Assembly (NCBI GenBank): GCA_048939015.1
Contig: JBHLPW010000043.1
Location: 1,799 to 46,670, forward strand
Reading direction: 5' to 3'
Source: Promethearchaeota archaeon
GTDB lineage: Archaea; Asgardarchaeota; Lokiarchaeia; Sigyniarchaeales; SOKP01
DNA: 44,872 bases
A program made the position numbers and the translations under genes. Positions 1 through 44,872 of this stretch are shown here, piece by piece. Each line of letters starts with the position of its first letter. Within the stretch, counting starts at the first letter, position 1. The notes beneath the pieces were generated by a model. The model did not search any database. It saw only the letters and a list, made by a program, of their open reading frames with translations, and was not told the origin of the DNA.

Positions 1-1329
1 GTCCGAAACGATATCGACCATCAATAAACACGTTCGATTTTCTAACCAGAGCTCTTTTTTTATCATCCATAAAAGTGACAGAATAATCGGAATGATTCTT
101 GTAAGTAGGATGATAATGCATAATGCTAGATATCCATAAATAGGGATAAAAATGAAACATAATATAATGTCAAAAATCGCTGCTGATCCATAGATTTTTG
201 CAACTAATGAATCAAATTCTAAAGGAACCAAGATTTGAAGTGTGAGAGTATGACCAATTCCTATAAGTAAGGGTGCTATTGATAATATTCTGATAACATT
301 AATACTTCCGATGTATTCAACGCCAAACAATAAACTTACAACATTTTCTGCGAAAAAGAAAAGAAAAACAAAAGCTAATACGCCAATAACAATTATCAAC
401 AGTAAGATTTTCTTAATAAAATCAAAAATTTTGGATTCATTTCCATTATTGCTTTCAGTGATCATTTTTACGATATGCGGAAATACAGTGGTAGTAATCA
501 AAGAAATGACCAAAACAAAGATTTGAATAACTTTATACCCTGCTGAAAATACACCAACAAAGTAATAATCTACAAGTAGACCTAAAATAAAAGGATTCAA
601 GTAATTGATTATGTTTGTCGAGAAATATACTAGGAACATATGAAAACCTGATGAAAATTGATATTTAATATCAACAAGAGAGCTGGTATGAAACTGCATT
701 TTGTATTTTTTAACAATGAAAATTTGAGTACATATTCCAATAAGAATAGCATTAGAGAATACAAAAAACGCATATAAAATATAATCAGATTCAGAATTAA
801 TAAACGAAAAGATGAGAATAATAAGAATAATTTTTCCAATAATGTGTATTATGGTCAGATATTTCATTTTCTCAATTCCTCTAAAAAACCAAGTTGGGGA
901 TAAAACGCTTTGAATTATCAGACCAAATAACAAGAGAAAAATAACTGCATTTTCTCTAAATCTCTCAAAAATATTAACAAAAGTGAAAAGTGCCACGAAA
1001 CATACAACTGAGAGAATAATTCTTACTAAATTAATTGCACTATAGATTTTTTGGATTTTTTCAGTATCATCTCTGAATTTTGATACAGCTCGAGTTCCAG
1101 AATGATTGAAACCGTATTCTGTAATGACTTGAAGAAATAATATGAAAGAATTGGCAAAAGAGATAATACCATATATATCTGCGCCTAAAACTCTCGTAAG
1201 GTAGGGTAAAATGATAAGTTCGGTAATAAATACCAAACCTTGAAGAACTGAAAGTGATAAGAAGTTCTCCATTAACTTTTGCCATACTTTGTTTTTTAAA
1301 AGACTGCCAATTTTTTTAAATAAACTCAA
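1..1329 (-). CDS. wzx: Wzx-type oligosaccharide flippase / polysaccharide biosynthesis protein (3' end runs off the window)
   Basis: Absent from the ORF track because no stop is reached. Manual translation from TTG 1329 (or ATG 1272): MENFLSLSVLQGLVFITELIILPYLTRVLGADIYGIISFANSFILFLQVITEYGFNHSGTRAVSK...PTWFFRGIEKMKYLTII. 'PYLTRVLG..YG' and 'WFF.G.EKMKY' are typical Wzx motifs; it lies next to sugar-nucleotide genes. Confidence 0.85.
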   Translation of the reverse strand, partial: MSLFKKIGSLLKNKVWQKLMENFLSLSVLQGLVFITELIILPYLTRVLGADIYGIISFANSFILFLQVITEYGFNHSGTRAVSKFRDDTEKIQKIYSAINLVRIILSVVCFVALFTFVNIFERFRENAVIFLLLFGLIIQSVLSPTWFFRGIEKMKYLTIIHIIGKIILIILIFSFINSESDYILYAFFVFSNAILIGICTQIFIVKKYKMQFHTSSLVDIKYQFSSGFHMFLVYFSTNIINYLNPFILGLLVDYYFVGVFSAGYKVIQIFVLVISLITTTVFPHIVKMITESNNGNESKIFDFIKKILLLIIVIGVLAFVFLFFFAENVVSLLFGVEYIGSINVIRILSIAPLLIGIGHTLTLQILVPLEFDSLVAKIYGSAAIFDIILCFIFIPIYGYLALCIIILLTRIIPIILSLLWMIKKELWLENRTCLLMVDIVSD

Positions 1330-1433
1330 AATCCTTTATTTCCTAAACTAATTACATTTATGAAATTATTTATGACTTAAAAAATTAAAGAATATCATAG
1401 AATAGAACATTTTAATACATTTTAAGAAGGAAT

Positions 1434-2576
1434 ATGAAAGACAGAGTAGAAAATATCAATTACTGTACTCATTCAAATTTAAGCGACCTTTCTTATGGGG
1501 GTTGTATTAATGACAATAAATTCATAATTTCAATTCCTTCGGATTACAATATAACCAAGGTATTTCCAAATAGAAATAAAGATAATACTCTTAGTTTTTT
1601 AAACTCATTAAAATTGATTTTAAGATTAATAAAATTATCAATGAGATCACGTCAGACATTTGTTATAAGAGCAACACGTCCGGGATTTATTCCTATTTTT
1701 TTTAAAAAGCTAAGGAAACATAAACTTGTACTCAATATGGGATGTACTCCATTTTCTACTATTGAGAGAAATGCATTTTATAGAAATCCTACCTTAAACC
1801 CAAAGTATAGGTTATTAACTAATATTCTAATGAAAATAGAATTCCAATTTGAGAAATATCTTGTGAGGAAGGCAGATCTTATCTTTGTTGAGAATAAACA
1901 AGCGAAGAAATTAGTTGAAAAATTTGGAGGTAAATCTGCTAAAATTGTGCTAGCACCTTATTATGTACAAGATTATTTTTTAACAACAAGAGAATTAAAA
2001 TATAATTTCAAAGATGGAGAACCTTTAATAGTTGGTTATACAGGAAGGTTCCATAAATATGATAAGCTTGCTCCCTTAATAGATGCTACTAAAATTTTAA
2101 AAGATCAAGGTTTTCCGATTATTATAAAATTAATTGGTGATGGTCCAACTAAAATAGAAATTCAAAATAAAGTTAGAAGTTTAAATCTTAAGGATAATGT
2201 TCAATTTTTGGGACCTCAACAACATGAAATGGTTTCAAAAATAATTGATACAGAACATGTTCTAATTTTGCCAATGGTTAACAATATATGTCCCTCAACA
2301 ATTCCTATTAAAATGCTTGAAGGGATTATTAAGGGGAAAGTTATTTTAACTAATAAAGCAGGTAATATATTATCACTGTTTAATCCTTATATAGACCTTG
2401 TTTTAGAAGACTTCTCAGATCCAAAAATCATTGCTGAGAAAATTATTGATATTGCTCATAATTATGATAAGTATCAGGAGAAAGCTCGAGTCTTAAGAAA
2501 TCGGCATTTAAAAACACATAATCATGATTATTTTTGTAATCAAGTAGTAGAAAATTTAAGAACAATAAAATCATAA
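1434..2576 (+). CDS. Glycosyltransferase family 4 (GT-B fold)
   Basis: C-terminal 'VGYTGRFHKYDKL...LIGDGP...VQFLG...PIKMLEGIIKGKVIL' is the GT4 nucleotide-sugar-binding pattern. Confidence 0.85.
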   Translation: MKDRVENINYCTHSNLSDLSYGGCINDNKFIISIPSDYNITKVFPNRNKDNTLSFLNSLKLILRLIKLSMRSRQTFVIRATRPGFIPIFFKKLRKHKLVLNMGCTPFSTIERNAFYRNPTLNPKYRLLTNILMKIEFQFEKYLVRKADLIFVENKQAKKLVEKFGGKSAKIVLAPYYVQDYFLTTRELKYNFKDGEPLIVGYTGRFHKYDKLAPLIDATKILKDQGFPIIIKLIGDGPTKIEIQNKVRSLNLKDNVQFLGPQQHEMVSKIIDTEHVLILPMVNNICPSTIPIKMLEGIIKGKVILTNKAGNILSLFNPYIDLVLEDFSDPKIIAEKIIDIAHNYDKYQEKARVLRNRHLKTHNHDYFCNQVVENLRTIKS

Positions 2577-2591
2577 TCAAAATACAAGAAA

Positions 2592-3686
2592 ATGACGAAT
2601 GGTATATGTATTATTGGGGGCGCAAGACCCAATTTTATGAAAATAGCTCCATTGATTAAAGAGTTAGAAAGACAAAAGATTGAATTTAAACTAATTCACA
2701 CGGGACAACATTATGACTATAATATGTCAAAAATCTTTTTTGATAATCTAGGAATATCTAAACCTGATTTTTTCCTCAACGTTGGGTCTGCATCACATTC
2801 TGTTCAAACTGCTAAAATAATGATTGAGTTTGAGAAAGTAGTTATTGAAGAGAAACCTAAATTGATTGTTGTTGTTGGTGATGTCAACTCTACGATTGCA
2901 TGTGCATTAGTTGCAAAGAAATTACAGATAGAAGTAGCCCATGTAGAGGCTGGATTAAGAAGTTTTGACGAGAAAATGCCTGAAGAAATAAATAGAAAAT
3001 TAACAGACCAATTAGCGGATTATTTATTTGTAACAGAAGAGAGTGGATTAATTAATTTAAAAAATGAAGGCGCTGAACCAAATAAAGTGTTTTTTGTTGG
3101 AAATATAATGATTGATAACTTAGTTAGAAATTTAGAGGAAGCTCGAGACAATAACTATTATAAAGAGCTAAATCTTGATAATAAATCCTATGGATTAGTG
3201 ACAATTCATAGACCCTCAAATGTAGATACTAAGGTTGACCTCGAAAGAGTAATAGAAGTTTTAGACTACATTCAATCGAAAATTAAAATAATCTTTCCAA
3301 TTCATCCAAGGACTAAAAAAAATTTGAAATTTTTTAATCTTGAAGAGGAAATGAATAAACCAAATGTTATATTGACTGAACCTTTGGGTTACTTGGAATT
3401 CTTGAATTTAATGATGAATGCTAAGTTTATTCTAACAGATTCTGGTGGAATTCAAGAGGAAGCTTCCTATCTTAAAGTCCCGATTTTAACTTTAAGGCAA
3501 AATACGGAGAGACCTATCACAATTGAAAAAGGTACTAATACATTAATTGGAAATGATTTTGATAAGTTGAAATCATATGTGGATAAGATATTATCAAATT
3601 CTTACAAAAAAGGACAAGATATTGAGAAGTGGGATGGAAAAACTGCTCAAAGAATAGTAGAAATAATTAAAGAAAAAGTATTATAA
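2592..3686 (+). CDS. wecB: UDP-N-acetylglucosamine 2-epimerase (non-hydrolysing)
   Basis: GARPNFMK, HTGQHYD, HVEAGLRSFD..MPEEINR, TDSGGIQEEA and TERP motifs. Confidence 0.95.
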   Translation: MTNGICIIGGARPNFMKIAPLIKELERQKIEFKLIHTGQHYDYNMSKIFFDNLGISKPDFFLNVGSASHSVQTAKIMIEFEKVVIEEKPKLIVVVGDVNSTIACALVAKKLQIEVAHVEAGLRSFDEKMPEEINRKLTDQLADYLFVTEESGLINLKNEGAEPNKVFFVGNIMIDNLVRNLEEARDNNYYKELNLDNKSYGLVTIHRPSNVDTKVDLERVIEVLDYIQSKIKIIFPIHPRTKKNLKFFNLEEEMNKPNVILTEPLGYLEFLNLMMNAKFILTDSGGIQEEASYLKVPILTLRQNTERPITIEKGTNTLIGNDFDKLKSYVDKILSNSYKKGQDIEKWDGKTAQRIVEIIKEKVL

Positions 3687-3717
3687 AGCTTATAATTAAA
3701 TAAAGATTTGAAATAAT

Positions 3718-4689
3718 ATGGATTTTAAGGGAAAAAGAGTTGTTGTTACTGGTGTTGCTGGTTTTATTGGCAGTAATCTAACAGATAAATTACTAGAACT
3801 GGGAGCTGAAGTAATAGGAATTGATAATCTATTTAGTGGAAGATTAGATAATTTGGAAAGTGCTTTTAAGAATAAAAGTTTTGATTTTCAAAAAGGAGAT
3901 GTAAGAGATCTTAATTTCCTTTTAGATCTGTTTAAAGATATTGATATTATATATCATGAGGCTTCCTTTGTTAGTGTTCCACAGTCAGTAAAAATGCCTT
4001 CCTCATGTAATGATTTTAATGTAAATGGTATTTTGAATATACTGAACGCCGCAAGAAAAAAAGATATTGATAATATTATATTTGCTTCAAGTGCTGCTGT
4101 ATATGGAGATAGTCCTACGTTACCAAAAACCGAAGATATGCGAAGAATCCCCTTATCCCCTTATGGGGTTACTAAGCTAGCTTGTGAAGCTTATATCCAA
4201 TCATATCATCATGTTTATGGATTGAATGCATCTTGCTTAAGATATTTCAATATTTATGGCCCAAGGCAAAGAGATTCTCCATATAGTGGAGTAATTGCGA
4301 TATGGATGGGAAAAATTATTAGAAATGAAGATTTGATTATCTTTGGAGATGGAGAAAATATAAGAGATTTTACTTATGTTAAGGATGTTGTTCACGCAAA
4401 TTTATTGGCTGCAGAACATAATATTGGTGGAGAAATTTTAAATGTAGCTTGTGGATCTCCAATTACGTTAACTGAACTTGCGAAATTAATGCTAAAATTA
4501 GCAGGTAAAGAAAACCTGAAAATTAACTATACTGATCCAAGACCAGGTGATATATTACATAGTTATGGAGATGTTTCAAAAGCAAAACAATTAATTGGTT
4601 TTGAAGCAAATTTCAATCAAGAGGAAGGTCTTAGAGATTATTTCAAGTGGTATCGTAAAGAGTATAAAGTAGATTTAAATGTTAATTGA
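3718..4689 (+). CDS. NAD-dependent NDP-sugar epimerase/dehydratase (extended SDR, WbpP/GalE-like)
   Basis: TGVAGFIGS, ASSAAVYG, catalytic YGVTK, LRYFNIYGPRQ, GDGENIRDFTYV. Confidence 0.93.
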   Translation: MDFKGKRVVVTGVAGFIGSNLTDKLLELGAEVIGIDNLFSGRLDNLESAFKNKSFDFQKGDVRDLNFLLDLFKDIDIIYHEASFVSVPQSVKMPSSCNDFNVNGILNILNAARKKDIDNIIFASSAAVYGDSPTLPKTEDMRRIPLSPYGVTKLACEAYIQSYHHVYGLNASCLRYFNIYGPRQRDSPYSGVIAIWMGKIIRNEDLIIFGDGENIRDFTYVKDVVHANLLAAEHNIGGEILNVACGSPITLTELAKLMLKLAGKENLKINYTDPRPGDILHSYGDVSKAKQLIGFEANFNQEEGLRDYFKWYRKEYKVDLNVN

Positions 4690-4822
4690 GAAATTCATTA
4701 AGAAATTATGGATATCTACTTTTTCTTGAATTATACTCTAAAATCCGAAGTAAAGAACATTTGAGAATAAACTTTTAATAAATACAATTTTTACCTAATT
4801 TAATAAAACTTTTAGGATCTCA

Positions 4823-5785
4823 ATGATAAAGAACAAGAAGATTTTAATTACTGGTGGAGCAGGATTCATAGGTTCTCATCTATTTGAAAAACTAATTGAA
4901 AACGACAATTTTATTTTGATTGTAGATAATTTTAGCAGTCCTTATTCTGAAAATGAAATAATTTTTTCAGAGATTACAAAAAATTATGAAATTAAAAAGG
5001 ATTTCGATCTAGTTAAAGGTAATTTAGTGGATAATTCAATTCTGACGAATATAGAATATGATATCGATATTTTCTTTCATTTAGCAGCCATTCCAGGAGT
5101 TAGATATTCTATTAAGAATGCAGCAGAGGTTACAAATAACAATATTATCAGCACAATTAATATCTTTGAAAATGCATTAAAAAAGGATGTCCAGAAAGTG
5201 GTTTTTGCTTCATCTTCTTCAGTCTATGGGAATCCAACTTACACACCTGTAGATGAAGATCATCCGAAAAATCCGATTTCTCCATATGCTGTCTCGAAAT
5301 TATCTTGTGAACTTTATGCTGATTATTATTTTCGAGAATTTAATTTACCAGTAACTTCTATTCGATTCTATACTGTCTATGGTCCAAGAGGTCGACCTGA
5401 TATGGCAATTAGAATCTTCATAAACAATATTTTGCATAACCAGCCGTTAACAGTATTTGGTGATGGAGAACAAATTAGAGATTTTACATTCATATCAGAT
5501 ATTGTTGACGGGCTAATATTAGCTGCGGAAAAAGAAGAATCTTCTGGGGAGATATTCAATTTAGGATGTTCGAGTCCAATTACTGTAAACCAATTAATCG
5601 ATAAAATTTATGCAATAGCAGAAAAGTCAAAAAATATTCAATATCTTGAAAAGCAAAAAGGTGATGTAAGAGTTACACATTCTAAGATAGAGAAAGCACA
5701 TAATATGCTTGGATTTAACCCCAAGGTCAAAATAGATGAGGGTTTAAAAAGAACTTATGATTGGCAACTTGATAAATTAGAGTAG
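4823..5785 (+). CDS. NAD-dependent NDP-sugar epimerase (UDP-glucuronate 4-epimerase-like)
   Basis: TGGAGFIGS, HLAAIPGVRYS, ASSSSVYG, YAVSK, RFYTVYGPRGRPDMA. Confidence 0.92.
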   Translation: MIKNKKILITGGAGFIGSHLFEKLIENDNFILIVDNFSSPYSENEIIFSEITKNYEIKKDFDLVKGNLVDNSILTNIEYDIDIFFHLAAIPGVRYSIKNAAEVTNNNIISTINIFENALKKDVQKVVFASSSSVYGNPTYTPVDEDHPKNPISPYAVSKLSCELYADYYFREFNLPVTSIRFYTVYGPRGRPDMAIRIFINNILHNQPLTVFGDGEQIRDFTFISDIVDGLILAAEKEESSGEIFNLGCSSPITVNQLIDKIYAIAEKSKNIQYLEKQKGDVRVTHSKIEKAHNMLGFNPKVKIDEGLKRTYDWQLDKLE

Positions 5786-5809
5786 AAATAGAAAATTTCA
5801 CCCCGTTAA

Positions 5810-8065
5810 ATGATGAAAGATATTAAAATAGAATTTAATAGATTACTGTTTTATTTAAGAGAGAGAGTTAATCTTATCTTCTTTATATTTTCTATATTCT
5901 CTATATTATTCGTGTTTTTAAACTTATTAGGAGTATTTCCTGTATATTTTCAATCAATTACCTTGTTATGTACAATTTTTATTTTCCTATTTATACCCTC
6001 ATATCCAATCTTCTATGTCATATTAAATAATAAAGAATTGTCTTTTTTGGAAAGATTTAGTTTAACAATAGTAATAAATTCAGCATTTTATATTCTTACT
6101 GGATATATTGGAAATTTCATTGGAATTCCCATTAAAGGGTTTTTTTTCTTTATCGTGTTAATATCCTGTTATTCGATTATTATACTATATATTATATATC
6201 GAGAATTTATCAGTGGAATTATAAATTTTTTTAAACCTAAAAAATCCTTGGATGGAACATCTAAAACAGCTAAAGAATTCTCCTTATTGAAATATTTTAA
6301 AAATCGAGTTCCTTTGAATGTATTATTACTGATTTTTTTTTTAGTTTTAATCTGTATTCTAAACATAATAAGGATAAGCTATTTTGCGGGTACTGATCCC
6401 TGGAAACACATTTTTAATAGTAAAATAATTACCGAATTTAATTTTTTACCCCTTGATAATTACGAGGGAGGAATGGGATTAAATATTATTGAAGCCGTTA
6501 TTGTTTTTTTCTCAGGGGTAGACCATATACTAATCCCACGATACTTCTTGATTTATACATTCTTTTTATCAGGATTACTGTTTTATAATATCTCAAAAAG
6601 GATTTTTAAATCCCAGAATTTATCTCTATTTAGCGTTTTTATCTTAGAATTTTCTTCCTTAGGATTTTCAATAATGATGATTCAGTATTGGCCTTCTGGT
6701 TTAACTTTAATCATGTGTTTAACAATATTTTTCCTTTCATATATTAGACTGCAGAACTTAATTACACTGGAACGTCCAGAGAAGAATACAATTGTCAAAA
6801 ATATATACTTTACTTATACTTTAATCACGTTAATTTTTATAAGTGCATTTCTAACTCATGTTATTACTGCTACAATTTTCTTGTTTTCATTTATATGGTT
6901 ATATTCCATATACTTTTTGAAAGATCGTAGACGAGGAATAGATCTCTTTTTGTTTATTGGATTGTTTGGATTTTTAGTTATACTGAATTTTTTAGGAATA
7001 GGGACTGGTTATATTGGTCAATTCATTCCAGTTAGGTTTTCTTGGTATTTTTTAGTAGCAATTGGTATCGCAGGTATAATGGCAGGAGCATTTCTCTTCT
7101 GGAAGATACAAAAATCTATTGATTTTAACAAGGGAAAGTTTAAATCCACGATAATCGGAAAGACAAGTCCAATTTATAAGAGGATAGAAGACAAAGCAAT
7201 AATTCCACTTATTTTATGTATGGTAATATTAATAACCATTGTTATATTAATAGTAAATCTTTTCACCTTTAATGTAGCGACAATAAATATATTTAACATC
7301 TCTGAAATCTTATTATTTAGTCTTTTTGCTTTTTGGGGTTTGATTATATTTCAGAAAAAGCCAAAAGGTAAGGTCTTATTTATTTGGGGGGCATTTTTTG
7401 TTATATTATTAGGAGCAGGTCTTATTCTTAATATATTTTTAATTAAAATTACTGTTTGGGAAAGAATTGTATATCTCATCCCACCAATAATCGTTATTGG
7501 CTTTATCTCATATATTTATAAGTTAATTAAGACAACTTCAATTCAGACTTTACGTATAAAATTTGTAATTTTACTAATTATTACATTCTCATTATTTACA
7601 ACTTACTTTAATGAATTTGTAAGTATAGAAATATTCAATACAAAACATAGGGAGGTTAGTAGTCTTCAATGGTATTCAACTTATACTTCTAATGAGAATA
7701 TTGTTCTAACTGAATTTGGGTGGGGATATATTATTGATTATTATGATTATCCATTTGATAACCGTGATGAGCTTCTAATTTATAATGAAAGTGTCTATAT
7801 TCTACCCTCTAAAATTGATTTATTTCCACCTAATAATCATATAAATGAGAGTGGAGTAAATCTCTTAAAATACTATAAAAAAAAATACGATACTGATGTA
7901 TATATAATTTTTGAAAATGACTATGTGATAGATAGGGGTTTTGAATTATTTGGGCGCTTAACACCTGAAGAAACAGAAAGTTATTATAATTTAAATTATC
8001 TAAATAAAATTTGTTCATCAAAAACAGAAAGTGGAATAGAAATTCCTCTTTATTGGGTTATTTAA
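5810..8065 (+). CDS. Large multi-pass membrane protein, possibly a GT-C-fold glycosyltransferase/polymerase
   Basis: Many hydrophobic segments, a 'GTDPWKH' motif in the first large loop and a soluble C-terminal domain; last gene of the glycan cluster. The function is inferred. Confidence 0.55.
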   Translation: MMKDIKIEFNRLLFYLRERVNLIFFIFSIFSILFVFLNLLGVFPVYFQSITLLCTIFIFLFIPSYPIFYVILNNKELSFLERFSLTIVINSAFYILTGYIGNFIGIPIKGFFFFIVLISCYSIIILYIIYREFISGIINFFKPKKSLDGTSKTAKEFSLLKYFKNRVPLNVLLLIFFLVLICILNIIRISYFAGTDPWKHIFNSKIITEFNFLPLDNYEGGMGLNIIEAVIVFFSGVDHILIPRYFLIYTFFLSGLLFYNISKRIFKSQNLSLFSVFILEFSSLGFSIMMIQYWPSGLTLIMCLTIFFLSYIRLQNLITLERPEKNTIVKNIYFTYTLITLIFISAFLTHVITATIFLFSFIWLYSIYFLKDRRRGIDLFLFIGLFGFLVILNFLGIGTGYIGQFIPVRFSWYFLVAIGIAGIMAGAFLFWKIQKSIDFNKGKFKSTIIGKTSPIYKRIEDKAIIPLILCMVILITIVILIVNLFTFNVATINIFNISEILLFSLFAFWGLIIFQKKPKGKVLFIWGAFFVILLGAGLILNIFLIKITVWERIVYLIPPIIVIGFISYIYKLIKTTSIQTLRIKFVILLIITFSLFTTYFNEFVSIEIFNTKHREVSSLQWYSTYTSNENIVLTEFGWGYIIDYYDYPFDNRDELLIYNESVYILPSKIDLFPPNNHINESGVNLLKYYKKKYDTDVYIIFENDYVIDRGFELFGRLTPEETESYYNLNYLNKICSSKTESGIEIPLYWVI

Positions 8066-8855
8066 ATATCTTATAATCCCCTGGAAATCTAAAATCTTGT
8101 TTTTCATTTAATATCTTACTTTTGTCGCCTTCAATTTTTATAAGTTGAGGTATTTTTCCAGTTTGTCCAACTTTATTTTCTCTGGATATAAATGCACCTA
8201 TGAGCCCTTCAATATCATCGACAGCATCTAATCCTTTTTTTATGGATTTTTCGATATCATTTCCTTTAACTAAATTACATATTCTTGTAGCTGCGGCATC
8301 TGCCAGAGTAGCATTTTTTGCAAATATTGTTACAGCATCAGCCTGCCCCAAGCTAATTGCATGCCCCACTGTTGCAGAACTTGTGCCAATACCTATTGGA
8401 CAATCACTTTCTTTTATTAAAAATCCGAGATTGAGGTTCAGTTCATTGTCACCAGCATATAATGCAATATTTATTGCTTTTTTAGAATCAATTGCTATCT
8501 CTCCTCCATTTTCGACTAAAGCAATTTCAGGAGTTCTAAAAGTAGAGGACCCATCATTAGCACCAGTTTTCATTGAATCAAGCATTAAATCAGCCAATGC
8601 TCCAGCCACAGCTGCCATAGGCCCTACATCGCACAGATAAGCTGCTTTAGCCATTATATTAATAATTTTTAAATCTGTTTTTACTTTAACAGGAGTAAAA
8701 GAATTTAGAAATTCTTTATCTTTTGCCGTATATTTCTCTAAATCGCGTCGATAGTGGAAAAAACTCTTTTTCGCATTTAATATAGCCTTCTTTGAATCAG
8801 ATATGATTGTAATATCAGATTCTTTTTCTGAAAAGCGTGTTTTATAAGTTTTCAA
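8058..8855 (-). CDS. UPF0280 / ApbE-superfamily protein
   Basis: VGPMAAVAGALAD, VENGGEIAI, GIGTSSATVGHAISLGQADAVT, LADAAAT motifs. Confidence 0.9.
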   Translation of the reverse strand: MKTYKTRFSEKESDITIISDSKKAILNAKKSFFHYRRDLEKYTAKDKEFLNSFTPVKVKTDLKIINIMAKAAYLCDVGPMAAVAGALADLMLDSMKTGANDGSSTFRTPEIALVENGGEIAIDSKKAINIALYAGDNELNLNLGFLIKESDCPIGIGTSSATVGHAISLGQADAVTIFAKNATLADAAATRICNLVKGNDIEKSIKKGLDAVDDIEGLIGAFISRENKVGQTGKIPQLIKIEGDKSKILNEKQDFRFPGDYKIFK

Positions 8856-8968
8856 ATCATTATAAAGATTAAAATCATAATTATATTTGTTGTCTAAAGA
8901 ATCTAATAACTAAACAAATATAAATAAATATATTTACATTATCTATGTAAAAAAAATATCCCTTAATT

Positions 8969-9460
8969 ATGAGCAAAGTTAAATACGAGGAAATTGTCTC
9001 CCAATTAAAATCTGACTTAAATGCTGAATGTGCTATAGCAAATAAATATGGGATTATATTGGGTTCAGTAATAAAGGAGTTTTCTATAGGGAAAGTCATT
9101 CCTCAAGGAATTCTATCCTTAATTTCAAATTCAAAAGAGATAGCAAGCGAGTTGAATTTAAAGAAGATTACATCTTTTGCTTTAGAATCAGAAAAATATA
9201 ATTATCTATTCACTTTTAGTAAAAAATTGATCCTTATCTCCAAATTAGATTTGGATGTAAATCTAGCAAAGTTTATGCCTAATATTAGTGTATTTTTAGA
9301 GAAATTGAATATAAGCATAACAGAGGAAGAAGTGAAAAGCTTTTCTGTCTTTGATTTTTCAAAGGAACTCTCGAAAATTGAAGATACTTTAAAAAGTGAA
9401 AAAATCAATAAAGAAAAGTATTCAATAATAAAAGAGTTAGTAAAACACATTTCGAGTTAA
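8969..9460 (+). CDS. Roadblock/LC7 (MglB/LAMTOR-like) domain protein with C-terminal helical extension
   Basis: Helix, then 'CAIANKYGIILGS' beta-hairpin, helix and three strands ('ITSFALESEKYNYLFTFSKKLILISKL'), then helix: the roadblock topology. Immediately upstream of a small GTPase. Confidence 0.65.
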   Translation: MSKVKYEEIVSQLKSDLNAECAIANKYGIILGSVIKEFSIGKVIPQGILSLISNSKEIASELNLKKITSFALESEKYNYLFTFSKKLILISKLDLDVNLAKFMPNISVFLEKLNISITEEEVKSFSVFDFSKELSKIEDTLKSEKINKEKYSIIKELVKHISS

Positions 9461-9500
9461 GTGTTAATAAGTAAAATGTTAAAAATCATGGTGAACAATC

Positions 9501-11465
9501 ATTTTAAGGCAAGTTTATGTTTATAGAGGCAATGAAATTTTATATTATAGGCATTTTGGAAAGGCTCTAAAACAAGAGGTAATAGATCTTCTAGTTGAAG
9601 ACATCAATAATGAAGCTTTAATAAAATCTGAATCTAAAATGAATTACCATGATTATTACAAATTTAGAGTATCCTATATTACAAATAAAGAAAATAATCT
9701 TATTTTTTTATTTGTAACAAGTTTAACTGATAAATTTGAAAACATAAAAAAAGAATTAGAAAAATGTCAAGATGAGTTCTTAAATTTATTCGAAGATATC
9801 TTACAACACCGTTTTGATGCAAAAACTTTTGAAGTTTTTGATCCCACCATCGATTCTATCCATAGAAATTTAAGACCAAAAATATCTCTTGTGGGATTTT
9901 CTGGAGTTGGGAAAACTACCATTACTAAATTAATTAAAGCTGATGAAATTCCAATGCAGCATATACCAACAATAACGGGAGATATTGCGACTATAAAAAT
10001 TGGAAAATTACACTTTCATTTGTGGGATTTTGCAGGTCAAGAACAATTTAGTTATCTATGGAACAATTTTATTAAGGGAAGTGATGCCGTTCTATTAATC
10101 ACTGATTCCACATTAGAAAATATTGAAAAGAGTAAATATTTCTTAGAACTAATAAATGAACAAGCACCTAACGCTCAATCTGCTGTAATTGGTAACAAAC
10201 AAGACTTAAATGGTGCATTGAATCCCGTTCAAATTGAAAATATTCTGGGTTTAAAGGCATATTCAATGATTGCTTTGGAACCAAAAAACCGTGATAAAAT
10301 GATCCAAATTATTGCTGATATCTTAGAAATGAGTGCAGAGGTTTCCCCTCTTTTAAAACCATTACTTGAAAGAGATAAATTAACAGAAGAAGCAGTAAAA
10401 GCACTCAAAGATGCTGATTTTAACAAAGCTGCATTTTTATTCGATAAAATTAGTGATTTATGTATAGAGTTAGGAGATGATTCATTGGGAAGAGAATTCT
10501 TTAATAAATCACAAAAAATTAAAGACATGCTTGAGAAGGTCGGTGCCCCTCAACCAACACCAGCTGCTGCAATAGAGCCTGAAATGGGTACAATTCCTAT
10601 TACTGATAAAAAACCAGTAGAAATAGAGAGACAGATATCTAAAGAATCAGAATTGTCACCTATCCCCCAACTAAAGACAGAAGAAAAATCAGTAGAACAA
10701 CAAATATTTAGAAAACCATCAGATATTGTAGCAACTTCGAAAAAAGAAGAAACTCTAAAAGTAGAGACTCAAGAAGAGAAAGAAATTAAAACACCAATGG
10801 GCACCAAGATTAAACCAGAAGGAATAAGTTTAAAATTGAATCCAGAAGATTTTATGGTTAAAACAAGACCAAAATCAGTAACTTTTGTCCCTAAAGACGC
10901 ATCAACTAAACTTAAAATGGCTTCAGACAGACCTGCTAAAGATGTTGAAGAACCGATAGCCCCTAAACCAGTTTCACCACTAAAATTAATGGATGAAAAG
11001 GAAAAATTAAAACCTCCTCCCCCAAAAACTCCTATGATTTCAAAAATCGCTCCTGAACCTAAAATACAACCTACTCCTATTGCTTCTAAGCCCCCACTTG
11101 AACCTAAAATAGAACCAACTCCCATTTTTGCTAAGACCACACTCAAACCTAAAATACAAACAACTCCACCACTTCCAAAAGTTACTCTTGAACCTAAATT
11201 AGAATCCGTTCCTCCAATAACCAAAGAAGCCAAAACGGAATCAACACTTTTGGAAGAGAAGCAGAAGGAAGATATCAAGAAATCCATAATAGAATTAAAA
11301 TTAAAGAAAGCAGATATATCTAAGATGTTATTGGATCTTGATATGAAAGAGCTTACTGGGGAAATCACATCAGAAGAACTTGAAGAAAAGAAAAAGAAAA
11401 TTGATGTATATCTCAATAAAATAGCTCAAGAAATTCAAGAATTAGAAAGTCTTTTAAAGGATTAG
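9501..11465 (+). CDS. Multidomain small GTPase: longin-like domain + Arf-like G domain + helical (TPR/SNAP-like) module + Pro-rich linker + C-terminal coiled coil
   Basis: G1 GFSGVGKT, G2 PTITG, G3 WDFAGQ, G4 NKQD. The frame is open 46 codons upstream of ATG 9639 (ILRQVYVYRGNEILYYRHFG...), giving the first strands of a longin-like domain. The start (ATT 9501 vs ATG 9639) is uncertain. Confidence 0.8.
   Translation: MLRQVYVYRGNEILYYRHFGKALKQEVIDLLVEDINNEALIKSESKMNYHDYYKFRVSYITNKENNLIFLFVTSLTDKFENIKKELEKCQDEFLNLFEDILQHRFDAKTFEVFDPTIDSIHRNLRPKISLVGFSGVGKTTITKLIKADEIPMQHIPTITGDIATIKIGKLHFHLWDFAGQEQFSYLWNNFIKGSDAVLLITDSTLENIEKSKYFLELINEQAPNAQSAVIGNKQDLNGALNPVQIENILGLKAYSMIALEPKNRDKMIQIIADILEMSAEVSPLLKPLLERDKLTEEAVKALKDADFNKAAFLFDKISDLCIELGDDSLGREFFNKSQKIKDMLEKVGAPQPTPAAAIEPEMGTIPITDKKPVEIERQISKESELSPIPQLKTEEKSVEQQIFRKPSDIVATSKKEETLKVETQEEKEIKTPMGTKIKPEGISLKLNPEDFMVKTRPKSVTFVPKDASTKLKMASDRPAKDVEEPIAPKPVSPLKLMDEKEKLKPPPPKTPMISKIAPEPKIQPTPIASKPPLEPKIEPTPIFAKTTLKPKIQTTPPLPKVTLEPKLESVPPITKEAKTESTLLEEKQKEDIKKSIIELKLKKADISKMLLDLDMKELTGEITSEELEEKKKKIDVYLNKIAQEIQELESLLKD
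11055..11234 (+). repeat. Four degenerate 45-bp (15-aa) tandem repeats in the GTPase linker
   Basis: EPKIQPTPIASKPPL / EPKIEPTPIFAKTTL / KPKIQTTPPLPKVTL / EPKLESVPPITKEAK; units start at 11055, 11100, 11145 and 11190. Confidence 0.85.
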
Positions 11466-11520
11466 GCTCAAGGTTATTTTTAATTTCCCTTCATAAAATT
11501 AAAATTTTCCTCTATTATCT

Positions 11521-11572
11521 ATTTCAGCTATGAAATCACAATAGAGTATGGGTGTAACCCTACACCCTCTAT
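11521..11572 (-). ncRNA. Putative omegaRNA / right-end hairpins of tnpB #1
   Basis: Minus strand: ATAGAG-GGTGTA-gggt-TACACC-cata-CTCTAT stem-loop (11541-11572), then ATTTCA-tagc-TGAAAT (11521-11536), overlapping the tnpB 3' end as expected for TnpB omegaRNAs. Confidence 0.6.
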
Positions 11573-12718
11573 CCCATCTGCTGAGATGGCTTTTGGGACT
11601 CCTTTTTTAAGGATATTATATGCCCCGTTCACATCCGCATTGATAATTATCCCTTTCTGACTGCGAAATAGACCTCTACTAGTGCGTCTTCCTTGATATT
11701 TTTCATGCTTTTCAATTGATTCATTATCTAAAAAGCTGCATTTTGAAGTATACGATTCTGACTCTAAAAGAACATCAATCCCATTTAATTCTGCTTTGTA
11801 TTCAATTTGAGCCAATAATATGGAATAAAAAATTTGCACAAAGTTTTGGTTATTCCGCTTTCCAATTGATATCTTATGTTTCCAAGTCTTATTGTAACCA
11901 ATGACTATTGTTCCAAAATTGTGATTAATACAATAATTAATTACTGCTCTCGAAATTTTATGAAAGATAGTATTTATTTTATTATTTCTTTTCCGCGTAA
12001 TTCTTTGTATTCTTTTAGTTTCAGAAATAATCCCCTGCTTATCCTTTATGCGTTTATATTTAGCAAGTTGCTTATTATAGAATTGGTTAATAGATTTAAC
12101 AATACCACCTTTAATAATAGCTGGTTGCATCCCTACATTATTTACCATAGTTATGATATTGTTCAATCCTAAATCAATCCCAATTACTCTGTCTTTTTCC
12201 AACTCTAATTTATTTACTTCCTTCTGATAAATGATTTCTAAAGTATAATATATTCCTTTCGGAATAATTCTTATGTGATGAAACTTACTTCTTATACGCG
12301 TTTTAACAGGATGTAATTGAGTTTTTTTTGGAAAATAAAGAGATCCTTCCTTGATCTTACATTGTTGATTCGTAAAAACAATTATACACTCTCCATTTTT
12401 CTTTTTATATCGGGGAGGTCTTGGAGGTCCTAAGAATTTCTCTGGATGTTTTTTATAGGTTCTAATAGATTGGAAAAATGATTTCCAATTCTTGTCTAAG
12501 AGCCTTAAAGTTTGTTGCGCAGTTTGGGAGGGGAGTTGTTTATACGGTTCTTTTTCTTTTAGTATATACCATAAATCGTTATATCTCAACCAATTTCCTA
12601 AATAAAAATATTCTTGTCTCACATAATAGTTAGCAAGATTGTAGAGATTTTTGGATAAATGGCATATGTAAGATAGTGGTGAATATTTTTTTAATTGGAT
12701 TTGTTCTGTTAGCATCAT
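11528..12718 (-). mobile_element. tnpB: TnpB RNA-guided endonuclease, solo IS200/IS605-family (IS1341-like) element
   Basis: KNLYN, WKSFF, RuvC-I GIDLGLNN, ESYTSKCS, RuvC-III NADVNGAYNI; no tnpA adjacent. Confidence 0.95.
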
Positions 12719-12831
12719 TCCTATTGTAATAATGAAGATGCGTATCAGATTTAAAAGAAATGAGGCTGAAGATTTATATATGATAAGAACAGAATAAAAA
12801 TTAATCTATTTTACATTTAGAGCCTTTAAGT

Positions 12832-14295
12832 ATGAAAAAAAGAGATATCTTTTCATTAATACTTTTTCTGAGTTTGATTTTAATTATAATAATGGATAGT
12901 TACTTGTTTTTACCAAATCAAGTTTTAGTTGCTGCAGATTTGGGTATTTATTTTGATACAATTGGAGTAATTATTGGAACATATATCGTTATTCAGGGGA
13001 TATCTATTATTATCTTTGGGTATCTTAGTGATAAAATAGAAAGGAAGAAATTAATAATATTTGCTGGTGCTTTATGGTCTCTTGCAGCGATAATGCATAT
13101 ATTAATTTCTAACATAGTACATTTATATATAGCAAGAATTGCGGCAGCAATAGCTTCAGGAGTAACAGGTCCATTAGCCATTTCTTACTTAACAGATATT
13201 GTTTCATCTGATTCACGATCAAAATTATTTGCTGGTTGGACGTTAATAACCACCTTTGGAAGTCTTATTGCAGGAGTTATTGCATTAATGTTTAATAAAA
13301 TCCCATATGAAAGAATTGACACTGAATCAGAAAGCATTAGAGAAAATATTAATTATATCATAGCTAATTACTCAAGTTTATTAAATACTTGGCGCTTTCC
13401 ATTTCTAATTTTAGGTTTAATCGGTTTGATTTTTACCATGTTAAATGTTTTTTTTGCCCAAGAGCCGAAGAGAGCTGCGAAGGATAAATTACTTGAAGAT
13501 ATTTTAAGTAATGAAGATCTACAATATACTTATCGTATAAAATTTTCAGATTTGCGGACTATATTCAAAAGAAAATCTAATATTTTTCTGACAATAAACT
13601 TTTTTGATGTTGTAGTTTCTGGTTTACTAGTTTCATACTTATTTCCCTATTTTGAATTAGAATTGGGGATTTCATTTAGTGACCCAATGGGTTTAGCTGC
13701 TACTGTAGTGTTGATTCTTATTATAGGACCTTTAGGGCTTGTAATTGGTCAATTTGGATTAGCTCACTTGGGTGATAAGAAAGTTCAAAAGGGAGATTTA
13801 ACAGGGCGAGTAAAAATAGCTACCATTTGTGGAATTCTTAATATACCCTTCATTTTAATAGGATTTATGATGACACCAAGTGTAAGTAATCAAACTTTCT
13901 TCCTAAGTAATATTCAAGTAAATCTTGTGGGTTTTTGGTTATTATGGATTATATTCGCGCTTTTTATAGGGATCGGACTTGGATTTTCATTAGGAATTGC
14001 TCCAAATTGGTATTCTTCTCTTATTGATGGAAACTTACCAGAACATAGAGGAACAATGATAGCAATGGGATTATTTATTGATACATTTGGCCGTGCTTTA
14101 GGAGCCATCTTAGGGGGATTCGTTGTAAATTTAACAGATAGCTTTTCATTAACTATCATTTGGTCCACATTGATATTTGGAATTATATCAACTTGCTTTT
14201 GGATTCCATTATTTTACACTAGTAAAAAAGATTATGCGTATGTAAATGAGATAATGAAAGAGAGATCTGTTACGTTAGAAACTATTCAAGATTAA
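12832..14295 (+). CDS. MFS transporter
   Basis: About 12 hydrophobic segments; motif A 'FGYLSDKIERKK'; 'LPEHRGT' in the C-terminal half. Confidence 0.9.
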   Translation: MKKRDIFSLILFLSLILIIIMDSYLFLPNQVLVAADLGIYFDTIGVIIGTYIVIQGISIIIFGYLSDKIERKKLIIFAGALWSLAAIMHILISNIVHLYIARIAAAIASGVTGPLAISYLTDIVSSDSRSKLFAGWTLITTFGSLIAGVIALMFNKIPYERIDTESESIRENINYIIANYSSLLNTWRFPFLILGLIGLIFTMLNVFFAQEPKRAAKDKLLEDILSNEDLQYTYRIKFSDLRTIFKRKSNIFLTINFFDVVVSGLLVSYLFPYFELELGISFSDPMGLAATVVLILIIGPLGLVIGQFGLAHLGDKKVQKGDLTGRVKIATICGILNIPFILIGFMMTPSVSNQTFFLSNIQVNLVGFWLLWIIFALFIGIGLGFSLGIAPNWYSSLIDGNLPEHRGTMIAMGLFIDTFGRALGAILGGFVVNLTDSFSLTIIWSTLIFGIISTCFWIPLFYTSKKDYAYVNEIMKERSVTLETIQD

Positions 14296-15164
14296 ATAAA
14301 GCTTTTTAGATATGTATCAGGCACATTAGCTTCTCCCATTTTAATTCCTTTTTTATTTCCATGATAATCAGAACCACCGGATTTAATTAGGTTAAAATCA
14401 TTTGCAATTTTTCGAAAATAATTCGGAAAGTACTGTTGAGCCCAATCTGCTTTATCAGTGTCATAGAAGGGTCTGTTTTTTGCATAAGTATATTCCACTT
14501 CAATGCCTTCGATACCAGCTTCTATACAAAATTCGATAAAGTTTTTTCTATCTGAAACTTCATAGATCCCTGGATGTGCTAAAATTGGAAAACCACCTGC
14601 GGATTTAATCAATTGAATAGATTCTTCTAAATTTAGCTCAACGTTTCTATCGACAAAGGCAGCACCACCTATACTTATCATTTTGAATAGCTCATTTTTA
14701 GTTTTTCCTTTAACTTTTTCAGGATTATTTTTTGTCATTATTTCAACAATATGGGGGCGCCCCACTACTTGATTTCCCGCAATAGCCTTCACATCTTCAA
14801 ATGAGATATTGTACCCAAATTCATCTTCCAAACGTTTACAAATTGCCCTTTTCTGTTCTAATCGTCCTTTAATTTGTTCATTGATTGAATTGTTCAATCT
14901 TGCAGAAGTATAATCAAAGTTTAGGCCAATAATGTGAACATCTATTAATTCTCTCATTGGCTCATGCCTAATTGAAATTTCTATGCCGGGAATTACAATT
15001 ATATCCTTAGATTCCCCATATGTTATTAATTCCTCTAATCCAGCTATGGTGTCATGGTCAGTTATAGCAATTGCTTTTAATTTAAGTGCTAATGCTTGTT
15101 CTATTAATTGTGAAGGAGTCTCCGAACCATCAGAAGCAGATGAATGAAGATGAAGATCAATCAT
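14292..15164 (-). CDS. PHP-domain phosphoesterase (TrpH/YciV-like)
   Basis: DLHLHSSASDG, AITDHDT, GRPH, LAHP, GGSDYHG. Confidence 0.93.
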   Translation of the reverse strand: MIDLHLHSSASDGSETPSQLIEQALALKLKAIAITDHDTIAGLEELITYGESKDIIVIPGIEISIRHEPMRELIDVHIIGLNFDYTSARLNNSINEQIKGRLEQKRAICKRLEDEFGYNISFEDVKAIAGNQVVGRPHIVEIMTKNNPEKVKGKTKNELFKMISIGGAAFVDRNVELNLEESIQLIKSAGGFPILAHPGIYEVSDRKNFIEFCIEAGIEGIEVEYTYAKNRPFYDTDKADWAQQYFPNYFRKIANDFNLIKSGGSDYHGNKKGIKMGEANVPDTYLKSFI

Positions 15165-15286
15165 TATTATTAAGAATTTAATATCTGGTAATATATTTGT
15201 TTAAAATTACAGAGATGAATAAAATTTACTAAGTAAACATTATTAATTATTCATATTCAAAAGTTCTATAATTATAAAAGGAATAA

Positions 15287-16705
15287 GTGAACATAATGGC
15301 AATAATCGTAATGAAATTTGGAGGTTCTTGTCTAACTGATAAAGATGCTTTCTGTAAAATCCTTGATATTACAAAAATTTATTCAACGGCAAAGAAAGTC
15401 TATGTTGCATCCGCATTAAATGGCATAACCGATTTACTTTTAAAAACTGCTGAAATGGTACAAGATGACAAAGATACAGATAAAAATATAGCCCTATTAG
15501 AAAAAAAGCACATTGATTTAATTGAACAAATTTTTCCAGAGGATTCTGAATATTATAGTAAGATAAAAGATTGGATAGATGACAAATTGAGTGAATTAGA
15601 AGATACATTTGCAGATATTAAGGAATTTGGACTGGAACCCTATTATAAAGATTATGTCCTAAGTTTTGGAGAGATATTATCTACTTATATATTAAATCAA
15701 TATCTTTTAAGTAACGGATTAGAATCTGAATATATTCCCGCAAATAAGATAATTATAACTGATGATGAATTTAATAATGCTTATCCATTGTATGATTTAA
15801 CAAATGCCCGAGTAAAACAATATTTGATACCATTATTAGATAATCCAAATAGAAATACAATTATATGTTTAACGGGCTTTATTGGAAGAAATAAAATAGG
15901 TTATATCACAACATTGGGAAGAGGTGGTTCTGATTATACAGCTACTATTATTGCACGTTCTTTATATGATATAGGTGAGGATAAAAATATTAAGGTAATT
16001 TTATGGAAAGATGTTGATGGATTATTAGCCATAAATCCTAAGTATGTGCCTAACTCTTCTCTTATAAAAAATTTAGATTATGATGAAGCTAAACATATTG
16101 CTAACTTTGGAGCTAAAATTCTTCACCCTAAATGTTTAGAAGCTATTGAAAAAGAAAAAATTCCCCTCGAAATAAGAAATTTTGATAAACCATTAGAAAT
16201 TAACTTCACAAACATATCGGATAAAAGTGATAAAGATCAAATTAAAGGGATTTCTGCTGTAGAATTTGCAACAATTATTACAGTCAGTTCTGGAAGTATG
16301 GTTGATGTACCTGGGGTTTTAGCAAAGATATTTAAAACGATAAGTAAAAATCAAATAAGTGTTTCATTAGTTGCTCAGAGTTCATCTGAAATATCTACAT
16401 CTTTCATTATAAATGAAAAGGATGCCAATAGAGCAATACACGCTTTAAAAAACTCAAAGTATTTTTCAGAATTCTTTGAAATTAAATGGGAAAATGTAGC
16501 AGTAATAAATATAACCGGTTTAAGAATCCTCGAAACAAAAACTAAAGCTGAAATATTTAACGCATTATATAGAAAAAACGTTAAAGTTAAAGCTATTTCA
16601 CAGAGTCATGATGAACTGAATTTATCTATTGTTATAAATCGAGAAGAACTAGTAGATGCTATAAATGTTATACATGATGATCTTTATGAAGAATTTGAAA
16701 ATTAA
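15287..16705 (+). CDS. lysC: Aspartate kinase with two ACT domains (probable start ATG 15296)
   Basis: VMKFGGS, TTLGRGGSDYTA, WKDVDG, FGAKILHP, C-terminal ACT repeats. Confidence 0.93.
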   Translation: MNIMAIIVMKFGGSCLTDKDAFCKILDITKIYSTAKKVYVASALNGITDLLLKTAEMVQDDKDTDKNIALLEKKHIDLIEQIFPEDSEYYSKIKDWIDDKLSELEDTFADIKEFGLEPYYKDYVLSFGEILSTYILNQYLLSNGLESEYIPANKIIITDDEFNNAYPLYDLTNARVKQYLIPLLDNPNRNTIICLTGFIGRNKIGYITTLGRGGSDYTATIIARSLYDIGEDKNIKVILWKDVDGLLAINPKYVPNSSLIKNLDYDEAKHIANFGAKILHPKCLEAIEKEKIPLEIRNFDKPLEINFTNISDKSDKDQIKGISAVEFATIITVSSGSMVDVPGVLAKIFKTISKNQISVSLVAQSSSEISTSFIINEKDANRAIHALKNSKYFSEFFEIKWENVAVINITGLRILETKTKAEIFNALYRKNVKVKAISQSHDELNLSIVINREELVDAINVIHDDLYEEFEN

Positions 16706-16785
16706 TTTTGAAAACTATAAAAATTTGAACTAAATTAGAAATAATTAATAAATATAACTGAGATAAAAAAATTTATTTGTAAAAA

Positions 16786-17307
16786 TTAAGTTCTTGAATC
16801 GATAATCCGACGAGTTAGTTCAGTAAAAGCATCATCTACATTAATACCCGTCTTAGCAGAGGTTTCAATATATATACTTCCTTCGTTTTCTGCAAAAGAA
16901 CGAGCCTCATCTCGATCAATAACTACTCCAACATCTTCCATTAAATCTGCTTTATTTCCAATTAGAACAAATGGAATATCACCTGCGAATTGACGGATTT
17001 CTGTAAGCCATTTTCGAATTTCATTATACGTCTGTTCTCTGGTTAAATCAAATACTAATAATGTTCCAGCAGCACCCTTGTAAAATGTACTACGAATAAA
17101 TTCGAATCTTTGTTGTCCTCCAATATCCCATATAGAAAGAGTAGCGATTTCACCTGGTCTAAATTCTACATCCTTTGTTAGGATGTCAACCCCTACTGTT
17201 AATTTATAGTTTGCTTGGAATCGGTTTTTAATGAATCTCTGGACTAGACTTGTCTTTCCCACTGCAGCTGCTCCAGTTAATAATACTTTTAATTTAAAAC
17301 TTGACAT
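16786..17307 (-). CDS. Rab-like small GTPase
   Basis: GAAAVGKTS, YKLTVGVD, IWDIGGQQRF, FYKGAAG, GNKAD, ETSAKTG; no C-terminal Cys prenylation motif. Confidence 0.93.
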   Translation of the reverse strand: MSSFKLKVLLTGAAAVGKTSLVQRFIKNRFQANYKLTVGVDILTKDVEFRPGEIATLSIWDIGGQQRFEFIRSTFYKGAAGTLLVFDLTREQTYNEIRKWLTEIRQFAGDIPFVLIGNKADLMEDVGVVIDRDEARSFAENEGSIYIETSAKTGINVDDAFTELTRRIIDSRT

Positions 17308-17552
17308 AAAGCTTCACTCACGTCGGTTTTTTATATCATTTATTTTAATTTTTAATTAGTGTATATAAATTATTATTATAGTTTCTATTTAAGAATTTAT
17401 TTAATTTATTTATATGGACTAAATTAAAGATAAAATAAATTCTGAATTTAAATATTTTTACAATTTATAAAACTGGTTTTTATACTATTCTGTGCTATTA
17501 TATTTGCATAAATCAAGTTTAAAATAAGTAGGATAAATTTAATTAATAAAAT

Positions 17553-19508
17553 TTATCGTTTGGGGATCTCTTTATAGAGGTGTAAACTCGGAAAAAAATC
17601 TAGATTTAGATGAGGAAAATACATAGCTTCAGCATATTCTTTTTGAAAACCCTTATCCACAGCAATTTCAATATATTGAATATTATTTAGCAACTCTTGT
17701 GCTTTATTTCGCAAATTTTTATTCAATAAACAATGTTGGGCTCCAATTCCTGCTGCATTTCCTATCTGAAAAATCTTATCATCATGAATATCAGGAATCA
17801 TTCCAATAAATTTAGCATTATTAGCATTAATGTAGTTCCCAAAAGCACCTGCAAGAAAAATTTGTTCAATTTTTAAGTGATTCTTTAAATTATTTAAAAT
17901 TATCTTAGCTCCAGCATAAAACGCTGCCTTGGCCATTTGGATCTGTCTAATATCGTTTTGATTAATCGTTATATCCTTATCTAATGAAGTTTCTTCGCGT
18001 TTCACTATAATAAATTCGTTATTTTTATCTTTTTTAATGAATCTCTCATGATTAACAATTTCTTTATTGAAATTCCCACTTCTTGTTATGATTTTAGATT
18101 TCAACATCTCTGAAATTGCATCAACTAATCCAGAACCACATATACCTATTGGTTTCTTATTTTTAATTGTTGTATAAGTTACATCTAAATCTAATGGATC
18201 AATTTTAATCTTATCGATAGCACCTGCAGCTGCTCTCATTCCATCTCCAATGTGAGCGCCTTCTAGAGCAGAGCCTGCTGCACACGAGCCTACAGCAAGA
18301 ATCTTGCGATTTCCAATGATTATTTCACCGTTTGTGCCTATATCAATTGCTAGTGTAAGTTCTTTTTCATTAAAGATTTGAGATGAGAGTATTACACCGA
18401 TTGTATCGGCACCTACGAAACCAGCGATTAAAGGTGAAGTATATACATTCCCAGTCTTCAAAATATTAAGGTTCAATCTTTCTGCTTTAGTATTCAGTCC
18501 TTTTTGAATGACTGGTATAAATGGACTTAGGCCAATGTTAACAGGATTTAATCCCAAAAAAATATGGTGCATAACGGAATTTCCTACGACAGTAGCTTCA
18601 TAGATCTGAGAAGGTTTAATATTTGCTTTAGTACATACGTTTGAAATTAATTCATTCAAATCCTTTATTACCAGAGAATTTAATTTTTGAAGATTAATTT
18701 CCTGTTCTTTTATATACGTTAATCGTGTTATCAAATCTTCTCCATATGCAGTTTGACTATTCAATTTTGAATCAACTGCATAAATCTTACCGTTATTTAA
18801 GTTTATTAAATAGCCAACTATGGTTGTAGTACCAATGTCAAAAGCAATACCAAAATTATCTTCAAGTGTATTTCCAGGCTCACATGAAATAATTTTATTA
18901 TTATTCCACAATACTAAGGTGATTTTATGCTGGTTTTTTCTTAGAAGCGTTGGAATGTTATTTAAAACATCAAATTCTATATCAATCTCATCATTTTTTT
19001 TTAAATCTAAACTCTTAGAGAATAAAGTTGATATAATTCTTTCATAATCCGCATGAGGTTCCTCTAATGATGGTTTATTTACATCAATGAAGATCTTTTG
19101 AATAGCTGGTTGAATTTCTATTCCCTTACTTATTCCTGAGACTAAAATTTTAAAATCCTCAAGTAAGAGCTCACTTGGTAAAAATACTCGAAATTGGGGT
19201 GATTTTTGTGTTTCAAGAACCTTAATATTTTTGTTATCAATTTTTGCTTGACAAGCAAGACGCCATCCATTATTAAGTTCTTCTTTGCTGATACTATTTA
19301 ATTCAGAAGATGTAGGGGCAATTAAGTACTCATTTCCTCGTTGGATTAGAACTTTACATTTTCCACAAGTTCCTAGACCTCCACAGATCGATGTTATTGG
19401 CACATCTAAATCTGAAAGAATTTCGTAAAGAGAGATATTGTCTGAAAAAATAACTCTTCTTGAAATTGGTTCAAAATCTATAATGATATTACTTTTTTTA
19501 GTATCCAT
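17553..19508 (-). CDS. RACo/RamA-like ATP-dependent reductive activator of corrinoid proteins (2Fe-2S + ASKHA, DUF4445)
   Basis: CGGLGTCGKC...RLACQ ferredoxin; DIGTTT, GFVGAD, DIGTNGE, CAAGSALEG, GICGSG, LAGAFG, GNAA. Confidence 0.92.
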   Translation of the reverse strand: MDTKKSNIIIDFEPISRRVIFSDNISLYEILSDLDVPITSICGGLGTCGKCKVLIQRGNEYLIAPTSSELNSISKEELNNGWRLACQAKIDNKNIKVLETQKSPQFRVFLPSELLLEDFKILVSGISKGIEIQPAIQKIFIDVNKPSLEEPHADYERIISTLFSKSLDLKKNDEIDIEFDVLNNIPTLLRKNQHKITLVLWNNNKIISCEPGNTLEDNFGIAFDIGTTTIVGYLINLNNGKIYAVDSKLNSQTAYGEDLITRLTYIKEQEINLQKLNSLVIKDLNELISNVCTKANIKPSQIYEATVVGNSVMHHIFLGLNPVNIGLSPFIPVIQKGLNTKAERLNLNILKTGNVYTSPLIAGFVGADTIGVILSSQIFNEKELTLAIDIGTNGEIIIGNRKILAVGSCAAGSALEGAHIGDGMRAAAGAIDKIKIDPLDLDVTYTTIKNKKPIGICGSGLVDAISEMLKSKIITRSGNFNKEIVNHERFIKKDKNNEFIIVKREETSLDKDITINQNDIRQIQMAKAAFYAGAKIILNNLKNHLKIEQIFLAGAFGNYINANNAKFIGMIPDIHDDKIFQIGNAAGIGAQHCLLNKNLRNKAQELLNNIQYIEIAVDKGFQKEYAEAMYFPHLNLDFFPSLHLYKEIPKR

Positions 19509-19711
19509 ATTCTAAATTCATTGATGATTGTATTTTTTTTTAAATATTTGAATTGTATATTATCCTAAATTCGTTAAAATAATTATAAATTGTTAAAAAA
19601 TTATATGAATAAATGTATATTTTAGTTTAAAGAATAACGGTAAATAACTTTATAGGAAAGCTAAATAATGAATTATTTTTTTCTTAGTCTGTATCTTATT
19701 AAATACCTTTT

Positions 19712-21007
19712 ATGATTAAAGAATATGAAATGAAATTGACTTACAAATTCAGGTATCCTAAAACTGAACATTTAGATATCCTATGTTCAATTTCTAAAAA
19801 ACTTTATAATCAGACAAATTGGTATATACGCCAGCATTTTTTTAATTTAGAAAATTGGCTTCGTTATCAAGATTTAAATTTCATGTTAAAAACTTCTGAC
19901 CATTATAAATTATTGAAAGCTCAAACATCCCAACAGATTATTAGAAAGATAGATGAGAATTGGAAAAGTTTCTTTTATGCCATTAAAGAATGGAAAATAA
20001 GTCGAAAAAAATTCAAGGGAAGACCAAAACCACCAAAATATAAGAAAAACTGTAACAATCTTTTGATCTTTACCAACCAGAATAGTAAAATTGAATATAA
20101 TTTAATTATCTTAACTATGTCTCAATTATTTAAGAAAAGATTTCCTGAATTTGAAAATCCAATAGAAATATCTATACCTCCATTTAAAAATAAAAATTTT
20201 GAGCAATATCAACAAATAAGGATCCTGCCGAGAAAAAGCTTTTATGAAATCGAAATAATTTACGAAGAAGACAAAAAGAAATCAAAATTAGATGAAAATA
20301 AGTATTTATCAATCGACTTCGGATTGAATAATTTAATAACTGCTGTAGAAAGCATTAATTCGAAACCACTTATCATTTCTGGAAGAATTTTAAAGTCCAT
20401 TAATAGGCAGTGGAATAAAAGAAAAGCAATACTTTACTCTATCAAAGATAAACAATTGTTAATATCATCTAAAAGACTTGAAAAAATCACAATAAGGAGA
20501 AATTCAGTAATAAAGGATTATTTACATAAAACTGCGCAATTTGTTGTAGGTTATTGTTTAAAAAATCAGATAGGTAATATTTGCTTAGGTGAATTAAAAT
20601 ACATAAAACAAAGAATAAGATTGGGTAAACGAATTAACCAGAATTTCGTGAATATCCCCATTCAAACACTTAAACAAATGATTACTTATAAAGCTCAGCT
20701 ATTAGGAATTAAAATCCATATAGTTGATGAGTCTTACACATCAAAATGCAGCTCTTTAGATTTAGAACCTATCCAAAAACATATAAGGTATATTGGAAAA
20801 CGGATCAAACGAGGATTATTTAGAGGTTCTAATTACCTCCTCAATGCAGACGTCAATGGAGCATTAAATATCCTCAGAAAAGTAGTCGGAGATGGTTTCA
20901 TTCAAAATCTATCCGATAGAGGTTACTGGTTTCAGCCTGTGCGAATAAGGGATTTATTCCAAACTTCGCATGAACAATTTTTATTAAAATCTGTTAATAT
21001 TATTTAA
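19712..21007 (+). mobile_element. tnpB: TnpB RNA-guided endonuclease, second solo IS200/IS605-family element
   Basis: KKLYN, WKSFF, SIDFGLNN, DESYTSKCS, NADVNGALNI; no tnpA. Confidence 0.95.
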
Positions 21008-21024
21008 CAGCTTTAACAAAATTG
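20940..21024 (+). ncRNA. Putative omegaRNA / right-end structure of tnpB #2
   Basis: TGCGAA...TTCGCA stem (20940-20970), then the imperfect inverted repeat CAATTTTTATTAAAATCTGTTAA-tattat-TTAACAGCTTTAACAAAATTG spanning the stop codon. Confidence 0.55.
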
Positions 21025-21122
21025 ATAACCGAAAAAGTTTAATTACTTAGTGTGGTTAAATTAATGTAAGAAGAGTGTTTGCATTTTTAATTTTAAATTA
21101 TTATTAGGTGGCTTAGTTTAAA

Positions 21123-24100
21123 TTGCAAAATCCAGAAGAATTAGCCCAAGAAGCTTTAAAATTTTTAGATATTGCGCAAAAATTTGAAGAAGGGAAAGAT
21201 GTAGAAAAAGCAATTTCGAATTATCAGAAAGCAGCTGAACTTCTCAAATCTAGTGGTTTTTTGATGCATAGGATTCAGGAGATCTATGACAGAATTAGTG
21301 AATTGAAAGAGTTTATAAAACAGGATAAATTATATCAACGATTTCAAACGAAAGCTCAAATGGAACAAGTACAAGATCAAGCATTTAGTTTATTAGAAGG
21401 AGCAAAGAAGCTAGAATTTGATGGTTTTATTGAAGATGCTATCCAACAAAATTTATCCGCAATTAATCTATTAGTCCAAGCTGGATGGTCTGAGGCTCAA
21501 CTAGAAAATATTAGATCTAAAATAAATAAATTAGCACAAGAAGCACAACAACAAAAAAGTATTCAAAAATTCGAAAAACAGGAAGTAGAAGTAGAACAAC
21601 AAGCTCCTTCAGTGTTACCCGATGAAAAGCCTCAAGTTGTTGGTATGTTTGGAGCGAAAACGAGTGTTGAAAAGGCAGAAATTATAGAAAAATTTCGAAT
21701 ACAGAAGAAACACGAAGAAGATATACAAAGCCAAGCATTTTCCCATATCGACGCTGCTAAAATGTTTGAAAAGGACAAAAAATATGATAATGCGATAATG
21801 AATTATGAAAGAGCTATTGAATTATTAGATTCTATAGGTTGGGGAGCTCAAATTCAAGAAATCAAAATTATTGTTGAAAAACTTAAAAAAGATAAAGCAT
21901 ATTTTGAGGCTCTTCAGGCTAAACAAAAGCAAGAAGCAACACAAATTACAAGTGATATTGAAGAACAAAAAATAGTATTAGAAAGAGAAGCTGAATCAAG
22001 AAAGGAAAAACTAATGGAATTTGAAGTGAAGAAGCAACATGATGAGCAAATCCAAATGAGAGCATTTAATCTAATTGATATTGGAAATAGACTTGAAAGA
22101 GAAAAAAAATATGATTCTGCAATCGAAAAATTAAATGAAGCGGTTCAACTTCTTAGATCCATAGAATGGGATTCATATGTGAAACCAGTTATAAGTCTAA
22201 TTGAGGGTATAAAAAATAAGCAAAAAAGAGAAGTAGAAGCTGAACAAATAAAAGAAAAACGGCAAAAAAATTTAATGATACTTCAAGATTCAATCTCAAA
22301 AAAGCAAAAAGATCAAATAATTGGATCAGCAAAAGAACTTGATGCTAAAAGAAAAGAGTTTGAAGCGAGGAGAAGTGAGGAAGTAAAGAGAGAAGAGGAT
22401 CTATTTGCAGTGTTAGATAATGCAGATGAGATTCTAAAAAGTAAAAAGTTTGATGATGCAATTAATGAATACAATAAAGCGTTATCAATTCTTAAAGATT
22501 TAGGCTCTGGTTGGGAGGCTTATCAAACAATGATAAAAAATACAATTTCAAATATAGAACTTATGAAACATACGCAGTATACAAAGGAATATGAAGAACA
22601 GAAAAAAGTAGAGGATAGAAGTCGAGAAGAATTAGAATTCCAAAAACAAATTACACAACTTTTAAATAAAGAGCGTGAGCGCTTAAAAAAGAAGGAAATT
22701 ATCGTAAAAGATACTGAAAAAGAAATTAAAGATTTTGAACAAAGAAGGAATATTGCTTTTGAATTCTTAGATTCTGCAATTGATTTCTTTATACAAGGAA
22801 AATATGAAGAAACTATTACAGCATATCAAAATGCAGCTAATATTTTTGCTGAGATTCAATGGACTGATGAAATTCCACTAATTGAGGATTCTATAAATGA
22901 AGTTGAAAATCTGCAAAAGCAACAAAAAATCGATAAGCAAAAAAAATTCCAAGCGTCTATAGAAAGGGAGAAAGAAGAAGAAAAATTTCAAAAGCAAATT
23001 TCAAAACATTTACAGCAAGAACGTGAAAAATTAAGGAAAAAGGAGATTGAATTAGCAGAACTTGAAAAAGAAAAGGAATATAGAGAGAATAAAAGAAAAG
23101 CAGGCTTTAAATTATTGGATCAAGCTCAAGAAGAAGTGAAACAAAACAATTTTGATAAAGCAATCGAAATATTACAATATGCAGTTAACTTTTTTGCTGA
23201 TATTGAATGGCAAGATGAAATTACATTGATCCAGAATTCTATTGTAGAAATTGAAAATAAGAAGAGAGAAGCAGAACTACAAAACCAAATAAAGTTACAA
23301 ACGGAATTAGAGCGGGAAAAACGAGAAAAAACATTCCAAGAACTTATTACAAAAGAAATGAAAACCCAACGCGAAAAGTTTAAGGAACGAGAAATTATTT
23401 TAAGAGAAAAGGAGAAAGAACTTGCATATCGAGAAGAAAGGAAAGAGGAAGCATTTAATTTGCTCGAGAAAGCTCAAGATTTTGTTTCTCATAGAAAATT
23501 TGACGAAGCACTGGATATTTATTATAATGTTGCAAATATTTTTGCTCAAATTCAATGGACTGAAGAAATTTCAGTTATTCAAGATGCTATAAATGATATT
23601 GAAAATAAAAAGAGAGAAGATGAGCTAAATAAACAAAAAAATCTACAGAAGGTAATTAAAAGAGAAGCAGAGGATAAAGCATTTATAGATTTGATTAAAT
23701 ATCAAAGAGAGAAGAAAAAAGAAGGTTTATTAAGAGAAAAAGAGATGCAGCAAAAGCAAAAAAGTTTGTCTGCTCAGAAACTAGTAAAACAGAAAGAAGG
23801 TTTTAGTTTGATTGAAGATGGAGATGTTCTACTTGAAGCTGAAAATTATGATGAAGCTATAAATAATTATCGAAAAGCATTAGATATTTTAAAAGAAATA
23901 GGGTGGGGAGAAGCTTATTTAAAATTATTGCATGATACAATTCAAATGATCTCGTTTAAGAAACAAGAAAAGCAAAATGAAAAACAAATAGAATTTGATT
24001 TGTCATTAAAACATCAAAAAGAGGAGGATTTGTTCCAAAAGAGAATCAGTGAGAATATTCAGATAGAGCGGGAAAGAATAAAAACTAAGGAAATAGAATT

Positions 24101-27100
24101 ACAAAGAAGAGAAGATCTTGTAAAGTTAATGGGAGAACGTAAGTTAGAGGCATTTAAGATAATGGATGAAGCGGAAATTCTGTTAAATAAAGGAGAATAC
24201 GATAAATCAATTGAGAGTTATCATAAAGCTGAATTGATTTTAAATGAGATAAACTTTCCAACAACTGCTATTAGAGAAATGATTCAAAAAATTCAACAGA
24301 GAAAAAGAGAGGATGATTTAAATAAATTTAAAGAAGTCGAAATGAAAGTTAGGAAGGACCAAGAGGAATTATCATTTCAACAGCGCATTCTAGAAAACAT
24401 GAAACTTGAACACGAAATAATGAGGGAAAAACAAAATGAGTTATTGAAGCAAGAAGAATTAAAGATGATTCAGGAAAATAAGAAGGAAGAAGCATTTAAT
24501 TTCTTGGAAGAAGCTCAAAAACAAATCGAAATGGGCAAGTTTGATGAAGCAATCAAGTCATACCAAAATGCTGAACAAATTTTTAAAGAAATTCAATGGG
24601 ATAGTGAAATTGATTTAATTAAGAATTCAATTACTGTTATTGAAAACAAAAGACACGAGGCGGAACTAAAAAAGCAACAGGAATTAGAAATTGCTTTAGA
24701 GAGAGAAAAAGAAGAAGAAGAATTTCAACAAAGAATTAATGAGGAATTATTAACACAGAAAGAGGAGTTAAAAAAGAGAGAGATTATATTTAGAGAAAAA
24801 GAAAAGGAAATTGAATTTCTTGAGAAAAGAAAAGAAGAGGCATTTAAAATATTGGATAAAGCTCAAATTTTTCTTTCTCAGAGTAAATTTGATGAGACTA
24901 TCGAATTATATCATGATGCAGCTAATATTTTTGCTCAAATTCAATGGATTGATGAAATTTCGATTATTAATCAAGCAATAAAGGATATTGAGAATAAAAA
25001 AAGAGAAAAAGATTTACTAAAGCAAAAGTCAATTCAAGAATCTCTTGAAGTAGAAAAGGAAAATTATGCATTTATGGAACAAATAAGAATTCTTAAAGAA
25101 AAGGAAGAAGCAAAAGCATTGGAGGAAAAAGAATTAATTAAAACTCAAAAAATGATTACTGCTCAATATATGGCAACTCAACAAGATGCATTTAAATTAA
25201 TTAACAATGGATATTCGTTGCTTAACCAAAAGAATTATGATCAAGCTCTAAACAACTATCAAAATGCAATAAGACTTCTTACTCAAATTGGATGGACATC
25301 TGATTATTTAGTATTACTCCAGGATACAGTTAAAACAATCGAAGTTAGAAAAAGAAAAATTGAACAAAAGAAAGAAAAAGAAATTCAATTAATAAAGAAG
25401 CAACAAGAAGAAGAAAAACGATTCCAGCAAAAGATTGCTGAAAGTATGCGAATAGAACAAAAAAGATTAAAATCGAAGAAAATTCAAATCGAAGAACAGG
25501 AAAAATTACTCCAACAAATGGAGCAACGTAAAGTGGAAGCATTTAATTTAATGGATGAGGGCGAGAAACATTTCAATAAAAAAGATTATTCTCAAGCGAT
25601 TGAAAAGTATAGACAAGCAGAATTACTTTTAAATGGAATTGGTTTCCCCACCAATTCTGTGAGAGAAATGATTAATAAAATTCAAGAGAAAAATAAAGAA
25701 GTATTAATTGCCAAACAAAGGGCATTGGAACTTCAGGTTCAAGCAGAAAAAGAAGAAATTCAATTTCAGCAAAAAGTAACAGAAAGTTTGAGGATACATG
25801 AAATTAAATTGAAATCTAAGCAAGCAGAAGTTGAAAAAATAAGGGAATTAAAAGAGTATATGGAAAGAAGGAAAGATGAAGCTTTTAATCTTCTTGAAGA
25901 CGCAGAAATTTTTATGAATCAATCTCAATATGATAAATCTCTCGAATATTATCATGGAGCTGAATTAATTTTGAATGAAATTGGTTATCCAACAGAATCT
26001 ATTCGAGAACTAATCGTCAAAGTACAAGAAAAGAAACGAGAATATGAGCTTCGAAAGCAAAAAGATTTGGAAATATCTATACAACGAGAACGAGAAGAGT
26101 GGAACCTTAAGCGAAAAGTAGCAGAGGATTTACGCGTTGAGAAAGAACGATTAAAAGTAAAAAAGTTAGAAATTTTAAAGAGAGAACAACTTAAAGAAAA
26201 ACTGGAGCAAAGAAAGGAACAAGCTTTCAAAATTATAGATGAAGGAGAACGTTTCCTTAAGGAAAAAAATTATGATAATGCCTTGGTATGTTATCGAAGA
26301 GCAGGCATAATTTTAAATGAATTGCAATTTCCGACAGATTCTATTAATAATACTATGTTTAAAATTAAAAAAATTCAAAAACAGAAAGAAGAAGAAGAAA
26401 ATTTAAAATATCAAAAGGAAATAGAGAGATTAGAAGAAGAAAGAGCATTAAAAGCACTGATTGACGAAAGAAAGAGGCAAGAAAGAGAAAAAAGGGAAGC
26501 TCAGCAACTAGCATTGAAACAACGAGAAAAAATGATCCAAGAACAAATGAATGTAAGAGAATCTGCTTATTCTCTATTGGAGGAGGCAGGAAAGTATTTA
26601 AAATTCCATATACCAAATTATAATGAAGCGATTTCACTTTATATTCAAGCTAGACGGATTTTAGAAGAGAATATTGGTTGGGAGCCGGAGATAAACAATC
26701 TAAATGGATTAATTAAAGATCTACAACAAGAACAAGCGAAATTTCTCGAAAAGAAAAGATTAGAAGAACAAGCTCATTTACAGAGACAGAATGAATATGC
26801 TTTATTCCAAGAAGAAGTTAAAAGGAGACGTATAGAACAAGAAAAGTTAAAACGAGAGCAAGAAAAGCAGTATAGAACTTTAATCCTAAAAAGGCAACAA
26901 ATCGATAAGTTAAGAGATGATGGTTTAAAATCTATTGACGAAGGTAAGAAATGGACAGCATACCATAATTTTGAAAAAGCTTATCAATATTTTAGTGATG
27001 CAATTTCAAAATTTAGAGAAATTGGATGGGATGATGAAATAAAATACATTCAGACTGAATTAAAAAATACTAAAATATTAGAGGAACGCGTTAAAAGAGA

Positions 27101-27491
27101 GGATCAAAGGATTCAATCTATACAAGAGCAATTAGATAAGCAAAGAGAGTTACAAATTCAACGAAGAAAAATTGAAGAAACAAGATTAAAGGGTACAATT
27201 GGCGAAGTGAGCCAATTAGCAGATGAAGTAGTAGGTTTGATTGAAAAAAGAAGGAAAGAGCAAAAATTAGCTGAAATACAAGAAAGAAAGAAAATTAAGG
27301 ATGAAGCAAAACATTTTCGTAAAGAAATGGGCGATTTAATAAAAATGAAACAAGAACTTATGGAAGAAGTCAACAGAAAGGAAAAAACGGATCTTAAATT
27401 CCAAGAAGACCTGCAAAAGGCTAAAGAAAGAGAAGAAATTGAAAATCTTAAAAGGATGATTAAAGAAAAAGGGAAAAAGAAAAAAAGTTAA
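21123..27491 (+). CDS. Giant (2122 aa) repeat protein: 18 MIT/TPR-like helical modules linked by charged alpha-helical/coiled-coil segments
   Basis: Recurring 'AF.LL..A......(Y/F)D.AI..Y..A..I...I.W..EI..I...I' with a period of 114-119 aa over most of the array; E/K/R/Q-rich linkers; no obvious TM segment or signal peptide; TTG start. Confidence 0.85.
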   Translation: MQNPEELAQEALKFLDIAQKFEEGKDVEKAISNYQKAAELLKSSGFLMHRIQEIYDRISELKEFIKQDKLYQRFQTKAQMEQVQDQAFSLLEGAKKLEFDGFIEDAIQQNLSAINLLVQAGWSEAQLENIRSKINKLAQEAQQQKSIQKFEKQEVEVEQQAPSVLPDEKPQVVGMFGAKTSVEKAEIIEKFRIQKKHEEDIQSQAFSHIDAAKMFEKDKKYDNAIMNYERAIELLDSIGWGAQIQEIKIIVEKLKKDKAYFEALQAKQKQEATQITSDIEEQKIVLEREAESRKEKLMEFEVKKQHDEQIQMRAFNLIDIGNRLEREKKYDSAIEKLNEAVQLLRSIEWDSYVKPVISLIEGIKNKQKREVEAEQIKEKRQKNLMILQDSISKKQKDQIIGSAKELDAKRKEFEARRSEEVKREEDLFAVLDNADEILKSKKFDDAINEYNKALSILKDLGSGWEAYQTMIKNTISNIELMKHTQYTKEYEEQKKVEDRSREELEFQKQITQLLNKERERLKKKEIIVKDTEKEIKDFEQRRNIAFEFLDSAIDFFIQGKYEETITAYQNAANIFAEIQWTDEIPLIEDSINEVENLQKQQKIDKQKKFQASIEREKEEEKFQKQISKHLQQEREKLRKKEIELAELEKEKEYRENKRKAGFKLLDQAQEEVKQNNFDKAIEILQYAVNFFADIEWQDEITLIQNSIVEIENKKREAELQNQIKLQTELEREKREKTFQELITKEMKTQREKFKEREIILREKEKELAYREERKEEAFNLLEKAQDFVSHRKFDEALDIYYNVANIFAQIQWTEEISVIQDAINDIENKKREDELNKQKNLQKVIKREAEDKAFIDLIKYQREKKKEGLLREKEMQQKQKSLSAQKLVKQKEGFSLIEDGDVLLEAENYDEAINNYRKALDILKEIGWGEAYLKLLHDTIQMISFKKQEKQNEKQIEFDLSLKHQKEEDLFQKRISENIQIERERIKTKEIELQRREDLVKLMGERKLEAFKIMDEAEILLNKGEYDKSIESYHKAELILNEINFPTTAIREMIQKIQQRKREDDLNKFKEVEMKVRKDQEELSFQQRILENMKLEHEIMREKQNELLKQEELKMIQENKKEEAFNFLEEAQKQIEMGKFDEAIKSYQNAEQIFKEIQWDSEIDLIKNSITVIENKRHEAELKKQQELEIALEREKEEEEFQQRINEELLTQKEELKKREIIFREKEKEIEFLEKRKEEAFKILDKAQIFLSQSKFDETIELYHDAANIFAQIQWIDEISIINQAIKDIENKKREKDLLKQKSIQESLEVEKENYAFMEQIRILKEKEEAKALEEKELIKTQKMITAQYMATQQDAFKLINNGYSLLNQKNYDQALNNYQNAIRLLTQIGWTSDYLVLLQDTVKTIEVRKRKIEQKKEKEIQLIKKQQEEEKRFQQKIAESMRIEQKRLKSKKIQIEEQEKLLQQMEQRKVEAFNLMDEGEKHFNKKDYSQAIEKYRQAELLLNGIGFPTNSVREMINKIQEKNKEVLIAKQRALELQVQAEKEEIQFQQKVTESLRIHEIKLKSKQAEVEKIRELKEYMERRKDEAFNLLEDAEIFMNQSQYDKSLEYYHGAELILNEIGYPTESIRELIVKVQEKKREYELRKQKDLEISIQREREEWNLKRKVAEDLRVEKERLKVKKLEILKREQLKEKLEQRKEQAFKIIDEGERFLKEKNYDNALVCYRRAGIILNELQFPTDSINNTMFKIKKIQKQKEEEENLKYQKEIERLEEERALKALIDERKRQEREKREAQQLALKQREKMIQEQMNVRESAYSLLEEAGKYLKFHIPNYNEAISLYIQARRILEENIGWEPEINNLNGLIKDLQQEQAKFLEKKRLEEQAHLQRQNEYALFQEEVKRRRIEQEKLKREQEKQYRTLILKRQQIDKLRDDGLKSIDEGKKWTAYHNFEKAYQYFSDAISKFREIGWDDEIKYIQTELKNTKILEERVKREDQRIQSIQEQLDKQRELQIQRRKIEETRLKGTIGEVSQLADEVVGLIEKRRKEQKLAEIQERKKIKDEAKHFRKEMGDLIKMKQELMEEVNRKEKTDLKFQEDLQKAKEREEIENLKRMIKEKGKKKKS
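23103..25880 (+). repeat. Higher-order duplication: two copies of a four-module block, 1389 bp (463 aa) each
   Basis: The conserved Phe codons of modules 7-10 (23106, 23454, 23802, 24153) each recur exactly 1389 nt later (24495, 24843, 25191, 25542) with matching module subtype. Confidence 0.9.
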
Positions 27492-27579
27492 AAATCATCC
27501 TTTTACAAAGAATATTAACAATTTATCCTAATTATTTTCTTATTATTGAAATTTTTAATTACAAAAAGCGTATTTTAAA

Positions 27580-29163
27580 ATGACGGAAAAGACAAATAAT
27601 ATAATTAAGTCTCGTATGTATGCTAGACAACAATTAATTGAAGGTTGGGATCAAGAGACTATTGATAATGGAACTATAATGATTATCGGAATTGGTGCTC
27701 TAGGTTGTGAAATAGCAAAGGATTTTGCTTTAATGGGAATTGGAAAGTTGATCCTTGTTGACCTAGATACCATTGAAACCTCTAATTTATCACGGCAAAT
27801 GCTTTTTAAACCTGGTGATGAGGGTCGTCCTAAAGCTGAGGTTGCAGCAGAAAGATTGAAAGAAATGAATCCATATCTAAAGGTCGATTATTATTTTGAA
27901 AAACTCCAGAAGTTACCAATGACTCTGTATGAAGAATCTGATGTGATTATAGCAGCCTTAGATAATTTTAACGCGAGACTAGATTTAAACAAAATATGTT
28001 TAAGATTGAAAAAACCAATGATTGAAGGTGGAACTGTAGGATTTGAGGGGCACGTCCAGATTGTTATCCCAGAAGGTTCTGGTTTACATTATAAAAATAA
28101 GGAAAATGAAGTTGAAAAACTAGTTGAATCTAGACTCTGGGAGATTAGTGAAAGGGAATATCCTGATTATTTCCGAGCTCAAAAAAGAATTGAGGAATTA
28201 GAAGAAGAAATTGAGAATATAAAAGCAGAGGATATAACACCAGTAATTAATAAAATTAGAAAAGAAATTGAAAATGTTTTTGATTGGAAACATGCTCCAG
28301 AAGTACTTGATCTAACTCCTTGTTATAGATGTCTAGTGCCAATACCTCCTGCTGACGATAAACTCGTTGCAGCTTGTACATTAAAGGGGTTACCACGAAA
28401 TAGAAATCACTGTGTAATAAAAGCTGAAGTAGAATTTGAGAAAAAAAATGGTCATAAACCCGATTTAAATTTAAATGACGAAGTTATAAAATTAAAAGAA
28501 TTAGCACAAGAAGAATTAATAAAACTTCGAGAGAGAGTTTTTAATGAAAATGTTTCACCTGAAAAAAAAGAGACATTATCTGAGGAGGAGATTGAGGAAT
28601 GGAAGAAAAACATTGAAGAAACATTTGGACCAGACTATAAATTTGAAGAAATGGAGAATATTCTCGGTAATAAAATTGCTGCTATACAATCAGTTAGCTC
28701 TGTTATTGCCAGTGTACAATCTCAAGAAGCTTTAAAACTTCTTTTTAGAGTAAAAGGAAGAGATATAGGTCCACCTATGGATCCACCTTATGTAAATTAT
28801 AATGGTATATATGGATTATTTGATCATTTAGACATTATTAAAAGGGAAGATTGTTTAGCTTGCGGCAAGATTGAAGGAGAAGAAAATGTACAAATTGTAG
28901 TACCATTTGATGCGGACGTCGGTTATATTTTTACAGCAATGAAAGTAACTGGTTACGAGTTAGATCCTGAATTGTGGATGATAACAAATCCTATGACCAA
29001 AGAAATTTATTGGAATCCATATATGCCTTCTTTAAAAGACCCTCACATTAAGTTAACTTCACTTAAAATAAGAAGTAATGATATTGTATCTCTAACCCCT
29101 CTGGGAAAAGCTTTAACTGAGTCAGAAATTAAGAAATTTAATGTAATAATTGCTTTTATGTAG
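27580..29163 (+). CDS. Ubiquitin-activating enzyme E1-like protein (ThiF/MoeB adenylation domain with UBA3-like catalytic Cys domain)
   Basis: YARQ, GIGALG, DLDTIETSNLSRQMLF, ALDNFNAR, CYRC and CLAC zinc pairs, catalytic 'AACTLKGLPRNRNHCV' (Cys266) matching the eukaryotic CTxxxxPxxxxHC motif. Confidence 0.92.
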   Translation: MTEKTNNIIKSRMYARQQLIEGWDQETIDNGTIMIIGIGALGCEIAKDFALMGIGKLILVDLDTIETSNLSRQMLFKPGDEGRPKAEVAAERLKEMNPYLKVDYYFEKLQKLPMTLYEESDVIIAALDNFNARLDLNKICLRLKKPMIEGGTVGFEGHVQIVIPEGSGLHYKNKENEVEKLVESRLWEISEREYPDYFRAQKRIEELEEEIENIKAEDITPVINKIRKEIENVFDWKHAPEVLDLTPCYRCLVPIPPADDKLVAACTLKGLPRNRNHCVIKAEVEFEKKNGHKPDLNLNDEVIKLKELAQEELIKLRERVFNENVSPEKKETLSEEEIEEWKKNIEETFGPDYKFEEMENILGNKIAAIQSVSSVIASVQSQEALKLLFRVKGRDIGPPMDPPYVNYNGIYGLFDHLDIIKREDCLACGKIEGEENVQIVVPFDADVGYIFTAMKVTGYELDPELWMITNPMTKEIYWNPYMPSLKDPHIKLTSLKIRSNDIVSLTPLGKALTESEIKKFNVIIAFM

Positions 29164-29215
29164 GTTTTATTTCTTATATTTTTTCTATAAATTAAAGCGA
29201 GATGACTCAAAGGAC

Positions 29216-29749
29216 ATGAAAAAGGACAAACCTATGAGTGAATCTAATTTTAGGTTCATGATCAAACATTTTCAAAACCGTGATAAAAAATATCCCCCTC
29301 TTAAAAAAATTGAAAAAACAAGCATTAAAAATGGTAGTATAGTCTTAGATTATGGTTGTGGGCCTGGAAGTTATACTATTGCTGCTGCAAAGGTAGTTGG
29401 TAATACAGGAAAGGTTTATGCTGTGGATATTCATCCTTTAGCAATTGAGGAAGTTGAAAAAAGGGCGAAAAAGGAAGGCCTTAGAAATATTAAAACCATC
29501 CTAACTGATTGTGATACTAATTTAGAAGACAATAGTATTGATAATGTATTGCTTTTAGACATTTATCACGATTTATCAGACCCATTGAGTATATTAAAAG
29601 AGTTGCACCGAGTTTTAAAAAAAGATGGGTTTCTTTCTGTAGATGACCATCATTTTAATGAAGATGAGATTAGAAATAAGATTATAAGCTTTAAGTTGTT
29701 TGAATTTGTTGAAAGAAAGGAGGAACTCCTTAATTTTAAAAAAATATAA
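29216..29749 (+). CDS. Class I SAM-dependent methyltransferase
   Basis: VLDYGCGPG, VYAVDIHP, ELHRVLKKDG; ATG 29216 preferred over TTG 29150, which overlaps the E1 gene. Confidence 0.9.
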   Translation: MKKDKPMSESNFRFMIKHFQNRDKKYPPLKKIEKTSIKNGSIVLDYGCGPGSYTIAAAKVVGNTGKVYAVDIHPLAIEEVEKRAKKEGLRNIKTILTDCDTNLEDNSIDNVLLLDIYHDLSDPLSILKELHRVLKKDGFLSVDDHHFNEDEIRNKIISFKLFEFVERKEELLNFKKI

Positions 29750-29773
29750 ATTTTTTGAGTATTGAATTTAAGT

Positions 29774-30388
29774 TTATATAGGTTTATTTATCTTGTTATT
29801 GACTAATTTTATTAAATCGTCTATAAAATAAGATTCAATATCAGCATTTTTCCCGGTTATTAGATCATTATCTAAATCCCCAAAAAAAATCATATCTTTT
29901 TTTTTAACATTGAAATGTTTTTTAATTTTAAATAACCCATCGGGAGCAGGTTTCCATTTCCTAACGTCTTCCCTACCGACGATATAATCTATCTTATTTG
30001 TGATACTTGCGAGTTCTAAAGCCGTAATTATAGTTTTTCTTGTATTAAGAGAGAGGATGGCAAATTTTGCTTCTTTTTTGATACCAAATAGCTCTTTATT
30101 AATTATAAAATTTACAGTCTCTTTAATTGGATGAGCTTGATTCACGCTTTCTAATTCAAATTCTCTAATAATATCAAAGAAGTCTTGTAATATTGTTTCA
30201 TCTCCCCTTTGAACAACTTCATTAAGACAAGAAGAAATTCTTTTAACATTACAATCTTCACCATAATATTCTTTGAATTTATCAATTAAAATATCTTTCA
30301 AAAGGCTCCAATCAGCTGATAACTTTATCACTGTCCCATCTAAGTCAAACACAATTACTTTTTTATTCTTAAGGGAATGAGTCAGCAT
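29774..30388 (-). CDS. HAD-superfamily hydrolase (phosphoglycolate phosphatase-like)
   Basis: FDLDGT, SLN, KPAPDG, GDLDND motifs. Confidence 0.9.
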   Translation of the reverse strand: MLTHSLKNKKVIVFDLDGTVIKLSADWSLLKDILIDKFKEYYGEDCNVKRISSCLNEVVQRGDETILQDFFDIIREFELESVNQAHPIKETVNFIINKELFGIKKEAKFAILSLNTRKTIITALELASITNKIDYIVGREDVRKWKPAPDGLFKIKKHFNVKKKDMIFFGDLDNDLITGKNADIESYFIDDLIKLVNNKINKPI

Positions 30389-30484
30389 CTTAATTATATT
30401 TTATTCTAAAATTAACTAATAGTAGAATTGTGGTTTTATTTAATATCTTTAGATATTGAAATATAAAATTTTAATGTGTAAAAC

Positions 30485-30546
30485 AAAAGATTTATATATG
30501 TATGGAAAACATGTATTACATGAGAAACATGAAAAACATAATAAAA
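30485..30546 (+). promoter_or_regulatory. BRE/TATA promoter followed by a 9-bp direct-repeat array (putative operator)
   Basis: AAAAGA-TTTATATA (TATA 30491-30498), then ATGGAAAAC ATGTATTAC ATGAGAAAC ATGAAAAAC ATAATAAAA (30502-30546) upstream of the AbrB gene. Confidence 0.6.
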
Positions 30547-30557
30547 TGTGAATACTT

Positions 30558-30824
30558 ATGGCTAAAAAAAAACCTAGACATATAACTAGACATGGAAGAC
30601 ATAGCTTATTCTATGGAGCTGTAACAGTAGGTGAGAGAGGACAAATTACAATCCCTGCTGCTGCACGGAAAACATTTGATATTTTACCTGGAGATAAAAT
30701 TTTAGTTTTTGGAGATATTAATAAAGGTATAGGTTTAGTTAAAGAAGATAAATTGAAGGATATTGCAATGGACATGTTTCATGTTTTAAAATCCGATGAA
30801 AATAATGAAGGGGGTAATGAATAA
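30558..30824 (+). CDS. AbrB/MazE/SpoVT-family DNA-binding protein
   Basis: 'VTVGERGQITIPAAARKTFDILPGDKILV' swapped-hairpin signature. Confidence 0.92.
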   Translation: MAKKKPRHITRHGRHSLFYGAVTVGERGQITIPAAARKTFDILPGDKILVFGDINKGIGLVKEDKLKDIAMDMFHVLKSDENNEGGNE

Positions 30825-31367
30825 ATGAGTAAATGTAGTTTAAAAAAATCGCACAGTAATCTAGATTTCAAATTTATGTCCTTTTTCTTTTCTATTCGTG
30901 ATACTTTTCATTCACCAATGTTAAAGATCAAAAAATCAGAAATTAAAGCTGGAGATGTTGTATTAGACTATGGATGTGGTTCTGGTAGCTATACAATTCC
31001 CGCTGCAGAAGTAGTAGGTCAATCTGGGAAGGTATTCGCAGCAGATATTCATCCTCTAGCAATTAAAAAAGTGCAAAAAAGAGCAGCTAAAAAAGAAATA
31101 ACGAATATCATAACTATTCAGACAGATTGTGATACTGGATTGGACGATCAAAGTATAGATGTAATAATCTGTTTTGATGTTATGCATGATATTCCAGATA
31201 AGGAAAAGCTTATTAAAGAGTGGCATCGTATCTTAAAAAATGGAGGCACATTAGGATTTGATGACCACCATGCAAAAGAAGAAGAGATATTAACGATTAT
31301 TACAAAAGGGAATTTGTTTAAACTTGAAAAAAAGAGTGAAAAATTATATTTGTTTAATAAACTTTAA
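30825..31367 (+). CDS. Class I SAM-dependent methyltransferase (paralog of 29216-29749)
   Basis: VLDYGCGSGSYTIPAAEVVG..GKVFAADIHPLAI, QTDCDTGLDD.SID, DDHH; starts immediately after the AbrB stop. Confidence 0.9.
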   Translation: MSKCSLKKSHSNLDFKFMSFFFSIRDTFHSPMLKIKKSEIKAGDVVLDYGCGSGSYTIPAAEVVGQSGKVFAADIHPLAIKKVQKRAAKKEITNIITIQTDCDTGLDDQSIDVIICFDVMHDIPDKEKLIKEWHRILKNGGTLGFDDHHAKEEEILTIITKGNLFKLEKKSEKLYLFNKL

Positions 31368-31456
31368 TTTTCATTTTATTTTTTTTTAATTTAATTTCTT
31401 CTTTCTCCTAAAAATATCTAAAATTCATGCCTAGCTCTACCTGATTTAATAATTAT

Positions 31457-31984
31457 TTAAAATTCAAATTCTTCAGCTTTTTTAAGGGTAGAAAACGATT
31501 GTAATGTATCATTATGATGCGCTATTATCTGTGGTGCTTTTAAGATTTCAGAATCCATTGTACTATGAGCATCTTCTATTAAAAATACCTCATATCTATG
31601 ACTAAATGCAGATCTTACAGTAGTATCAATACACATTGATGTTATTAAGCCAGTAATGACGAGACGGGAGATTCCGAGTTTTTTCAATTCTTCATCTAAT
31701 GCAGTATCAAAAAATGAATCGGAATTATGCTTTTGAATAATTATATCTTCATTTAAAGGTGCTATTTAAGACCGAATTTTCCAGTTTTCAGAACCAGTTT
31801 CTAATCGCTTCCCTTTAGAGTCATTATGTTGAATATAAAATATTGGAATTTTTGTCTTACGAGCTTTTTCAATGAGAATTTGAAGATTATTTAATAATTC
31901 TTCTTCATTATAGATTGGGAATCCTTCAATAGTGAACAACCCATTTTGGACATCTATAATTAATAAAGCAGTTCTGTCAAGCAT
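31457..31984 (-). pseudogene. Isochorismatase-family cysteine hydrolase interrupted by one in-frame TAA
   Basis: ALLIIDVQ N-terminus; TAA at 31766-31768; the same frame continues IAPLNEDIIIQKHNSDSFFDTALDEELKKLG...TSMCIDTTVRSA. Confidence 0.88.
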
Positions 31985-32034
31985 AATTATATTGTAAAAA
32001 TTAAAAATAAGATATTAAAAAAGGTTAATTTCCT

Positions 32035-32553
32035 TCAATCTTTTGCATATTTGTCAGCCCAGGCTTTTGCTTTAGCCTCAAACTTCTTTTGAGCACGGAA
32101 ATATTGCTCTCCCGCTTCATGATTCAAGGGATCTCCAGGATTAAAGAAGGGAGGCTCAACATGCATCATACCTTTTAAAGCCTCTATAATGTTAGTAAGA
32201 GTTTTGCTTGGAGTCCAACCAGAAGCTCCAGTACTCGCATCTACTTTTCCGACTAAATCTGGATTAATTAAATCTAAACAAATATTAAGTTTTCCAGGCG
32301 GAATAGAACTATCAATATTAGGATGCCACATTAATGTAACTGCATAGGCATACGGGGGTGCGAAAGGGTAATTCTCGGGGAATTTAATCTCAAATACGAA
32401 CTTACCATCTGCATAGGGAGTACCTTTTTTCCCAATAATAGTCAGTCTTAAATGATCGATACTTCTTCCCCATGGCTCTAAAATAACAAGAGGATCGGTC
32501 TTATATGCCTCGATCGCTTCAGTATAATCTGTTTCTTCTCTGATGATTATCAC
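32035..32553 (-). CDS. Ubiquitin-conjugating enzyme E2 (UBC fold)
   Basis: GTPYADGKF, FPENYPFAPP, WHPNI, catalytic ICLD (Cys92), WTP, DPLN. Confidence 0.95.
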   Translation of the reverse strand: MIIIREETDYTEAIEAYKTDPLVILEPWGRSIDHLRLTIIGKKGTPYADGKFVFEIKFPENYPFAPPYAYAVTLMWHPNIDSSIPPGKLNICLDLINPDLVGKVDASTGASGWTPSKTLTNIIEALKGMMHVEPPFFNPGDPLNHEAGEQYFRAQKKFEAKAKAWADKYAKD

Positions 32554-32799
32554 CCATCATTTAATTTTATATTTAAATTGTATATGTAATATTAGTTTGA
32601 TTTTATAAAATTATAGATTAATATATTAAAAATTTTTCATAACAAAATTATTTTACTGTTTTTAGGAGTATAAATTTTGAGATAATAAACTTATAAAGTA
32701 ATTCTTTTTGAACTTTACTCTTCAAAAAAATCTAATTTTTGTTATCCTTTAATTATTGGATAATATTTTTGCGTTATTAGATAATCTGAATCTAAAAAA

Positions 32800-32816
32800 C
32801 GAAAAAAATATATAAA
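32800..32816 (+). promoter_or_regulatory. Probable BRE/TATA of the tRNA-Tyr gene
   Basis: CGAAAAAAATATATAAA ending about 30 nt upstream of tRNA position 1. Confidence 0.5.
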
Positions 32817-32845
32817 TTCTATAATTACTTAATTTAAAAAATAAT

Positions 32846-32999
32846 CCCTCCCTAACTCAGTGGTCAGAGTGCTCGGCTGTAGATAATATCGCGTACTAAA
32901 GCATGTAGCTAATGAAGATACGTCAGCCGAAACCGAGCGGTCCCCGGCTCGAAATATGGATTTGAATCGAATCCAACAAGATTCCGGGGGGAGGGACCA
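32846..32999 (+). tRNA. trnY: tRNA-Tyr(GTA) with two introns (37/38: ~32883-32931; 59/60: ~32954-32982) and encoded CCA
   Basis: Acceptor CCCTCCC/GGGAGGG + A73 + CCA (archaeal Tyr identity C1:G72, A73); D arm ACTC/GAGT; anticodon stem CTCGG/CCGAG with CT-GTA-G; T stem CCCGG/CCGGG; T-run after the 3' end. Confidence 0.92.
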
Positions 33000-33039
33000 C
33001 TTTTTCTGATTTAATAAACAAAAATTATTAATAATAAAA

Positions 33040-34977
33040 TTAGAGATTCTTTTTCTTTCTAACAGACGATCTATAGATTATATAAGTAATTGGTATAAGA
33101 CTTAATAGACAAAATATGCTTACGTTATATCCCGAAATTAATGGTGGTTTCTCTAATGATTTTTCTAAATATGTAATATCCTCTGAATATAATTGAACTA
33201 ATACCTCATCTCCATATTCTAATCTTAATCTATTTGGTTTATTAACTAATGAGATATTTATTGTTGTTGTCCCATTTATCCATATCCATTCATTATATAC
33301 GAGTCCATTAGAGTCATAAATTAAAAGTTGTACCTGTTGAGAATATGGGTAATTATTTAATGGTTCATTAAGATCTATAATCGTAACCTCTAAGATCTGT
33401 TGATTATCATCATAAAGGAATTCCAAAAAATTATACTTTGGAAGATAAGGATTATCATACCATGGAAAAAAGAACCAATCCAGTGAAGATCCATATATAC
33501 TCTCCATTGCTAGTTGTAAATCGGAAAGCATAGCAATTTTATAAACGTTTTGTGTAAAGTAAAGTTTTAATCCATTTAGGAAAATTGTATTACCAATAGT
33601 TCTGCGTAATTTCTCAAGGATTAATGGAGCTTTATAGTATCCAGTAAAAATATAATTATCTGCATGAATGGCGTCATATACAGATGCATTGATTCTTGAA
33701 GGTAAACCCTCAATTATATAATAAGTTCTTACCCTATCAATATATCTAGTGTATTGGAAATATTCCCAATTACCATAATTAATTTCTGCATAATAATCTG
33801 TTGACCAACATGCCAATCCTTCATCCAAAAAACCCCAATCAACCTCATCATTCCCCACCAAGTTGTACCACCATTGATGCGAAGTCTCATGCACAATAAT
33901 TCTTTCTAAACCCCACAAAGGATATGGCCATTCATCGAGTGCTTCAGTAATATAGACTTGGCAAGGGTATTCCATTCCACCATAATTAGTATATTCTTCA
34001 ACAATGTTGAATGTAGAATAAGTATAATTACCAAAAGTTTGATTAAATAGAGTTAAAGCTTGTATCCCATAGTTTAATGCGTAAGTTTGCCATATAAATT
34101 GAGATTCTGGTATATAATAAACTGAGATATTAACTCCTCTGATTACATCAGATTCAACAATAAACCATTTTGATGCTGAGAATGTTATTTCTCGTACAGG
34201 AAACATAGGACTAAAGTGGTATAAGTTATTTGCCCCCTTATCCGTTTTTTTTATCAATTCTCCGGTAGCGGCAATAACAAAATCATTTGGTGCTTCAAGA
34301 AAGAGATTATAATAAGCCATATCATAATAAAAAGGATCACCAACCCAAAGATAAGGATCAGTGTTCCATCCATCATATTTATCATAAACACAAGGCATTG
34401 GATAAAAGGCACTAAATTTATATATTCGAGATTGAGTGCCATCTGAACCATATGAACCTGCCCTATCAAAACCAATTTCTGTACTTCCATCAGGAATAAT
34501 AGATTTGAAAGTTATTTCAAATTTAACTCGATGATAAGGTTCCAACTCTGATTCTAAATATACCCATAAAAGCTGAGCACTTTCATTTATTTCAAAATAT
34601 AGAGGAGTTCTCGGTACATTGAAAGTAGTAACGTTCAAGATCTCAATACTTCCGATTCTAGTATAATATACCATTCCTGATAAGAAGAGATGAAAAGGAA
34701 TTTTTGTGAGATTAAGAGGATCATTATTATAATAATCTACGGTTAAATTTCCAGTCACACTTGAAGAAATTGGATCAAAAGAAATTGATAGATTATAATG
34801 TGAGAAATTTCCATTATTGAATGATAATTTTGGCATTAAATTATGTTCCTTATTGGAATTGTTTGAAAATTCTATGGACTTATCTAAATTTTGTGGTAGC
34901 TGTACTAGGTTAAAGATGTTAAATACACATAAAAATGAAATAAACAATATTATGGGAACTTTAAGCTTAGAATTCAA
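33040..34977 (-). CDS. Secreted M1-family zinc aminopeptidase with Loki-CTERM-like anchor
   Basis: N-terminal signal/TM; GGMEY, HETSHQWW...LDEG, YYKA; C-terminal ISGY + TM + basic tail. Confidence 0.92.
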   Translation of the reverse strand: MNSKLKVPIILFISFLCVFNIFNLVQLPQNLDKSIEFSNNSNKEHNLMPKLSFNNGNFSHYNLSISFDPISSSVTGNLTVDYYNNDPLNLTKIPFHLFLSGMVYYTRIGSIEILNVTTFNVPRTPLYFEINESAQLLWVYLESELEPYHRVKFEITFKSIIPDGSTEIGFDRAGSYGSDGTQSRIYKFSAFYPMPCVYDKYDGWNTDPYLWVGDPFYYDMAYYNLFLEAPNDFVIAATGELIKKTDKGANNLYHFSPMFPVREITFSASKWFIVESDVIRGVNISVYYIPESQFIWQTYALNYGIQALTLFNQTFGNYTYSTFNIVEEYTNYGGMEYPCQVYITEALDEWPYPLWGLERIIVHETSHQWWYNLVGNDEVDWGFLDEGLACWSTDYYAEINYGNWEYFQYTRYIDRVRTYYIIEGLPSRINASVYDAIHADNYIFTGYYKAPLILEKLRRTIGNTIFLNGLKLYFTQNVYKIAMLSDLQLAMESIYGSSLDWFFFPWYDNPYLPKYNFLEFLYDDNQQILEVTIIDLNEPLNNYPYSQQVQLLIYDSNGLVYNEWIWINGTTTINISLVNKPNRLRLEYGDEVLVQLYSEDITYLEKSLEKPPLISGYNVSIFCLLSLIPITYIIYRSSVRKKKNL

Positions 34978-35229
34978 TTTAAACAGACTAAATAATTTAT
35001 GTTAAATATAGATACACTTATTTTTCAATATTTAAGTTTTTAATTAGTTCATGCATCTTGTTTTATTATTACATCGATTCCTTGATATCTTGACTGTTTA
35101 ATTTTTATAGATACTTGTATTCTTAATTATTCTCCGCAAACTTCTTATTTGGGACGTCATTATTTTAATTAAATCGTAAAAGAGTTTGAACAAAAGAAAG
35201 CTCAATAAGAGTAAGGAGAAATAAATCAT

Positions 35230-35658
35230 ATGAGTCCGAATGACGACAATTTCGATCAACATGAATTAGAAAAAATTCGTATGAAAAAAATGAAAGCAAT
35301 GATGGAGGCTAAAAAGAGACAAGAAGCTGCTCAAGAACGCGTCATAACTGTTTCTGAAAAAATAGATTTTGTCTTACGGGTCGTTTTAGCTCCAGATGCA
35401 TATACTCATTTAAACAATATAAAGAACAATGAACCTTATGTTTATCAAGCTATGTATAATGAGCTAATAAGTTCAGATGTTGTAGAAAATGTTGATTATT
35501 TAATCGCAATAATACAGCAGAGAGGGGGCGTTCCAAGAAGAATACCTCTAGATGCAATTATTTATTTAGAACGGAAAGCTAAAGGAATAAGATCTAAGAT
35601 ACAGGTAAAACGAGGAGATGATATGATGGATTTAAGTTCTTTTCTCACTAAAGATTAA
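35230..35658 (+). CDS. PDCD5-like (archaeal dsDNA-binding family) protein, divergent
   Basis: 'ELEKIRMKKM...VLRVVLAPDAYTHLNNIK...P' resembles the PDCD5 consensus 'ELE.IR...L...ILRQIL.PEARERL.NI...P'. Confidence 0.6.
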   Translation: MSPNDDNFDQHELEKIRMKKMKAMMEAKKRQEAAQERVITVSEKIDFVLRVVLAPDAYTHLNNIKNNEPYVYQAMYNELISSDVVENVDYLIAIIQQRGGVPRRIPLDAIIYLERKAKGIRSKIQVKRGDDMMDLSSFLTKD

Positions 35659-35663
35659 AAATT

Positions 35664-36218
35664 TTATTGTTCTCTTCCCGAAATAATTGCTATTACTTCC
35701 CATTCATTATCTGGCAGAAAATTTGCATTTATATCAAAAAATTGAAAAGCAAAAGGTCTTCCAAATATTTGCTCAACCATAAAACCAAAAGAGCTTATCG
35801 CAAAAATAAAAATCCTCTTTAAAATTGACTCTGTGGACGTTTGAATATTTAGTTGATGTATCACATCTTCAATTACTTCAACTTCCTTATTATTATAATG
35901 GTATTTAAACACTAATTTAAAATCAACAGGAGTTGGGGCTTCTGGTTCTTCAAATGATAACCCGTTCTTCCGAAAATGAAAAAATGTGTTCAAATAAAAA
36001 GTAAAAATTTCTTCATGATGATCTACTAAGAGATGAGAAATGCGAGAGCGTTCTTTATATTTGGGCCAATAATTTTGCATTAACTCTAAAAGTCGAGGGT
36101 AATTTTTATACTTATTTTCGCTCTCCTTTTTTAAGTAATTAAGCAATTGATTCTTTAAAGGCTTGAATTCAGATTGTTGACCGACTCTGGTGATGAATTT
36201 TCGGAAGTTTTGACTCAT
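35664..36218 (-). CDS. Hypothetical protein
   Basis: 184-aa ATG ORF filling the gap between neighbours; no motif recognised. Confidence 0.65.
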   Translation of the reverse strand: MSQNFRKFITRVGQQSEFKPLKNQLLNYLKKESENKYKNYPRLLELMQNYWPKYKERSRISHLLVDHHEEIFTFYLNTFFHFRKNGLSFEEPEAPTPVDFKLVFKYHYNNKEVEVIEDVIHQLNIQTSTESILKRIFIFAISSFGFMVEQIFGRPFAFQFFDINANFLPDNEWEVIAIISGREQ

Positions 36219-36413
36219 TCTCTTAGGATAAAAATAATTTTATATAGATTATTAGTGAATTTATTTATTTTTTTCTATGATATTTTGATAATACAATACA
36301 AGTTCACATATTTATTATTTTTTTAAAATTTATCAATTATTACCTAGAATAATAAAAGAGAATTGAAATTTGTATTACTAAAATTAATAGGATTTTAAAA
36401 TTATATATCAATT

Positions 36414-37607
36414 ATGGTCGATAAAGTCGGTTTGATCTACTCAGAAGAATACCAAAAATACGATTTTGGGAAAAGCCATCCATTAAGACCCATTCGACTC
36501 AAATTAACATATAGTTTAATGGAAAAATTGCATCTCTTAGATCATGAGAGACTTACTCTCATGAAACCCCGATTAGCTACTCGAGAAGAAATTGAAAGAG
36601 TGCATTCCTCACACTACATAGATGCTGTTAAAAAACTAAGTGATAATCCAGACGATAAAACAGTAAACCCTTATCATTATGGACTCGGTCCAGGTGATAA
36701 TCCTGTATTCAAAGGAATGTATGATGCTGCTGCTTTAGTGTGTGGAGCTTCTATTGTAGCAGCAGATACAGTTTGGAAAGATGATGATTTTAAAATTGTT
36801 TTTAATCCTGCGGGAGGTTTACATCATGCTATGAAGGATAAAGCATCAGGTTTTTGTATATTTAATGATATAGGTGTCGCGATAAAACACCTAAAGTCTA
36901 TAAAAGAAGACATTAGAATTGCATATTTAGATATTGATTGTCATCATGGTGATGGTGTTCAATGGTTATTTTATAATGATCCTAACGTTTTAACCATCTC
37001 TTATCATCAGGATGGAAGATTTCTCTTTCCAGGGACAGGAAGTATTAGTGAAATTGGAGAGGGAGATGGAAAAGGGTACTCTATTAATTTTCCATTACTT
37101 CCCGGGACATATAACAAGTCGTTTTTAAATTTGTTTAGAAAAACTACGCCAAAATTATTAGAAGTATATGCGCCAGATATTTTAATAACTCAACTCGGTG
37201 TTGATACATATTTTGGTGATCCTCAAACCGATATGGGGTTTTCTTTAGCAGTGTATAGAGATATTGCTCAAACCATTAAAACTGCTGCTAAAGAATATTG
37301 CCAAAACAAATGGATGGCAGTGGGAGGTGGAGGATATTTAATAACTGCTGTTCCGAGAGCATGGACTATATTTTTAGCAAAGATGCTTGATGTTGAGTTA
37401 AAAAACGAATTACCAGACACTTGGATACAGGAAGTTAAAACCAGTGCCCCATTTGAAGATACACCCTATTTATTATGGGATAGAGGTGAAATTGTAGAAG
37501 TTCAGTTGCTTTCACATCCAGAAATCGCAAAAAGGATTATCGATTATAATAAAAATCTTATTAAGATTTCAGATGAGAAGTATCTACCATATCTAAGTAA
37601 AAATTAA
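36414..37607 (+). CDS. acuC: Zn-dependent histone deacetylase family protein (class I / AcuC-like)
   Basis: HPLRPIR, GGLHHA, ASGFCIFND, DIDCHHGDG, FPGTG, GVD...DP, GGGGY. Confidence 0.9.
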   Translation: MVDKVGLIYSEEYQKYDFGKSHPLRPIRLKLTYSLMEKLHLLDHERLTLMKPRLATREEIERVHSSHYIDAVKKLSDNPDDKTVNPYHYGLGPGDNPVFKGMYDAAALVCGASIVAADTVWKDDDFKIVFNPAGGLHHAMKDKASGFCIFNDIGVAIKHLKSIKEDIRIAYLDIDCHHGDGVQWLFYNDPNVLTISYHQDGRFLFPGTGSISEIGEGDGKGYSINFPLLPGTYNKSFLNLFRKTTPKLLEVYAPDILITQLGVDTYFGDPQTDMGFSLAVYRDIAQTIKTAAKEYCQNKWMAVGGGGYLITAVPRAWTIFLAKMLDVELKNELPDTWIQEVKTSAPFEDTPYLLWDRGEIVEVQLLSHPEIAKRIIDYNKNLIKISDEKYLPYLSKN

Positions 37608-37711
37608 ATTTCTTTACAATAATCATAATTTATTAATCTCCTTATCTCTTCTCATTTATTTATTAGGATTTAAAATTAAATGTAAGACAAAAATATAATT
37701 TATCAGGGCAA

Positions 37712-38532
37712 ATGTCCGATCTTTTCTCCACTCATAATTCTAATTCAGAATCATTTTATCATAAAGCAATCAAAAGACTTTTGTATAAATCTATCTCAGA
37801 AAATAGTAAAAATGTAAAAGAAAAATCACTTGAAAAGTATATCAATAATAGAAGAGCAGATGTATACTTTAGATTAAACTCTGGTAAACAAATAGTAATA
37901 GAGGTTCAAAATTCAAAAATTTCAGTGAAAGAATTAATCCAACGTACTGAACATTATAATGAAAGTGGGATTTATGTTTTGTGGATTCTTTATGGAAATG
38001 GAGCTTGTACTGCTTCACCGAAATTTCCTCAAGATAAGAAGAATATTAAGATAAGTCAACTCGAAAATTTTTTACATTGGATGTATAGTGGAAGGGTTTA
38101 CTATGTTAATTTCAACTTTTATGAAAATAAAACTACAATTTCGATTCCCTTTGCATTACATTTCTCGCTCTCTTCAAAAAAGAAAAAACAAAAGCTTTTC
38201 CGGACAAAATTTGAGAGTTATTATATCAAAAATGTTAATTTTGCCTGTATACCGAGTTGGAACTTAGTAGTGTAAATTATAATGGATATAAGTTAGCTAG
38301 ATTCTATGATAAAAGTATCAAACGTATACTAAAGAATAAAATAGTCAGATTTTATAAAGAAAACTTCAAAAACAGTAAAAATCAAAAAAAATTCATTAAT
38401 TTAATCATAAATCATTTTAAACAAAAATATGGATTATTCTTGATATTGCAAGTTCTTTTAGAATTAATCAATAAAAAAAAAATTGATCTAAACCATAAAT
38501 ATATTGTTAAATTTCAGAAAAAAATACATTAG
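37712..38532 (+). pseudogene. CoiA-like PD-(D/E)xK nuclease split by a -1 frameshift near 38265-38275
   Basis: H..IK, EK.I..RRADV, IEVQNS.IS..E...RT..Y...GIYVLWI; ORF1 stops at 38275 and an overlapping -1 frame continues SVNYNGYKLARFYD to 38532. Confidence 0.7.
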
Positions 38533-39064
38533 AAATAAATACATTTGCAAAAATCGTAAATTTCAAATTAATTTTTAATAAAATTTCCTTTACGCTAATC
38601 AATTCAGAAAAATACTTATAATTTTTAACAATTCACTAAAGTTGAGACTTTACAGCAAAGTCGATTTTGTCATGTGAAAAAAGGAAATTTTTAAATATAA
38701 GTTTTTGATGAACATTAAGTGTATAAAACAAAAAAAGATCGGATAATCATGATACTAAAATATATTCTTATACCTAATGCCGTTGAATCGGCTAAATACC
38801 TCAACCCTTAACCCTGTTATTAGATAAATACGTCTCCTCTTTTTGCAATTTTGAATATCATGGCTTCCGATTTTTTCTCTTTTTTCTTTTAATCTTCCCA
38901 GAGAGAGATCTGAAAAATTTTATATAGAAACACTTTTGAATTTATACTCCTGTTAATATTCCACTTCCTTTACTGATTCATTCATAAAATAATGACATAT
39001 TTTTAAATTATTGAATCATCTATAATCCTTTATAAATCTCTAATTAAAAAATTGTGAAAGTCTA

Positions 39065-39649
39065 ATGTCAGGTAAATCAGTTTTTGGAAGTATTTTAGTG
39101 AGTATTTTAGGTTCTGTTATTGTTGTCGGATTATTAGGATATTTTTTACTTCCTACCATTTATCCCCCAATAGTTAATAATATTGAAGATCCAACAATAT
39201 TACAAAGAAAATACCAAGAATGGGATACTGAAGCATATATTTGGGATAATGATGTTACAGATTATTTGAAAATGAATGATACCGAAATGGATATTACTAT
39301 AGCTCAAGATTCTAAAATTTCAATGACACTATTTGCAAATGCTCTTATGAGTCTTCAACCTACTTTCAATGTGAAAAATTCATATAAAATATCTCTTGTA
39401 ATTGAAGGTGTAAGTAATCGTACATTTATGGTTGGTTATTATGATGATAGTGGAGCAACAGGTGCATTCCGGCAATTAACTTTTAATATATATAGTTATC
39501 ATGTATCCGAACCCTTACCTGCTGGCACTTATACTTGCGCAGTGTATTGGAAATCTGATTTTGATGCTGCTGGTTCAAACTCTCTTAGTGTAGCTCATAC
39601 TCCTACATGGAATTATACTCGCTCATTGTTAGTCCAGGAAATCATATAA
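39065..39649 (+). CDS. Hypothetical membrane-anchored beta-rich protein
   Basis: N-terminal TM helix followed by a beta-strand-rich domain ('PLPAGTYTCAVYWKS'). Confidence 0.75.
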   Translation: MSGKSVFGSILVSILGSVIVVGLLGYFLLPTIYPPIVNNIEDPTILQRKYQEWDTEAYIWDNDVTDYLKMNDTEMDITIAQDSKISMTLFANALMSLQPTFNVKNSYKISLVIEGVSNRTFMVGYYDDSGATGAFRQLTFNIYSYHVSEPLPAGTYTCAVYWKSDFDAAGSNSLSVAHTPTWNYTRSLLVQEII

Positions 39650-39670
39650 ATTTAAAAATGAATTTTTTTT

Positions 39671-41086
39671 TTATTTTTTCTTCTTTACGTTCTTCAGAAG
39701 GACCAGCTTTTTTTTGATCAGAAATATTGATACTGTAAATGCAATACCAATAAGAATAGTTGTTTGATATCCATGTATCAATGGAGGAGTTCCGTCGACT
39801 GGTAGCGTAATAGGGCATTGTCCGATTTTAAATTCCACCATACATAGATCAGCACTACCTGCACCATAACTCATTGTATGTCCTACAACAAGAACAGTTC
39901 CGTTTGGACCCAAAACTAATCCTTGAGAAAGTTCTGATTCACTTCCACCCCAATTGCACGACCAATCAGCAACGCCACTTGAGTTAAACCTAACTAAGCA
40001 CATATCATAATCATCAAAATTAACAGGAGGAGTGTAACCTGCTAAATATGCATTTCCAAATGAATCCATTACCATACCAAATGTCCATCCAAAATTAAAA
40101 GCATCCCAAGTATTGTTCCATAGATAAGTTCCATTAGAGTTAAATTTAATTAGAGTAATATACTGAGGGACGGGACCAAGCTCAGCTTTTTTAGAACAGT
40201 TTGAACTTTTTTCATAAATTCCTGCGACATAGAGATCACCTGAAGGAGAACATATTATTTCTGTCCCTTCATCATCATCAGCACATCCCCATGTATAGTT
40301 CCATATTAAACCACTAGAATTGAATTTTACTAAGTAAAGATCTTTTTTTTCTAAGCCAAAGCTTTTAGTATTTCCTACTACATAGGCATTTCCTTGTGGA
40401 TCTAAGGTTATACCGTAAGCTGCTTCGTTATCAGCACCTCCACAAGTGTAATTCCATACTACTCCACTTGAATTGAACTTTACTAAGCACATGTCAAAGC
40501 CACCTGCGCCAAAACTTTTTGTGCGTCCAGCTACATACGCGTTATTCTGTGAATCAAGAGTAATACTCCATCCATATTCATCTTCTTTTCCTCCCCATGT
40601 GTAATTCCATTCCACACCTCCAGTTGAATTAATTTTCAAAACCAGGATATCAGAACCACCTTCACCAAATGGTGTATTTGAAGTGTGTCCAGTGATGTAT
40701 AAATAATCTAAAGAATCTATTGCAATACTGGTTCCCCATTCTCTATCTATTCCACCATATGTTTGGTTCCATTCTAATCCTCCAGATGAATTAAACTTTA
40801 ATAAGCATATATCTGAGACTCCTGCGCCAAAACTAGTAGTATATCCAACAATATAGGTATTGTTTGACGAATCTCTGGCAATATCATAGGCGGATTCAGC
40901 ACCACTTCCTCCCCACGTATAATATGGAAGATCAGTATAAGCCACAGCATTTTGAAGCTTATTAGATTTTTCGTTGACACTCATATTGAACTCCACATAT
41001 AATGCAGGGTCTATAATAAAAAGCAAGCAAATCCAACCAAGTATAACAAGTCTGAATAATATTTTTCTAAATTCCATTTTTCCCAC
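39671..41086 (-). CDS. Secreted beta-propeller (SBBP-repeat) protein with Loki-CTERM-like anchor
   Basis: About 7 repeats 'W..TWGG...E....I..DS..N.YV.G.T.SFGAG..D..L.KFNSSG'; C-terminal IHGY + TM + poly-Lys. Confidence 0.88.
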   Translation of the reverse strand: MGKMEFRKILFRLVILGWICLLFIIDPALYVEFNMSVNEKSNKLQNAVAYTDLPYYTWGGSGAESAYDIARDSSNNTYIVGYTTSFGAGVSDICLLKFNSSGGLEWNQTYGGIDREWGTSIAIDSLDYLYITGHTSNTPFGEGGSDILVLKINSTGGVEWNYTWGGKEDEYGWSITLDSQNNAYVAGRTKSFGAGGFDMCLVKFNSSGVVWNYTCGGADNEAAYGITLDPQGNAYVVGNTKSFGLEKKDLYLVKFNSSGLIWNYTWGCADDDEGTEIICSPSGDLYVAGIYEKSSNCSKKAELGPVPQYITLIKFNSNGTYLWNNTWDAFNFGWTFGMVMDSFGNAYLAGYTPPVNFDDYDMCLVRFNSSGVADWSCNWGGSESELSQGLVLGPNGTVLVVGHTMSYGAGSADLCMVEFKIGQCPITLPVDGTPPLIHGYQTTILIGIAFTVSIFLIKKKLVLLKNVKKKK

Positions 41087-41134
41087 TTTTCTAATCTGAA
41101 CTGTATAATTGTAAATCTATCAACAGATTCGCTG

Positions 41135-41198
41135 AAATAGTGAACCACTTTTCACTATTTTTACATATTCCATAACAAATTGAATATATAAAGCTTTT
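41135..41198 (-). promoter_or_regulatory. BRE/TATA plus a perfect 10-bp inverted repeat near the predicted start site of the SBBP gene
   Basis: Minus-strand AAAAGC-TTTATATA (TATA 41192-41185); AAATAGTGAA-ccactt-TTCACTATTT at 41135-41160. Confidence 0.55.
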
Positions 41199-41335
41199 GT
41201 TTGAAAAAATTATTTAGAAGACTTTTTATGGTTATTTATGTACTCATTTAGTCATCTTTAAATTTACATAAATGATAAATACAAAACTATAATTTTTTAC
41301 TTAATCCAATTTTATTACATCTCTGTAAGTGATAA

Positions 41336-43180
41336 ATGGTGAAATCTAAAAATAAAATAGAAATAGTCTTAATTTTATTTGGAATGATTTTAGTAGTCTC
41401 AAATATTCGATTTTTTGATGATTCAAATGAATGGAATAATCATACTAAAGTAAACACTTTTTTCGAACGAAATAGCCTAAAGAACGCTGGTTTTTGGAAT
41501 AACCTTTCCTTTATATATATTGATGATAATTGGTCTGCTGTTGCTAGCTATGATTGGTGTACGGGTGATGGATCTTTCGCTAACCCATATGTATTAGAGA
41601 ATATAACCATTGATGCGAGTAGTTCTCCGACAGGAAGTGGGATTTACATAAATAATTCCAAGAATGATTATTTTATCATCAGAAATTGTACAATTTACAA
41701 CGCCATTGGAACATACAGCTCTGGAATTAAATTAGAAAATACATGCAATGGAATATTAGTAGGTAATAACTGTTCAAATAATGAATATGGTATAATAATG
41801 CTCAATTCGTGTGAAAATAACTCCATTTCAGAAAATATTTGCAACGAGAATTTCCCTGGAATATATATATGGAAAAATTGCAATAATAATACTATTCAAG
41901 GAAATACATGTAATTTTGATAGTTTGGGTATAGTAATAACTGAAGATTGTAATAATAACAGTATTAGAAGGAATATTATCAAAGACACAGTTGGTAATGG
42001 AATTAGTATTCGTTATGGATCTAATGAGAATGTAATCTCAGATAATATAATTTCGAATGAATTGACTACAGATATGAGACGAGGTATATATATTGAATAT
42101 AATTGCTGTAATAATGAAATTTTTAAGAATGTGGTGAATAATGTTCAGTACCACGGGATACTTATAAGTATTTTATGTCATAATAATTCAATTTTCGAAA
42201 ATTCTGTTCAAAATAGTGGACAAATAGGAATATACGTAGATGCGGTATGCGAGAATAATAATGTGACAGATAATTATACTTATTTTAATGGGTTATATCA
42301 GATATCTACAGAAACTTTCGCTGATAACAATATAATAAAAAGAAACATAATGGTAAGTGAGGACTATAATTATATTGGAGATTTTGGCGCAAATAACGAT
42401 GTGGAGGAGAATTATCAATTACCAACAATTCCTTCAATTTGCATTGATGTGATCGGACAGTTTTCTTTGACAAATGGATTAATAGTAACACTAAATATCT
42501 CAAGCGGCTTGGGATTGGATCCTTGGGTACAATCCATTGAGATGTGGTGGGATGGAGTCTTGGTTCCTTCAGATAACATTACTGAAATTGAACCGGCTTT
42601 ATATAATATATCCCTAGCTCCAAAACTTAATGATCTAGATGTAGATCTTTTCTTACTAAATATGACAGTTATATCGGCAAACCATTTAGAAAAGTATTTC
42701 GAAACTTTCCTAGTAATAAAACATTATGAGATAACCGAGATGCATGATGCAATATTAGTCGAGATTGTCAATAGTTTTTACTCACTTGAGTATTTCAATA
42801 TAACATTTTCAGTTTTAAATGAAGCTACGCTCCCAATTAGTATCACCTCTCTTCAAATCTGGTGGGATGGAACAAATGTTTCAAGCGATATTCAGAATAT
42901 AGGAAGTGGATTATATCTAATATCTCTAGAGTCAATAATAATCGACCTTGATGAGGATCCAATACATCTTAATATAACAATTTCTGCAGATGGTTATGCT
43001 ACTAAATATTTTGAAACTTATATTGCTGTGGATCCTGATACTGTTAGTTCTAAGGGATATTATCCACGAGTCACTCCAATAGAAGTAATTCTTTTAATTC
43101 TATTATTAATCATAGGTATTCCTGGTGTTGTATTGGGATTACTAATAGTTCTTCTCAAGAAGAGAAGAACTACTAATTAA
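41336..43180 (+). CDS. Cell-surface right-handed parallel beta-helix (NosD-like) protein with two tandem C-terminal domains and TM anchor
   Basis: GDGSFANPYVLENITID, repeated 'GI.I...C.NN.I..N' coils, two ~105-aa WWDG repeats, C-terminal TM + KKRR. Confidence 0.88.
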   Translation: MVKSKNKIEIVLILFGMILVVSNIRFFDDSNEWNNHTKVNTFFERNSLKNAGFWNNLSFIYIDDNWSAVASYDWCTGDGSFANPYVLENITIDASSSPTGSGIYINNSKNDYFIIRNCTIYNAIGTYSSGIKLENTCNGILVGNNCSNNEYGIIMLNSCENNSISENICNENFPGIYIWKNCNNNTIQGNTCNFDSLGIVITEDCNNNSIRRNIIKDTVGNGISIRYGSNENVISDNIISNELTTDMRRGIYIEYNCCNNEIFKNVVNNVQYHGILISILCHNNSIFENSVQNSGQIGIYVDAVCENNNVTDNYTYFNGLYQISTETFADNNIIKRNIMVSEDYNYIGDFGANNDVEENYQLPTIPSICIDVIGQFSLTNGLIVTLNISSGLGLDPWVQSIEMWWDGVLVPSDNITEIEPALYNISLAPKLNDLDVDLFLLNMTVISANHLEKYFETFLVIKHYEITEMHDAILVEIVNSFYSLEYFNITFSVLNEATLPISITSLQIWWDGTNVSSDIQNIGSGLYLISLESIIIDLDEDPIHLNITISADGYATKYFETYIAVDPDTVSSKGYYPRVTPIEVILLILLLIIGIPGVVLGLLIVLLKKRRTTN

Positions 43181-43298
43181 TTCTCCTTTTTTTTTAAAAT
43201 TTAAATATAGAATTTTTAGTTAGGGCGTTTTCAATACTTCTCCTAGTCTTAAAATCTAATAATATAAGAGAAATATTAGAAAAATTAGAAAATAAAAA

Positions 43299-44438
43299 TT
43301 AGATTAGAATAGGATCTTTAGGATTCGAAGTGACTTGTTCACATTTGTCTTTACCAACAATGACATCATCTTCTAATCTGATACCCCATTTACCAATCCA
43401 ATACAGCCCAGGTTCATTTGTATATACCATATTCTCCTTAAGTGGCGTATTTCCTGGAGCTTTCCAACTTACTCGAGGTCCAACATCATGAGCTTCGAAA
43501 CCTAATGCGTGACCTAATCCATGAAAAAATAGGTTTTCATGATCAAATCCTAATTCTGCTAAAGATTCACGACATTTTAAAGCAGGGACACGACTTAACG
43601 TACCATCGATATAATAATTATTAGCAACCTCTTTAGATTGGTATAATGCAGTATAAGCCTCCATAAATTCTTCTGAAGGATTTCCTTCTACCCAATAAGT
43701 CCAAGTAATATCGGAACACATATCATCAATTTGGAGTCCTGTATCAATTAAGAGAGGGCCAGGTTTTACTTTTTCATTAGATGTATTATGATGAGGGTCT
43801 GCAGAATGTTTGCCAGTGCCGACAATTGCCGGAAAAGCGGGTTTACCTACTTTAGCATATTCATATTCCAATTTAGCCATAATCTCTCGTTCCGTTATAC
43901 CTTTTTTTGCGAATTCTGGAACTGTTTCTAGGATTTCCATAGTAGTTTTACACACATTTCTTAAATCTTTTAATTCTTCTGTTGATTTAATACTTCGAAG
44001 TGCATATATAATAGGTGCTGCTGAGACAAATTCAGTATCTAATGCTATTTTTTTTAAAGCTAGATGAGTACCAACTGGTAGATAATCTGCAAATGAAGTC
44101 GAAGTATCTTCAAATATATTCTCTCCAATGTCCAGAGCTATTATAGGTTTATTAGTTAATAATTTTAAATTATCTACAAATTCCTTTACAGTATTAAAGG
44201 GAATGACTTCTGCGTCTACTCCTTTATTTTTTAGAGAATGTTTAACCATATTTGCTTCCATTACCACAGGGAGAACTTTATGCTTCCCATCAGCGGCAAT
44301 AAAAATAGCATGAAGAGCATGAGAGCCAACTCCTAATAAATATCGAGAATGAATATCATTATCTTCATTACAGACTATTAACCACCCATCTGCATTAATT
44401 TCTTGGAGGATTTGTTGAGCTTTTTCAAATTTATTCAT
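43299..44438 (-). CDS. M24 Xaa-Pro aminopeptidase/dipeptidase
   Basis: ADPHH, LIDTG, SDITWT, HGLGHALGFEAHD, TNEPGLY, GIRLEDD. Confidence 0.93.
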   Translation of the reverse strand: MNKFEKAQQILQEINADGWLIVCNEDNDIHSRYLLGVGSHALHAIFIAADGKHKVLPVVMEANMVKHSLKNKGVDAEVIPFNTVKEFVDNLKLLTNKPIIALDIGENIFEDTSTSFADYLPVGTHLALKKIALDTEFVSAAPIIYALRSIKSTEELKDLRNVCKTTMEILETVPEFAKKGITEREIMAKLEYEYAKVGKPAFPAIVGTGKHSADPHHNTSNEKVKPGPLLIDTGLQIDDMCSDITWTYWVEGNPSEEFMEAYTALYQSKEVANNYYIDGTLSRVPALKCRESLAELGFDHENLFFHGLGHALGFEAHDVGPRVSWKAPGNTPLKENMVYTNEPGLYWIGKWGIRLEDDVIVGKDKCEQVTSNPKDPILI

Positions 44439-44673
44439 ATTTCAAATCATTAAATGATTTTTAATTAATTTTATGATATTTCACTATCTTTGATAAGAAT
44501 GTTAAGAAAAACCAGATATGTGGAATTATTCAAAAAAATAAAGTTAGAGACCATTAAAGCACAATAACGAGATTTTTTATTCATTTTATTTATTAAGAAT
44601 AAAAATATTTATTATTGCTAAGTCCATTAATTAATAAGGATTAACAAAATTATTCATTAAGTGGAGAATTAAT

Positions 44674-44872
44674 ATGTCAGAAATTAAAAAGATCCAATTA
44701 AGAACTGGTGCAGAAGTAGATTTTGATAAGAAAGCACCAACTACTCTTTATGAGCTAATTATTAGTGAAATATTGATTCCAAAATATAAAGAAAATGCTG
44801 ATTGGAATTTAAGTTTGAATATAAATATTGAAGAAATGAACCGACTTATCAAAGAGTACGATTTAAACCCGA
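44674..44872 (+). CDS. Hypothetical protein, N-terminal part (runs off the window)
   Basis: GGAG upstream, ATG 44674, frame open to the end: MSEIKKIQLRTGAEVDFDKKAPTTLYELIISEILIPKYKENADWNLSL... Confidence 0.65.
   Translation, partial: MSEIKKIQLRTGAEVDFDKKAPTTLYELIISEILIPKYKENADWNLSLNINIEEMNRLIKEYDLNP

Follow-up and report, generated by a model that had tools for sequence, protein, structure and literature searches.

Frozen repeat-unit length and an ancient four-module duplication in a giant modular protein of Asgard archaea

We found that a giant protein encoded within a 44,872-nt stretch of a metagenome-assembled Asgard archaeal genome (hereafter the window) consists of tandem three-helix modules whose unit length has stayed frozen across its family while the number of units has varied, and that four of these modules were duplicated together long ago. 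We lean towards reading the protein as a modular rod in which an ancient block duplication and length-frozen units would provide evenly spaced, equally oriented docking sites, so that the whole would serve as a multivalent scaffold. How the repeats are built, how old the duplication is, and that unit length is constant while unit number varies are direct observations; from them we infer that the rod is rigid, that its modules bind and that there is a partner.

The open reading frame (21123..27491; this and all other coordinates are on the + strand) has a TTG start and encodes 2122 aa, within which a module HMM identified 18 three-helix modules of MIT/TPR-like character, with charged helices connecting them. 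Modules 1–9 begin at aa 3, 79, 197, 306, 419, 537, 653, 769, and 885, and modules 10–18 at aa 1002, 1116, 1232, 1348, 1465, 1579, 1693, 1807, and 1926. Three loop subtypes could be distinguished, W..EI (A), GW...YL.LL.DT (B), and F/Y-P-T (C), and from module 6 on they run A,[A,A,B,C],[A,A,B,C],C,C. The spacings over modules 6–17 are 116, 116, 116, 117, 114, 116, 116, 117, 114, 114, and 114 aa; both this series and the order of the subtypes are as the original prediction had described them. An A-type unit of 116 aa (module 6, 22731..23078) lies 5′ of the duplicated block, which is followed by the C-type modules 15 and 16 (114 aa each, 25857..26540) and then by modules 17 and 18 with a helical tail of ~196 aa that ends in a polybasic run (26541..27491). 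Family-wide, this C-terminal tail measures 195–198 aa, with 236 aa in one 17-module protein.

The duplicated block comprises modules 7–10 (A,A,B,C; aa 653–1115, 23079..24467), which recur as modules 11–14 (A,A,B,C; aa 1116–1578, 24468..25856) at exactly +463 aa, or +1389 nt, with 46% amino acid and 63% nucleotide identity, ungapped over 493 aa. Among ungapped self-matches this offset stood well clear of all others, with 48% identity over 400 aa against 33% for the runner-up, +116, and Smith-Waterman alignment with normal gap costs paired aa 603–1095 with aa 1066–1558 without gaps. The reciprocal best module pairs were M7/M11 (49%), M8/M12 (52%), M9/M13 (40%), and M10/M14 (43%). Synonymous sites are saturated between the blocks (pS 0.665, dS ~1.6), and codon identity at conserved residues is 0.63, where 0.58 is expected at saturation; the lack of any DNA-level repeat of the 463-aa period in the output of Tandem Repeats Finder fits such diverged DNA. 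Saturation of dS shows that the duplication is not recent, and the claim that block 1 recurs at +1389 nt in substantially diverged DNA was borne out. We give practically no credence to blocks that are in register because they are young or were homogenised by gene conversion, or because the metagenome assembler collapsed or expanded repeats: such readings are refuted by the saturated dS, the 46% identity between blocks and the independent assembly of the 18-module architecture in 36 genomes, single-contig ones included, and we found nothing in support of any of them. In the module tree, modules 11–14 of this genus nest inside the module 7–10 clades of other genera. We propose that one ancient tandem duplication, in which modules 7–10 gave rise to modules 11–14, took place in the lineage of this genus, and the 463-aa super-repeat is this old four-module duplication superimposed on a fixed unit spacing.

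By a rough estimate, a gap-free alignment of 493 aa at 46% identity is by itself unremarkable, as about one event would be expected at an enzyme-like indel rate; the strength of the case for fixed length therefore comes from the orthologs. In 36 same-genus orthologs, each from a different genome (2116–2124 aa, 51–94% identity), we observed 0 gap columns from aa 441 to the end of the protein (aa 441–2122, 22443..27488) over an LG tree length of 7.38 substitutions/site. A smaller set of 19 same-genus orthologs likewise showed 0 gap columns from aa 441, at a tree length of 4.96, and median identity in the two sets was 57–58%. Spacing has thus stayed unchanged over ~12,000 inferred substitutions in this genus. 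As controls, we used the neighbouring RACo gene, in which 3 gap intervals in 419 columns (tree length 3.77) predict ~24 events for the zone, and a linker-containing longin-GTPase from the same genomes, in which 57 gap intervals in 523 columns (tree length 9.09) predict ~150. The E1 neighbour was dropped as an indel control because it was too conserved (86% identity, no indels). The giant protein also provides an internal contrast, since its own N-terminal linkers vary in length among orthologs, mainly linkers 2→3 and 3→4 (21564..21986), which contain G/P/S-rich non-helical stretches and carry indels at aa 148–158 and aa 265–288; one more indel, of 1 aa, lies at aa 439.

We then considered 56 orthologs across the family, from a search of 13 genera, and found that central spacings were 116, 117 or 114 aa in 571/571 cases. 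Unit length follows module type (A, 116 aa; B, 117 aa; C, 114 aa), and an alignment of 96 central units drawn from 8 genera showed the types to differ in length only in the loop between helices 2 and 3. The linkers of orthologs are thus far from freely variable, and the central contention of the original prediction, that length was kept while sequence drifted and that spacing is hence under selection, holds. Among 135 more distant representatives of the superfamily, 116 aa is the sharp mode of spacing (145/604), and spacings of 104–131 aa and of 127 aa are also seen; a paralog family in the same genus ranges from 1514 to 2128 aa in total length. Single-contig genomes of the sister family also encode a homolog.

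While unit length is constant, unit number is not: proteins of the family contain 7, 10, 14, 17, 18, 20 or 25 modules. Most sister genera encode 14 modules in the pattern AAABCCC, without the four-module block, and others have a six-module block of 693 aa (20 modules) or patterns of 25, 17, 10 or 7 modules. The sequences indicate that block duplications of differing size arose independently in different genera, and a duplication similar to the one described here, in one other genus, is probably independent of it. On this sequence evidence, length in the family changes only by whole units or blocks, and the conserved quantity is the length of the single unit and not the 463-aa period. Selection on unit length is well supported by this combination of a constant unit length with a unit number that independent block duplications have varied between 7 and 25. 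We propose that purifying selection acts very strongly against indels in every repeat unit, throughout the protein family, and that only for this reason would the two blocks still be in perfect register.

These comparisons bear directly on the analogy with titin and nebulin that had been drawn for this protein, and on its strict form, in which the 463-aa period of four modules is itself selected and matched to the long repeat of actin, ESCRT-III or another filament. The recurrence at +463 aa is indeed exact and gap-free despite the diverged DNA, the pattern AAABCAABCCC is kept in 36/36 same-genus orthologs, and a hinge-like break occurs once per block, before each B module. However, only two copies of the four-module block exist in the giant protein, most sister genera do without it while others have the 693-aa block or other patterns, and the module tree points to separate duplication events from genus to genus; moreover, four units of ~11 nm (~44 nm, by our estimate) fit no period that we could name. 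The analogy fails because there are only two block copies in a genus-specific pattern, and we regard a selected four-module period as highly improbable. As total length differs between genera, there is no one universal distance that the protein measures.

The nature of the module itself was examined through structure prediction and profile searches. A single-module AlphaFold2 model (pLDDT 83.5) consisted of helices H2–25, H29–45, and H49–88, and when it was searched with Foldseek the top ranks were mostly MIT domains, but with E ≥ 0.096; these included NRBF2 (TM 0.66–0.70, rmsd 1.8–1.9 Å), VPS4A/B and Sulfolobus Vps4. A Foldseek search with a 551-aa multi-module model returned nothing at E ≤ 0.001, only local MIT and TPR rows. 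VIA gave Z scores of 9.2–9.8 for the MIT domains of calpain-7, NRBF2, Vps4, and spartin, in a tie with TPR proteins at Z ~10. The whole protein scored 104.5 bits against Pfam MIT (PF04212; cut-off 30 bits), a score summed over several partial matches; of single modules, 8/18 matched at E < 0.01 (best E 8.5e-06; module 1, 24.3 bits) and 0/18 reached 30 bits, and the best per-module match in a genome scan was 23.6 bits. TPR_1 (67 bits) and TPR_2 (69 bits) also exceeded their cut-offs for the giant protein, which thus qualifies as containing TPR motifs, and the module profile matches consensus TPR designs over ~22 residues. The ESM Atlas offered only unnamed or TPR-labelled clusters with low recognition, and phmmer a weak match to Atg38 over the MIT domain plus a helix. 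Taken together, these results describe the module as a MIT-like (TPR-like) three-helix bundle, for which the MIT assignment is not decisive. A stacked TPR superhelix (at least three adjacent motifs) was rejected, as both models place one TPR-like hairpin in each module with helices of ~50 residues between, and so was a spectrin repeat, a bundle of ~106 aa that all three helices span, given a helix 2 of 17 residues, a connecting helix of ~93, and no Pfam spectrin match.

To describe how modules are joined, we modelled aa 640–1190 with AlphaFold2 (pLDDT 82; low pTM, 0.29) and obtained continuous helices H58–150, H291–383, and H409–497. The model predicts that helix 3, a charged linker of ~50 residues and helix 1 of the next module form one continuous helix of ~93 residues, and from residue counts we estimate a rise of roughly 11 nm per unit. 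The continuous helix comes from AlphaFold2 only, a program prone to rendering charged sequence as long helix. A helix break or hinge is predicted in the linker 5′ of the B-type module 9 (aa 869–882, 23727..23768), with pLDDT < 50 over aa 864–882; a conserved LSAQNL motif follows it, and a homologous site lies 5′ of module 13. Such a linker before each B module, of low confidence yet invariant in length, is poorly explained by helix continuity alone. We discarded as numerology the idea that ~11 nm would span a pair of 5.5-nm actin subunits, because the rise is estimated only from residue counts.

The linkers are almost as conserved among orthologs as the modules, and sparse conserved hydrophobic positions recur alike in the linker of every unit. 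In composition they are 51% D/E/K/R, free of G and P, and 26% large hydrophobics. Their i+4 pairs show no enrichment of E→K/R (z −0.3), K/R→E pairs score z 2.1, and same-charge i/i+4 pairs are depleted (z −3.3). By these sequence measures the linker does not appear to be a clear single-alpha-helix domain, and an ER/K domain was rejected on its large hydrophobics and E→K/R score. Nor does it appear to be a clear coiled coil: hydrophobic spectral power at 3.5 residues reached z 1.9 against shuffles with no canonical heptad pattern, and a seam of one position per heptad was confined to the C-terminal half of every linker. A homodimer prediction for module 11–linker–module 12 scored 0.00, which we counted neither for nor against. 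We also considered whether the conserved motif F-x-x-[R/K]-I-x-x-x-[L/M] in the middle of the linker might be MIM1-like, in which case MIT modules might bind the linkers of other chains, but its spacing differs from what we take to be the MIM1 consensus.

The conserved hydrophobic positions in every linker, as expected for a packing interface, raise the alternative that the constraint is purely intrinsic, with indels breaking helix phase or chain register and so disturbing folding or self-assembly, without any ruler or external periodic partner. On this explanation, each ~116-aa unit would be a cooperatively folded element, or half of a self-paired helical rod as in spectrin and alpha-actinin. 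It agrees with the modal spacing of 116 aa across the whole superfamily, paralogs included, with the length invariance of even the low-confidence hinge linker, and with length change by whole units, as in alpha-actinin rods. Against it stand the absence of a canonical heptad pattern and the superfamily members with 104–131-aa spacings or long 127-aa arrays, from which it follows that the fold itself tolerates other lengths. We consider this explanation unlikely, though far from negligible. In the scaffold that we favour, eighteen small MIT-like peptide-binding modules would sit in a long rod, neighbours joined by a single ~93-residue helix whose fixed residue count would set the ~11 nm distance and the rotational phase between modules and would thereby yield a multivalent array of docking sites. 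A candidate partner would be some structure of regular arrangement, or else further copies of the giant protein itself.

Downstream of the giant gene lies a ThiF-family ubiquitin-E1-like gene (27580..29163), a neighbour conserved across the family in that a ubiquitin E1 gene was downstream at 34/34 loci found, in 10 genera; this suggests a connection to the ubiquitin system. No ESCRT gene was found in the window; elsewhere the genome encodes two Snf7-family proteins and Vps4, with the canonical Vps4/ESCRT-III cluster on another contig. A bolder proposal, which we think decidedly doubtful, is that the protein is an Asgard-specific rod of up to ~0.2 μm whose evenly spaced, phase-locked MIT-like domains decorate a periodic polymer of the cell (ESCRT-III, actin or a lattice of its own) and couple it to the neighbouring ubiquitin-E1 system. 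If true, it would be what filament rulers and adaptors are in eukaryotes, but in a prokaryote, with module number setting length in each lineage. No closer relatives of eukaryotes are known than the Asgard archaea, whose cytoskeletal, ESCRT and ubiquitin systems are therefore studied for clues to the origin of eukaryotic cell architecture. Predicted MIT-like docking modules, 7–25 in number and at fixed spacing, would constitute a new kind of scaffold in this group, in a family genetically linked to ubiquitin E1, and in the literature that we searched for multi-MIT or giant repeat proteins of Asgard archaea, no such protein was described. With sequences that drift to ~50% identity, a freely changing unit number and a constant unit length, the family also offers an unusually clean system for studying selection on protein length.

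Among known systems, the MIT domains of Vps4, NRBF2/Atg38 and spastin and the tandem MIT pairs of LIP5/Vta1, calpain-7 and ULK3 are asymmetric three-helix bundles of ~70 aa, as is predicted for the modules, and share with them a TPR-like signature in helices 1 and 2; in NRBF2/Atg38, helix 3 also runs on into a long helix, as in our model. Described MIT proteins have one or two MIT domains (PMC9477494), whereas this family has 7–25 MIT-like modules. The giant protein further differs from them in having no enzymatic domain attached and in single modules that fall below the Pfam cut-off. The ER/K single-alpha-helix spacers of myosin VI/X and caldesmon are, like the linkers, highly charged, G/P-free and predicted to be lone helices, but the linkers place their large hydrophobics at conserved positions and lack the E→K enrichment at i+4. 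Nebulin and titin are similar in their fixed-length modules, grouped module subtypes and very long chains; they differ in that their super-repeats occur in many tandem copies, are shared between species and fit the known period of a filament, against two block copies in a lineage-specific pattern here. Spectrin-superfamily rods (spectrin, alpha-actinin, dystrophin) likewise string three-helix units together, with the last helix of each running into the first of the next, and they, too, keep the length of the unit while growing or shrinking by whole repeats. Unlike spectrin, the giant protein has a short bundle and, in the model, ~50 residues of connecting helix outside any bundle, and its length invariance is stricter than any we know of for spectrin repeats.

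The giant protein is encoded by an open reading frame at 21123–27491 (+; 2122 aa), whose coding strand is strongly purine-rich in a window of 29–31% G+C, and close orthologs occur in genomes assembled from metagenomes and labelled as Promethearchaeota or Promethearchaeia (Asgard archaea). A module profile (HMM) built from its clearest modules and run on the whole protein found 18 modules, starting at aa 3, 79, 197, 306, 419, 537, 653, 769, 885, 1002, 1116, 1232, 1348, 1465, 1579, 1693, 1807, and 1926. Spacings from module 6 on were 116, 116, 116, 117, 114, 116, 116, 117, 114, 114, 114, and 119 aa, reproducing exactly the series in the original prediction, and the three module subtypes (A, B, and C), told apart by the helix 2/helix 3 loop, follow the order described there. 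At its C terminus (aa 2113–2122; window 27459–27488, +), the protein carries a polybasic tail, K-G-K-K-K-K-S.

The strongest ungapped self-match lay at an offset of 463 aa (48% identity over 400 aa), extending over about aa 610–1150, with +116 aa second at 33% identity. Smith-Waterman alignment of aa 603–1095 with 1066–1558 stayed gap-free at standard or cheap gap costs, and modules four apart were reciprocal best matches (40–52% identity). Blocks 1 and 2 (modules 7–10 and 11–14) share 63% nucleotide and 46% amino acid identity, bearing out the claim of an exact recurrence in diverged DNA, and Tandem Repeats Finder no longer detected the four-module repeat in the gene's DNA. Given a pS of 0.665, a dS of about 1.6, and the same codon at 63% of residues conserved between the blocks vs. 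58% expected from codon usage alone, the duplication is old rather than recent with low synonymous divergence. A recent duplication or assembly artefact was excluded. By a rough estimate, the gap-free 493-aa block alignment is not by itself strongly surprising, with about one event expected under an enzyme-like indel rate.

The decisive evidence for frozen spacing came from full-length orthologs, retrieved first from 19 species of the window's genus and later from 36. All 36 were 2116–2124 aa long, with 18 modules and the window's spacings from module 6 onward; alternatives of 113/118 and 112/119 near module 5 reflected a shifted HMM anchor and no indel. In the MAFFT alignment of the 36 orthologs (a 19-species version was also made), pairwise identity was 51–94% (median 57%) and LG tree length was 7.38 substitutions per site. 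Gap intervals were confined to aa 148–158, aa 265–288, aa 439, and the C-terminal end; aa 441–2122 contained none, so linker lengths here do not vary freely. Although the linker joining modules 2 and 3 otherwise varies in length, it contains a conserved non-helical motif (aa 167–181; window 21621–21665, +; consensus over 36 orthologs D-E-K-P-Q-V-V-G-M-F-G-x-K-S-S), which may be a docking motif.

Control proteins from the same genomes gave expectations for aa 441–2122. The neighbouring RACo enzyme, at 0.0019 gap intervals per site per substitution/site, predicted about 24 events, and a longin-Arf-like GTPase with a low-complexity linker (9639–11465, +; orthologs L090–L119), at 0.012, predicted about 150. 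The 57 distinct gap intervals among the 30 GTPase orthologs all fell in the hypervariable linker (aa ~280–450), with none in the N-terminal 280 aa. The E1 neighbour was too strongly conserved to inform.

A family search of 13 genera gave matches at E ≤ 1e-40 in 101 of 120 other genomes and 12 of the 13 genera. With 20 examples retrieved from other genera, 56 proteins were compared, and all 571 central spacings were 116, 117, or 114 aa, supporting the claim that length was conserved while sequence drifted, through selection on spacing. When 96 central units sampled from eight genera were aligned, the three subtypes varied in length solely in the helix 2/helix 3 loop, so the segment formed by helix 3, the linker, and the following helix 1 has an equal number of residues everywhere. 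Module number, by contrast, varies between genera: 18 in the window's genus (AAABCAABCCC, 36/36), 14 in most others (AAABCCC, or AAACCCC in one), 20 in part of one genus (AAABCCAAABCCC, with a six-module 693-aa block), 25 in another (AAAABCCAAABCCABCCC), and 17, 10, or 7, in other patterns, in other lineages. Whatever the module number, all family members retain a helical stretch of constant length beyond their last module (~196 aa; 195–198 aa, except for 236 aa in a single 17-module protein). When the units were placed in a tree, modules 11–14 of the window's genus fell inside module 7–10 clades of other genera, and in the 20- and 25-module proteins the duplicated units clustered with their own lineage, indicating independent duplications. 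The 463-aa period is therefore a single lineage's duplication, exact because the unit lengths 116+116+117+114 are frozen, and with module number and block pattern differing between genera, the titin/nebulin-type meaning originally proposed for it is highly improbable.

A module-linker-module profile matched only 284 representatives among 1.84 billion. Of these, 135 were more distant, and their spacings peaked sharply at 116 aa (145/604); spacings of 104–131 aa, extended arrays with a 127-aa period (116+11), and modules set back to back, 72–80 aa apart, were also seen. Homologs L040, P0087, P0151, and P0133 carry 127-aa-period arrays followed by 116-aa units; L040, a 2228-aa open frame from a sister-family genome, has 11 units in a row at 127 aa, the 11-residue difference being about three helical turns. 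Representative P0023 (2064 aa) has 17 modules spaced 116 or 117 aa throughout, so giant evenly spaced arrays arose more than once in this superfamily. A paralogous giant MIT-like protein in the same genome (L021, G000 contig C12, 2017-aa ORF) has same-genus orthologs (L032–L039) of 1514–2128 aa. The size range stems from a variable central region in which no modules could be recognised, and the C-terminal modules of this paralog are still 116 aa apart. The other spacings and variable paralog length indicate that the architecture tolerates other lengths, and the absolute invariance in our orthogroup points to selection rather than inability to vary. This tolerance counts against a purely intrinsic constraint, modelled on spectrin or alpha-actinin rods, in which folding or self-pairing fixes length without an external periodic partner; we regard that explanation as the main rival, though a fairly unlikely one.

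The full-length protein matched Pfam MIT at 104.5 bits, together with several TPR families; taken singly, 8 of the 18 modules matched MIT at E<0.01, and none reached the 30-bit cut-off. A solved-structure profile search matched consensus TPR designs over ~22 residues and, weakly, the MIT domains of Vps4A and Sulfolobus Vps4. One module was a three-helix bundle in an AF2 model (pLDDT 83.5), for which the best Foldseek rows were mostly MIT (VPS4B, NRBF2 [TM 0.66–0.70], Vps4p, Sulfolobus Vps4), with non-significant E-values, and VIA Z-scores did not favour MIT over TPR proteins; we call the modules MIT-like and assign no firm family membership. The AF2 model of aa 640–1190 (pLDDT 82, pTM 0.29) predicted units of helix 1, turn, 17-residue helix 2, turn, and a continuous helix of ~90–93 residues that becomes the next module's helix 1. 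The sole exception was the linker preceding B-type module 9, with a low-confidence break at aa 869–882 followed by a conserved LSAQNL motif. Linkers were 51% charged, 0.3% G+P, and 26% large hydrophobics. In every unit the hydrophobic residues occupy conserved positions, among them an F-x-x-x-I in the middle of the linker; 3.5-residue periodicity was only weak (z 1.9), and between-species conservation nearly equalled that of the modules. With 0.15 nm allowed for each residue, a helix of 93 residues would span about 14 nm, of which antiparallel helix 2 would take back about 2.6 nm. This suggests roughly 11 nm per unit and, if the protein were straight, a chain at most about 0.19 micrometre long; flexibility is likely ahead of every B module and in the pair of N-terminal linkers whose length varies.

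A ThiF-family ubiquitin-E1-like gene (27580–29163, +; also L120–L127) lies 89 nt downstream, and an E2 gene 5 kb away. At 34 loci, spread over 10 genera, the E1 gene lay downstream of its giant partner. These include 25 of the 36 loci in the window's genus, and E1 was also present in every genus re-checked with longer flanks; in several genera an opposite-strand ORF (~500–530 aa) lay between the two. The window contains no ESCRT gene; elsewhere in the genome, contig C10 carries Vps4 together with one ESCRT-III gene, and C107 carries another. A TnpB-like ORF (OrfB_IS605 plus Cas12f-like TNB domain; 19712–21007, +) separates the RACo and giant genes in this genome only; since RACo is the direct upstream neighbour at 18 orthologous loci, it looks like a recent IS insertion.

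On balance we favour, as somewhat more likely than not, a modular rod whose modules, at fixed spacing and phase, would evenly present phase-locked putative peptide-binding sites. On this reading, unit length is strongly selected, unit number can evolve, and block duplication gave the super-repeat as a by-product. Spectrin and alpha-actinin rods, constrained by folding or self-pairing, offer a parallel should the constraint instead be intrinsic. MIT proteins described so far, which bind ESCRT-III tails in several modes, some taking other ligands, have one or two MIT domains (PMC9477494), whereas the giant protein has 18 MIT-like modules.
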